This document shows, piece by piece, positions 1-64,000 of a stretch of DNA of 64,000 bases. Position numbers and translations under genes: made by a program. A model generated the notes under the pieces. It was not told the DNA's origin and made no database searches. It saw only the letters and a list, made by a program, of their open reading frames with translations. Each line of letters opens with the position of its first letter. Positions within the stretch are counted from its first letter, which is position 1. The DNA comes from Chlorokybus atmophyticus (taxonomy: Eukaryota > Plantae > Mesostigma and Chlorokybus algae): positions 418,652 to 482,651 of the forward strand of contig RHPI01002090.1 of NCBI GenBank assembly GCA_009103225.1. Reading direction: 5' to 3'.

Positions 1-42
1 CCCCCCACTCACCCACCAAACCCTGGCATTTGCAGAGTGTAA

Positions 43-411
43 TGGGCACCTTTGAAGACGCTGCAAGTTGGGCCAAGAAGTACAGCCCCCTACTGGGCCT
101 CGTAGGGTCCGTGGTTTTCGCTGCCGTTGTGGCTACCACCAGGCTCGTCCGCACCCAGGGCAAAATCGACAAGGAGCGCGCGGTGCGCGAGACTTCCACA
201 AACGGAGATCTGCGAGAAGGCGGATACTGCAGCAGTGACACTTGCCGATAAAGCCCGCGTCGACGCAGTGAACACCACCTACGACAAGTACGCTGTTTGG
301 GGCGTGGGGAGGGTCAACTCGTCACTGTGTTCTCGTTTTTCAGGTTGTTTGAGCTGCTTAGCTCTGAAGAATCTCAATCCCTTTCTCCTCAGCAGCGCCG
401 CCGGTGGTTGA
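43..411 (+). pseudogene. Small single-TM protein ORF with an apparent frameshift (pseudogene or assembly error)
   Basis: MGTFEDAASWAKKYSPLLGLVGSVVFAAVVATTRLV... has one hydrophobic helix. Helical coding-like sequence continues in another frame (EKADTAAVTLADKARVDAVNTTYDKYAVW) after about 196. No family recognised. Confidence 0.3.
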
Positions 412-505
412 AGCAACTACGGTAGGCAGCAAATGGTAAGTAAGTCTCTTGTGTAGTATGCAAAAGTTTCTTTAGAACCATTTTTTGCTCACACTTAGCT
501 ACCTA

Positions 506-712
506 GAGTACAACATATGTTGCTTAAGCAGCTTCTGCATACTATAAAAGAGACTTACCATTGGCATCTTCGCTTGCTGCCGCCTCGCACCTAGGTATAT
601 ATTAGGTATATACCTAGGTATATCTGGGTGCGAGGCGGCAGCAAGCGAAGATGCCAATGGTAAGTCTCTTTTGTAGTATGCAGAAGCTGCTTAAGCAACA
701 TATGTTGTACTC
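506..712. repeat. Long inverted repeat (foldback), 86-bp arms 506-591 and 627-712
   Basis: The reverse complement of 627-712 matches 506-591 except at one position (T545 vs G673). The spacer carries TAGGTATATA repeats. A degenerate copy of the right arm lies at about 424-478. Confidence 0.95.
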
Positions 713-1338
713 AACCTCATCTACCTTGGCATGTCTGAAGGGGGGCGGCTGCGATAAGATAGTTTTTGTGCTGAGTTACTAGTGACCTGTATGAAGCAGG
801 TGTGCATGTGTGGGGGGAGGGTTAGCGAGTGCGCTGGTTGTTTGTGTACATATGTGAGTTGTATACATGTTGAGATTGTGACGGACTGAACAAGTGCAAT
901 GGCGTATACGTTGACGCATGTAGATAATGGAGTTTGACATAGCCCACGACCAACTTTTGTGATTTGTGCTGCAACTATGACAGATTATAATAGGTGCAAT
1001 ATTATGTGTGCTGATGTTGAACAATGCGTTTCATAACTATGCCACTATTCACTATGACTCTGAGCATAGCATCTCTTGTACACTTGTATTAACTACTTTT
1101 ACAAATCAGCGTGGCTGCTTGCACAGCAGTATTAGATTAGCAGGGTTACAAACCATCTGTTACACAAACAATTCTGCAATGCTTTTGCAACAACCTCAAC
1201 CCCACTCGTACACTTGATGCAGAATAGCTAACTCTCAACCAAGTTCTTGTTTATTACACATCACCTCCACGCACAAACCCGCTGTACAAATGAACACCGC
1301 CGCTACTCACTGCGTACAGATTTGCCAACCGCACCAGC

Positions 1339-2681
1339 TCAAGGCAACAGCACAATATCACCTGCCATGCACACCACGCATTTCAGCAACGATTTTCAGT
1401 TAGCTTATGATGATATTACACAGACAACCCGCAGGTAGGTAGCAAGCGATTTTACCCGCAAAGATGAGGTCTGGGTTGCGGACAGAGTTAATCTTCACAA
1501 GCTCTGCAACACTCGTGTTGTGCTCCCGCGCAATCTTGCTCAACGTATCACCCTGCCATGCCAACGCCACATAACACCAATCCCCACACTACGCTGCACT
1601 GATCACAATGACAATTACACACCAACTGCAAGAATGTGGCACAATGGTAATACCTTACTGATAACATAGGTCTTGGGGATCCAAAGGGCCTGTCCTGCCT
1701 GGATTGAGTCAGGGTTGTTGATCTGGTTGGTCTGTAAGCAGCAACATGACAACTGTAAGCATGACGGTGGCTGGGTGCATGCACAAATTCGCTGAATGCA
1801 CACAAGGGAAATGAGATCTCACCTCGCTCAGGACATCAACGGATGTATTGTACTGCCTGGCAATGTCCGCAAGAGTCTCGCCCTTGCCAACGGTGTGCAT
1901 GGAGGAGCCACCAACACCAAGACCGGACACTGCACAACATCAACCAGATGAGACATACACACATGCATGGGCATGGCAACAGTAGCAATGCTATCGCCAC
2001 AACTTGGCCCCTCGGTCGTATGTGCATGGCTATTCCAGCAACCAACTGTGAACGACTTTAGCCAGCACCACTCAAACCAGTGTTTCTGTCTCTGAACGTG
2101 CGCACCTGCTTCATGGACCTCCTCAGGGGTGCGCTGGCTATCCTTGAATTTCTTGTACAGAGCCACACCGGCTGCGCCAGCAGCGGCGGCGCCCACGGCA
2201 CGAGCGAGGAAGCGGAGCGGTCCAGCCCTGCCAAAAGTTTATGTCGAAAATGCTCAATGTGACTACAGGAGAGATGCAAAGGGGTGCTACATGCACAAGT
2301 AATAATCACAACAAGTGTCACTCACTTCTGCTCCTCCTTGACTGTCTCAGGGGTGTACTCAGTGTACTCCGTGAAGGGGCTCGCCATGGCCTGGATGCCT
2401 GCGCGGCGGCCGGACTTGCGGGCGAACTACGTTACGCAAGGGGAGAAGGGGTGAGCGTCAGGGAGGCCAGCTGACACACTTGCATGCTTGGCCGCATGTT
2501 GCTTGCCTGTAACTGAATATGCATGGCTTACTTTCAAAGAAGAGGTCGAGGCAGGTGCCAAGCGCAAGGGCGTTCCCCTCAGGACCGACGAGGCGGAGGA
2601 GGAGGTGGCCTGTGCAGGAGCTGCCGGTGCCCTGCGGGCGGCAACGGCGGCTGGCACGGTGGCGGCAAACGACGCGGCCAT
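1339..2681 (-). CDS. Plastid-transit-peptide protein with one hydrophobic segment and two C-terminal LysM domains (7 exons)
   Basis: Exon 1 (2681-2532) is MAASFAATVPAAVAARRAPAA..., Ala/Ser/Arg-rich with no acidic residues. LysM1 is HTVGKGETLADIARQYNTSVDVLSETNQINNPDSIQAGQALWIP. LysM2 is YVISKGDTLSKIAREHNTSVAELVKINSVRNPDLIFAGDIVLLP*. All six GT-AG introns are phase-consistent. Confidence 0.87.
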
Positions 2682-3590
2682 CAAACAACTACGCAAGAGA
2701 AACTACGAACGCTGAATACGCTTGGGTTAAACGGCAATCCCAACACAGTTGCTGTGTCGAACTACTTCACCCACGACACCGCAGGCAACGAGGACTAGAG
2801 CGACGACCCCTTTGGTGATGTGACGGAGTTTGAGTAGCTCCAAGTATGACGTTCTGGCTACGCTCTCGCTTCCCCCGACTGTTCGCCCTGCAAGCAGCGA
2901 AACCCAATAGCCGGCAACTTGATACCACCAAACTTCGCTAGTACACGCGAAGCGATTGCGAAGCAAGCAGTTTCGATATCCCTAGGGGCCTAGTGATATC
3001 CGGCAATCCAGCTGACACATCAGCTCAACGGCTACATGGATTCCATGCGCAATCTGCAGGGGCGCAGGCAGATCTCTCCTCCGGCCAAATCTGCCCCGAA
3101 GCCCAGCTGGCGGCCTTTCTCTCTCGCTCTCTCCCGCGCTTTCTCGTCAGACAGCGTCAACCACTGCTCGTTGCCGTGCTCCTTCTCGAACCGTCGCGCA
3201 AACGCTGCTGTACAGCGCTGCTGAGCTGACGCACACATGCGTAGGTCGCGGCAACGCCGCGATGTACTTGGAGTTGCAGCAATGCTTGCTTCGATCACGT
3301 GCCGGAGTGAATCACCGGTGTTGATGCAATGTCGTGGCAGCGGCCTTTCTCCTGTCAGGTGTGGGGAGGTGAATTGCTAGGCCAGTGGAGCGTAGCGCTG
3401 CTAGGCTACAAGTCTGAACACCTTCAGTTTCGGGGCTGGACAAAGGAAGCAGTGGTGGAGCCAATTGGAGCAAGGTATAGCTTTTGTGATGTGTTGTGTT
3501 GCTGGCTGCTGCGGGAGTGCGCAAAAACGCCGCCCCTGCTTGATTTGCTAAGGCGATCTTGAGGATGAGATCGTCACCATCAACCTCACG

Positions 3591-6140
3591 ATGAGGCGGC
3601 ACGGGCTCCAAAGCCCCCTAAATGGCTACCAGGTGCGAGCAAGAAATGACATTACAGCAATGACAATTGTGATAGCGGTGTCAGCTTGTGTGGGGCAGGA
3701 GAGGATCACCGCTGTTTGGACAGGATGTCGGATGCAATTGAACACAATTGGCTGACTACTTCTTCAAAAGAATGTCATGGCAATGTTTGGGCTGCAGGAG
3801 ATTTCTGTTTCTCCGCTTGTGAACATATGCACAGTCGACTTATTTACTTGCGCAGCGATCAAGCAGACACTCAGGCACATGGAACACAGGCAGTTGCCAC
3901 TCACTGATTCAGTTCATGGCAGAAGTGTTGTACAGAGTTAGTGTGTACAAAAGGGACATCTGTCTGGTGTTGTCTCAACCGGCTCCACGTGTGGTGCAAC
4001 CAATTGAACGGAACACACACGCATTTTGCAACATGATGTTCCACTGATTACTCCGCCCACCCCCACCCCCACCACAGATCTCGGCATGGTGCGTGCTTTT
4101 GTCCCTGGTGATCCTCTTCTACGTCTTCTTCGCCCCCTTCACCGGCCCCCCGGCCGCCGCCTACGCCCTTGAAGCCATCTACTCCCTACTGGTAAGACAA
4201 CTACAACACCCAAACCAAGACCACAGAAAAGTATCGTGTGATATAGTACTGTTACCGGTGCCTAAGTATCTATCCTATTTCAGGTTGTGGGTATCCTCAT
4301 TGCGGGGTTCACCTGTTCCCTTTCCGACCCCGCTGATCCCGGCGTGCGTTACGATGCGGTGGTGTCGACGCCGAAGCTGCAGGAACAGGGTGTGACAGCG
4401 GGTCTGGCGTGGTGCAGCCTCTGCGCGGCGCGCGTGCTGGCAGGGAGCAAACATTGCAGGGCGTGCGACAAATGCGTGCACGCGTTCGACCACCACTGCA
4501 AGGCATGTGGTCGAATGCACATGCCTTCAAGGGGATTGATAATTCAGAGAGACATGAAGTATCGTTAAGGCAATGGGTGTGTATCCGCTCATCAGTTCAT
4601 TCAACCCTTTGGCGATAGATGCTTGGCTCCTGATTTGTGTAACACTTGACTGTTCCGATCATGCGGTTGAGTTCTACATTGTCATGCCTTCTTCGGTCTG
4701 CACATGCAGCCATGCACTCATTCCTCTTTCATTGACTCAGTCCATGAACACTCTGTCTCTTAAACATCTGCGTTGCTTTCACTCACCGGTGTTTATATGC
4801 AGTGGTTGAACAATTGCGTTGGGGAGAAGAACTACCGCTCATTTTTGGCACTCGTGTGCCTGACTCTCGCCCTGGTAAGTGCACGTTGATCATCCACTCG
4901 CTCTCGCGGTCTCACCATTGCAGTTGACATCTACACATGTTTTGAGTTCTTCCAACACGTGCACACTAACGCGCAGGTTGTGCTTCAACTGGCGGTGGGC
5001 GTGTTCCTTCTGGTGGACATGTTTCGGGGCAGCGGCCGCGCCCGCGCCCTCCTCTCATCCAAATACAGCGGCAATATTCCACGGGCCGTGCTGGCAGGTT
5101 TGCTAGCAATACCATATTCCATTATAGCATCAACACGTGCCACTATCTATCCAGCTCGTAGCATTGGTATGACGACATACACATTGACACAGGTGTTGTG
5201 TTGACATGCTCCCTTATCACCCTCGCATCGGGAGGGCTCCTGGCGGAGCTGCTCTCCTTTCACATGCTGCTGCAATATAAGGTAGCACCTTCTTACAACT
5301 GCCTCACATCACATGATGCCAATGTTGTCTCATCTCCCGACTGACTCACTTCGGTTGGTTCTGATGCAGGGCATGACAACGTACGGGTACATACTTGAGC
5401 AGCGGCAGCGGCGTGCGCAGGAGCGCAACCGCGCGACCACATACGCCCCGTCGCAGTATGGCAACCGGTGCATGCGCGGGCTGTGTCCCGGATCGGTGCG
5501 ACGACGCATCTACCCCGACGCGGTAACCAACATGAAGGCACTGATGATACTCGTTCTCAATGCGTGAGGGTCATTCTCTGACCTGATGTTGATTTTGTGT
5601 TCAGGGGCTTGAGGGTGATCCTGAGATGCAGTTGGAGCCCCGCAGCGTGCCCATCCTCTCCACGCCGCGCAACAGCCTCGACGCCATGCTCGGCAGCGAC
5701 CCGACAATGTTACACGGCTCGTTTGAACGCAGCCACCTCGCATCTCCGCTATCTTTGCGAGAACAACAGGTACCCCAACATAAGGCTGATTTCTCAACTC
5801 CACCCACACTCACCTACTTCTCCAACGTGACGACAAAACCTCGTCTCCTTGTTGTTTTGTACAGGCGTTGAGAGAGAGGCTTGCAGGCGGGGGGTATGTC
5901 GGCGTGAGTTTGTCGTCGAGCATGTCGGGGTCGCCGCTGGCGTCAGCAGAGTTAAGAAGGAGTCTGCACGAGACGCTGAGGGCGAGCCTGGTGACGCCGG
6001 CAGCACATCATCATCATCAACATCAACAACCGCCAGGCCCGTCGGGGGACTCGCCCTTCTCACGCAACAGCAGCGCCAGGGCGTCCCAGCGCAACAGCGC
6101 AAGGGAGGGCCTGGCCAGCCCCACGCCACCTGTTGAGTAG
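3591..6140 (+). CDS. DHHC-type protein S-acyltransferase (plant PAT19-22-like), 9 exons
   Basis: N-terminus [16 protein letters not shown] helices, CSLC...[19 protein letters not shown]|[11 protein letters not shown], and a TTYGYI motif. The intron after HHCK needs a GC donor (4503-4802). Confidence 0.92.
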
Positions 6141-6441
6141 TGGTAGCCTAATGCGCGACTGCAACAGTTGGTTGCGGAACAGGTTCAGCACAGTATGCAA
6201 GGGTGCATACACGAAGCATATACGTATATGAAGAGTGCTACTGCTCTGTTAAGGTGTACCACTCAGCATCCATCTGTTGTGCAAATATCTCCAATAGTGA
6301 GGTGTGCTGCTCAACACTACGGGCGAGTTTATGATAGCTATGGCCATAGCTTGAACAAAGGCTGTGCTGAGTTGCGAGGGATGTTGGCTGCCTGTGTTCT
6401 GCTTGATGGTACACAGTGCAATCTAGTCCAATCTATTGATG

Positions 6442-7492
6442 CTATGTCTTTTTCTTGGACTTGGCATTTGCCCCGGGCGGTAGCGGCTGCGGTGCCGGCC
6501 TGGGAGGCAAAATGTTGGCTTTGGCCAGCAGCCAGGCCACGCGATCTGAAGGCTGCGCTCCCACAGAAAGCCAGTACCTGCAATAAACCCATAGTGAACG
6601 AACAATCCAGCCAAACCCAGCCCTCCACACTTGTGGTATCATGCAGCAGCCGACCGCGCGTGTGCAGAAATGAGTTCTTACTTTATTCGCTCGGTGTTCA
6701 GACTGATGTGCTTGTTGCCATCCTTGTCTGCAAAGCAAGCAACAGTCAGCGTCTCATGCTGCATTAGCTGGGAATAAGGACTGGCATGTGGCGTGCACGC
6801 AGTACAAGCCTTAGCATAGACAGTGAGTGGACAAGCAGTGCGACATCCTCAGCTGCAACGCTCTGCGTTGTGCAACACAGCGAGGGCAGTGAGTGAAAAG
6901 ACACTTGCCAGAAGCTGATTGACCTATGCATGGCAGTAACGCTTGGCAACTGGTCGGCAACATGTCGCGCAGATATGCATACGCCTACGCGCAACCCCAC
7001 TATAAACCCTTTTGCCGCATTCCACACACTGCAACTCGCAACACATGCCAATGCTTCGCAAACACTCTTCAGTTTGCGATTGTGTGCAATACAAATGATG
7101 CAATGCACAGCAAGAGCCACCACCAATGCAGCACAGTCGAAACAACCTGATGTGCGGAAGCCCTCACTCCCGAGCGCTACACGGTGAAACTAATACAACA
7201 CACGCAACTGACACAAAAGGGCATGCCAAGGAGATTCTGGGTTCACACGAGTGTACACGCAGCTCAGCATGGTGACCGCAAGCGCTGTGATGTAACTCAT
7301 GCCTGTACTAGAGCGAAACTAAGACTGTGATTTGCAAGAGATTGTTGACTGTGTCATACTTGGGATGGGGTCGTAGGTGCCCACAACGTCAATGTGGCGG
7401 CCGTCCCTGGGGGCACGGCTGTCCGCGACGAATATCCGGTAGAACGGCCAGTTGTGCCGCCCAAACCGTGCCAGCCGTAACCGCACCGGCAT
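6442..7492 (-). CDS. RPS16: Nuclear-encoded organellar ribosomal protein S16 (bS16)
   Basis: Exons 7492-7360, 6727-6682 and 6577-6442 give [85 protein letters not shown]..., with the canonical bS16 motifs. Confidence 0.96.
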
Positions 7493-8778
7493 GCCGCCCT
7501 ACTCCTCCACTTCTTCCTCGTCCTTCTCCTCCTGCTCCCTCTTGGCCCCTGCTCTGCCGCCTTCTCCTGGTCTCGCCTGCGGCCAACTTCCCGGCTCCCC
7601 AGACGGCTTCAACGCTTCTTTGCTCTGCCTTCAACACAGGCAGGCCCACCGCCGCCTCCACCAGCTTCTACACGCACAGCTACGCCGCCGCCGCCACCAC
7701 CGCCGCCGCTGAGCTCGTCAGTGGTGGGACTTGTACAATGATGGCCCCTGATTCCTTTACCACTACACACACCACTTGCACAACCGGTGTTACAGGAGTC
7801 AGCAGTCAGTGACTCCGCTGCTAAGGGATGAACTTTCTGTGGCATGCAAGAAATTTCAGAGCTGAAAAGGTGATGAATTACTAATTATCACGAATAACAA
7901 ATCAGGCCATGCCATGGCAATCAGGTGCTGTTCGTTGATGCGAGCAAAGCCCGCAGTGTCTCATTAGCTTGCACAAATGCGTGTTGCGTTTGCTGGCGTT
8001 GTGTGCACATGCTTGCCAGGACGCGCACTTCTGCGTCTTGCACGCTCTCTTACCACTAAAAGGAGCGTTCATGATATGTAATGCACTCCATGTCTGTCGC
8101 CAACCACACTGCACGCACACGTTGTGGTAGCCAACAGCTTACGCGTGCAGAATTTGCCATGTCTAGCTTGTGTGTGACATAACAAGTGCATTGTACACAT
8201 TACTGCGCACTGACAATGTCCACATTCAGTGGTGGCCTGAGACGTACGGCGATTTTCGCGGGAAATCACCATGCAGCACTGGGAGTTACGCTAAAGGATG
8301 CACTGTGCTTGGACTAATGTAGGATGTTGCAACAGCGATACATGATTCATGTTGTGCATGCATTCACATCAGAGGTTTGCCTCCACGCAGGTTACACCAT
8401 GGATGCAAGGCATCAACTGGTTGTGGGCCACAGTCATGACCGCTGTTCTATCAGATCCCACAGAACCACATGGTACGGCCAACAGACTCAAAACTGCATC
8501 GCCATCAGACTGGTGCAAACTGTACGTCGCACTCAGCGCACTCAGCCAAAACTGTCGAAAACTGAACCAACAACAAGTTATTGTCTTACGCTACATACAA
8601 GGTATACCCTACCTGCTCAGTAAAAGCTGTCATCGCAGTTACTTGCTTGCAATTGTCCATCGGACTTGCTCATGCACTACACTACCAGCACCCTAATGCC
8701 AACCTGTGGTTGACTGCACGCACTGCAAACGCTGCACACAGCGAACAGAGAAGCGATGATGCTAAAGGCTTGACAATG

Positions 8779-9682
8779 CTAGTGCGCAACACCCTTGAGC
8801 GGGTGCGCACGGATGGCGTTGAGATCCAGGTTGCTGTCCAGCTCTTCGTCCAGCTCCCCAACGACAGCTCTGCACAAACCCACATGCAACAGGCAATTGT
8901 TGTCTAGCATTTCCTTTGGGAGCATCTCAAGACGACAAGTGCAAACACGCGGCACTGATGTGAATCACTTGTGACGTACATGTTGTCACCGCGGATGACG
9001 TACAGGCCAAGCACCAGTTGCTCCACGCCAGCCTGCGCACAAAACTTGCTTTAACCGATGTCAAAGGCACAGTTGACGGAGTGGCCTGATCCAACTATTG
9101 CACAGAGCCAACCATGAAACAATGCAACTAGCAGCAATTGCACGTATGCTTCGCGTTAGCAAGTGCTTGGATGGCACTTGCCTTTGTCGAGTAAACGCGT
9201 TCGTGTGACTCGTCTAGAATAAGGTTTGTTGTTTGGTCGAAGCCTCGAAGAACGCCCTGCCAGGAAACATGACGCATTTCTCATGCCATTACACAGTGGC
9301 GTGCAAAGTACAGCGCTCGTGTGTGCGTTTTGCAAGGCATTGCTTGCAGCCGGTAGGACATGCTGCTGCACATACCACGATGTTGCGCCCGTCGCTTGTG
9401 ATGACAGAAATGGGCTCTGCATAGCAAAACGAGCATGTTCACATTCTGCAAGCGTCACCCAAGCAACAAGCATTGCCATTCACCAAGCAGCGCGGAACAT
9501 GAAGGAAGGCTGAGGAAAGTGCATTACGAAGTAGTACGCACAGCAGCTGTTTGCCTGCTCCCCAAGCGAAGTAGGTAGGTGTGCCTAGGCTAAGCCGAAG
9601 CATTTACTCGCATGCACAGAGAGCAGAGACTGAAGGACTTACGGTCCACCAGCGACTCCAGGCCGATATCCTTGCTCGTCAT
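8779..9682 (-). CDS. LSM8: U6 snRNA-associated Sm-like protein LSm8 (5 exons)
   Basis: Spliced MTSKDIGLESLVDQPISVITSDGRNIVGVLRGFDQTTNLILDESHERVYSTK|AGVEQLVLGLYVIRGDNIAVVGELDEELDSNLDLNAIRAHPLKGVAH*. Has Sm1/Sm2 motifs and the LSm8-type tail. One GC-AG intron (9181-9033). Confidence 0.96.
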
Positions 9683-9760
9683 CGCCTGGGGCCCTCCTCC
9701 CCCACGCCTCCCCGTCAGCCACCACCACCGACGCCGCCGCCCACCAACCCGCCTTACCAG

Positions 9761-9770
9761 CCTAACCCTA
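9761..9770. promoter_or_regulatory. Telo-box-like motif (CCTAACCCTA) in the ~180-bp LSM8/VPE divergent promoter
   Basis: Telomere-repeat-like motif between two head-to-head start codons. It is a short motif and could occur by chance. Confidence 0.3.
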
Positions 9771-9861
9771 GGCTGAGCTCTGGCCCTCAGCTGTGCTCAA
9801 TTGCAGCATTGCTGCCAAGCTGAAGCTTAGCATTGCAGCCTGGGCGGCGACGGTGGTGGCG

Positions 9862-12194
9862 ATGGCAGCCATGGGAAGGGCGGCGATGCTGTTGGTCGTG
9901 CTGCTGGCCGTGTCGTCAGCGTCCGTGGTCTCGGCTGGTAGAGTCGGGGCGCTGCGCGTGCGGCACTCGGCCGACCAGGCCGTGGCCGACTTCTTCAGCG
10001 TCGTTGACGAGCACCACGAGGTGGAGAAGCCCCTCCAGCCGGCGGAGGCTGCTGGAGGAGGTGATGCCCCCGTCGTCCACTGGGCTCTCCTCGTAGCTGG
10101 CTCCATGGGTTACGGCAACTACCGCCACCAGGTTGGCCATTACACAGGACACAGTGAGCGCAGGACAGCTGCCCTGCTTACGCTCCGTTGATAGGCTGTG
10201 CTTTTGTCATCATGCTTGGCTTATTGGTATAGTTGTGCAATTGCCTGTGCAATGCAGCTGCTGCGGCTTGCTATGCGTGTTGTGACAGTACATCTGCAAG
10301 CCTCAAAGCCAGCACATTGCATTGTTGCTTAGTTCAAGGTCATGTTGAAGACATATGCGTATGCAGTAAGCTGCCACTAAATGTGGGTTTGCGATGCGTT
10401 GATGACCAGGCGGATATCTGCCACGCATACCAACTGCTCCACCGTGGGGGCCTCAAAGACGAGAACATTGTCGTCATGATGTACGACGACATTGCCAACA
10501 ATGTGCTCAACCCCCATAAGGGCGTCATCATCAATAACCCATCCGGAAAGGATGTGTATCATGGCGTTCCCAAGGTGAGGACCTTTCTCATGGCTTTCAA
10601 TTGTTTGGTGTAATCCTATATTATGCATGGCCTGCATGTAGAAAATGCAGAGGAAGGGTTGCGTTTGCTTGTGCATGTAAGGTTGCAGCAATTTTGAGCT
10701 ACATGCGTCCGCCTTGCCGATGATGAGGGTGATGTTGCAGGACTACACTGGCGCAGATGTCAATGCGGCAACATTTCTCCGTGTGCTGGCTGGCGACAAG
10801 GCTGCGCTGTCGGGAGTTGGTAGCGGCAAGGTTATTGCCTCAGGACCGAATGACTTCATTTTTGTCTATTATTCAGACCATGGAGGCCCAGGCAAGCGTA
10901 ACCATAGTCCTATGTCATGGCATTTCCGCGTGTAGTCTAAGACCTGTCTGCATCTTGGGGAGTGCTTGCATTGCAGGCACTTGACGTTACCACTATACAC
11001 CTTTTTGCTGCAGGTATCCTGGGCATGCCATCTCCACCATTCCTTTATGCAAATGACTTCAACAATGTTGTTAAGCAGAAGGCTGCTCGAAAAGGCTTTG
11101 ATCAGATGGTACGCGTGTGTTGCAACCATCTTCAATGTGTGCAGCTGTTTCCTGGCTCGCATTGCTCTCATTGCACATACAGGTGATTTACGTGGAAGCA
11201 TGCGAGAGCGGAAGCATATTTGAGGGCCTGTTGCCTGATAACCTCAACGTGTATGTCACCACCGCCTCAAATGCAGTGGAGAGCAGCTGGGGCACGTACT
11301 GTCCCGGGATGAGTCCCCATATCCCAATGGAGTACTCAACCTGCCTTGGTGACTTGTACTCTGTTGCGTGGATGGAAGACAGGTATAATCATGCATTGCA
11401 CTCTCCCCGAACAGCTTTGAGTTTTTCACATGAACATGCAAGCCTGTGCGCTGACTCTTTGCTACTGTAGTGATACCAATGACCTCACCCGTGAGACTCT
11501 TCTTCAGCAATATGACAAGGTCAAGTTCAGAACGTCCAGCAATGGCACTTTCAACATGGGAAGCCATGTCATGCAGTATGGCGACCTAGCCATTGACAGA
11601 GATGAAGTTGCCGACTTCATTGGCAACCCTGTCATGAACCCAGACAACTCGCTCTTCTTGTCTTACCACCACCTGGATAGCAAGCATGTCAAGCAGCGCG
11701 ATGCAAATTTAGTTCATCTGATGCACCGGGTACGCTTGGCAACACATATGCCGTGCAATGATATGCATGTGTTTGGGTTAAGTATGTGAAGCATGCAAGC
11801 AGTTGAATACCGATGTGTTCTTACTTGTTATTTGCGTGACCAGTACACGCATGCAGCGGAGGCCACAGCTGAACGTCAGGAGGCCTTTGATGATGTTATG
11901 GCTGAACTGGCGCATCGCAAACACGTGGACCACACTGTGGACATGCTGCCAAAGTTGCTGCTGGGATCAGCTTTGACAAACACCTTTGACGTGTTTGCTG
12001 TTCGGGAGGCTGGGCAACCTACTGTCAACGACTGGGATTGCTACAAGAGTGCCATTGCTGAGTACGAGATCGCTTGCGGGCCACTGGAGGATTATGGTAT
12101 GCGCCATGGTCGCATCTTTGCCAACCTTTGCAACTTTGGCGTCACGCCTGAAGAGGTTCATCAGGCGGCAACTTTAGCATGCTCCGCGTCCTAA
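9862..12194 (+). CDS. VPE: Legumain / vacuolar processing enzyme (peptidase C13), 8 exons
   Basis: Signal peptide, [25 protein letters not shown], catalytic His in SDHGGPG, catalytic Cys in [24 protein letters not shown], and a C-terminal prodomain. GC-AG intron at 10892-11013. Confidence 0.96.
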
Positions 12195-13544
12195 ATGTGT
12201 GGTTTTTGACTTGCTAGCTTCCCCCTGTAGATAAGTGCCATGCTGTTGCACTGGCCGCAACAGCCTTGGTGTGCGTACAATGCTGTGCAGTCGCTGGGAT
12301 CTGTACATACTGCAGCTTGCACAGCCTGCCATGGTGCTGTAGAACTGCGTAGCTTAGTCCATAATGTGTGTGTATGTTTCTTGTAATTGGTGATCCTTGC
12401 GCTGTGTATCAACACACCAGTTGCCTTTGTGCGACTGTGTCAATCTGTGCCCTATGTGCAGAATGCCCGCTGCCATGATGAAGCTGATGTAATTGGTCGA
12501 GCGCCGCGTGTGTCTACTGATGTGTTGAGACATGTGTGGGCCAGTTGACGTACTGTATGATATGACATCGCATGCAAACACACCATAATGCAGAAAACAT
12601 TGCAAAAGGTTACAATGAGAGACTTTCACCATTTCTCTCTATACGGAGTGCCACAAGTATGTCTGCTGCGCAAGTGGATGCTTGCGCCTGCCTGCCTGCC
12701 TACCATCCTACCTACTATATGCACTTGCCATGATCAGCGTAATTCTGGGATTATCTGGTGCAAGTCTACTGCGTAAGCGCTGGTCTGGGCCCCTTGAGTT
12801 TCTGTTGTTGTTATGCTATTGTGGTTTGTGATGGGCATGAGCATACATCCTTGCACTGCAGTATGTAGTGTGTCTCTCATCGCATGGGGTTCAATCCCAC
12901 TACAGTTTGAAGAGTTTTTGTAATTCTCAGTAGTGCGTGTGGGATACAACACCAGGTTGTGCCATGCACCTCCAAAGATGTCTAATCCGGCATACATGGG
13001 TGGCTGGCAAAACTGCCAAGACAACTGCGCGTTGCATGTAACAACTCTGATTCATGCAACACAATGGTGAATGTATAAAAGATGAAGTGCTGATAATGCG
13101 TGCGATGCTTGAGTGGTGTGCATGTTGCATGGTGTTGCGTGTGCACACAGCACGTCATATATCGCGTACACACAAACCAAACATGTGCAACACCTGTGCA
13201 TGCAGGTACACTACAATCCTATGCACAGGAGTACACGAAAGGCCAAGCTCGCTAATGTGCATCCATTCGGCTAATCAGCCGTAATGCGACAGATAACATT
13301 TTGGACAATCTGCGCAACAGCTACAGCTACAAGGGAGAGTGTTCAAAGTACAGTAGGGCAACCAGATCAAAAACATTGAAACACACTTGACCTCAACCAG
13401 CCTCTCCCAATGTTCGACGTTGCTGAAAGGTAGGAGGTCAAGTGTGGTTGCAACAAATCGTGGTCTCCAAAGAACCCAGAAAGAGAAAGATAATTCTCTC
13501 ATGGGGATCGTCCAGCTCCACGCAGCTATGTAACAGGAACCTCC

Positions 13545-16500
13545 TCACTTCGGTTTGTTCAGGAAACGCAGCGCCAAGTACCCAAATATGCGGAACAACA
13601 CAAACATGCCGCAGAGGATGGGCACCTCCAGTGCAACGCTGTCTTTGACATTGAAGTCTGGAATAGACAGCGAAGGATGATTCTCTATGAGACAGGGCGG
13701 GGTTCCACACTGATAGGTGTCAATACTCCCAAACTGCAACTTGAGCAGTATGCGGTAGCTGTAGTAGATGTAGCTGAGCCACTTGAGCCACTCCAACCAT
13801 GCAGGCACTTGTCGCACGTAAAAGCCTCCGACCAGCAACAGTGTTAGCGTAATTACCGACGATACAGTTGTCGCCTGCTTCACATCCTTGAAGGTCGCAC
13901 CCATCCACAGGCCAAAAGACTGCAAAAACACAGCTCAAAATCACTGCAAAGGAATGGCCACATAACGCACTGGTGGTATCCAGGCTGTGATAGCATCAAG
14001 AAACCAACGTCACTGTCGTACCACTGCCGTCATGACTGTTACAAGTATGGTCAGCAACATCCAGAGGAAATCCACTGAAGCTCGAAGTCCAACCATCCTG
14101 CAAGCGGAGGTTTTAGCTTATGCTGTGTGTGCATCCACTGAGTCAAGAAGTTCACAAGATGCGCCATGACAGCGCAAATATCGCAGTGCAAGGGACGCCG
14201 ATTACCAGTACGAGATGCAGATGAAAACAGTAGGCAGCAGCAACTCCATTGGAGCATCACTGAAAGACCTTCCAAGAAAATATGCGGACAAACGATACAT
14301 GCCACTGCCTCGCTCTTTCAATAGAATGGCCCGTTCCTGCAAACATTGATGACATACATCAAATGTTGGTTACACTGATGTTGTGCCCTGCAACAAGCAA
14401 CTACTCGAGTTTGCTCCCCAATGTGCTTACCTGAGGGAAAGTAAAAAGACTGTTGAAAAGCGGGAAGAATGACCTGTGACCAACATGTTGGTTATAAACT
14501 GCCATGTGCAAATGCCTATATGCAGACCTTTCATAAGCTAGTCCAAGAAAGAAACGCAACACAATGATAGGACCAGCATTTCAGAGCACAGGAACAGCCC
14601 AGGAACCCACCAGAAAACACAGAGGAAGAAAAGGTATCCTGCCAGATCGGAAATGCCTGCTTCAGTGCTAGCTCCGCGCCTCAACCACAGCAACCCTGTG
14701 ATAACAGCCACAGCAATGACCTAGCCACACACAGAAGGTCAGCTACAGCATGACCAAAGCAGCACGAGTCACACATCAGCAGCTTGCAGTACCTGGAAAA
14801 TCTTGAGCCCGCTGAAGGCATCAAAGCGCCGCTCTTTGGTTGCACGCTCAGCCAGCACACGGAACTGCGTCCACCATGCCACAGGCCATCTCTTCGGAGC
14901 CTGACCACAAGCACGTTGAAACATACCATATCACCAATGCGAAGATGTAATAAGTAACTGCTCCTTACCGCAACCTCCTCCTCCTTGCGATATATGGCAC
15001 GCATCCCTGAATTGGCTCGCTCAGGCTCGGCTAAATGCCGGGCTTTGGATGCAAAGCGGGATTCATAAGCTTGGATGAGGAACTCCTTGGACTCGAGGGC
15101 GCTGCGACCTTCTACTGCCTCGCCAGTGGCCAGGTCCAGCACGTAGTCCGCCGGGTTTGTCTCAAACTGGGGGCTGTAACCGAGGTTGGCAAAGTACTTC
15201 ATAGCATCCTTGCCCGCTCCATAGTACATGACATGACCCTGCACGCCATCCCGGGTTTCAGTTTTATTTTTAGGCAGCACTGCATATACACTCAATTAAT
15301 GCATGCTGCAATACACGCTTACGTCTGCAAGTAGGATCAACTTGTCAAACATCTGAAACATTCGGGACGAGGGCTGATGAATGGTTGTGATGATCGTGCG
15401 GCCGGAAGCCGCAAGGTTGCGCAGTGTGTGCAGGAGACGCAGTGCTGTTGTTGAGTCGAGCCCAGAGGTAGGCTCATCCAGAAACAACAAGGAAGGGTTC
15501 GTGACCAACTCGTGTCCCACATTGACACGCTTCCGTTCACCACCGGAGACACCACGCCTGAACGCTCCACCAATAATGGTGTCTGCTGCCCTGTAAGAAG
15601 AGAGAAACATGCTCAGGTTGACAGGTAGAGCACTTGCTGTGCATGCGAACGATGAGCTTTGCAGTATATGATGCTCCCATGACAAGCACCAACTCACTTC
15701 CGCAACCCCAAGGTATCGATGATGGCCTCGGCTCGCTCCTTTTTCATGGCGACGCTCACTGAATCGGGTAGCTTGAGCATGGCAGCGTATGTCAGTGTCT
15801 CACGCACAGTCAGGTTGGCAAAGAAGACATCGTCCTGCATGACAAAGCCCATACGCCGCCGCATGGCTTTGGCATACGTACGACCGTTGTACAGAATGTG
15901 GCCTTCAACATTATTCGTAATTCGGCCACCAAGCACGCTGAGTAAAGTGGTTTTACCAGAACCTGCAAACAACCAGCTTTGTTAATACGTCTTGCTTCGT
16001 AGCACTCAAGCCAGTCCAGCAGCAGACGCGATGTACCTGATGGACCCATTAGTGCAAGAAGGTCTCCAGGCATGACCAGGCCGGACATGTCGAACAGAAT
16101 CTGCTTCTTTGTTGCTGCTTGGGCCTCTTTGTCTTTCTGAAAGCGGCGAACGTCCCACCATGGCTGCTGGGTCAAGCCAATTTCGACCCAGTAGTTGATA
16201 GACTCAAACTGCGACAGCAGCGTGTTAATCACAATGTCACCACCAGTTGCAAGAAGATGCAATAGATGCAACAAAGCAACCTCACTTGCAACATGACAGG
16301 CAGCTCAGGCTGTTCATAAGGTTGAGCTGATATGTCCAAAGGCGTATCGTCTTCAGCGTCACCTGCGTGCGAACTACGTGCAAACGAACTCCTGCTGCGT
16401 GCAGGAGCGAGCGCTTCTGCATCCTTCACATCAACTCTGTGCTCGCGCGACTGTCGGGATTCGCGCCCAAAATCCTGGTCAGCCAACGCCAGCCCTGCAA

Positions 16501-18169
16501 ACCCTTCTCCATACCTGTGAAAGGCAAGTAAGGATTTTCCAATGAGCGAAAGGTAAAGTTTGAAGACCAAAATTTCGCAAAGTCTGATTGCAAACGGCAC
16601 CCACCATTGATGCGATGATGATGTCTTCACAACAGCAGTACTTTTCATCCGTACTGCATCTTTGCCATTGGAAATAATAGCCCCGAGTGGGGACAGTAAA
16701 TAACATAATTGAGTCACAGCACCAGTGCCATCACTTAGAGGAGACACAGATACCAAACACCGGAAGGCATCTCCATCCTGCGAAAATATCGAAAATATAT
16801 TCATCTTCTGAAGGCGCCAACGCGTACCAGCAATATCCTCACAGCCACTCACCTTGCGATGCAAATGCAATGTTACAGTCGTTTCAGATAAGGATGTTTC
16901 TGCCTTGTCCAGGTCGGTCACCGCTTCTGCCTCTGTGGCACTTCCCTGCATTGTTATCATCAGCTTTTAGACCAGAAGTAGTATTGTTTCTAGCTCCTAA
17001 CATGCTCTGAACATGCGCACACCCACTGAAGACAAGGTCAGTCAACAGTACCAGCAGCAAGTGGCTGGATTTCCCAATGGCTTCTCCCTCAGTGTAACCA
17101 GTAAGCATGACGAACGCTTGCGAGATCTGCACAATGGTGCGGCTGCGCACATCCAATATGAAGTATGCCCCATCTCCCTTGGCCAACACACGAAGCATGC
17201 GGTCTGCAGCGCAATCAAGTGTCAGATTCCTTGCTGCAGAGAAACACTGCTGCATTGGAACCTTGCTTGAACAGATGTACTACTTATACTCAAGCAAGCG
17301 ACGAATGCTGCATGCCATTGCCATTGTCAATGTGATGAAAAGTGGGTTACCTGCACTAGACTGGCGCCGAACCAGGCCTTCTGGTGCATGGTCTCCAGCA
17401 GGCGTTGCTGCAAGACGATCTGGTGGGTGTAAGTCACTGACTTGAACCAGCATCACAACAACAAGCCATTGAAGCGTGAACAACACTACTGACCACCATA
17501 CGCAATGCAAAGGCGAAATGCATGATAAGGAGTCTCAACGAGCACTTCAGGAAACCGATTGTGCTTTCACGACCTCGCAACAGGCACTAACAGCCATTGT
17601 CCCCAACTTCTGTGACGGGGAGAAGAAACAATGGCGCAATAAGGCCCACATGCACAACGCTTGCAGTAACGGGAGTGTCCAGTAGGAGCGTGACAGAATG
17701 TTTGTTGTTTGACATGACGGCCATGGGTAGAACAAAGGCTACGCCGACGTTGCTGGCCTCTAACAAACAGCAAATAGCACTGATAGCGAGCGCAACGCGC
17801 TGCATTTCTTGGCAGAAAACCAACAACCAATGCTAGGTATTGCTCGCACTGCAAGGCTGCGCAGAACTAATCTCAGCAAGCAGTGAGCGGCCAACCACGC
17901 GCGAGCACTGAACATGCGCATCACAGCTGCTCAACACAGCAACATTCCAGCTGCTAATGAGCTTCAACTTCGCATGCAGCACGTCAACAACAAGAGGGAT
18001 TGATCGCAAACAACCAGCAGCAGGGTGCTGTACGAGGCAGGCAGATCCCCACACGCACACATCCACCGTCCCTTTCCCCCGCCCCCAACTCAACATACAC
18101 TCGCGCACCTATGGCTTCCTGCGCAGCCTGCTGTACATTGTCAGGCAAACGACTGTTCCCGTCCTCCAT
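13545..18169 (-). CDS. ABCG (White-family, ABCG22/27-like) half-transporter with N-terminal PAS domain(s). The 5'-most exons are uncertain.
   Basis: Walker A GPSGSGKTT, signature [21 protein letters not shown]-loop TIHQP, TMD with [14 protein letters not shown] and a C-terminal ...ALRFLNKPK*. Upstream exons join in phase to a PAS domain (17203-16605). The start at 18169 is tentative. Confidence 0.9.
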
Positions 18170-21100
18170 GCCCGCCGCCCGTCCCGCCACCCGTACCGCC
18201 GCCGCCTTCGCCACCGCCGCCGCCGTGGCACTACCGCCTTCGTCCAGCTATTGCACTGTGTTGCGCCACGTTGGTGCCCTGACAAAGCCCAGTCATTAGC
18301 ACCAAGGCGGGTACATTTAACGTACATGTCCAGGACATGATGTCCCCCGCCCGTTGCATTCGGAATCCTGAACCTGTGGTTCAGTGCGTTCCAAGGAGTG
18401 CCACCTCACACTGCTGTTCGGTCGAATCAATTCAGGACTCAAGTCGCGGCGAATCGAGACGCGGAGCGTGGTGCTTGCACGCACCGTTGGCGTGCGCGTC
18501 ATCATTGCTGTACCAGCCTTGCTTGTCAGGGTCGAGGTTGTCAAGCATCTGATAGGCCAAGATGTAGGCAGAGTACGGCTCGTACTGTTCGGGCAAGAAG
18601 TGGTCATTGAGAGTTATGAGTACAAGTGTTGCCGAGCATATGTATGGCTTTGAATGGGGAGTAAAATCCTGTATGGTAAAGTCGTAGCTTTGGGCCACTC
18701 AATAAAATGATGAAAAGCCACACATCAGTTGCCAAACTTGTTGATTAGAGAATGGAGCAATAGCTTATAAGCTAAGCAACGCTAAGCAATGGACAAGTTG
18801 CACTTGATGAGAGTATTTGGCAATCACCTACATTGTATCACAAGCATAATTATGGATTATGGTCTCATCAAATATATAGCAGCTCACTCACAACTTGTGT
18901 GGACCTACCAACCCATCATGAACAACTTATACATACTAAAACAACTTGCGTTGACTTATCACCAATTTATTATAATGCTTAATGAATAGCATTAAAATCG
19001 TTTGTGTGTGTGTGATGTTGTTTGTAATGTGGTATTTATATGTGGGTGGAAAAAAAAATTATTATATTTAACAACGCGATAATTATAGCATCATTGTATT
19101 GTATGATATATTTGTCGTATGACCATTCTTCCTTACGACATGTGAATCCTTTTAAGCAAAAACCGTGCAGCACACAATCATGTGTATTTGTATTGTGTTA
19201 CAACAAGTAGAAATGATTACCTACATACGCATCTTAATTTAGGACGCCGATGAAGGGCAATATCTTTGTGTTAATTAAAAACAGTGTATACACTTTGCAT
19301 ATACATAAGCTTACACGTCAACTTCGTGACAACACACTTATATCACATGTTCAAGCTTGTGCACAAGCTTTAACGTAATCAAGCTTTTCAAAAACCTATA
19401 GCGTCTAACACAAAGGTCAACTTCACATTGTCATCCTTATATTGCATTAGATTTTTTGTCGTTCGTTGGCTAAGTGGTATAATATGTGAAAATGCTTCAC
19501 AACACTGTATTCACCTTCATGTCCCGCAGCATTTAACATTGTAACAAGCACATTATGAGCAATGCGATAATACGCACAGTTAGTCACATCCTGTAATGGT
19601 GAAGCAAAGATGAGCGACATATCAGGGTGCGCGGGGCAATAATTACATGCTGTTACAAGTCGTATGCAAATCATCATAAGCAAAAGTATATTGGAATGCG
19701 CATTGTTGCAATATTTGTCATTCATTGCACACCGTGAGCTGTTACGTGCGACTGACACACAACTTAACACACATACATTTACATCTTGTACATCTATACC
19801 TTGTACACAATACATTTGATGCAGTCATATCATAGCAAGCCATTATTGTCACAGAATTATGGTCAATTTGTGGTAATTTAATGTACCTTCCCGTTACAAT
19901 TATGATACATGCAGAACAAGAGGCGGTGATATGCAGTTGCCAGCTTTATCCAAGTTGACCACTTGGCTGTATAGCAATTTGTAAAGCTGAAACCCGGAGG
20001 GCACATGCAACGGCACTTAGCTTGCCTTTGTAATGCGTGTCACACCACCAAACCATGTCTTCTTACCTGCGACATGCATGTACATTCTCTCGCATCAACC
20101 ATGGCTGCAAGTTAATAGACAATAACCGTTTATGAGGATAATATCATAGATATTGCTCTGTAAGTGTTTTGCTGAGCTTTTACACCTGGAGCCAACATAG
20201 TGGCATTTACCATACTGTAGGGCATCTTCTACAACCACATACAACAATGCATGTAAATTGTCGTGATCTCGATACTGCCACGGTGGTGTTACCAGCCCAC
20301 CGAAACCCATTACATGTTAGTATCGTGATAGACGCGACGTGTGTGCCGTTTTAGCCGTCTACATTTAAGGGTGTATTAGCTGCTTTGTTTGGACATGATA
20401 TTGCCTTGTGCAAAACTCCTCATTACGTTTACAACATGCCACCCTCCCTCTGGCTGCAGGTTGTACACCTACCCCTCATGTCTCCTTGCCTGCACCCACT
20501 GCCGCATATGCACGCACACGCATACACGTAGTGTAGTGGTGGGTTGGTTACGTAAGTTTAACACCTACACCCCCCGGCCAAATATGTAAGAATTACCTTA
20601 CTTTCTATGCATAGCTTATTGGACAGTGCCTGATGCTATTTCATGTTTGCATCATTTGATATAACGTGTGCCATTAAGCAACAATTGTGGCCAAGTACTA
20701 TGCATCGCACATGCTTCATGCAAATTACACTCTGCTAAAATTGCGCAACTGTCAACGGCAACGTACAGTGACATGATTGCAACTTGTAGTGCTTATCTGC
20801 TATAGTGCTTATCTGCTATACATACAGAGATGCGGTTTAATGCTGTCGACTGACTCTTTACATGCTGCGGGGTGCACGCATATCGGCAACGGACTTCTAC
20901 AGACAGGTGGCGGAGGAGGCGACCACAGAAACAAGCAAAACAGCTCTCTGTACCACACTGATTGGCCCGCCTTGTCGCCTGCAAGCACCCTCTCACCTGG
21001 ACAGGCGAACAGCAAGCAACCTGACGACCGACATTTGCGCATACTGCAGGCACGTCAAGCTACGGCCAGCAGGCTGGCGCAGCAATGCCTACCACTTCAC

Positions 21101-21405
21101 GTTCCCTCGGAGGCTGACCACCAATGCCGCCAACCCCTAAAACACTAGGAACGATCGCCACCTTTGCCGCCACCGCCACTCAATGACTAGTGCAGTCTGC
21201 AATGCGCCGCTGCTCGCGTATTGACATGCACAACACCGACAGTCGGTACTGCTTCTTGTCGGTGAGAAGACTGGGCAACCATCGTATCAAACCTACCACA
21301 GCGCTGACAGACGCAAGGTCGCTGGTGGTGCGTACGCTGACTTGAAACCCAAAGCTGAACAGACAATGGGAAAAGAAGCTCACGTTGTTCTTCTTGCTTG
21401 CGGCC

Positions 21406-23739
21406 ATGTGGCGGCATGTGACGCCACATGGGGTGCAGGTGGCGGCTGCGGCTGCTGCCGGGGCGAGGGCGTTGCTGAAGGTGAAACAGCGGACAAGATG
21501 TTGCAAAGCAGCCTGCAGCTCGTCTGCTGCGGGAGCACTGCGCCGCCCGCAGTTGGCCAAACTAGGCAAAGCTGGGTCGCCTGGTTTCAGCGCAGCTTTA
21601 CGGAGACGGCAGCCTGCCCGTTATCCTGCATGTAGCCGTGAGCGCTGTCGTGCGAGCATGGCGACGGCTGCTGCCGGCGGTGAGGACGCTAGAAGTTTGC
21701 ACAATGCCCGGCAGAGCAAGTACTTTGACGCGGCTGTGGAGTACTTCACACAACCCATCCCTCAAGAGGTGACTTGGTGTTTCCATTGATGTATGTGGAG
21801 CATGCTCCACACACAGTTTGCATGCGAAGCGGAACTATGTCATGTGTGGTTAAGTGGAGCAGTGCTTGGCACGCATATATGCTTGTTTAGTAGGTACAGA
21901 TGCTGCGAGTAACCTCAGCCGCTGGAGCGCTGATGGGATGTGCAGGTCGTTGATAGGCTGCACCAGATTGTGGGAGCTGCAAAGTTGACACAATCAGCGC
22001 GTGTCTTGGATGTCGGTTCGGGTGTCGGGCCTCTCATCCCTATTATAGGTAGGACAGCAATTGCAGTGTTGTTAGTTGCGGTGTCCGCACTTTTCGATTC
22101 CTGTCAGACCCTTCAAGGTTTCTCTTCCCCCCAAACCCACGCAGCTGTTTGGCAGGTGCCCCAGACTGCTGCACAGGCACCTGGCAAACAGCTGCCGATA
22201 GGGGCTGCAGCAAAGCAAGTGCATGCAGCATGTTTACAGCGCAATAGCAAACATGCCATGCGGTTGCAGAGGCAGCAGGCGTGCCGCAAGACCAGATTGT
22301 TGCCGTGGATTTGTCGGAGGCAATGTTGGTAGAAAATAAAACTCTTCATGACGATGTGTCCTGCTGGATTGGTGATGTCGCGGACCTGCCAAAAGAGTAT
22401 GGTCCCTTTGATGCGGTGTTCATAAACGCCTGCTTTGGCAACTTTTATGACCAAGCGGCTGCGCTCGCTGATATTGTCTCACTCTGCAACCCAGGTGCAA
22501 ACAGCCGTGAATAGTGGAACCATCATGCATGCTGGCGTTGTCTGTGTTTGTGTTAAGCCGTGACGTTGACCAGGTGCTGCTATTGTTATAAGCCACCCGC
22601 TGGGTCATAGGTACGTGGAGCAACTTCATCAGGAATCGCCAGATCTTGTTCCCAACAGTTTGCCGCATAGCAATGCACTTGACGAGTTGGCTACGCCGTT
22701 GGGACTGCAAGTGGAATCACTAACTGATGAAGAGGACTTGTACCTGGCTCTTTTGCGGGTGCGTAATGGCACTGTAAGCTCAGCTGTGTTTTGCTCTGTC
22801 AAGCTAATGCATCAATGTTGGGACAGATAGGTTAATGCGGATCATGTACCGGACCATCGACTTGGCAGCTCGGAGTTGCAACCATCTCAGATCGATGATT
22901 TGAGCAATCCCTCTGCAGAGCTAGCAGGTTGCAAAACTCTTGCGTTGCAGCACTTGTAATCAGGTACTGAAGAGAGTCTGACTGCTCTTCTTTCTTTGTT
23001 GCAACAGGTGCATTGTACCTAGACAAGGCTCCTGTTTACCTGCGAGGTCCCGTGGTCAGTGGCTTCGGCCGTGGTAGCAAGCAGATGGGCATACCAACAG
23101 GTGCTTTGTTGCTGCAGTGCCCGAACATTTTCCAAGTCTACTCTGGTTTGATACAATGCAAGCACTAAAATGCGCTAACTGCGTTCGTAGCTAATCTACC
23201 ACCGGAGCAGCTGCAAGAGGAATTGGAGGGCATTCAACTGGGGGTGTATTTTGGGTGGGCTGCCCTAGCAGAAGGGAATGACCAACCTCACAAGATGGTA
23301 ATGAACGTGGGCAAGCGACCAACATTTGTGGACGGGGAGGGCATCACGGTGGTAAGCGTTGTTGTACACATACAGCCATGATGCTTGCGCTGTCACACCC
23401 AGATGTGCGAAGCATCAGGTCCATTGGCCATGATTGACATCAAGGTCTTGTAGGAACTTCACATCATGCACAAATACCCCTCAGACTTCTATGGCAAGGA
23501 GCTTCGTGCCGTCGTCCTCGGCTTTGTGCGCGGGGAGCAGAAGTTTTCTTCAATAGGTATGAGCAGCTCATGCACTTCATTTGCATGCAAGCAACGCGCA
23601 TGCAGATGACCTCGCCAACTCTTGGGCAGGTGAACTCATCGCGCGCATCCACAAGGACATAGAAGTCGCAGATGCAGCTCTTGATCGACCCATGTGGTCA
23701 GTGTACCACCAGGATCCGTTCTTCTACCAAAAAACTTGA
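21406..23739 (+). CDS. Transit peptide + class I SAM methyltransferase + riboflavin kinase (flavokinase) fusion, 9 exons
   Basis: MTase motifs: VLDVGSGVG, VAVDLSEAM, FDAVFINACF, ISHPLG. Linker exon 22831-22927 is open and phase-matched. RFK motifs: [53 protein letters not shown], then IHKDIEVA...*. Confidence 0.86.
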
Positions 23740-24485
23740 GAATTGCCCGTGCGCCTGAGCGTGATCCCTTGGCTGTACGTGCAGTTGCAACTGTGACTTC
23801 ACCCTTGTGTATGGGTTCCGGTTTCTTTTTGTACTGTCTAGCACGACCAAGTTCAGCAGTCAATATGGTTAAGCAACGAGCCTCCAAAAGGTTACGTATA
23901 ATTATACACCGAGAAGATTATGTGGGCACTCAACAATGCCAAAAACGCATTATTGCAAGTGTGCCTGCAAAGTCAGAACTGACAACAGCTCCACGTGCAA
24001 GATATGACAGGTCCAGGAATGCACATGTCTTCCGATTCTGAGCTTGCCTTGGGCAGCTCTTATGTGCTTATGTATGCCAGCAGAAATGATATATCCTGAC
24101 CCGTTGGACTTGTGCTGTACTTCTTGCGCGATATGTCAAATGCTATACTCAATCCGGCTTGGCAGTCTCAGTTTGCAGGACGACTACACTGCTACAGCTG
24201 CCATATGCAGAACCCACTTGCAACCAGCAGGTAGATTGCTACCATTCATTGCGTCAGGTGTAGTGGGCCATGGCAGCTGCCATGGCCTATTACAAACAAG
24301 GCCATCTGTGCTTGACAATATGTAGTGCTCGCATAAAGCGGCGGAACCACACACAATGGAGTGTAATTTGCATTTGTGACCACCCATGCTTGTTCTCCAC
24401 ACTGTAAATTGTTTTTTGTCCAACTGTACAATGCATGCAAGTGCATCAAACACAATTCGCGCATTTGGAACATAATCATGTCCTG

Positions 24486-26509
24486 TCACCGAGTCGGGAT
24501 AGCATCAAGTCAAGTTCCGTCTCCAAGACAACAGACTGCGCCTCGTAAAACTCCAGCATATCCATACATATCACCTGCACCTGTTGCCAGCAGAGAATAG
24601 GAGTGGATGGCTTGTACAGTGCACCATATGACATGACCACACTATAGCTGAACTCTAGTTGGTTGTGACACGCAAGGCTGTTTCATGTTCAAATTCCTTC
24701 ATGCAGGCCTTGACAACAAGCATAAGGACAACTGTTTTTGCAGCAAACAGTCCCATACATATGTTTTTCGCAAGCTGCATTGAGCCGCAAGCATGGCTTT
24801 GCTGCATGCACGCGAGCAGATACATATGCAGGGCGCATGTACCTCATTCAAGTCCACACGCAGTTCCTCAAACCATGCGCGGATGTCGATGTCCCGGCTC
24901 ACACTCGCAAGGTACATGCACGCGAGCGCCACCATGTAAGGAGGATGCACCAGCAGGAGATCCGTCTTGTACGAGTCATTCACATGCGCCCTGCAACCAC
25001 CAGAGGTGCATGTCTCATCATAACTCAAAAGTATGCGTCTCAACATACTGTTACCAGCCACCAACAGTTGTTGTTGTTACAAGATAAACTACCATGCAGT
25101 CCGCAGCAGCTGCTCTTTGACGCCCGCATCCGTCAAAAACCTGCAGTTGAGCAAATCCACATTATAATGGCATGCAGTTTCCATGAGGAGGCATACGCCA
25201 GGCCATGACACGAACTCGTTTGCTTACTGCGCGAGAGGTCGATACGGGTGGAACACGATGAGGTTGTAAGAGAGCGACTCGAGCAAGTACATCTCCATCT
25301 CTAAGAGGTGTCTCACATCAAAGTGGTGCGCCTTGTGTACCTCTAACCCCACATGTTTTCAGTAAACAACAACTAGCCCTCGATACCCATGTGCATGCAT
25401 GCACACGTACTTAGTTTCTTCATCATGTGGACAAGCAGCTTAGCCTGCACCGGGCTTTCCTCAGCCTTCGATGCCAGGTAAAGGCACGCCGGCGCAGACA
25501 GACGCGGGTCGTACTCAACAAATGCGTGCCTGGTAGGTGGGAGCAGCAGGTTCGAACACATTGCCACACATACGCACGATGTGAGTGACACATAGATTTG
25601 GCAACAAGGGCGGAGCACACTCACTTTGTATAGAGTCTTCTGTAGTAGATGATTGCTGTGGCAACCACCCTGAAGGACAATGCACGTGCATTGACAACAG
25701 ACACACTTTGTTACGCAAAATAGCACGGCAAGACAGCTACACCAGCAGCTGTGTCTTTAACTACACTCACCTCTGGCGCAGTTTACACTGCATGGCGAGC
25801 TTTGTGATGTCTGCAAACAGGCACACACAACATGTCACACAGGAGTCCAGATTCCACGCACACATGCGCATGACGCATCCAAACAGGCGGTTAAGTGAAG
25901 GTCAAATTAACCTTTACAACATTATGCAACGCAACACGATTGTTCGTAAGCGCTGATACTCGCAACCCCTCGATGCCTTGCACCACATCGCTTACAGTCT
26001 GCATGATGGATCTTGACTTTGCGCACTTCTACAAGGGTGAAGCCTGCCTCTGCGTCACGAGGATGCAACGCACCCGCGTCGCACTTCTCCACCAGCTGCT
26101 TGCTAACCACAGTCCCCAACCCAATGGCATTAGCAACAAGAAGTAGTAGTGGTGGATCAAAGACTGCTACGTTATCCAAGCAAAGTTAGCATGAAGACAT
26201 GATGGGCAGACACTTCCGCGCCCTCATACACGCGCAAATCCAAGAAAACCGACATATGAACATACACATCTCGAGCAGTCCACCGATTACCCAACAGATT
26301 GACTGCTGGAACGTGGTGTTGCGTGCATTTCCCACAGGGCAATGCACGCAAACCACAGGCGACGCCGCCTCTGCAACCACTGCATACCAGCTGTCCTTTC
26401 TGCATGAGTCACGGGGCCTGTCCAGCAGGCTAGCTGCCCAGCGGTATATACGCAAGACTCCGAAGAAACAGGCTCACCAGTGGCTTGAGATCCAGAAGTT
26501 TGCGGCCAT
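24486..26509 (-). CDS. CYCC: Cyclin C (Mediator kinase module)
   Basis: MAANFWISSH start, KLRQRVVATAIIYYRRLY, DPRLSAPACLYLASKAEE, LLEMEMYLLESL..LIVFHPYRPL, NDSYKTDLLLVHPPYMVALAC. Exons are phase-consistent. Confidence 0.94.
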
Positions 26510-26826
26510 CCGCGGCCGCCTCCGCCTCCGCCTCCGCCGCTGCCACCGCCCAATCCGACGTGGAAAGCGACGAGCCCTGATTACACTAGCGCCAACCAGC
26601 ATTACGCCCAACAAGACGTTTCGTAAGCCGTAACTTGCGGGAGTGCATGGATCGCCCGGGCGCAAATCTTTACACTGTAGCGCAGTGCGCGCCCAGGTCG
26701 AGTTACGGTCTCCGTGCGTTACGCAGCAGGGGGACTTGGCCTCTCTGTCCCTGTGTTGCTCTCGTCCACTGTGTCCATGCCGTGGCCGCTGCCTTCGCGG
26801 AGGTGACAGGGGGGGGTGCGCCCTGC

Positions 26827-28736
26827 ATGGGTTTATCACGCACGGTGTTGCTGCTGGCGTTGCTGCTGGCTTGTTGCACCGCCGCCGCCGCGGCTCGGAG
26901 CTTCTCGGCCAGGGCGCTGTTGGCATGTGAGTGTGTAACACGTTGTCAATGGTGCCACACCACCAGTGGTATGACACCAGTCACTTGTGTCCCCCGGCTG
27001 GTAGACGCACGCACGCCTGACCGACTGTTACATACAATGCAGCGGACAATTGCGACATTCTGGCTGGTTCCTGCCCTCCCACCTGCACTGCAGATGAGAC
27101 ATTGCAAGTGAGTGACACATTCTGTCACTCGTACAGTGTAACGATACTCGACGAGAGCACAATATGTAGTTATGTCTGTATTGGTGCGGAATGCTAGGTG
27201 CAAGCAGATGGCAGCAGTGTGTGTGTCGCAGTGGACTGCGGGGTGAAGTACGCGGGCGCGAGGCCCGTCTTCGACCTGGCCACGCACTTATGCATCGGCT
27301 CAACACCCACCCAGTGCACAGTACGTGGTACAAAATCACGCACACAAACACGCACACCCACAACCTCTGGTACACGCACTCACTGCACGCACACACACAT
27401 ACTAACGCACACAGTGTGTGTTGCTCTGCTGTTACTGCTGCTGGAGACTAACACCTCTTTGTTCCAGTTCTGCACGCCTGGCCCGAGTAGCAGCCCAACC
27501 GCTTTAGGTCCATCCTCAGTAAGCAGCAGCAGCAATTGCATTGAACTAACAGACACTCAGACACAACTACTCTACATTGCAGACTGATGACAACAGTCTT
27601 GCTGGCGCGCAGAACACCACGGGTGGAGGCGGGAGTGGCGGCAGCGTGTCGTGTGGGGTGCACGGACACGCGGGCGATGACGGAGTGTCGTGCGTGTGCG
27701 ACACGGGTTGGTCCACTACAGTCAATCAGGTAGGGGGAAGAGGGCGTTTGCAAAGGGGTCACTCACTCTGACCTGTGTGTGTGTGTCCCGTACACCAGGA
27801 TATCATGAATTACGTGTATTGTGGAGTGCAAGCTGGCGCGCCGGGCGGGAGCCCCGTCACGCCAGAAGACCCAAAACTGTCGGCCAAAAGCTCCGGCTTG
27901 GCCTCCAAGATACCGGTATAGCCTTGGGCAACGGCACCACTATAAAAGCATCTCAGTCTGCTAGTCACGCAAAACGGTGTTGATACGGTGTTGATGCAAC
28001 AGCTCATTGCGGGTGTTGGTGGCGGACTAGTGGTGCTGCTGCTGGTTTACATGTGCTACAGGCGGTACAAGAAGCTCGTGGCAAGGCACTCCGCTGATCC
28101 CAATGCAGCAACCAAGGTGAGTGGGTAGGGAGAAGTAAATGTTTCCATGGCGGCCACAACATACACACGCACGCGCACACACACGCACACGAGAGGGATG
28201 GCTTGATGAACGCTGTTGCCGCCAGGAACGACGCGGGACAAGCACAAGCGATCTGCCTCCCGCGCTGGCGGAGAGGAGGATCAGTGTGGCTGACTTGAAC
28301 GCGCTCATCGTGCAGGCGAGCGCCGCCTCCACCGTGTCCCCGCACCCGGCCTCGTTCACAGTCAACACCAACGCGTTGTACGGCGTGGCAGAGACCCCGA
28401 GCCAGCAAGTAAGCAGCAGTGTGTGTGTTCAGTAAGCAGCAGCCTGGGGAGTCGAGTGGACTTGCTGTAGAGTGGCTTTGTTGTAAAGTGGACTCGCTCC
28501 CCCTTTGCGTCTTTGATCCTGATGTGGTGTTGTGTCACTGTCAGGTGGATGCGAGAAACCCTTTTGCGGTGGCGATGATGCATCACTACAACCGCACGCG
28601 CTCGACGTCCATGATTAACTACCCGTCGGTGCCGGAGGTGCCCATGCCGACGGTGCGGCGAGCGAGCATTGCGGCCTTGCCGGAAGCGCTCTTATTGCAG
28701 CAAAGCAGAGGGAGACGCCGCGCGTCTGCGACATAG
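26827..28736 (+). CDS. Type I membrane protein: signal peptide, Cys-rich module, EGF-like motif, one TM helix, cytosolic tail
   Basis: MGLSRTVLLLALLLACCTAAAAA signal peptide; VCVAVDCGVKY...HLCIGSTPTQC; SCGVHGHAGDDGVSCVCDTGW; TM LIAGVGGGLVVLLLVYMCY followed by RRYKK. Some small exons are uncertain. Confidence 0.7.
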
Positions 28737-29442
28737 ACAAGCTTCTTCTTATTGTATGTTAGTTGTTGGAATAGACTATTGATAAGGCATCAAGGACAGA
28801 TACACCAACAGACAGGGATAGATGTAGCGTGCAATCGTCGGTTGTTGAGCCACAAGGCTGCTGGCTCGGTGACGTGTTGCATCGCTACATGCAGAATCAG
28901 GTTAGGTTGGAGGGCAATGTGTGTTCACATTGTCCTGACATCTAGGTGACCTAAGAACTTTCCAACTTGGTTGACCCTGTCTTGTAATGTTGGCAATGGC
29001 GAGTCACCATAGACAGGATTGACGAATGCGTGCATTGGTTGCGGGACACTCCAAGGTGCTTACAGCATGAGACCGTGCCTTGGTGCAGCATTGACCAAGC
29101 CAGTTGATAAGTACCTCCATTTTGGCATGTGTGCATGGTCTGGCTGTTACTTGTGTCCTCCATGCCTAGCATCACACATGGCACAAAACACTTACTACCA
29201 CAGCATGCATGGCATACACAACATGCACTCTAGCGTGTCAAATGACAAAACAGTTGGTATACAGCTGCTTGATCCATGCTTAGACACACAGCTGCACACA
29301 TGCACATCACCAATCAATGAGCTGAGGGTGCAGTTTATTGACAGTGCGCTTATTGAACAGGCGTGCCTAGTCTGAGTCAACATTGCAAGCGAGCTATGTA
29401 CGAGTATGTACAAGCAAACCAAGCAACAGTCAGACTGCAAGA

Positions 29443-30990
29443 CTAAACAGAACGGTGTCTCACTCGCCTCACTGTACCGGCTGCTTCCTGAGCTACAGGA
29501 CTGCGCAAGGCCACCATGCGCAAAAGCTCTGCCTGCAGCGAAGGACAGCTGGCGCATAGATGCAGAAACCCATCGGTTGCCATGACGGCAGCCAAGTTCG
29601 CCACAACATACTCCAAGCACACGTCCTTCAGCTCCTTGGCGTGGTGCTGCTCTGCAAGCGTGAGGGTGGTTGCAGCTGTCTCTATGTCGAGGTTTTCACA
29701 TAGATGCTGCTCACATATCAACTTCAGGTGTTCTAAGCCGAATCGATCAGCAGCAGCCAGTAGATGAGACGAAAGCGTGGATAGGACTTCATCTGGGACG
29801 CAACCCGAGTACATGAAGTGCAGCACCGCACGGAACACGGGCGCGTGGATGTCTGCCACAGGGATGGTTCTGGCTTTCGACTCCATCATTGGTGAGCTAA
29901 GCATGGCTCGGAAGACAGTTGAGCGCGCACAAAGCAGCCAGCGGTGTGCAGCAAAGTCCTGTCCTTCTGCAATAAAGCAACAGTCTGCACCCATTCCAGA
30001 TGATAGGAGCTCCAGCAAGTCGTTGGACAGCGTTGAGGGAGGCAAGTCGATCTGCCCTCGTGTTGGAACGCTCTTCGGCACAACTACTTCCACAACACAT
30101 CGGAGCTTGAGAGTGTCGTCCTTGAGGTATCTCTGCAAAATGTCCCGCCTGATGAACTTGGCTAGTTTGAAGCCCCTGCAACCTAGCCCTCGAGCTCGGA
30201 TGGTTTTGTACTCCGCACTTGCATGGCCAACCTGCAAGCCATGTGCATAGATCAACTTGCTGTACTCACGGCCAATCTCACACTGATTTTCTAGAGTAGT
30301 ACAGGCTGCAAACAGGATCACATAGCTTACCTCTGGATTTGAGAAAATATCAGGTGTGCCGTCATCGTGAAGGTCCATGGTGTGGTTTGAGATCATACCA
30401 GCCTGGTCAATAACCGTGAACACTGACAGCGCCCTGACCTGAAAGGACGCAATGCATTCCTTGAGAAACACAGTGCCTTACAACATGGGGACATGATGCT
30501 GTGTTGTGTATGGCATTCGCACAAAGCACAAAGCGAATGAACACGAGCTAATGCGCGAAATTGGTGCAAGCATTAGGCATTGTTATGGCATTGCCAAATC
30601 AAACACAGCAGGAAGTTGCTCGTGAACAGCTGCTGCCCCATCAGCAAACAAAGCAAAACATACCTCGCGTGCTTCGCTTTGCAGCGTCAAGCCCACTGCT
30701 ACATGCGTAGCAGCGTTTTCCGCTGTGCCATCTGGGTAGAGTTGGACATTCCAGACATGCCCCGCCACTGTGAAGAAGTCGCTTTGCAAACGCTTGTCCA
30801 CCCCAACTCCCGGCGCAACCAAGCTGTAGTTGCTGATGGTCCAGTCGTGACAGCCTTTTATGCGGTCGGCTGTAGTGTGCGTGCTACTGTAAGCGATTTC
30901 AGAGCAGCAAACCTGGGCGGCGGAAGGCTCCCGCGACAGGCCTTCTGTGATGATAGGCGTGGGTTGCAGGCGGTGCGATCCGTGTGCCAT
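29443..30990 (-). CDS. BPM: MATH-BTB protein (BPM/SPOP family, CUL3 adaptor)
   Basis: MATH domain (HDWTISNYS, SDFFTVAGHVWNVQLYPDG, LKDDTLKLRCVV), BTB domain (FAAHRWLLCARSTVFRAML, FRAVLHFMYSG, LLAAADRFGLEHLKLICE) and a BACK-like tail. The start codon could lie further upstream. Confidence 0.92.
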
Positions 30991-33894
30991 GTCCAAGCCT
31001 AATGCAAAAACAACTAATGCAGAAACTGTATGCGAGGCGCTCCAGCTAAACCCACTGCAGCACAGGCTGCTTGTCGCCTGACCCCAGCTGTCACCTGCTG
31101 CTGGCAGTAACCTCAGCAGTCATGGCGGCGAAGCGGCCGATGGATCACACAGCCGCTCATGCACTGCCTCGTTCAGCAGGATGCCACTCTCCGGCACGCT
31201 ATTGCAGCCAAGCAGGAGCGAGACGTCCACACCTCAGCAGCACACCCAAGGACACGCCTCGGCCACAAAAACCAAACTCTAGCAGCGTGCAATGCAAAGC
31301 TTCCTATAGCAACGCCACCTCTAAAGCTGAAAGCTTCCCCTCCTTCACAGACACAAGCAACGACAGCAATCGCAATGGCAAAGACAGAGACGGCGGAGGC
31401 GGCAGAGGTGGTATGCAACTACTGGTTCAGCATGAGCATGGCGCTGTTTGCTGCAGCACACACAGGCGCACGCATCCCGACCGGTTCTTGACCGGCACAC
31501 CGGCGGCCTATCGCCTGACATGTTGGCAATGGTTTGTATAACGTCTGCAGCAGTGACCGGTGGAGCGGCCGCTCGTGCGCAGGCCAGCTGGAGGACCAGC
31601 GGGGCTCGTGGCAGGGTGGGGATCGAGAGTGGTCCCGCGACGGCACTCACTCCACCGGGACATACGGATTCATCGCTATAATGCAGTCCTGGGAGAAATA
31701 CAATAAGGGTCCTAGGATCAGAAAGCGGTCGCCTGTGTAGCAGAGCCAATGGCTTGTACTCTCTGGATGCTTTTGCAGAACTTCGCGGCGACAGCGGGGT
31801 CCTCGTGGCATTTCGCGCGTTTCCGAACCGCCGTGATTTGAGTTTCGACTTTCCCGCCACGGCTAGGTCCATGTGTCGATTTGAGTCAATCGTTAGACAG
31901 ATTTTCGACGGTGCACATTGGAATAGTAACGGCTGACAGCCTGACAACATCTGACTCGAATATCCTCACCCACCCGGTTTTACGACTGACGCCTCATGAG
32001 AGCTGCATGTACCTGACTACAGGTTGTAGTCTACAATAGCTCGATTATTAATTGACATTCTGATAATCTTCCTGCTTGCAGCGATTGCCAACACTATAAA
32101 ACCCACCTTAGGAAACTGTAAAATGTATTATTAGTTTTGCATGTCGTATCACACCATATTGCCATGGACATCATGTAACAGTCTTTCGCATTCAATCGGG
32201 ATACTTTATACTGTTGAAACACGTTTGTTGAAGGAGTTAAGGCCATGCACCATACAACCAGTACATATAATACAATCAGGGTTACATTAAGTAATGAAAA
32301 TATAGTGATTTTTAATTGTTCATGAGGTATCCCGCATGTCGACCGTTGTAAATGACGTGCAATTGCTTCTTGCGTGGTAATAAACTTGCAAACTTGTTGG
32401 ACATAAGTAAGCACAATGCCACGGTTGCATTACTTACACACAAGCTCAAAGGAAGTTGCTGTGCAAAAATAGTTGTAAGGGGTTGCACAAGAAGCACACA
32501 GAAGCATACAGGTGCGTTCAGACGATGACACGTGCATATACCACTGGTGCTTTAAGGTGTACTCTGCAAGCGTGCGTACTTAAGATGGCACTGTCACTGG
32601 CAGTATTATCACTCCAATCACCGGTCATAGCATCTTCATCGCTTATACACAGCAAGAAAGTCAGCAGCGTGACAGCATGCAGACACATCAATAAACATTG
32701 GTCATATATAAGGAAAAAATGGTGTAATAATCTATGTTCCTTTAGCTGGAGTCCAAAGGGTATACAACTGCGTCATACATTTCAAGAAAGCATCCGCTTT
32801 GGCGTACCCATGTTGTCACATTGTGTCAATGTATAAACATTGCAACGCGATTGATGCATTGATGTATATTGCATAACATTAAACTCTTATAGTCAATAAA
32901 CGTGCATAAAACAAAAATTACAATGGTATATCATCGCTGCTTAAAATGCCTTTGATTGGTTGACACCAAATCAATAGCCTACAATTATTATACAATAATG
33001 CATCACATGCATGGATACGAGCTTTGTAATGTTCAAGCAGTGCTCGAGTGCTTACTTATGTGTACATACATACATTGTAAATAAACCCCGCCTATTTCAG
33101 AGATGGATGATTGCCTTGCAATCTGTATGTGGGTTATACATAAGATGTGCATCAAATGCTTGATGCAAAGTATGAGGTTTCAAATTGTACATCATACACG
33201 CTTTTCAGTAACACTACAAAGTCATATATGCTAAATGTTGTTTTTTTATCGCAATTGCGAATTCATAATGTAATAATCTAAACACAAGTCTTGAGCACAA
33301 ATGTTAACTTGGCGAGCGCATATCTGGCTACACAAGTATAAAGCATGTATATATGCTTTATGTATTGATACATCATAAAATTGGTCATGCAAATATCGCA
33401 ACACGAACCACAAGCATTAGTAATGTCTATTGTTTTTTTGTTACCAATTATCCAATACAGAAGTCAACAACTCTTACGCCAACATGCTTTGCAAACAATC
33501 ATGGTATAGGCACAGAGGACATTGCCACATGGAATGGATTGATGGGAGGCTTATGATTGTGCACTTCAGACAAGATAAATAAAGCGCGTGTAATCCAAGT
33601 ACGAGTCAATTTCACTTATAACTCGATGCTTGCATGATGTGCCGCACCACATTGCACAAAGAGGCGACACTTACCCGCAGCATGCCTTTGCGAAATGTGT
33701 AATCAGTCTCGCATCCAATAACAAGCCTCATGATGGTATGATGCCACTATGATGTTTATCATGACATAATAAGCACATGCCACACGTACGGCGTTTGTTA
33801 CCATGTGCTGCACAGCAAGCAGACACAAACACTGCTAAATGCATTACTCTCCAGCAAACACTATGTACAACATAACTAGGGCAGAACCAATGAC

Positions 33895-35181
33895 TTACAG
33901 CTGATTCCTGACACGCCGAGTGTCTTCTTTGAGCCGGCCAGCGCCAAAGTCCACATTGGTCTCCAAGTTGTCAATCATAGTCTCTTGGTGCTTGAGCTCC
34001 TCACCCATGTCGGTCGCAACCCTCTTCATCTGCCTTAGCATGTCGCTGATCTTGTCCAGATCCTGGTCCTGCTCCTTGACATACTGCTTGATGGCGCCCA
34101 TGTCATCCTGTTCCTCACCCGCCAGGACCGCTTCACTGGTGGATGTCGTCTTCTTGCCATCAAGCCCGAGCTGCTTGCGCTTCTCTTTCAAATCGGCATC
34201 ATTCTGCGCTGCCTTGCTAGACCTGTTCGACATCTCCTTGAGCTTGCCACGCTTGACCTGCAGTAAGCAGAACAGCAACACATGAACTGACCAATGTATC
34301 TCTTTCAGAAAGTACGCTGCATGTTTATTAGAAGACTGACAGCAATGGCTGCAGGCAGTTGTCGCATACAAGCATACCTTTTTCTCGCCAGCAAATAGCC
34401 TTCCAAAAAAGTTCAGTTTCCGAATGGTAGTCTCACTAGTATTGAGAGTGGAATGCATGTTGTTCACCTGCCTGACAACCATGGGACATCACTCAGCAAC
34501 TGCGACAAGGAAAAACGGATGACATTGGCGCGCGACATAGCGCACGCGCATGCAAATGTGCATAAACTGATGGAACTTCAAGCAAGCCAAGGAGGCATGT
34601 ACAGAAGTTGTCAGACCACTGCTGCCAAACAAACCTGTGTATGTCCTCCATTTGCGCAGTTTGCCGCTGCAAGTTGACCTGCGTATCGGTTCCAATCCGC
34701 AGGGTGTCCTCTGCAATTTTAACGCTGCGCTTTGTGCCCTCCCGACCCTCCTTAGCATGGTGCCTCGCCATGCCCAAAAGCTCAGCCGTAATGGGGTCAT
34801 CCTATAAAACAAGCAGCAAGACTGTTGACAAAATTGTTTATCGACGACACAATGCCTCATGGCCAGCAGGTATATTGCTGTTCAATAAGTGCAGGTTTCA
34901 TACTGCAGGCATCACCGCACTGGTTGGCTTGCCAGCATGCAGTTGCTAGCTAACAGTGATAACCATGACGAGACTACTCAGCTTCAGCATGGGATCTGTA
35001 TTGGGTAATCAACGGACAGGCTATGTAGCAGGCCATGTGCGAGTATGCAGACCTCATGCATGCCCACCTGCTGGACGGCGCCGCCGCGGGCTATCTGCGC
35101 CTGAACCTGGGCGGCAGCAGCTCTGGCTTCCGCAGGCACCTCCTTGAAGAGCTCTTCGCGGGCGGCCACATGTCGAGACAT
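33895..35181 (-). CDS. SNAP25-family Qbc-SNARE
   Basis: Starts MSRHVAAREELF. First SNARE helix (...IAEDTLRIGTDTQVNLQRQTAQMEDIHRQVNNMHSTLNTSE) and second SNARE helix (EQDQDLDKISDMLRQMKRVATDMGEELKHQETMIDNL...RRVRNQL*). No TM segment. Confidence 0.88.
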
Positions 35182-35426
35182 CCCAATCTCACCAAGCAAT
35201 CCAATGAACACAACCCCGCCAACCACCGAACTCTCCACCACCACCGCCGCCGCCGCCGCCGCCGGCGACTATACTCTCCAAGCACGCCAGCTGTCGCCTG
35301 AGCCAGCGGCCACGTTGACGCAAATTCACAGAGACGCCTTATGGCTGAATCACTGAATCACAACGGCCTGCACAATTGAACTGAACCGCAGTAGTGAACT
35401 AAGTTCCGTCGGCATTCCGGTGCAGC

Positions 35427-36420
35427 ATGGCGTTGCTGCGGGCGGTGCGGGGCTTGCTGCTCGGCCGCGGCGCGGCGCTTGTCGCTCCTCGGAACACGCC
35501 GCTGGTGCGTGTGTGGTTGTCAGACATGCTTGCATGCGGACTGTGACAGTGATCCTGCTTCAGCTGGCTTGGCCTGGCTTGCTCAGTGGCTGGAAACACG
35601 TTGGTCAAGCATTCGGTGTGTGTCTGCTGTTAATCCTAGAACTGCGGTAGTTAGAGCACACACAGCAACATGCATATGTGCGTGGCAATCCGCAGGTCGC
35701 TAGGCTGTGTAGCACGCAGAGCAGCAGCAGCACCACCAGCACCAGCAGCAATGGCATTGATGGTGCAGAGGCAGTCCGTCAGCAGGTCGACGACATCAAC
35801 GAGCGCTTTGGGGAGGCGAGGGAGGAGATCGAGATGGCGATGGAAAGCAAGGAGACCGTCTATTTCAACGAAGAGGCGGAGATAGCCCACGAGGCAGTAC
35901 AAGGCGTGCTGTCCCGGTGAGGACACCAAACTCTGTGTCTCGTTTGAGTCAAATTGCTCCTTGTAAGCCAGCACTACTCGTTGGACGTGTCCATCAGTGC
36001 AGAGGCATGACTTTGCTGGCGCTCTTCACTGATCCAACGTTGTGCCTGGTTGCATGTGAGACATGCACTTTACCTGTGCATTATTGCTGTGTTGATGCTT
36101 GATACTGTTTCGTCTCTGCATACAACCATGCAGGCCGCGTGCATGTGATCACCACAAATTGATGTGATATCAAGCATGCTACCTCACGTCTATTGTGCTG
36201 TGCATTGAGTGTCATGCAACGCACGCAGCTCGCATGCCTGACATGCGATGTTTGCCCAAGACTGCAGGGTAGTGCTGATGCTATGAAGCGATGCGTGTGC
36301 AGGTATGAGAAGCTGCTCGTGAGTGTTGGCGAAAGTCAAAGGGGTCAGTTGGAAAGAGCCATGGGGCTGAAGATGGAGCAGCTCAAGGCTGAGCTTGCAC
36401 AGCTCCAAGAACATGACTAA
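35427..36420 (+). CDS. Small conserved, probably mitochondrial helical protein (plant 'embryogenesis-like' family)
   Basis: Presequence-like MALLRAVRGLLLGRG. Conserved core VDDINERFGEAREEIEMAMESKETVYFNEEA...ERAMGLKMEQLKAEL, recalled from plant homologues. Three phase-consistent exons. Confidence 0.85.
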
Positions 36421-37109
36421 CGCATGATCTCCATGCAGGAACTGCTGTTTAGCAGCACAGTTGAAAATGCTCCAGTGCACACCTGCACTTACACCTGGCC
36501 CAGCACAGGCTTGTACAACAACTTTACTGGAGAGGCTACATCACATTGCACAGTTGAAACTAACATTCTCATTTATGAGCTTCAGGGCGATCACGTGCCA
36601 ACCATGCAGATGACATGTGATATGATCCATGTTGCCCATTTTTTTTTAACAGCACATGCGCATGAAATCGCTCAAGCCCAGTGCCGTTGGTTTCCAATCT
36701 ACTTATACTACAGACTATTCAACCACAGACTAAGCCATTCACTTCGTGGTTGTTATATGTACTTCTTCTTTGCGCAGCATATTTGTGTGTTGGCCAGTTA
36801 TTGGGAAATGTTATGTTATGTAAACAATGTTTCTTTATTACATTACTGTGTATTGCAACCTACGTAGTGTGTCATATTGCACTGATCATGTTTAAATGTA
36901 GCTATCATATAATAAAGAATTATCAATATGTGTGCGCAATAAATCGTATTGCGAAAAGAGTGATTGTTACAGTGTATTTGCACATGTTTTCATTGCGTCT
37001 ATATCGCAATGCTACAATGTGCAGTAGTCATCAAGTGACCAATCGCAATACACAAATGGTTGTTAATATGCATTGCTTTGCGGTGCTTATAAGTCATTGG
37101 TTATGCTTA

Positions 37110-37397
<288 letters not shown>

Positions 37398-38184
37398 NTA
37401 CCCATACAGCAATACGCGAGCATAATGTACAATATATCATTACCATAAATACCAGCACGTTAGATGATTATATATGCATAAGCATACTATTACATATGTA
37501 ATTTTTATAATATGTGATACATCAATACCATGATCAACAGCACGTTAAATAATTACATATGCATAAGCGTGATGTTGCATATGTCATGCACAATGCATCC
37601 ACGCTTATGGTGATAAGTTATTCATACAGGATGTTATATAAAGATTGATTGATAAGCTGCGCAACTGGATTGCATGTTGAGTGTCATGTCCATATCTTAT
37701 TGAACTATGCAACACTTTATAGGAATTGCACTTAAACATTGACATGCATCAGGCAGTGTTTCTCCGTGCCTTAGGAAGGCCAAACATTGCATCATTGTTC
37801 ATTTGAGAAGTTCATTCCACATGACAACAGACAATACATGATTGAGGGATGCTAATATACCCAAACAGCCCCCACTGTGAACATACCGAACTTTCTATCG
37901 CACGTGCATTTGCTCTTTCTTGGGGATTCAAGCATCAATCTGATCTGGGATCCTAGGTGGCACAGCCTTTAAGGTGGCATGGCTTACGTGGCAGCGGCGC
38001 CCGCGTTGTCCGCCCGACAACATGCTTCACCCCAACCACCTCCGTGACTGCCCCGCCGAGCATGGCGCGCCTACCCGCGTGCTGCTCAGCAATGCTGCAG
38101 CAGCCTGCAGTGCAGTGACAGGCGCGGCTAGCGAGCACTGTGGCCTTCCGTTGAGCGCAGTCCACTACAGTCCACAGCAGCACC

Positions 38185-40848
38185 ATGGCGGCACTGGCCA
38201 CGCCAAACATGGCTGCATGCGTGGACAAGCTCTGCGTAGTTGCCTCTGCCGCAAGTTCTTGTAGTCCTTGTCGCTGCGTTCGCACCCCTGCTCGCTCCTC
38301 ATCTGCTGCTGCTGCTGCTTCAGCTTCACAGATCACCAGGCAAAGCGTCAAGAGAAGCAGCACTTCTCTAGCTTCAGCTGGCAGCAAGCGTGCTGTCTTC
38401 CAGGTACGCGCAGCTGCTCCAGCGTCAGCGGTGGAGCATGACAGCAGCCAGGATGACAGACTGCAACGAGAGCAAGCCTTTCGGCAAGCCGTTAAGGCTG
38501 ATATCCAGGCACTGCGGGAGCTCAGGCAGAAGAATGCGTTCGACACTGTGCCGCACATTGGTGCGGAGCAGGTATGCTACAGGCCTGACAGTTGGCTTGT
38601 GTTGTGTGGTGAGTTGATCCGCAGTACCCGTCACAACTCGTTCAGCTGCTAGTAGCACGTGCATGCCAGCTAGCGTCATGCACACAACTTCAGCGTTGCA
38701 CACTTGTGACATGGGTACAGGCGGTAGATATAAGGCATCCTACAGGCATATAGTGGCCCCACATTTAGGGTGAACCCTTTACACGCATGACTTATACTGG
38801 ATCGCAGTCATTTACACTTCTCATCGCCCAATGGTGTATTGCACAGGAGGTGTTCTTGGTCAATGAAGACATGCGACCAGCACTGGTTGCTGACGAACTG
38901 CTAGCAGAGCTTCAGGACAACAGCTATGCGCATGAGGTGTGTGTCAATCCTTGCAATGTACCATGCAGCAGAGTCTGAGATATCTTACTCAGGCAGTACC
39001 TATCACAGGCACTGGGCTTGTTGATCACAGCTTGACAATGAGCACTGCGCTGGCCATGTGTCAGCTTGCTGGACGCTTGCATACTTCCCCTTGGACATGT
39101 TATGTGCTGGCAGTATGGCTCACGAGCGTGTTCTTCATGACCAGGTTCCTAAGTTTGTTATCGAGCACAACTTGCCACCTCAATTGTTATCACCCAAGTT
39201 TCTTACCGAGCTTGAGAGCGGGCTGAGCAGTGCCCTGTCCAAATTGGGGAAAGCTGCTCGACGGATTGGTGTGCAACCTTTGCTCATAGGTACTGAACTA
39301 TTTGTTGTGATAGCCAAGTCTCTGTACAGCCCTCGGCCTAAACACACTGTATACTGCAGGCTCCTTGCCTACACTACGCAACTCGGACCTTGAAGCGGAC
39401 AGCATGTCAGATGCCAGCCGTTACATCCAACTCACTGAGCACATGCGCGATATCCGCGGTGAAGACTTTCAGGTTGACGTGCCTTCAGATTCTGAGACGC
39501 TAAACGAGGGGCTTCATATGCAAAACAGAAGTGCTCCTCTCTTAATAGCTGCCACCTGCAGCTTCCAACTGCACATGCAGGTGGTTGTCAACAGCTGGCT
39601 GTTGCATGCAAATCATCTGGCAGATGGTAACCATGTGCGCTGGCTTAGATTGAAGCTTCACGGTTTGAAGAGATGTACAACCTATCACAAGCCATTGCGG
39701 GCCCCATTGTGGCCGCTGGCTGCAATTCGCCTGTCTTGTTCGGCAAGACTGTCTGGCATGAATCGCGTGTACCATACTGGCAGCAATGTGTGGATATGCA
39801 AGTAAACGGGTCAAAGTCAACGCAAGTAAGTCAAGTTTTGGTAAGCTATACAGTGGTATGGCACCATCACCTGTTGACGTGAAAGTCGTTTCTGCTTGTC
39901 TGTAGCGCTTCATATTGGTAACACTCAACCGTGTGCACCGACTCTGCTGCTCATCAGTGTCATGCATGTCTCAGGAGTTTTTCGGGAGATACTGGCTAGG
40001 GAAGGAGAATACTTTCATAGATATCTTAAGCCAGGATGCTGAAGAAAGACATGTTATCCTAACAAAAGACGATCTTCCCGGCGTCGCAGATGGCAGGTGA
40101 GGGCGCTGAAGCCAAGCCAGCATTGTTGGTCAGCAAGAGCCTCTAACCGGTCGTGTGTTGATGCAGTTATGACCCTTACTGGGAAAGTCAGGAGGCACCG
40201 AAGCTTGGAGCATTATGCACGCACAACAGCACAATGTGGCGATGGAACCGGCCGTGCTACGGTGTTGGCAAGGACGAAGCTGGTCGCAAAAGTCCACATC
40301 TGCGCATTGAGCAAAGATTGACAGCAGCAGGTGCTGCATCTGGCAGACACGCTTGCTGCAATGTCGTCACTGGACCTGCACTGACATGATGCTAACTTGC
40401 AGGGCCCACTATTGTGGACGAGATTGCCAATGCAGCGCTCTTCTTCGGCCTGATGCTTGGGTACCAGTCAGAGGCTGCCTCTATCCCGGACAAGATGTCC
40501 TTTGATGATGCGAAGCGCAACTTGTTCGCGGCTGCAGAGCATGGGCTGCACGCTGAATTGGTATGGTTTGATGGGAGGACTGCATCAGCCGCTGACTTGC
40601 TGCTTCAGGAACTAATACCCAGAGCAGAGCAAGGACTGAAGTCCGCTGGTGTAGCCACTGAGGATGTACAACGCTACCTTGGCATCATCCAAGGCAGATG
40701 CCAAACACGACAGACCGGCTCACAGTGGCTACTGGATAGCTTGGATGTGAATGCAGTCCGCGACCAGGAGTTGAGACGAATCACTAAGGAGATGCTCAGA
40801 TTGCAAAACAGTGGTCAACCAGTGCACACCTGGCCTGTAGCAAAGTAG
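38185..40848 (+). CDS. Bacterial-type glutamate-cysteine ligase-like (GCS2 / carboxylate-amine ligase) protein with a transit peptide
   Basis: IGAEQEVFLV, LPTLRNSDL, ATCSFQLHMQ, NSPVLFGKTVWHESR, HNSTMWRWNRPCYG, HLRIEQR, GPTIVDEIANAALFFGL, SGQPVHTW. Ser/Ala/Arg-rich N-terminal extension. One small internal exon near 39900 is unresolved. Confidence 0.85.
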
Positions 40849-41282
40849 TTGCCTCAACAATTCTTGTACATACACTGCACTCGTGGAAGCTGTGCAGCTA
40901 ACACAGGCTGCCTGCAGAGCTTCAGCGGATAGTCAGGCAACGTTACCATTGGCTCATTGCACATTGTATTGGCAACACACTGTACTGTGTACTAGCCCTG
41001 TTATGTTGTGCGGTCTGGTTTGCCTACACATATGTGGACTCGTGGCAAATGGCCCCAAAACAATCATGTACGCCTGCCAGTCTGCGCACTGCATGCGCAC
41101 GTGCAGCAGTGCACAGACTGGCAGCAGCAATAGTGCACAGTAAACATGATGTGGACATGCTTATGCAACTGGCATGCAAGTAGTGTCACCACATAGCATA
41201 CAGGCCAAACCCACCATCATTGACATGGGGCTCAGCTAGTTCACTCTCACGTCCCTACCTAGACTACTGCTTACCCCGCTAG

Positions 41283-41320
41283 TCATACGCAAACTGTGCG
41301 AGCATACAGTTTGCGTATGA
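41283..41320. repeat. Perfect 15-bp-stem hairpin
   Basis: TCATACGCAAACTGT (41283-41297) pairs with ACAGTTTGCGTATGA (41306-41320), with an 8-nt loop. Confidence 0.85.
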
Positions 41321-41945
41321 TGACTTAAAAGATCTTATGCACGTATCTGCTATGGCTTTTGGTCTGCAATGGTTATCTAGCACCTTTAGTTGTCACACTA
41401 TGTGGCAGTAATGCTGTTGGGGTAGAAGCTAATAGCATCGTACGCGATCAGCCATACTGCTAAGACAGATGAGGGAACGTCTAATAAACCAATGCACACG
41501 GAGTGTAATAGTGTGGACATGTACGGATGCGCAGCATCTACTGCATGCATGGAACAGATTTGTGGACTTCCGTACCGGCCCTGTGGGCAGGTATTATACA
41601 GACTGTGACATTGCTTGGTTATGCATAGGGTTTGCATCGTAGTCATCCCACAAACCTGCTCATTTGCAAGTAACAAGCATACAAGCACAAGCACCAACCA
41701 CCAGCACAAATGTTACACCCGGGGCCTTCACCACCTATCCTACACCACACTAAGTGCCTTATGTGCAATGCAAGTGTCGAGCAGCAGGAGGAGGCAGCAG
41801 CCAACCAACGTTAACCCACCTGTGAAGCACAGGCAGTAGGCGATGGTGAGAAGCGGTAGTGGCGCGCAGCAAGGAACGAACGGCACGAAGTGCGATGATG
41901 TGCAGTAATGTGCTGCGTGCTCTGCCGCCCTTCCCACACGTCAAC

Positions 41946-42468
41946 TGTAACAGCACCACCGTCGCCGGTGATGCCCCTTCAATCCTCTACCCCAACACCC
42001 ACACCGCCTATGACAAGCCTTTCAACGGCGTGGCCGCCACTGAGCAGAGAACTCCAAAATACCCACATCAGATTGATGTGACCTTTTATATCAAGAGTAT
42101 ATCAACTATATACCTCTCGATAATTAACTCACAACTAGACATCGACCCTACAGATAGGGTAGTTAGGAAATCTAGCGTGAGCCAATCACAGTTTAGATAA
42201 GGTACATATCGATAAGGTACCTATCCAAAGATACCTATCGTAAGGTACCTAACGAGATAGTGATCACATTATATCAAATGTGACACTAAATAGGCTTGAA
42301 TAAGCGCACACCCATTGGGACTTATTTAAGCTATGATAAAGCATCATAGCCTTTAATAAGCGAGGAACCGTAGAAAAGAGGTATAAATAAGCATATTTAA
42401 ATACTTATTCATACAAAATGTGTTATTTAGGTAGCAATAATGCCCCTATTATTATTGCTCCCGTTACA
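41946..42468 (-). repeat. 3' LTR (523 bp)
   Basis: Direct repeat of 48445-48971. By eye it differs by about 9 substitutions and one 4-bp indel. Confidence 0.97.
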
Positions 42469-42470
42469 TT

Positions 42471-42480
42471 CCCCCCCACT
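42471..42480 (-). other. Polypurine tract
   Basis: AGTGGGGGGG on the minus strand, 2 nt before the 3' LTR. Confidence 0.85.
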
Positions 42481-42615
42481 TGGGTTTTCAACGTCCTCGT
42501 TGAACTCAAGTTGATCAGGCTTGACTTCAAGTAATTGTAACCAGTGAGATAGCAGGAAATGACAGGGTGGTAATGAAACTGCACTGCCAGTTTGTCATAA
42601 AACCAAGCCCACAGT

Positions 42616-45600
42616 TTATGGGACAGGACATGAATCCCAATAAGCTCGAAGCAACTCGCGGCAGTGCGTAAGATGCCTGTCGGGCTCCCAACTGTTATGT
42701 TCCGGGCCATACCCTTTCCATTTCACCAAATAGCGAGTTGCGCGTCTCCGACTATTTAGCTTATGGTTCAATATAGCTTCCACCTCGTATTTGAGCTCGC
42801 TGTCCACCTCAACTGGCGATGGTGGAGGCTGTGTTCTACCGTCTGAGCGGTAAGGTTTCAACAAGTTCACATGGAACACGTTGTGTATACGCACACTTGG
42901 GGGCAATTGCAGTCGATAAGCGTGCGTACCAACTCTATCAGTGATAGAGAATGGACCCAACCATCGGGGCAGCAACTTGCGAGCATCCGTACCTTTGATG
43001 GTTATGTTCTTTGCGTTAAGCAAAACTTTATCGCCGACATCGAAAGTGGCCATTTTCCGATGTGTATCAGCATAAGCTTTTTGCCTGTCCTGTGCTTCTG
43101 ACAGACACAGCTTGGCTCGAGCCAAATTTTCTTGCATATTAGTGGCAAATTCCTTTGCCGCTGGTACAGTCAGGGCATTGCGAGGTACACGCAATGACGC
43201 TGGTGTGTTCGGGCGAATCCCATAATTCAAGAAAAATGGGGTTTCCTTTACACTTTCCTGCCACGCGTTGTTCACAGCGAACTCTGCCATTAACAAGTAC
43301 CTGTCCCAATCAGCATGATTAGGAGCCACATAATGGCGAAGCATTTCTTCCAGCATTTGATTTGCTCGCTCAGTTTGACCGTCCGTTTGCGGGTGGAAAG
43401 CAGTCGACATGCTTTGTTTTACCCCCAACAATTCACAGACTTCTCGCCAAAACTTGGAGACAAAACGAGGATCACGATCTGTGACAAGTTCACGCGGTAT
43501 ACCGTGAACGCGAAAGACCGTGGACACAAATAAGTGTGCCAAGTCCCGTGCACTTACAGTTGTGCAACACGGGGCAAAATGCACCATTTTAGTCAAACGG
43601 TCGACAAAAACCACAATAGCAGTGTATTTAGCTGCTGTTTCAGGTAGGTCAGTAATCAAATCCATACTGACACTATCCCACTTTTGTTCTGGAATTGCCA
43701 ATGGTTTAAGCAATCCCGCTTGTTTTTGTCGTAGTGGCTTATTACGTTGACACACGTCACATGTGCGAACATATTGATCCACGTCAGCTGACATTGACGG
43801 CCACCAGTATAACTGTTGCGCAGATTTGAGTGTTTTGTGTTTCCCCAAATGCCCAGCATACGGCGGGTCATGCACTGAATGTAAGCATTGCTTACGTAAG
43901 TCGCCCGAGTTGGGAATTGCCAACTGCTCCCCTTTATACCACAGATTGCTAACAGCAGTAAGCTGTTGCAAGTTGGTTTGACTGCTAAACCAATCATCTG
44001 AGTTATAACCTGTGGACACTTCCTTTAAGAAAGGATCTTCAGGCTGTTGTACATTACGCGTACTTCGAGAGCGCGTAAGTGCCAAAAGAGCAGGGCTGCG
44101 ACTTAGTGGATCCGCCACATTGGTGCGACCCGGACGGTATTGCCAAGTGAAAGTGAAACGAGAAATGAATTCATTCCACCTAGCTTGCCGCCTCGACAGA
44201 TTTTGTTGCGTATGAAAGAATGTGAGCGGGTTGTGATCAGTAATCACTGAAAACTCCACCCCTTCCAAGTAGCAACGCCATGTGCGCAGCGCGTGCACCA
44301 CCCCGAGCAATTCCTGCTCAGTGGTTGTGTAATTACGTTCAGCAGGAATGAACTTTCTGCTTTCATATGCACATGGTCTGTCATCCTGTAGAAGGACTGC
44401 CCCACACCCAATGGTGGAAGCATCACTGATTACCACAAAAGGCTTGGTGTGGTCGGGGAAGGCTAACACAGGGGCTTGTGTTAACTTGCATCTTTAATGC
44501 GTGCAAAAGCAACCTCGTGTGCCTCCGTCCATACAAATTTAACATCTTTTCTTAGCAAAGATGTTAAAGGATTTGCCATGTCGTAAAAAAATGCTCGCAT
44601 GAACTTGCGGAAATAATTAGCTAGCCTCAAGAAAGCACGTAACTGATGTACATCCTTGGGTGGTGGCCAATCCTTTACCGCACACACCTTTTGAGGATCT
44701 GGTTTCAATCCTTCTTTACCAATCACATGCCCTAAAAAGGGTAGTTCATCCTTTGCAAAGTTGCATTTGGACAGGTTGGCATAGAATTTGTGTTCGCGTA
44801 ACATAGCTAGAACCAATTCCACATGCCTGTGGTGGTCCTCCCGGGTTTTGCTGAACACAATAATGTCGTCTAGATATACCAATACAAACTTGTACAATTC
44901 ATCAGCAATACTGCGTTCATTGCTGTCTGAAATGTAGCCGGTGCATTTGTTAACCCAAATGGTAACACTTTATACTCAAAGTGTCCTAGTGGGGTGCGAA
45001 ATGCAGTTTTTTGTATATCCGACGGGTGGATTTTGATTTGATGATAACCACTGGTCAAATCCAGCGTGCTGAACACTGTTGCACCTGACAGCTTATTAAA
45101 CAAATCATCAATCCGAGGCAAAGGGTATCTGTTTTTCAAAGTGACCTTGTTTATCGCACAGTAATGAATACACATGCGTAGCTTGCCATTCTTTTTGGGC
45201 ACAAGCAAAATTGGTGCACCAAAAGGAGATATACTCTTTGTTATTAAACCTTTGTCCAATAACTCTTTGAGCTGTTTTTCCATCTCCGCGTGTTCTAAGG
45301 GACTTAGCCTGTACATAGGCCGCCAAGGTGGCTTTGCCCCCTCCTCTAACGGAATGGTATGATGTATGTTTCGATCGGGAGGCAACTCTGGGAGTTCATC
45401 CTGAAATACATTTGCGTATTGTTCCGTAAGTGACTGCACCACAGGGTCACTGATAGCCTGTTCAGCAGGTGTTTCCACCTGTCGTAAGTGCAGTAAGTAT
45501 ACGTCCTCACGTTTACGCATGCAACGTTTCAATTGCATAGCAGAGAGGAGCGGAACATTATCGCGAGGTATACATGCGAGTACAGATGCTGTTAAAGTCA

Positions 45601-46349
45601 TCCTACGTTTCCCTTTTCGAAGGGTGCATGTTATTGGCTCGAGAGTCTAATTGTAAACCTGCTTCAGTGTGCCATTGCTCCCCTAAAACAACATCCACCC
45701 CGGGGATACTAATATCCACCACGATGAAGGCTGGTCGGGTTTTATGGCCATTAATAACAAAACGCCCTTTTACCTCTCCCATTGCATTGAGAGTGGAACC
45801 AGCAGCACGTACATATGACGTGACTGGTGTGAAAGGAATGTTATTACGTTTCACCCAAGCATGTTCAACAAAGTTATGGTTTGCACCAGTATTCATCAAT
45901 GCTGTACATGGTGTACCCATAAGTTGACTCTCAAATCTCCATTTGAGTGGCACTGAGTGACCATCAAATGTAGCTAATGTCGGAGTGCCGTGATTGGTAG
46001 TAGACTTGATAAAGATCACTTGCAACGGTGAAGCTCCTGTATCTTTGCGTGAGAGTTGCATGATTACTTCTCCCCCTTTCAACAATCGCGACCATGGGCC
46101 ATGATATCGAGGGATAACTACACATGCAGTGACAGCATGTTGTAATTGCAACTCGTGTAAGTGTTTAACAGCAGTTACAAATTGAGAGAATGGAACATTA
46201 ATCAAAACACAACCGTTTGTATTTCTCAACACAGGTGGTGTGCTCATATCAGTACATACATCTGATACATCACAAAGAGAGGAAACTTTATCAAGAAGTA
46301 CAGAGTTTTTAAAGTCGTTCTGCTCGACTAAGCTACCAACCACGGACAA
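42616..46349 (-). pseudogene. pol: Gypsy pol (protease, RT, RNase H, integrase, chromodomain) with frameshifts
   Basis: [15 protein letters not shown] and VYLDD; RNase H SDAS...EQELLG; integrase HHCC and DLIT...FHPQTDGQTE; chromodomain YEVEAIL...YLVKWKGY...NSWEP. Frame breaks near 45610, 44900 and 44480. Protease motif reads MNTGA instead of DTGA. Confidence 0.95.
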
Positions 46350-46352
46350 TTC

Positions 46353-47528
46353 CTATTTCTTATCTCTCTGCTGCTTGGCCTTCTGTGCATTCTGTTTTGC
46401 ATAGCACTTAGCCTCCCCATGACCTGTCTTCTTGCAGAAACTGCAAGTGATAATGGATTTGGCCGCATTGTAGGGGTTAGCAGGATGAGATGGTTTCGCC
46501 TTTTTCACAAAAGGTTCGTTGTCAGTGGCCGGGCGCTTTGTAGCTGAAACCGGGGCTGCCTCCTTTGCCGTGGTTTGCATGTTGGCGTGAGAGCGCTTTA
46601 CACTGTCCACAGCAGCAACCATTTGCATCAGCATTGGTAAGTCCGTCGAGGCCCACTCTTGCAAACTCGCGGGGTTGACGGCCACATGCTGCACGAGATC
46701 AATGTCCAAGCCACGTCTGAACATATCCAGCTGATCAGCATCACTGATAGGTAGTTTGCCAGCATTAATCTTGCTGACAAACGACTGAAAATCCTGGATA
46801 TACTGCTGAACCGGACGTCCGTTCTGAAGCAGGTTGTGCAGCTGGTTGCGAGCAACCTGGGCAGGATCTGCGCCACCATAGCGCTGCTCCATGAAAAAGC
46901 ACAATTGATTTACTTCTCGCCCGAGGTTTGTATCCCGTTGCTTACGGCGGTACCACTCTGCCAGAGCATCGTTTGGGATCAGCAACTCAGCCACACGCAA
47001 TTTCCCCTCCTCAGAAATGTGAAGGGAGTTGACATAGTGTCGCAACTTCACAAGCCAGTCGAAGATGGCCGCTTGCTTGTTGGGAACAAACTCGGCAGGC
47101 TGAGCAAGTGCTTGAACAGGTGGACCACCGTCAGCACGTTGAAGACGCTCGATCATATTAAAAACACGTTTGCCTTCACCCATCTGCCCCTCCCAATCTC
47201 GCCCCATAAAGGTGGTGAGCTTTGAAACTTTTTTTGCCAAAAGGAAGAGAAAGTTCACGAATGAGACAATTGCCTCACGAGGGTCCTGATCATAGGTGCT
47301 AAGGAAATGCTCCATCAAGTCCTGCTGTGTCATGCGAATAGAAAACTCAGGGAATATAAAAGGTGATCTATCATCAACTGAAGCTTCTGCAGCTTTGGCA
47401 GCTTGAGACTCATCAGGTGCATCATCCGGATTCGGAATATCTTCCATGGATGGAAATTCCTCCTCACGGGAAGGTTGCTCTTTTTCCGAGCTCTCCCCTT
47501 TTGAGGTGGGCACCGAGTTTTCTTCCAT
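46353..47528 (-). CDS. gag: Gypsy gag with a C-terminal CCHC zinc knuckle
   Basis: 391-aa open frame with a capsid-like helical region and CSFCKKTGHGEAKC. Ends at a TAG that is in frame with the next ORF. Confidence 0.9.
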   Translation of the reverse strand: MEENSVPTSKGESSEKEQPSREEEFPSMEDIPNPDDAPDESQAAKAAEASVDDRSPFIFPEFSIRMTQQDLMEHFLSTYDQDPREAIVSFVNFLFLLAKKVSKLTTFMGRDWEGQMGEGKRVFNMIERLQRADGGPPVQALAQPAEFVPNKQAAIFDWLVKLRHYVNSLHISEEGKLRVAELLIPNDALAEWYRRKQRDTNLGREVNQLCFFMEQRYGGADPAQVARNQLHNLLQNGRPVQQYIQDFQSFVSKINAGKLPISDADQLDMFRRGLDIDLVQHVAVNPASLQEWASTDLPMLMQMVAAVDSVKRSHANMQTTAKEAAPVSATKRPATDNEPFVKKAKPSHPANPYNAAKSIITCSFCKKTGHGEAKCYAKQNAQKAKQQRDKK

Positions 47529-47729
47529 TTGTCTGCAAAACAGGCAGAATGGGATGGTGAGAACCTCACCAATGGACCAGGTTCAACGAGAGGATCAAAA
47601 TGACCCCAAGTTGTAATAGTCCCAAACAGAGTTCAAACCAGTCCCAAAATAGGAAAGGTTGGATCTGGAGTATCATCAAACAGAACAAGTCTGAGTGGGA
47701 CCAGAATGTCCTAACCCTGTGTTATCCTC

Positions 47730-48152
47730 AACCAAGTCCCAATCTCCAGGCCGAAGCCAGAGGGGGAGGGTTTCAGACTAACAGGGTTTGGGCACAGAAT
47801 GTCCTAGAACCTCCCCACAACTGTTCTAACCAAGTCCCGATCTCCAGGCCGAAGCCAGAGGGGGAGGGTTTGGGAACAGTTTGGTTTGGAACTTTTGGAA
47901 CCGGGTCAAACGACTCGGCAAAGCCGCTGGCAGGTCACAAGTACGTCACAGGCATGCAACAGGCAAGCCGTACGGTGACTAACTGTGACATGCACTGGCA
48001 AGCACAATGACAAGCAATCACCGCATGCAATGACAGGCAATCACTGCAAGCAATAATAGTGCACTAAGTGTGACAAACAGTGATGGCACACTAGCAAGCC
48101 GCAATCACCGCATGCAATGACAGGCAATCACTGCAAGCAATAATAGTGCACT
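47730..48152. repeat. Two direct-repeat pairs in the retrotransposon leader
   Basis: 44-bp repeat at 47730-47773 and 47828-47871 (1 mismatch). Identical 52-bp repeat at 48014-48065 and 48101-48152. Confidence 0.9.
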
Positions 48153-48430
48153 GGCAAGCCACTGTGTGATGTGCATGAAAGTACACACGTGCACCTGGCA
48201 AGCACCTGGCAAGCAGCTGACAAGCAGGCAAGCAGGCAAGTCACCGACGTGTGTGATGGTACCTCACACGTGGAGAGGCCGCCTCTTTGATAGGTGGCTT
48301 TAACGTGGAGGTAGCGCAGGGAAGCGAACTTGAAGCTTGGGCTGCGTGGACGAATAGGAGGCCGCCGCCGACGCCTTCTGATTGGCCGAAAGCAGGTCGC
48401 CGCCTCCTATAAGTACCCACGTCACCCCCC

Positions 48431-48443
48431 AGCTCCGATACCA
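48431..48443 (-). other. Primer-binding site (initiator tRNA-Met type)
   Basis: Minus strand reads TGGTATCGGAGCT next to the 5' LTR, one mismatch from the canonical TGGTATCAGAGC. Confidence 0.9.
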
Positions 48444-48444
48444 A

Positions 48445-48971
48445 TGTAACAGCACCACCGTCGCCGGTGATGCCCCTTCAATCCTCTACCCCAACACCCA
48501 CACCGCCTATGACAAGCCTTTCAACGGCGTGGCCGCCACTGAGCAGAGAACTCCAAAATACCCACATCAGATTGATGTGACCTTTTATATCAAGAATATA
48601 TCAACTATATACCTCTCGATAATTAACTCATAACAAGACATCGACCCTACAGATAGGGTAGTTAGGAAATTTAACGTGAGCTAATCACAGCTTAGATTAG
48701 GTACATATCGATAAGGTACCTATCCAAAGATACCTATCGTAAGGTACCTAACGAGATAGTGATCACATTATATCAAATGTGACACTAAATAGGCTTGAAT
48801 AAGCGTTTCTACACCCATTGGGACTTATTTAAGCTATGATAAAGCATCATAGCCTTTAATAAGCGAGGAACCGTAGAAAAGAGGTATAATTAAGCATATT
48901 TAAATACTTATTCATACAAAATGTGTTATTTAGGTAGCAATAATGCCCCTATTATTATTGCTCCCGTTACA
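48445..48971 (-). repeat. 5' LTR (527 bp)
   Basis: TG...CA termini, followed by the PBS on the minus strand. Confidence 0.97.
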
Positions 48972-49344
48972 TCAACCCCACGTCACGTTAACCGCCGCGA
49001 ACCGTTTAGCGTGAGCCGCCAGTGGTGCAGCAGCAGCGGTGGGTCTTACCAAGCTACATAGTGAGTTTCACACAGGCATAATGAGTCTCATAAAGGCATA
49101 ATAAAGGCTAACGGTCATAAGTCATGTAATGGCAACAAGATTTCCACATGTGGGTGGTGTTTATGCAAACACCTATAATTTCCCTCAACCATGCCAACCA
49201 CATGTTAGGCAGCATGCATTGCAGCGACCATATAACATGACTTGCATGAGGGCAGTCTAGCTGCTCCCCTCACGTACGCATACTCACCCATACTTACCCA
49301 CCCTTACCACCCGTCCACAATGTTCGTGGAATGGGCAGAACCCG

Positions 49345-51850
49345 TCATCCATGGATGTCCTCGTAGGCTCTGACCACCTGCATGTACAAGTGCAAGGGCG
49401 TCACATCATGGATGTCACCAATGTGCCTTACCATTTTGGCACGCAACCTGCTCAACAGATGGCGCTTCTCGTAACCGTAGCCACACATGGTTCTGATGAG
49501 CATGTGCATCTCCTGTATGAAATGCGGTCTGTGCAATGTGCACAAGCGTGTGAAGCGCACATACTGAGACACCACCATGTTAAGCATAGTGATAGTGGCA
49601 ATATTCGAGAGCGCATGTGGTGCTCTCATCACGAGCACTGCATGAAACACGGGCTCACGCAGTTTGTCATACACGTGCGTGCTGATGCCATGGCTGGTGG
49701 TTTGAAAGATCAACATGTCCAAGAATGGTACAGCAGTGCCTGATGCTGGCTGTGACAATGTGAGCATATGCTGAGGGTAAATGCCACCAGCCAGAGCAGT
49801 ATCAAACATGTATATGACGTGCGCAAATCCAGCCAGTGCCACAACCAGCAGGTCATCAACGAATCTGAGTACACAGTGAGCAAACCTTGCTAAGAGCGAT
49901 CTGTCCATTTGTGGCTTCAAACGCCTCAGTCACCAGAGCTCATATGCCAACAAGTCATATTTTGCCAGATACACACCAGCACTGTTACCCATTGCAATAC
50001 CAATGCGTTGCCTGTGCAACTCATCCAATGCTGTCTGCACAAACAAATTAGCGCACACAAGCTGCAGCAAGGTACGCAACAAGTGCTTAATAATTACCTT
50101 GGGCGTGCCCTACAATGCAATGACCGTAGTGCCAAACGCCTATCTGTGCGTGACTTCCCCAGACACTATTGTTATGTGCAATGTAGTAGCTCTATTCTGC
50201 CTCCACATGTGTGCGAACATCTCGTGCACCACCATGGCGATGTTATCAAGCAGGTTAGCATGTTTTAATGTTGTACACAACGTAGTAAAGTCATACATTT
50301 GCAATTGCAAAAACTCATGCTTCTCTTCATGTGTTCGCGTGGTGTTGCGGTAACTTTGCGGGCACTCAAATCCCAATGAGTCCTTCAGGATCTTGAACGC
50401 CTTCAAGCGTGGGATCTGCACAAGCTTTGACCAAATGTCATTGACATAGATGTGCAAGCCTTATGCACTCTGATTAGCCATACCGACACATCCGACAGCA
50501 AAGTATTGTAAGCCGCTGCTATAAAGCGCAGCCTTGGGGGCGTCTTTTGAAGTTTTGCCGCCAAGTCAAGGTGTGGCAGTCTGGCTGTGGTGTTGTACAG
50601 CTGCTGACTGAAGCCATGGTGGGCGTTGAAGTCAGCATGGGATGCCAGCACGTTCGCCGAGGGCTGATGCCATAGCTCATACGTTGGAGTTGATAGCTCC
50701 GCTGTCAAGCATTCCAAGTAGCAGCGCTTCCAAGCAATAGCAAAAGTGGCAGCACATTTGTCCACTTGCATGACAACAAAGCCATGATGCAAGAAATTTA
50801 CAGCAGTATGGTCCATCACCGAGAGTTGCAAGTTTGTTGCTGCGGCAGGCGTTTCTTATTCCTGTAGCACATCTACCACGGCATGTACCCATGCACGCAG
50901 CAACCTTGGTTGGTGCTGCATGGCCTTCTGTCCTTCAGCCCATCTGTACACGCAGTGGTGATAGCGCGTAGGCATGCCTCTGTTGATGCCAACGCTGGCA
51001 GCCTAAACTTCGTCTCACATGTTAGCAAAGAACGCAACCATGGAGCACGTGCCATTGTGTAATCTCATGTTAACACATGACCAAGTGCTGGGTTAGTAAT
51101 GCCCGCGAACACTGCAATGTGGCAACCACAATGCGACATAGCCAGCCTGTTGGGCCTTTGACACACGTGCCACCAAAGATGATCTATTGCATAATGCCTT
51201 GGAAGATGTATGACTATGCTTCCATACCACAAGAGGATCTTTCCAACGTGCTTGCATGTGGGCGGGTATGGCCAGCTTCGCAGCTGATGATGCCGTCGCA
51301 CCCTTGCAAGTTGAACAACTTAGCAGCGATCCCTTGATACCAACACACAATTAACAAGCGGTGACGACTAGGTGCTTGTCTAGGATAGTGTAGGACCGCT
51401 TTGGTCAGCAATCATGTGATCCTCGCCTTTGAATCGTCCAGCCCCAAGTCCTGTTGTGCTGAACGGTTCAACAAGTTGAGCATGCGTTGAAGATTGCGTC
51501 TGCTGTACTATCGTAGCATGCTTGCATGGAATCGTTTTCCCTGCATACATTTCCGTATGTACAGCAACCCGCGTGTATAGTCCCTACAACCATAGTTCCT
51601 GCCATGCAATATGGCAACAGCAGCTGCAGCATTAATGTCATTGTCAGTCACGTTGGGCTGCTCAGCATCAGCGTCATGCCAATCATGCAAGAGCACCTCA
51701 ACATGTGGTTGAACTTGGGTAGTAGCATGCATGTTAGGATAGAGCCGGGTTAGATGTAGCACATAGCCTGGTGGTGAAAAGATGGTGTTGGTGGTTGCAT
51801 GCTGTGATTGTGTGGACAATGATGGTGAATTGCCATATCATGCACAAGCA
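49345..51850 (-). mobile_element. Decayed Penelope-like retroelement (Naiad/Chlamys-type RT)
   Basis: Fragments across frames: GHVLT.DY...LRSLLTCETKFR, VDKCAATFAIAWKRCYLECLTAELSTPTY, LPHLDLAAKLQKTPPRLRFIAA, MYDFTTLCTTLKH, RFVDDL, GGIYP, VPFLD, YDKL, SQYVRFTRLC, MCGYGY. Multiple stops and frameshifts. The 5' boundary is approximate. Confidence 0.8.
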
Positions 51851-52446
51851 TGAGACAACGAACTGCATATGCAACGCCATGCTAGCATGCGTGGCTGCCT
51901 ACCCAATACACTCACGGACAGTTCTCATGCAGTCACACAACCACCTAACTCACACCACATGTCGCGTACAGCTCGCACACTACTACATGCCTTCACACCT
52001 CCCCCCGCACGCAGATACTTTCATTGCAAGCAGGCTACAAACTGGCTCCATTGAACAGCTTGACTGCTCCTCATTCGCTGACATGTACTGACATGCGTGT
52101 ATGCTGCGTTACTTAGACTGAAGCTGTGGTCACAGTTTGAGCTTAGTCGATGCCCATTGTAAATCACATTGCCAAGAACTTACAGCACGCCCTGTGAAAC
52201 TGCACGCACATTACCTGCACGCACATGAAGCAGAGCCAGTCCGGAATTGGCCATGTTGGTCTGCAGATCACCAGAGCCATGCCACCAACAGCACATGCAT
52301 GCTGACAGTGGTCCAAGCAGGCACTGTGCTTGACACCTAGTGCACAGTTCTGCTAGGACGCATTGCTGAGCCATTGGTTAAAAGACTTTAGTGGAAAACT
52401 CTGGCTGCTCAATACATCTTCCTCACGTGCTGACTACCATATCACG

Positions 52447-54918
<2,472 letters not shown>

Positions 54919-55333
54919 GCGTGTTGGTTGCCGACCTGTCTGCAACCTAGGCCTGCGTAATTGGGGCCAAAACCGTCGCTGCCGCCCATGGCTCAGTTGA
55001 CGCCCGCCGAAAACCTGCTGCAGGTCGCTAGCCGGCCCCCAGCCAGCCGCGCGCTGGGCGCGCTGCATGCCCGAAAAGCATTGCAGTAGCTCCACGCTGG
55101 CTGCGCGACAGCGATCGGCCAGCCTGAAGCTACAAGATACCAACCCACTCCGCCCAAACGCCACCACCACAAAGCTCCCGACCAGGGTTGCTCGCTGAAC
55201 ACCACCACCGCCGCCGCCGCCAACGGCGCCGAGGATGATGTCCACCCTCCAGTAATCCGCTGCTTGCTGGTGTCATTCTGAGCTGCTCCAACAACAGTCG
55301 AGAGCAGGCAGCGCCATACAAATGTTACGCTCG

Positions 55334-55573
55334 TTTAGGGTTGCGAATCGAGCGCAAAGTGTCGAGAGGCGAGCGTCGTTTTCCGTCGTGGCCGCCGGCG
55401 TCGTCGTCAAGGAGGACATCAAGGAGCAGGGTGGTGAAGCGTTCAGGAGAGGAGCTGGTGCCGTCTTTGCTGTCTGTGCCTGCAATCCCTTCCAACTGAT
55501 TGAGGGAATGCTTGCGGCGGTATTGCTCGCCGGCGGATGAGGCTTTTAGGGTTGAAGAGCTTGCTTAGGGTTT
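55334..55573. promoter_or_regulatory. Three telo-box-like motifs (TTAGGGTT) in the QTRT1/GPS2-like divergent intergenic region
   Basis: TTTAGGGTT at about 55334, TTTTAGGGTT at about 55544 and TTAGGGTTT at about 55565. Confidence 0.45.
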
Positions 55574-55690
55574 GGGGCGTCGTCGTCGGCGACGTGCACT
55601 TCAACTGTGCTAAAGTGTCATCCAGCAGTTGCTGAGCAGGTGGTCAGCTACTGCTGTTGCTGAGGCAGGCGCTCATGCTGCTGGTAGCTG

Positions 55691-58600
55691 ATGAGTATTG
55701 GCGAAGTCATGGCGATGGGGCAAAGGCCTATTCTGCTGCCGAGGAACGCCATGAGCATGGGAGCGTTCCGCACCGCCCTGCTAAAGCGTAAACTCAAGGT
55801 CATGCAAGATGAGGCGCCGCCGTCCCGACAGCAGGCGCGCGTGTCCTCGTCTTCGCAGCAAAGCGACGGAATAGCATCGGACGCTGCAGAGCGTGTTGCA
55901 GGTCGGATGCCCAGTGTTACTTGCTCAATACGCAGCACTCGAGTTTAGTACGTCCCATGCAACCTGTCTTGCAGCGAGGTTTTACAAAGGCTCTATGGGC
56001 TCATCTGTGCCACATCCATCCTTGATGATGCACTGATGCTCTACGGAGGTTGACAAATTTGTGCTATATCCTATCTTGACCATGCATGCTGGGATCACGC
56101 GTTGTCAGCCATTCACATCAACTGTGTTGTCCTCTCGTCAACAATGTATCAACAGTTGGCGTTTGATGTTTTTAAATTGGGACCACATGTTGTCAATCTT
56201 CCACAGTAATTGCGACGTCCCATTGTCAACAGTGTACTAGCAGGTTGCCGTCCAATGTTTTTATTTTGTGTGTACTTGGTGATGGTTGTTTTGCCAATGC
56301 CCTGAATTCTGAGTTGCGTGCGTTTGTATCCAGCCGCGTTGCAGTCAACCGCTTCTCCACCGCCCGAGTCTCCATCAACACCAGCGCCTGCTGTGCCATG
56401 TGCAAGCAAAGCACAGAGCGCTTCACCTGCATCCGCTGAAGGTGATGGAGTCGAGCCAATGCAGGTTTCTGGTGCTGCCCAAGATGCAGGTCCGGCAGAG
56501 CCTGAGGCGACAGATGCGACAACTGCAGTTTGTGTAAAACAGGAGACTTCTTCCCCTGCTCGTGAAGTGGAGGACTTGCAGACTACACTATCTGAACTTG
56601 AAGGCCAAAGACATCGCCTGGTGTTGCTGCTGAAACAGGTGACTGGTGCATATGTGTGGCCCTGCATATTGGTGCATCAATTAAAAGGCTTCACTGTTGT
56701 GGAGTGATTGTGGCAAGTCTCTCGCTCGTTGTGCTTGCTTTAGATCGAACGGGCTATTGATGTTGCGGGCAGCGGCGGTCATGATGCTAACAAGTGTTTT
56801 GTTGCTATTAGTCTATCTTGTAATCATGATGCTCGTTGCACAGATGCTGAGTGAAGAAGACAGTAGACGGCAGCAACAGCAGCAGCAGCAGATGCTGCCA
56901 GGGATGCTGCAAGTGCCGTTGCCTCAGACCCCACAAGCAGTACCACAAGAAGTACCACCGTTACAACCACAGATTGGCATGCCAGTGTCTTCACAGCCTG
57001 ACATCCCATCCCCTATGCCTGTGGCAACAAGCACTGAAACGTATGCACATCGGCTTGCCTCAAGTCCTATTCCAAACCCATTCCTTGCAATCTCTTCACC
57101 ATCAGCATCTATTCCGCGTCCACCCCTTCCACCATCTGCGGCACCAGTGCTGCAGCGGCCAAGTGAAACCACAGAAGACAAGCCTGCGCAGCCATCACTT
57201 CAACCCGCAGTACAACCTTCTATGCCTGCGCCACCCCCACTTTTCCGGCCAATGGTTGGCACACCCCACGCTTCGCCATTGTCGGTGAATGTACAGACGC
57301 TACCTGCAGTGTCCGCGGCCAGCCCTTCAACCACTTCAGTCCCCTTGCGTCATGCTACCACGCCCACCCCGGCCACACCGATTACAGCAAACTTGAAACC
57401 TCCAACGCCCCCGCCCCCGCCACCTCCTCCACGTGCAGACTCTCCTGCTCCGTCAACACTACTGCAACCCACTGCCACTGAGCAGGAAGGTGAGCGCCAT
57501 GAGCGCGATGCAGATCGCCCTCATGACCGCGAGCGCGGCAAAGAGCGAGATCGAAGTAGAGATCGTGACAGGGATCGTGACCGAAGTGCACGCAGAGAGC
57601 GCGACAAGGACAGAGACAAAGAAAGGGATAAAGACAAGGAGAAGGAGAAGGACAAGGACAAAGATAAGGACAAAGATAAAGAGAAGGACAGAGAGAGGGT
57701 TGCTGAGAGAGACAAGGAGCGAGGTCGGGAGCGTGATCGTGAAAAAGCAGACCTTGATGCCAAGCAGGACAAGGACAAGGATCCCAACCAGGAGGCGAAG
57801 CGAGATCGCCACAGCGACAGGCGAGATCGTGATCGTGGCAGGGACAGGGACCGAGAGCGAGAAGGACACAGGGATCGTGACAGAGACCGCGACAGAGATC
57901 GTGATCGCGACAGGGATCGGTCTTTGGTGACAGGCAAGTCATGGGGTTGTCAAATTGTATCAAATTGTTTCGCTGGTTTGCACTCGTTGCGACACGCATA
58001 GGTTGAAAACCACCACACTTCTGACGCAACAGTTGTTGGCTCAGGTCCGCCTCATCGCCAGCGCAGTCCTATGGTGATGCACAATACTGTCCCTCTGCCG
58101 CCTGCCCTTGCAAGAGCTGCCTCTTTGACGGCTGCCGGCCAACAATACAGCCCAGGTCATGGACGGGGAGGCTTCTACGGCCATGGTACTGCCGGCACGA
58201 TGGGCTTGGCGCCAGTGTCAGGTTACATGGGTGTTCAACTGGGCATGGGGGCCCATCCTTACTCGTCACATGTGGTAAGCAAGATGGGCGGGGCAGTTGA
58301 CCGCACTCTTGGATGCTACGCTATGTTGTTGGAAACTTGTGACTGCACGACTACTGACTTTGGCGATGTGTGGTGCAGCCTGTAAACCGCCGACAAGTTA
58401 TGCAGCATGCTGCAATGCATGTGCCACAACATCCCAAGATGACAATGGGGCACATGGGGCACATGGGACAAGGGGCTATGTATGGAGGTTTCAACGCCTC
58501 GCAGATGCCGCAGGTTGGTACCTGCATGAGACAGATACACTTGTTGCTGTTGTGGGTGTTGCGTCCGTGCGTCTCACTGCTGTCGCTGACACAGCGTATG

Positions 58601-58738
58601 CTCCGTTGTGTGCAGGCACATACCATGCCACAGCAGCCAGGTCCAAATATAGGCGGTCCAGTTATGCGTGGCCCGCCATCTGCAGCGCCTTATCAGGACA
58701 TGCGCATGCAGCCAATGCCGCCGTGGCCGCAGCGCTGA
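55691..58738 (+). CDS. Pro-rich and RD/KD-rich nuclear protein with a GPS2-like coiled coil
   Basis: RPILLPRNAM..., EVEDLQTTLSELEGQRHRLVLLLKQMLSEEDSRR (resembles the GPS2 N-terminal coiled coil), long Pro-rich and Arg-Asp tracts, and a Met/Gly/Gln/Pro-rich C-terminus. One probable GC-AG intron (57934-58044). Confidence 0.72.
57495..57920 (+). repeat. Coding low-complexity Arg-Asp / Lys-Asp repeat tract
   Basis: Imperfect GATCGTGAC / GACAAGGAC-type units encode RDRDRD and KDKDKD inside the GPS2-like exon. Confidence 0.85.
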
Positions 58739-59310
58739 TTGCACCTGTCATGAGCTTAGCGCGCGGAATTGCGCACAGACATTGCAAGCAAAACTGTACA
58801 TAATGGTCAATATGGTAGAGGCGCAGTGTCGGAATAAGCTATGACGTATCAATAATGCTTTAGCGCTAGCGTGCGGCACGCAATCAAACCTAACTGCCAA
58901 GCTTATACCAGGAGGTCTTTTTCAACTGTGATTGTCAAGCATATATGGGGCACATATGCAGCACAAGTAATATGTTGTGTCGGGTGCAAGGATTGTCAAT
59001 ATATGTGTTTTCTTGTGGCAAGTGGTTGTACAATTGGATCCGAAGCTTTCACATTGCGGAGTGGGTGACTGTGTTGCAAAGGGGTGCGGGTAATGTGTTC
59101 GCAACATTCTGCATGACGGCAAGCGTAACATCACGTGCTGCTATTGCAACTGCATGTATGCCAGGTCAGCACAGCAGTAATGCAGGGAATGCCAAGTTGG
59201 GCAGTGCCATCCACTGGAAGCGCGCAGTTTGTGGCAGGTGTCACCCAAGTCGCTTGCAGACGGAGACTCGCAAACACGCTCGTTCAAGGGCGGCGGCGGC
59301 GGCGGCGGCG

Positions 59311-61715
59311 ATGCTGCTGGTGGCGGGCAGCTACGAGCGCTTCGTGTTCAGCTACTCACTGTCAAACAACGACAGGAAGGCTGACGGCGATGAGGAAGCT
59401 GGACCGTCCCTCGCAGCGGAGTTCACTCACGCTGCGCACCTGGCAGCTGTCAAGTGCGTCGCCGCAAGGGGCCCTGTGCTTGTCTCCGGCGGAAGCGACG
59501 ATGTCGTCAGGTAGGCGGCGGAGACTCTCAGCTCAGTAGTCTTCTTCTGCTATGCACGGCACAGGATACGGCTGATAAAATCCTACCGCTGCTTTTGGCG
59601 CCCAGTCGCTGGGTCGCATGCGTCGGCTGCTCACCGTCGTTTGTTTCTGTTCATAGTGGTGCGGGAGTCCACGCACAGAACAACTTAGTCTTAGTACTAC
59701 TTGCATGGATAGAGGCGCACTACTGAGACGAACGGACTCTGTTGCAATCACGGCATTGTCATTTTGGCCTGCTGTGCCTCGTAGGTGACAACTGTGTCCA
59801 CGTGCATTCACCCAGTGTTACATTGATGCATTCTCCACAAGACTATCACTCCGTTTCCAGCTGTGTCTTCTATGTTTCCACTTGTGTAACGATATAAACA
59901 AAGTCTTGTCCTCCCTGCACTGCATGTGATGCCAGACTGCAGTTGCTGCGCATGCATGATGGGTAATGGTTGTGGTGTGTGGCAGTGTTGCTGTCTGTTT
60001 CTCATTGCCTGGCATATAAGCTGCCACAAGCTCTTGCATACATGCAATCCCGCCAGCCGCGCGCAATCCCCAACCTTGTGTGCATGCTTGACGCCAGGGT
60101 GTTCGACTTAAAAGCGAAAAGGGATATGGGGTCGCTGGTGCTTCATGAAGGTTTGCTGTTGGCATATTTTTGCATGCAGCAAGGACAGTTGTTGGCTCAT
60201 TGCCTTGGGCGATGCGTCCTGTTCAACAACATGCGAGGCAACAACAGCCGTGTTGCGTTTTTGCACAGCATGCAAAGTTTCTGGCTGTGACTTCCCGACC
60301 CCTCGAGTGGTGGTGTGTGCCTGACAGCCAACGCACGCATGCTTAGGATCGGTGACGTGCGTGCAGCTGTACGGTCGCGGCGCACGCCCAACACACATGC
60401 TGAGCGGCGCGGATGATGGACGAATTGCCATCTGGCGCTGCGATGGGTGGAACCACTTGAAGACGTTGCCGGGCCACAAGTGAGTGAGGAGCTGGTTGAA
60501 GCCATGTAAGAGCATTCCCAGCCTAGACCCAAGTTAACTTTGGCATGGCATTGCGCGCAGGGCTGGCATCACAGGTCTGGCCGTGCATCCAACCGGGATA
60601 GTGGCTCTGTCGGTGTCGCGAGACCGACATCTCCGCATGTGGGATCTGTCAAAGGGTCGGTGCACGTACACTCACTCCTTGCCCTCAGGTAGCTTTGCTT
60701 GATGCTGCTTGGCTAGGTCGCAACAGGTCTTAGCGAATGCCAGTCAAATTGAAGGTTGGTGTCTTGATGTGCAGGTGCCGAGTTGATAAGCTTTGCGCCA
60801 CAAGGTGGCACAACATATGCCATTACTGCTGGTACAACAGTGTCACTACACAGTGTGGAGGTTAGGCCTGGAACGCAGCTTTCAGTCCTGGTTGTAGACC
60901 GCACTGTTTGTGCTTTCATCTCCTGTTGCATGCATTGGAGACTCTGACCCCCCTTTGTTTGCTCAGGATGGGAACGTCCTAGCTAGCTTCAAGCACTCAG
61001 ACAAGAATATCCTCTGCATGGCGCATCATCAGGTAAAAGGTGTAGCAGTGAGTTGAAGCATGGCTGTGTTGAGAAGTGTATTTGGCACGAGCGATGGGGC
61101 ATGGGCATCAGTGATTGCTAAGTCGGTAGGATCAAGTTGTCATCACTGGAGGTGAAGACAAGGCAGTGCGCGTGTGGGATGGGAGGCAGGAAGGTGCAGC
61201 GTTGGAGATAGCATCTGCTCATGAGAACCGGTGCGTCTACCATTGAACTGCAATACTAGGATGCCACCTACTCTGCTTGCATGATTCCAGTGGAGCCTCT
61301 TGCGCTCTCTGGTGCAGTGCTCCTGATCGCCACATGTGCGCAGGGTAAGAGGTTTGGCTCTACCTGCAGCTGAAGGTGCATCCACCATCCCTGCGCACAT
61401 TGCCTCAGCGTCATCTGATGGCTTCATCAAGCTTTGGGACACCAGAGTCGCAGATGCGTCGAGGTAAAACATTTGCAACAGTAATCTTGCAGGATCTTGC
61501 TTGTAAGTTACCGCACAGAAGCACGCATACTGGCAAAGGCATGTAACACCTCCTGGTGGGTATGCAGGCCTTTTGCAAAAGTGGACACCAAAGCCCGTCT
61601 CACATGCCTTACTTGGAGCAGAGCAGACAGGACGCTACCAGTGCATCACTCTCAGCCTGACTCAGCCAATGCTCCCAATGGCAGTATCGCAACAAAGAAG
61701 AAGAAACGGAAATGA
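59311..61715 (+). CDS. MAK11: WD40 ribosome-biogenesis factor PAK1IP1/MAK11
   Basis: Starts MLLVAGSYERFVF; AHLAAVKCVA, LVSGGSDD, HEGSVTC, MLSGADDG, LAVHPTGIVALSVSRDRHLRMWDL, ASASSDGFIKLWD, ARLTCL; basic tail KKKKRK*. Nine phase-consistent exons. Confidence 0.93.
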
Positions 61716-62099
61716 CCTGATGAGTGATGTCTGATGTGTCCTGCGTGTATAATATCGTATGCAAGGATTGTGGCATGCATGAGAATGTAGCAAACATGCA
61801 TGCAGTCCGCACACTACACCATCGCACTCTTGTATTCACCACCGGGATGTCCAAGCTCACTACTTATCTACCTTCACTACTGCCCATACCCCGTGCAACA
61901 CACATGCATGCACGTGTGATTACCTGGACAACATGACCAGGGCAGCGTCAACAATGGTAGTCAGCAGATGTAGCGGTGCAGCAGAAGCAATGCAGTAAGC
62001 AGCCAGCCCATGAACTCCCTTCCCCTCCCTCTCTCTCTTCCTCCCCCTCGTGCTCCTCTCCCTTGTGTTGGGGTTACCTGCTGTGTGTTAGGCCTATGG

Positions 62100-64000
62100 G
62101 GCGCGCATCGATGTGTCACGCTGCGCGGCGCTGGCTTTAGCGCGCATCCTGGCGTCTCCAGCCGAATCGGACGGCTGGAACTTGTGGCTGCTTTTGCCAC
62201 GCCTTCTGCTGACGGCATGCCACGATCAAGACCAGAGACGCGTCAAGGCTACCGTCCGTGACCGTTGCCGGCGGTTTGAATCAGGCGACTGGGAAGGACT
62301 GTGGGCCGATCGTACCGCAGCAGTTGCGGCTGCAGCAGCAACGCGCCGCATGTCGGCCGAAGCGGCGGCCAATCGTCGCCCATCTGACTGGAACGTTCGC
62401 CGTGCCATCGCACTCGCCCACGCAGGCCAGCTGAGCAGAGCTGCCGCGGCACTGACTCCGTCCCCGCCAGCGCCAGCCGACGACGCAACAGTGGCCGTCT
62501 CCATCCGGTCCCAGCTGCTCCTATACCTGCTTGGGTGCCTGATTTTGTGCCGGCCGAAGTGATCGAATTGTCCGCCACGAATTTGAGAGACAGTCTGCTC
62601 ACGGCGCGCCGCCTCACTGCTCCTGGACCGTCCGGGTGGACGTACGAACACATGCGAGACATCCTATTGGCGGGCGCCGCGCACACGTCGACATGGCATC
62701 AGTTCTATAACGTGTGTCAGCTGCTGGTGACCGGGTTGGTCCCAGCGTCGGTGGCGTCCGCTCTAGCCACGTCATCTTTATCAGCCCTTCGCAAAGACCC
62801 GGCTTCGGCTGCCGCGGGTGTCCGTCCGATCGCAGTGGGAGATGTACTGCAGCGCCTGGTGGCGCGCTCTTTGCTGGCTCAAGACCGCCCGGCGTTAGCT
62901 GTTTTCTTCGAGCCATGGCAGTATGCCGTGGCCACAAGATCTGGAGCTGAGCTCGTGGCGCACGGCCTACGCGTCTGGTCCGAGGCGCACCCGGACAACG
63001 TCATCTTGCAGCTGGATATCTCCAATGCCTTCAACACCGTTGATCGCGCAGTAATGTTTGCGGAGCTCCGAGATTCTCCCTTCGCGGGTTACATTCCATT
63101 TGTCAGGCTGTGGTACGGCACCCCGTCCAACTTGTGGTATCGGCGTGGCGCGGACGTCATTGCCATCCCGTCGTCGACGGGGACCAGACAAGGGGATCCA
63201 TTGGCGGGCTTTCTTTATGCTTTGGTGCACACCCGCGTGGTGGCCCGTGTGCTGCCAAATTACCGCTGCGCACGCGCTATCGCGTTCGCTGACGACACTT
63301 TCATGGTCGGCCCCCCTGACGAGGTGACAGCAGCATCACGTGCGTGCACAGCGGAGATGGCGTCCGTGGGCCTCCACGTCGCCCCCACCAAATCGGCCGC
63401 TTATAGCGCTGACGCGGCCGTCTTGCGTCTGCTCGAGGTGGAGGCCAGCGTTTCGCGTTGCAATGATGGCCTCATAGCACTGGGTGTGCCGCTTGGCACG
63501 GTATCTTTCGCGGAGGCGCATTGCCAGAAGACCTTGCAGGCTTTTGTGGACGATTTGCCGGCCATTCAGGCCTTGCCGGACACACAAGTGGCGGTGCTTC
63601 TGCTGACTAAGTGCGTGGCGGCGCGCCCGGGCTACCTCACACGTACGGTCGCCCCCTCACCGGCCTTCCGGTCGGCTTTGGCATCGTTTGACGGCGCGCT
63701 CCAAGGTGTGGTCCGAGCCCTGGTGCAGTCGCCCGCGTGGCCGGCGGTGTCGCACCGTGCTGAGCGCATCACGGCCCAGATCTTGCTGCCCATCCGATCG
63801 GGCGGTCTAGGGTTGCGCTGCAACTACCTGCATGCACCCGCGGCTTACATCGGCGGATGGGCCGCAGCGGCATGCCAACTGCGCCGCCGTTTCACCGCCC
63901 CTCCATCACCGCCTTTCGTCGACGCCATCGACAGCGCCGACGTAGGCATTTTGCCTTTTCAACGCGATCTGAGAGCTGCGACGCAGCTGCTGCCACCGTC
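62100..64000 (+). mobile_element. CRE-like (early-branching, RLE-type) non-LTR retrotransposon RT region, running off the window end
   Basis: WNLWLLLPRLLL, AGQLSRAAAAL, APGPSGWTYEH, GVRPIAVGD, LDISNAFNT, GTRQGDPL, AFADD, ALGVPLG, LPIRSGGLG. One frameshift near 62497. No stop seen from there to the window end. Confidence 0.9.

What the first reader, a model, noticed from the sequence alone, without database searches (positions are those of the whole stretch)
16037..17203. LOV-shaped PAS domain spliced in frame to an ABCG transporter: a candidate sensor-gated exporter
Seen: exons 17203-17052, 16945-16853, 16777-16605, 16514-16286 and 16208-16037 join by GT-AG introns with matching phases and no stops. 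They give [97 protein letters not shown], then a linker, then [13 protein letters not shown] and the Walker A motif. The PAS segment follows the LOV template (AFxxLTGY..EE.LG...GxxT...KxG..F....P..D..G). The GRNCRFLQ motif reads GKSSHLLL, and the flavin-contacting Asn/Gln positions are also replaced. Established: plant half-size ABCGs normally carry only a disordered N-terminus, and I know of no PAS-ABCG architecture. Inference: a ligand- or partner-regulated ABCG exporter, probably not a Cys-adduct photoreceptor.
Basis: partly seen in the sequence, partly recalled or inferred. Interest (0 to 1): 0.85.

Follow-up and report, generated by a model that had tools for sequence, protein, structure and literature searches.

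The report
Flavin-blind LOV domain on ABCG transporter
This Chlorokybus gene really does encode an ABC exporter with an N-terminal light-sensor-type (LOV) domain that has lost every flavin-binding residue, while its Mesostigma ortholog keeps an intact LOV, which points to an old, uncharacterised family of probably light-regulated transporters.

Summary
The five exons join exactly as described. They belong to one 16-exon gene on the minus strand (ATG 18169, last codon ends 13548) that encodes an 860-aa protein. Spliced transcript contigs from two independent studies cross every junction, including the PAS-to-ABCG junctions. The protein is identical to the Chlorokybus atmophyticus catalogue model Chrsp26S04180.

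- **Architecture:** PAS (aa 38-152, Pfam PAS_9 above threshold, AlphaFold pLDDT about 95), then a roughly 87-residue disordered linker, then a complete ABCG half-transporter with all ATPase motifs intact.
- **Closest solved relatives:** LOV domains, by both sequence and fold.
- **Flavin contacts:** all eight FMN-contacting positions are replaced (S85 S86 H87 L90 D103 L118 C128 L149).
- **New here:** the Mesostigma viride ortholog (43% identity, colinear over 847 aa, sister in the ABCG-only tree) has a canonical LOV with all eight residues.

The Chlorokybus domain is therefore a degenerate LOV inherited from an ancestral LOV-ABCG. It evolves about 3 times faster than its Mesostigma counterpart. 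It most likely acts as a light-independent regulatory or dimerisation module, but that step is inference. A 2025 preprint lists a "LOV-ABC transporter G-25" found in silico, and nothing of this kind has been characterised. I rate it a new variant of a known kind, of moderate to high interest.

The parts
13239..18300 (-). Whole transcription unit of the PAS(LOV-derived)-ABCG gene. It has 16 exons. The 5' end is approximate; the 3' end is where the transcript contigs end.
   Evidence: Spliced contigs X1 rec1 and X2 rec3; exon table with GT-AG introns.
13548..18169 (-). Coding sequence for the 860-aa protein (ATG at 18169; stop codon 13547-13545).
   Evidence: identical to P0001.
16685..17357 (-). 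A'alpha helix plus PAS core (aa 38-152), encoded by the end of exon 2 and by exons 3, 4 and 5.
   Evidence: Pfam PAS_9 36.8 bits and PAS 27.7 bits; AlphaFold pLDDT about 95 with PAS topology; Foldseek and phmmer best hits are LOV domains.
16943..17075 (-). Degenerate flavin motif GKSSHLLLG (aa 83-91, split by intron 3) in place of GRNCRFLQG. It includes Ser86 where the adduct-forming Cys would be.
   Evidence: Alignments with canonical LOVs.
16325..16675 (-). Disordered Ala/Ser/Asp/Arg-rich linker, aa 156-242 (end of exon 5 and exon 6).
   Evidence: pLDDT 25-37 in the full-length model; composition.
15209..16291 (-). Nucleotide-binding domain, about aa 254-500 (exons 6-10). Motifs present: Walker A GPSGSGKT (aa 310-317, spanning intron 7), Q-loop, signature VSGGERKR, Walker B, D-loop and H-loop.
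   Evidence: Pfam ABC_tran 96.8 bits; motif scan.
13557..14876 (-). ABC-2 type transmembrane domain, about aa 589-857 (exons 11-16), with six hydrophobic helices.
   Evidence: Pfam ABC2_membrane 157 bits; hydropathy; helices in the AlphaFold model.
17408..18108 (-). Intron 1 (701 nt), much longer than the other introns (68-147 nt).
   Evidence: Joint 17407/18109 in X2. An unspliced low-depth X1 contig lies inside it at 17494-18044.

Best explanation
The locus is a single expressed gene of the streptophyte alga Chlorokybus atmophyticus. It encodes a half-size ABCG (WBC-type) ATP-driven exporter. A roughly 87-residue disordered linker tethers the N-terminus of the transporter to a well-folded PAS domain that descends from a LOV blue-light sensor. 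The ancestral protein, still represented by the Mesostigma viride ortholog, carried a canonical flavin-binding LOV and so was probably a light-regulated ABCG transporter. In the Chlorokybus lineage all eight flavin-contacting residues, including the photoactive cysteine, were replaced, so the domain can no longer work as a flavin photoreceptor. Inference from here on: the retained fold most likely acts as a light-independent regulatory or dimerisation module. ABCG half-transporters work as dimers, so two such domains sit next to the two NBDs. They could dock on the NBDs or pair with each other and bias NBD closure, much as the cofactor-less PAS of KCNH channels regulates gating. The domain would be frozen in one signalling state or would respond to a partner protein. 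Fusion, descent and loss of the flavin site are shown. The regulatory role is inferred.
For: - One mRNA: spliced contigs from two studies cross all 15 junctions, and the model equals the catalogue protein P0001.
- Domains: PAS_9, ABC_tran and ABC2_membrane all score above their Pfam cut-offs. ATPase motifs are intact and there are six TM segments.
- Fold: the AlphaFold PAS core has pLDDT about 95, the linker 156-242 has pLDDT 25-37, and the ABCG part is high. Best Foldseek hits are LOV domains with target-normalised TM 0.75-0.92. Sequence-only PDB search puts aureochrome-like LOV first at E=4e-10, followed by other LOVs and hERG/EAG PAS.
- Descent: Mesostigma P0373/P0273 is colinear at 43% identity over 847 aa and has PAS_9 at 73 bits plus the ABCG domains. 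On a tree of the ABCG part alone the two are sisters (SH-aLRT 99), outside all other streptophyte ABCG9/14/21/22-type proteins. On a PAS-only tree the Chlorokybus domain is sister to the Mesostigma LOV (94/84).
- Loss of the flavin site: 0 of 8 FMN-contact residues are kept in Chlorokybus against 8 of 8 in Mesostigma.
- Shifted constraint: the PAS branch is 2.35 against 0.71 substitutions per site, while the ABCG branch is shorter in Chlorokybus (0.97 against 1.41).
Against: - No experiment or comparative rate test shows that the Chlorokybus PAS is still under purifying selection. Its long branch is also what a decaying domain would show.
- The sister grouping in the PAS tree is not strongly supported (94/84, and the long branch was flagged by the tool).
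- The AlphaFold alignment consisted largely of LOV/PAS sequences, which favours a LOV-like model.
- A roughly 87-residue disordered tether argues against rigid helical coupling, so any regulation must work by docking or dimerisation, for which I have no direct evidence.
- The Mesostigma fusion rests on two annotated gene models. I could not fetch its DNA or transcripts.
Confidence: 0.7

Rival explanations
1. Sensor-gated exporter. The former flavin pocket, now lined by Ser, Ser, His, Leu, Leu, Cys and Leu, binds a different small and probably hydrophobic ligand, perhaps the substrate or a metabolite. Ligand occupancy gates ATPase activity and export.
For: The PAS fold is kept with high model confidence. 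The polar flavin contacts are replaced mostly by hydrophobic or small residues rather than by random ones. PAS domains commonly bind small ligands (general knowledge).
Against: No ligand-specific motif was found. The replaced residues could equally fill the cavity, as in cofactor-less hERG PAS, which is among the closest solved relatives. The domain has a 3.3-fold longer branch than its Mesostigma counterpart, and the ancestral state was flavin binding. I could not inspect the model coordinates for a cavity.
Confidence: 0.15
2. Evolutionary relic. After light sensing was lost, the domain has no function and persists only because deleting it is not selected for.
For: All cofactor residues are lost. 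The PAS branch is accelerated while the ABCG part is not. PAS identity to Mesostigma (36%) is not far above that of the disordered linker (29%), compared with 58% for the NBD.
Against: The reading frame is intact across three exons and is abundantly transcribed. The score is still above the Pfam threshold and the fold is predicted with confidence (pLDDT about 95). Fold-determining motifs shared with LOVs are retained. A neutral segment of this age would be expected to lose recognisable similarity, although the date of the loss is unknown.
Confidence: 0.12
3. Still a photoreceptor. The domain binds flavin or another chromophore in a non-canonical way and signals without the cysteine, as engineered Cys-less LOVs can do through flavin photoreduction.
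For: Cys-less LOV signalling is documented (the abstract of PMC5645311, listed, says so). The overall LOV scaffold is kept.
Against: More than the Cys is lost: both phosphate-binding Arg residues, both Asn residues and both Gln residues that hold the isoalloxazine ring are also replaced. Cys-less signalling still needs bound flavin.
Confidence: 0.03
4. Artefact: two neighbouring genes (a small PAS protein and an ordinary ABCG) merged by reading through.
For: None found.
Against: Single contigs in two independent transcript assemblies span PAS and ABCG exons with all introns removed. The same architecture is annotated in Mesostigma.
Confidence: 0.01

Closest known systems
Mesostigma viride Mv12476 (jgi/Mesvir1 8171/8172; P0273 764 aa, P0373 1040 aa): LOV-ABCG
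   Same: Colinear ortholog with an N-terminal LOV/PAS, a linker of about 90 residues, an NBD and an ABC-2 TMD. Identity is 43% over 847 aa. It is sister on the ABCG-only tree.
   Different: Mesostigma keeps GRNCRFMQG and all eight FMN contacts, whereas Chlorokybus keeps none. The Mesostigma long isoform has about 170 extra N-terminal residues. It is uncharacterised, and I found no paper describing it.
'LOV-ABC transporter G-25' in the preprint 10.1101/2025.06.20.660589 (13 algal modular LOV proteins, in silico)
   Same: A LOV sensor fused to an ABCG-type transporter in an alga.
   Different: That protein has the canonical N C R R Q N N Q set (its Table S1). Organism and accession are given only in an image table, so I could not tell whether it is the Mesostigma protein. 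No experiment is reported, and the degenerate Chlorokybus form is not mentioned.
KCNH (hERG/EAG) potassium channel N-terminal PAS ('eag') domain
   Same: A cofactor-less, LOV-like PAS at the N-terminus of a membrane transport protein. It is among the closest solved relatives by sequence (E about 4e-7) and by fold. From general knowledge, it regulates gating by intramolecular docking, which is the working analogy for the mechanism proposed here.
   Different: It belongs to an ion channel, not an ATP-driven pump, and has an unrelated effector and lineage. It is an analogy of mechanism only, not membership.
Canonical LOV photoreceptor domains (phototropin LOV1/2, aureochrome, VVD, EL222, YtvA)
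   Same: Same fold, colinear alignment with a single 2-residue deletion, and shared scaffold motifs.
   Different: The adduct-forming Cys and the Asn/Gln/Arg flavin contacts are all absent. No J-alpha-type helix follows the core.
Land-plant half-size ABCG9/14/21/22 clade
   Same: The transporter part is 45-51% identical and has the same Pfam domains and motifs.
   Different: Among the proteins listed in the two searches (120 each), none other than this protein and Mesostigma P0273 carries a PAS family in the precomputed Pfam column. Substrates of the plant members (from my knowledge: cytokinin, ABA-related compounds, lipids and sterol derivatives) cannot be transferred to the alga.

Membership tests
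ABCG (WBC) half-size ABC transporter | Reverse topology: one NBD N-terminal to one ABC-2 type TMD. | tested here: met
   ABC_tran at aa 295-443, then ABC2_membrane at aa 591-799; AlphaFold model.
ABCG (WBC) half-size ABC transporter | Intact catalytic motifs: Walker A, Q-loop, signature, Walker B, D-loop and H-loop. | tested here: met
   [33 protein letters not shown] and TIHQP are all present.
ABCG (WBC) half-size ABC transporter | Six transmembrane helices. | tested here: met
   Six hydropathy peaks; long helices across aa 589-857.
ABCG (WBC) half-size ABC transporter | ATP-driven export of a substrate. | not testable with these tools
   Needs ATPase and transport assays.
PAS fold | Score above the curated threshold of a PAS family model. 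| tested here: met
   PAS_9 scores 36.8 bits (cut-off 27) and PAS 27.7 bits (cut-off 22.6) on the full protein. Exon 3 alone was below threshold.
PAS fold | Five-stranded antiparallel sheet flanked by helices. | tested here: met
   The predicted model has strands at 52-57, 62-66, 112-119, 125-136 and 142-151 plus four helices, with pLDDT about 95. This is a prediction, not a solved structure.
LOV domain (flavin photoreceptor) | Homology to LOV domains. | tested here: met
   The best PDB sequence and fold hits are LOVs. The ortholog carries a canonical LOV and is sister on the domain tree.
LOV domain (flavin photoreceptor) | GXNCRFLQ motif with the adduct-forming cysteine. | tested here: not met
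   The motif reads GKSSHLLL, with Ser86 at the Cys position.
LOV domain (flavin photoreceptor) | Conserved FMN-contacting Asn, Gln and Arg residues (CrLOV1 N56, R58, Q61, R74, N89, N99, Q120). | tested here: not met
   These positions are S85, H87, L90, D103, L118, C128 and L149.
LOV domain (flavin photoreceptor) | Bound flavin and a blue-light photocycle. | not testable with these tools
   Needs a spectrum of the purified domain.

The most novel reading that the evidence does not exclude
The earliest-diverging streptophyte algae carry a natural light-gated primary active transporter (LOV-ABCG, intact in Mesostigma). Chlorokybus would then hold a naturally 'blinded' version whose former flavin pocket has been re-tuned to sense a different signal, either a small ligand or a partner protein, that gates export. 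The pair would form a natural before-and-after experiment in sensor-effector rewiring on an ABC pump.
Probability: 0.15. Interest if true: 0.85.

Novelty: new variant of a known kind. Interest (0 to 1): 0.62.

Why it matters
As far as I could find, no ABC transporter with a covalently attached PAS or LOV sensor has been characterised.

- **A candidate natural light-regulated pump.** The Mesostigma/Chlorokybus pair shows the architecture is old, predating the split of these two lineages, and that it is maintained. The Mesostigma protein is of interest for photobiology and optogenetics.
- **A natural flavin-less comparison partner.** The Chlorokybus protein has the same architecture without the flavin site. 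It can show what a LOV scaffold does once photochemistry is gone, and how an N-terminal sensor on a long flexible tether can talk to an ABCG NBD dimer.
- **A question about streptophyte evolution.** The ABCG part is sister to the land-plant clade that includes the hormone and lipid exporters ABCG9/14/21/22. This raises the question of whether sensor control of this clade was lost on the way to land plants.

Tried and rejected
- **Pfam on single exons.** Only exon 3 gave sub-threshold PAS hits. The domain is split over three exons, so this was uninformative until the full-length P0001 was recovered.
- **HMMER scan of 1.84 billion representatives with exon 3.** It returned the protein itself plus multi-PAS proteins whose scores sum several PAS stretches, and no second PAS-ABCG. 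It was useful mainly for obtaining the P0001 id.
- **Word-index search of the PAS+linker region.** It found only the protein itself and two unrelated multi-domain PAS proteins (one named as bacterial). The orthologous LOV shares too few exact 5-mers.
- **Full-length search.** It listed only PAS-less ABCGs. The Mesostigma ortholog surfaced only when canonical LOV cores were added to the query profile.
- **ESM Atlas look-alike searches.** Nothing useful came back.
- **The look-up of encoding contigs for the Mesostigma protein.** Nothing is on record, so intron positions and its transcripts could not be compared.
- **Degenerate DNA pattern for a PAS peptide in JGI metagenomes.** There were no matches, so I had no second Chlorokybus-like sequence for a dN/dS test.
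- **Glantz et al. 2016 LOV census.** The paper is not held, so I could not check whether LOV-ABC was catalogued there.
- **Literature searches.** The only hit for PAS/LOV plus ABCG was the 2025 preprint.
- **Rejected readings.** The merged-genes artefact is refuted. A functional Cys-adduct LOV is rejected.
- **Tool notes.** Both read laying and the look-up of sequencing runs are now at their caps.
Full report
**1. Observation**

Reading the minus strand and joining the five stated exons gives a single stop-free frame.

Public runs holding this stretch were found in two studies. Laying their contigs on window 12900-18700 showed one 2807-nt contig (X1) and one 2907-nt contig (X2), identical to the genome. 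Each skips every intron from 13919/14022 up to 17203/17351. X2 also skips a 701-nt intron between 17407 and 18109. All skipped segments end CT..AC on the plus strand, which is GT..AG on the minus strand. These records are therefore spliced RNA, and the PAS and ABCG exons sit on one assembled transcript in two independent data sets.

The complete model has 16 exons and an ATG at 18169 preceded by an in-frame stop. The last codon ends at 13548, and the protein has 860 residues.

A HMMER scan with exon 3 returned an 860-aa database protein, P0001, that is identical to my spliced model. Its source name is Chlorokybus atmophyticus jgi/Chlat1/3897/Chrsp26S04180. The gene model therefore already exists in a public catalogue. 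I found no paper that discusses it.

**2. What it is**

- **Pfam on the full protein.** PAS_9 scores 36.8 bits (cut-off 27, aa 52-143) and PAS scores 27.7 bits. ABC_tran (aa 295-443), ABC2_membrane_7 and ABC2_membrane (aa 591-799) are also present. This is an N-terminal PAS on a reverse-topology half-size ABCG.
- **ATPase motifs and membrane helices.** Walker A, Q-loop, signature VSGGERKR, Walker B, D-loop and H-loop are all intact, and six hydrophobic helices are present.
- **AlphaFold, PAS segment alone (49-sequence alignment).** The model shows an A'alpha helix followed by the five-strand, four-helix PAS topology. Core pLDDT is about 95, and the chain is disordered after about aa 154.
- **AlphaFold, full-length.** It gives the same PAS (pLDDT 93-96), a linker at aa 156-242 with pLDDT 25-37, and a confident ABCG body. 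No J-alpha-like helix follows the core.

**3. LOV ancestry**

- A sequence-only search of the PDB with aa 36-160 gave 117 hits. Aureochrome-like LOV came first (E=4e-10), followed by other LOVs (CagFbFP-type, EL222, phototropin LOV1) and the cofactor-less hERG/EAG PAS.
- Foldseek ranks LOV domains first, with target-normalised TM 0.75-0.92 and rmsd 1.1-2.7 Å for most of the top hits.
- The domain aligns with canonical LOVs without gaps apart from one 2-residue deletion.
- At the eight classical FMN-contact positions (CrLOV1 N56, C57, R58, Q61, R74, N89, N99, Q120, numbering from my knowledge of the LOV1 structure), the Chlorokybus protein has S85, S86, H87, L90, D103, L118, C128 and L149. The preprint's Table S1 lists almost the same set.

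**4. The ortholog**

Ordinary searches found only PAS-less ABCGs, the closest being land-plant ABCG9/14/21/22-type proteins at 45-49% identity.

A profile that combined P0001 aa 1-560, three ABCG N-termini and six canonical LOV cores (A3) brought up P0273, Mesostigma viride Mv12476-RA.1. Among the 120 proteins listed in that search, it was the only one besides P0001 with PAS families next to the ABCG families. Its cluster also holds a 1040-aa isoform, P0373, with a complete TMD.

- P0001 and P0373 are colinear from aa 43 to aa 858 at 43% identity.
- By region, identity is 36% for PAS, 29% for the linker, 58% for the NBD and 47% for the TMD.
- The Mesostigma domain scores 73 bits on PAS_9. It has GRNCRFMQG and all eight canonical flavin contacts.

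Two trees address descent.

- **ABCG part only, 34 proteins.** Chlorokybus and Mesostigma are sisters (SH-aLRT 99) and lie outside all other streptophyte members. From my knowledge, this matches the accepted species tree.
- **PAS domains only, 49 domains.** The Chlorokybus domain is sister to the Mesostigma LOV (ultrafast bootstrap 94, SH-aLRT 84, not starred). Its terminal branch is 2.35 against 0.71, although its ABCG branch is the shorter of the two (0.97 against 1.41).

The simplest history is an ancestral LOV-ABCG in the common ancestor of the two algae. Loss of the flavin site and faster evolution of the domain then followed in the Chlorokybus lineage. No second, canonical LOV-ABCG from Chlorokybus appeared among the listed hits.

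**5. How it probably works**

Shown here:
- One polypeptide carries both parts.
- The PAS is folded and LOV-derived, and it has no flavin-binding residues.
- A long disordered tether joins it to a catalytically competent ABCG half-transporter.

Inferred:
- ABCG half-transporters function as dimers, so two PAS domains are held near the NBD pair.
- With a flexible tether of about 87 residues and no J-alpha, coupling cannot go through a rigid helix.
- The plausible modes are PAS-PAS pairing, or docking of the PAS sheet or A'alpha helix on the NBDs. Either would bias NBD closure and hence ATPase and export activity. The KCNH eag domain is the nearest functional analogy.
- In Mesostigma the same geometry with an intact LOV would make this light-dependent.
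- In Chlorokybus the module would be locked in one state or controlled by something else.

I give about 0.7 to the package of real fusion, LOV descent, flavin blindness and a retained non-photochemical role. Within that package the regulatory role is the weakest step. The rivals are a new small-ligand sensor (0.15), a functionless relic (0.12), a non-canonical photoreceptor (0.03) and an artefact (0.01).

The substrate cannot be inferred. The land-plant relatives transport diverse compounds.

**6. Comparison with what is known**

LOV sensors fused to many effectors are well known. One preprint (10.1101/2025.06.20.660589) lists a 'LOV-ABC transporter G-25' with canonical residues among 13 algal fusions found in silico. 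It reports no experiments, and the organism is given only in an image.

No paper was found on PAS- or LOV-ABCG in Chlorokybus or Mesostigma, or on any characterised PAS-ABC transporter. The Glantz et al. 2016 LOV census could not be read.

I did not test it, but it suggests that LOV degeneration may be recurrent in this alga.

**7. Verdict**

It is right on architecture and on 'not a Cys-adduct photoreceptor'. It is too strong on uniqueness, and the ligand gating is untested.
- **Membership.** The protein is a member of the ABCG half-transporters and of the PAS fold. It is a LOV descendant that fails the defining functional features of LOV photoreceptors.
- **Novelty.** New variant of a known kind.
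- **Interest.** About 0.6. It comes mainly from the evolutionary pair (intact LOV-ABCG in Mesostigma, blind version in Chlorokybus), which makes a natural sensor-controlled ABC pump directly testable.

Noticed in passing
window 17494-18044 (inside intron 1 of this gene): A separate low-depth (10.8) unspliced 551-nt contig of run X1 lies wholly within the 701-nt first intron. The main X1 contig does not show the exon 1-exon 2 joint. This could be intron retention or an alternative transcription start. The next in-frame ATG (Met42, exon 3) would still precede the PAS core.
   Followed up: no
window 16778-16852 and 16515-16604: Introns 4 (75 nt) and 5 (90 nt) are multiples of three and stop-free in the coding frame, so 16966-16232 reads as one 245-aa open frame. 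Retaining either intron would insert residues into or just after the PAS domain rather than truncate the protein.
   Followed up: no
window 21406-23739: Another first-stage note (s1-186497) reports a methyltransferase-riboflavin kinase fusion gene about 3-4 kb from this LOV-derived gene. Riboflavin kinase makes FMN, the LOV cofactor. This is probably coincidence and I did not examine it.
   Followed up: no
window 32001-34000 and 36001-38000: Two AT-rich stretches (GC 0.40 and 0.36) stand out against about 0.50-0.55 elsewhere. I did not examine them. Other notes place retroelement sequences (a chromovirus) near 46005-46330.
   Followed up: no
P0273 / P0373 (Mesostigma viride Mv12476, not in the window): Two annotated isoforms exist. 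The 764-aa model is truncated in the TMD (ABC2_membrane positions 2-146 of 211). The 1040-aa model has a complete TMD and about 170 extra N-terminal residues before the LOV.
   Followed up: partly
P0013, P0023, P0144 (hits): Very large proteins (1286-4197 aa) carry 4 to 7 tandem canonical LOV domains each (GRNCRFLQG repeated), as seen when scanning hits for the LOV motif. Their origin is unknown to me.
   Followed up: no

Follow-up and report, generated by a model that had tools for sequence, protein, structure and literature searches.

A methyltransferase–riboflavin kinase fusion in Chlorokybus atmophyticus and its counterparts across the green lineage

Does a single gene of the alga Chlorokybus atmophyticus encode both an S-adenosylmethionine (SAM)-binding methyltransferase (MTase) and a riboflavin kinase, and what might the first domain do for the second? 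The locus lies in a 64,000-nucleotide stretch of contig RHPI01002090.1 (hereafter the window; positions count from its first letter). The original prediction read it as an in-frame fusion of the two domains, and the exons, their phases, the Pfam domains, and identity to the public protein P0101 (jgi/Chlat1/3898) all agree with that reading. The gene comprises nine exons on the plus strand (21406-23739; Table 1). Its spliced coding sequence of 1440 nt (479 codons plus stop) is interrupted by eight introns of 72-221 nt, all GT-AG. The predicted junctions (22758, 22831-22927, and 23008) hold in the sequence, and the PTAN and E-x-H motifs are intact as claimed. Exon 4 terminates with LYLALLR at 22758 in phase 0, directly ahead of a GT; exon 5, preceded by AG, codes for VNADHVPDHRLGSSELQPSQIDDLSNPSAELA plus one base; and exon 6, which opens at 23008, is read with the G carried over from exon 5. 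A codon split between exons 6 and 7 (g/ct) yields PTANL, and ELHIMH opens exon 8. When exon 5 is left out, translation reaches a stop codon (gtg cat tgt acc tag). From the stop at ~22968 to the GFGRGS motif, no ATG occurs in the kinase frame; hence the kinase half is not translatable by itself. Both domains belong to one polypeptide, in a single reading frame forced by the exon phases. The intron 3' of exon 5 contains a TGTAA.

Table 1. Features of the fusion gene, in window coordinates.
Feature	Position	Strand	Remarks
Exon 1	21406-21768	+	
Exon 1, codons 1-84: putative organellar presequence	21406..21657	+	inferred
Exon 1 remainder: N-terminal MTase helix, HNxxQxxxFD motif	21658..21768	+	= P0101 residues 1-37
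Exon 2: class I MTase motif I, VLDVGSGVG	21946..22048	+	= P0101 38-71; weak Pfam MTase matches
63-nt exon, public annotation only	22156..22218	+	P0101 residues 72-93
Exon 3: MTase strands beta2-beta4 (AVDLS, GDVADLP, FDAVFINACFGN)	22270..22494	+	= P0101 94-167
Exon 4: C-terminal half of MTase domain, Ser-His-Pro motif	22574..22758	+	= P0101 169-229
Exon 5: 97-nt linker exon, phase shift, joins the two domains	22831..22927	+	= P0101 230-261
Exon 6: riboflavin kinase start, GFGRGS flap, first part of PTAN	23008..23100	+	PF01687
Exon 7: riboflavin kinase core	23191..23351	+	PF01687
Exon 8: riboflavin kinase, Glu-x-His (ELHIMH) motif	23454..23556	+	PF01687
Exon 9: C-terminal kinase helices and TGA stop (23737-23739)	23630..23739	+	= P0101 382-416

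The public annotation of this gene follows the same structure for most of its length. Exon 1 (from 21658), exons 2-7, and exon 9 are exact substrings of P0101, exon 8 is identical as well, and linker exon 5 is also used by the public model. P0101 therefore served as the full-length stand-in for searches, bearing a 22-residue doubtful insert and lacking the presequence; exons were otherwise searched singly. The insert maps to the 63-nt exon of Table 1. Its residues are absent from every orthologue compared, the segment has an AlphaFold 2 (AF2) pLDDT below 50-62, and a direct join of exons 2 and 3 aligns gap-free with Mesostigma. This exon is probably spurious or an optional cassette.

The public model also begins at the second Met (21658) and thus omits the proposed presequence of 84 residues (A20, R13, K5, S7, D0, E1). 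The reading frame of the presequence is open from the first ATG 3' of an in-frame stop at ~21343, and an out-of-frame ATG lies at 21366, upstream of the proposed start at 21406. A second frame is also open over the same GC-rich stretch, so little weight attaches to the open frame upstream of 21658. The MTase domain is preceded by 20-185 residues in most of the full-length models of orthologues. An organellar presequence on the Chlorokybus protein is plausible from its composition: the transit peptide originally predicted draws on the Ala/Arg-rich makeup, the extensions of orthologues, and the chloroplast location of the Chlamydomonas orthologue RFK2, and the start of the public model at the second Met speaks against it. 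With the presequence added and the 63-nt exon questioned, the public Chlorokybus model is corrected in two places.

The N-terminal domain is readily recognized as an MTase. Exon 3 alone matches the Methyltransf_25 and Methyltransf_11 profiles, PF13649 at 33.0 bits (cut-off 27) and PF08241 at 31.6 bits (cut-off 21.2). The SAM-binding signature, scored at the acidic-x-G-x-G-x-G motif, the acidic end of beta2, the acidic position within GD(V/I), and the beta4-motif Asp, is complete in Chlorokybus (7/7; LDVGSGVG, AVDLS, GDVADLP, FDAVF). Across the family, the motif I Asp and three Gly are conserved, and Gln10, counted within the MTase domain, does not vary in alignments A2 and A5. Folded alone, the domain reached a pLDDT of 92.7, and the model aligned with 6F5Z_B (Z 21.1), UbiG (Z 20.0), and ChlM (Z 18.6). 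By Pfam match, signature, and a predicted seven-stranded Rossmann-like fold, the N-terminal domain is a class I SAM-methyltransferase domain; it is of the generic small-molecule type.

Assignment to a named subfamily was less forthcoming. No NCBIfam equivalog cut-off was reached for UbiE/MenG, BioC, PEAMT, ChlM, ArsM, or others; the best matches scored 45-68 bits against cut-offs of 155-327, and an exon-wise scan agreed. A PDB profile search and structure searches with the modeled domain (Foldseek, VIA) retrieved generic class I methyltransferases only. Solved members of this group (Hvo_0019, UbiG, bacterial PE N-methyltransferase, DhpI, ChlM, and plant PEAMT) share the fold and SAM site over 176-189 residues (Z 18.6-21.1), and PEAMT was matched in the profile search at E 1.9e-20, but sequence identity to the solved small-molecule enzymes is just 14-20%. 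Given that the structural neighbors form a flat list, no substrate can be transferred from them, and any substrate named would be a guess.

The C-terminal half is covered by PF01687 (Flavokinase, cut-off 19.6) in an exon-by-exon Pfam scan: exon 6 scored 20.3 bits (profile 3-25), exon 7 26.2 bits (35-69), and exon 8 26.7 bits (74-106, with a query reaching 8 nt into the intron). The three matches are colinear on the profile, and close full-length relatives match the family at 1e-26 to 1e-36. The GFGRGS flap, PTANL, and ELHIMH are all intact. All 85 proteins carry G280, G284, T292, N331, E347, and R372 unchanged, and G333 and P336 in exon 7 are invariant too. Catalytic roles for the flap, PTAN, and Glu residues are those we take from the human and S. 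pombe kinase structures. The AF2 model of the protein (pLDDT 86, pTM 0.70) places the C-terminal helices at residues 380-413, and its kinase half superposes on 1NB0 with a Foldseek TM of 0.88 and rmsd of 2.2, and on 1N06 with a TM of 0.84. Profile, motifs, and the modeled six-stranded beta-barrel fold identify this half as a eukaryote-type riboflavin kinase (PF01687, EC 2.7.1.26). Human RFK (1NB0/1Q9S) and S. pombe Fmn1 (1N06) resemble it at 40-42% identity over the C-terminal 150 residues (TM 0.84-0.88, rmsd 2.2-2.4) and share the GxGRGS flap, the PTAN motif, and the catalytic Glu; neither of them has an MTase domain or is a plastid protein. The linker encoded by exon 5 is predicted to be disordered because its AF2 pLDDT is 40-42. 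Its length varies within the family and is near zero in chlorophytes.

The original prediction also held that similar fusions may exist in other green algae, and they proved to span Viridiplantae. An MTase fold followed by Flavokinase occurs in the same order in all 85 aligned members, and word-index searches listed more than 100 proteins with this two-domain order. Fusions were found in Mesostigma, Klebsormidium, Spirogloea, trebouxiophytes, Sphaeropleales, Dunaliella, and Haematococcus, as well as in Acetabularia, Caulerpa, Pyramimonas, Micromonas, Bathycoccus, mosses, liverworts, and ferns. In transcriptome assemblies, single transcripts of relatives marked "ORF type:complete" carry both domains. 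When exon 3 alone was searched with phmmer against 1.84 billion proteins, 11 representatives also contained Flavokinase. In databases, the fused proteins are named only "riboflavin kinase." An IQ-TREE phylogeny of 42 kinase domains, whose root is not established, puts the Chlorokybus kinase among fused proteins of streptophyte algae. The Chlorokybus gene is an orthologue of the RFK2-type riboflavin kinase of the green lineage. The MTase–kinase fusion is an old one and is found widely among green algae, mosses, liverworts, and ferns. A literature search of incomplete coverage, and hence no proof of absence, retrieved no paper on the fusion, in keeping with the earlier statement that no function had been described for it.

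Only the HAD-RFK type was seen in seed plants. In the kinase tree, these proteins group with animal kinases in a clade of their own (support 100/95) that contains none of the MTase–kinase fusions. The plant enzyme AtFMN/FHy, a HAD-type FMN hydrolase joined to riboflavin kinase, is a green-lineage riboflavin kinase with an N-terminally fused second domain, but its partner, a HAD phosphatase (PF13419/PF00702), is unrelated to the MTase. AtFMN/FHy is cytosolic, and its kinase domain belongs to the separate, well-supported clade with the animal kinase. This cytosolic protein is the only riboflavin kinase characterized in plants (PMC9678776).

Chlamydomonas provides the localized member of the family, RFK2 (CHLRE_01g025250v5, Cre01.g025250; P0241). 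In one fluorescence study, RFK2 was found in the chloroplast with high chlorophyll overlap and was described as thylakoid-associated (bioRxiv 10.1101/2022.05.31.493820). RFK2 and the Chlorokybus protein have the same domain order, MTase fold then Flavokinase, and identical kinase residues. They differ in that RFK2 has lost the motif I Asp, the third Gly, and Ser-His-Pro, all of which Chlorokybus keeps, and has no Pfam MTase match left; the Chlorokybus protein additionally has the 32-residue linker exon. The thylakoid-associated protein is, then, a member with degenerate MTase motifs.

Outside plants, the closest relatives of the algal MTase are stand-alone enzymes from Obscuribacterales metagenome-assembled genomes (MAGs; e.g., MFN8657606.1). 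Over their full length, these match the algal domain at 34-45% identity and have the HNxxQxxFD helix, SAM motifs, and S-H-P motif in common with it, but they are 206-215 residues long with no kinase fused. Some of them are auto-annotated, wrongly, as "riboflavin kinase." A bacterial-family scan over 185,579 species yielded one close relative (L006, 52%), the others being generic methyltransferases at 25-44%, and an ESM Atlas search with the bacterial relative returned generic class I methyltransferases only. The gene order FTCD / M50B peptidase / MTase / EamA is conserved in Obscuribacterales; because it is confined to one narrow group of MAGs, it is too narrow for inference of function. The RibN riboflavin transporter is a DMT-family protein, and a link from EamA to riboflavin transport is only a lead.

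The distribution of SAM-site residues within the family bears on what the fused MTase contributes. The complete signature is present in 60 of the 85 fused proteins. Of 68 proteins whose SAM signature is intact, 65 have the family-specific Ser-His-Pro motif; all 17 proteins with a degenerate signature have lost it. Decay of the signature affects approximately five lineages (land plants, Reinhardtinia, Mamiellophyceae, Tetraselmis, and Cymbomonas), all of which retain the domain itself; mapped on the tree, approximately five independent losses are needed, at least three of them forced by well-supported branches. Between C. reinhardtii and Volvox carteri, the degenerate MTase domain is 69% identical and the kinase half 66%. 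Judged from such comparisons, the degenerate domain is still under selection. Since SAM residues were lost in several lineages with the kinase fully conserved, methyl transfer is not required for kinase function. The repeated loss of the SAM site shows methyl transfer to be dispensable in many lineages, and it could be irrelevant in Chlorokybus too.

We favor, at a probability of about 0.7, a single nuclear gene of the RFK2 type whose product would combine a plastid presequence, a SAM-binding MTase, a disordered linker, and a riboflavin kinase, with a docking or regulatory role for the N-terminal domain. Riboflavin synthesis in plants takes place in the plastid, an organelle that itself requires FMN. 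The Ala/Arg-rich presequence would probably direct the protein into this organelle, and the kinase domain is predicted to phosphorylate riboflavin to FMN with ATP and Mg, presumably the constant, essential activity of the RFK2-type family. In Chlorokybus, the signature suggests that the MTase domain most likely binds SAM and methylates some small molecule. In addition, the N-terminal domain would have a second, non-catalytic role, probably docking or regulation, and docking may correspond to the thylakoid association of Chlamydomonas RFK2. We propose that the domain was retained despite SAM-site decay because of this second role.

How far that role extends separates the favored reading from one in which the N-terminal domain is non-enzymatic in Chlorokybus too, an MTase-fold module that docks, dimerizes, or regulates the kinase. 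Such a module would fit the selection acting on the domain where SAM residues are gone (land plants, Reinhardtinia, Mamiellophyceae), the approximately five independent losses of the site (at least three forced by the tree), and the lack of a matching substrate family in NCBIfam and structure searches. We nevertheless consider it unlikely: the seven SAM residues and Ser-His-Pro are intact in Chlorokybus and in 60-65 of 85 proteins, and signature and motif are lost only together, the pattern expected of an active site under selection where it is kept. Far less credence goes to a flavin-modifying bifunctional enzyme, as originally suggested, in which the MTase would methylate riboflavin, FMN, or a flavin analogue. 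All that speaks for it is that the two domains are fused (a Rosetta-stone argument) and that the fusion is conserved; toxoflavin N-methyltransferase appears among the many structural neighbors at Z 18.1, a score also reached by unrelated enzymes. RosA, the roseoflavin N,N-dimethyltransferase, shares SAM use and a thematic link to flavins, but no sequence family beyond the general class I fold, and was absent from the 60 listed PDB sequence matches and the best 50 of each structure search. No specific similarity to any other flavin methyltransferase emerged, the kinase is invariant in lineages with a dead MTase, and the Obscuribacterales relatives adjoin the M50B peptidase and EamA transporter instead of flavin genes. 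We know of no methylated flavins from green algae or bryophytes. The suggested methylation of a flavin is not supported.

Two further alternatives concern the product and its destination. A mis-joined model or two genes, with MTase and kinase as separate proteins and exon 5 as a prediction artefact, could appeal to the TGTAA in the downstream intron and to a public annotation in which one or more exons of this same gene are doubtful. We regard it as highly improbable, given a kinase frame without a start codon ahead of the essential GFGRGS flap, the colinear fusion in complete transcripts of many relatives, chlorophyte domains that abut with almost no linker, and the clean AG/GT borders and exact frame restoration of exon 5. 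Targeting to mitochondria, or to both organelles, instead of the plastid is also improbable, if less so. An acid-poor (D0, E1), Ala/Arg-rich presequence fits both kinds of targeting peptide, and riboflavin kinase activity was reported in tobacco mitochondria (Giancaspero et al. 2009, cited by PMC9678776). Against this stands the chloroplast location of Chlamydomonas RFK2, the only family member localized.

Beyond the favored reading of a plastid kinase with a docking or regulatory partner, a true bifunctional plastid enzyme is a doubtful prospect, one in which the MTase substrate would be a small molecule associated with thylakoids (a lipid, quinone, tetrapyrrole, or flavin-related compound) and its reaction would be functionally linked to FMN supply. 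If it were true, the role of organellar riboflavin kinase in the green lineage, to which no gene has been assigned in land plants, would fall to the RFK2 type; bryophytes and ferns would have kept it as a fusion with a pseudo-methyltransferase, and seed plants would have lost it. For algae, bryophytes, and ferns, the RFK2-type fusion makes a strong candidate for the organellar kinase. The family also accounts for the mislabeling of some stand-alone bacterial methyltransferases as "riboflavin kinase." With a partner MTase that turned pseudoenzyme approximately five times yet was retained, it offers a natural experiment on what becomes of a fused domain after the loss of catalysis.

The gene consists of nine forward-strand exons, identified by examining positions 20800-24400 and their translations in the three forward frames. 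Exons e1-e4 encode a methyltransferase domain, e5 a linker, and e6-e9 a riboflavin kinase. All eight introns are of the GT..AG type (72-221 nt), and the exons sum to 1440 nt, equal to 479 codons plus a stop. Reading of the sequence bore out the original prediction in its details: the phase-0 end of e4, the 97-nt exon, the continuation into e6, and the PTANL and ELHIMH motifs. When exons were searched singly against Pfam, Methyltransf_25/11 scored above cut-off in e3, and Flavokinase (PF01687) was above cut-off and colinear across e6, e7, and e8; an NCBIfam scan of single exons gave sub-threshold matches only. Skipping of e5 leads to an immediate stop. The kinase frame contains no ATG from the stop at ~22968 to the GFGRGS flap, and the kinase half is therefore not independently translatable.

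Exons of the Chlorokybus fusion gene and coordinates of stand-alone bacterial methyltransferases (each in its own locus)
Feature	Coordinates	Strand	Remarks
e1	21406-21768	+	
e2	21946-22048	+	
e3	22270-22494	+	
e4	22574-22758	+	ends LYLALLR, phase 0
e5	22831-22927	+	97 nt; encodes VNADHV...SAELA plus one base
e6	23008-23100	+	
e7	23191-23351	+	e6/e7 split codon yields PTANL
e8	23454-23556	+	starts ELHIMH
e9	23630-23739	+	TGA stop
L001 methyltransferase	6001-6621		
L005 methyltransferase	6001-6630		
L006 methyltransferase	4986-5606		

The translations of e1 (from 21658) and e2-e9 occur unchanged within P0101, the public Chlorokybus protein model (jgi/Chlat1/3898, 416 aa), which shares the linker exon and junctions of our model with two exceptions. 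P0101 begins at the second Met (21658), omitting an 84-residue N-terminal extension, and includes a 63-nt exon (22156-22218, APDCCTGTWQTAADRGCSKA) between e2 and e3. The ~21 residues so added are found in none of 19 orthologues, have AlphaFold pLDDT values from below 50 to 62, and would break the helix following methyltransferase motif I; given also that the direct e2-e3 join aligns without gaps to Mesostigma, we take this exon for a probable annotation artefact, or at most a cassette exon used optionally. If anything, the model of the original prediction is better than the public one at the start and at this exon. Based on the exon phases and on comparative evidence (the identity with P0101 and a domain order common to relatives), we regard the predicted one-polypeptide fusion in Chlorokybus as real.

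The organellar transit peptide originally proposed would correspond to the N-terminal extension. The 84 residues ahead of the second Met comprise 20 Ala, 13 Arg, 5 Lys, 7 Ser, and 1 Glu, with no Asp, and most full-length orthologue models have additional residues before the conserved HNxxQxxFD helix. Against a presequence, a second frame is also open across the same GC-rich stretch, and an out-of-frame ATG lies at 21366. Should the 5' UTR extend there, the 97-codon ORF that this ATG opens (21342-21635) could serve as an upstream or overlapping ORF. Given the Ala/Arg-rich composition, the orthologue extensions, and the chloroplastic location of Chlamydomonas reinhardtii RFK2, it is quite likely that the in-frame ATG at 21406 adds a presequence, and the proposal is probably right; the plastid would be the likeliest destination.

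The surrounding DNA includes an AT-rich stretch ~2 kb upstream of the gene (18750-19650, GC 0.31-0.39 versus 0.5-0.6 around it), whose ORFs had no Pfam match. In the next gene downstream (24699-25726, minus strand), two of the exon-sized ORFs have weak matches to Cyclin_C_2 (E 9e-4) and to Cyclin_N and Cyclin_C (E 3-5e-3); this gene probably encodes a cyclin.

The fused architecture is ancient, spans the Viridiplantae, and is that of the Chlamydomonas RFK2 family. A phmmer search with e3 alone (74 aa) against 1.84 billion representatives retrieved 97 relatives, with a C-terminal Flavokinase in 11 of the 20 scanned, and word-index searches using three full-length relatives as seeds yielded well over 100 proteins of the same domain order. 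These span streptophyte algae (Mesostigma, Klebsormidium, Spirogloea), chlorophytes (Chlorella, Micractinium, Nannochloris, Trebouxia, Myrmecia, Raphidocelis, Monoraphidium, Enallax, Dunaliella, Haematococcus, Chlamydomonas eustigma, Acetabularia, Caulerpa, Pyramimonas, Cymbomonas, Tetraselmis, Micromonas, Bathycoccus), mosses (Ceratodon, Physcomitrium, Sphagnum), liverworts (Marchantia, Riccia, Calypogeia), and ferns (Adiantum, Ceratopteris). Several are complete ORFs in transcriptome assemblies (MMETSP, TSA, Trinity), so in relatives both halves are carried by one mRNA. The chlorophyte proteins have next to no linker between their two domains. Databases label the fused proteins "riboflavin kinase," passing over the N-terminal half. 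A moss-seeded word-index search retrieved seed plants only as the HAD-type FMN hydrolase-riboflavin kinase (HAD-RFK, AtFMN/FHy type), matching the kinase third alone; this suggests that seed plants lost the fused type, although such a search is no proof of absence. Two Closterium proteins (P0323, P0331; 331-359 aa), in which Pfam sees the kinase alone, group with the streptophyte-alga fused proteins, and in Riccia fluitans (P0305, P0313) the kinase part is present a second time in a near-identical but shorter protein of 288 aa.

AlphaFold modeling of P0101 with 85 aligned relatives gave a pLDDT of 86.2 and a pTM of 0.70; confidence was low only in residues 1-5, the doubtful insert, and the linker from e5 (residues 239-263). 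By Foldseek, the C-terminal 150 residues matched Schizosaccharomyces pombe and human riboflavin kinase (TM 0.84-0.88, rmsd 2.2-2.4, 40-42% identity), whereas the bacterial RibF kinase module was a weaker match (28%). Residues G280, G284, T292, G310, V311, N331, G333, P336, E347, F358, and R372 are invariant in 85/85 members. In a maximum-likelihood tree of 42 kinase domains, the root of which is not established, HAD-RFK and an animal kinase form one clade (100/95) opposite all fused proteins, with Chlorokybus among the streptophyte algae.

Folded alone, the methyltransferase domain adopts a canonical class I fold (pLDDT 92.7, pTM 0.90). Its structural neighbors are small-molecule enzymes with closely spaced scores, including Hvo_0019 (Z 21.1), UbiG (20.0), bacterial PE N-methyltransferase (19.1), DhpI (18.9), ChlM (18.6), and toxoflavin N-methyltransferase (18.1). 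The best match in a PDB-sequence profile search was plant phosphoethanolamine N-methyltransferase (E 1.9e-20), and no curated NCBIfam model came near its cut-off. With the roseoflavin enzyme RosA absent from the 60 PDB-sequence matches listed and from the top 50 of both structure searches, and the neighbors being generic, the earlier suggestion of flavin methylation is unsupported. Outside plants, the nearest relatives come from Obscuribacterales MAGs: they are unfused, 206-215 residues long, and alignable over their whole length at 34-45% identity. An ESM Atlas look-up of one bacterial relative returned generic methyltransferase clusters only. Genes for an M50B peptidase and an EamA transporter are conserved next to those of the bacterial proteins; this synteny is limited to one narrow group and therefore says little on function. 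The block, seen only in Obscuribacterales-like MAGs, runs formimidoyltransferase-cyclodeaminase, divergent M50B peptidase, methyltransferase, and EamA transporter, the last lying 5-19 nt downstream of the methyltransferase in L001 and L005 and overlapping its stop in L006. Some of the bacterial methyltransferases, which lack a kinase domain, are auto-named "riboflavin kinase" (P0211, P0218, P0221), a label evidently inherited from the fused algal proteins.

Seven SAM-signature positions (the motif I Asp and three Gly, the acidic β2 end, the GDV Asp, and the FDAV Asp) were scored across an 85-sequence alignment. The Chlorokybus protein and 59 others retain all seven, while 17 proteins score 5 or less: those of land plants, Reinhardtinia (including RFK2 itself), Mamiellophyceae, Tetraselmis, and Cymbomonas. 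The family's own Ser-His-Pro motif, which follows β5, is lost in 17/17 degenerate proteins and retained in 65 of the 68 others, the remaining three keeping His-Pro. Parsimony gives five losses of the SAM site, at least three of them forced by well-supported branches; the intact Pyramimonas is sister to the degenerate Cymbomonas. A single clade (99/98) holds the land plants, which have a common Asp-to-His change, and the sequences point to one inactivation in their common ancestor. All moss, liverwort, and fern members (P0140, P0154, P0303, P0042, P0258, P0305, P0306, P0310) have His in place of the β2 acidic residue (VAHWS, VSHCS, VNHFS) and a one-residue deletion at the motif I Asp.

Judged by pairwise identity, the degenerate domain is still conserved (N-terminal domain versus kinase: 69% and 66% for C. 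reinhardtii/Volvox carteri; 39% and 58% for Ceratodon/Marchantia). Because the domain outlives the loss of catalysis, we infer that it also has a catalysis-independent role. The kinase is intact in all lineages, so methyl transfer cannot be a requirement for FMN formation. Where the SAM motifs are kept, as in Chlorokybus, they are under selection as an active site, so that the domain probably still functions as an enzyme there.

A Volvox-seeded search returned [quoted passage not shown] (P0241), which is Cre01.g025250, or RFK2. The Chloroplast Protein Atlas preprint treats RFK2 as a plain riboflavin kinase, describing it as thylakoid-associated with high chlorophyll overlap (10.1101/2022.05.31.493820), and our literature search found no paper tying riboflavin kinase to this methyltransferase domain. 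In plants, the sole riboflavin kinase characterized is the cytosolic AtFMN/FHy (Lynch et al. 2022, PMC9678776). In non-seed plants, the RFK2-type fusion is a candidate for the missing organellar riboflavin kinase.
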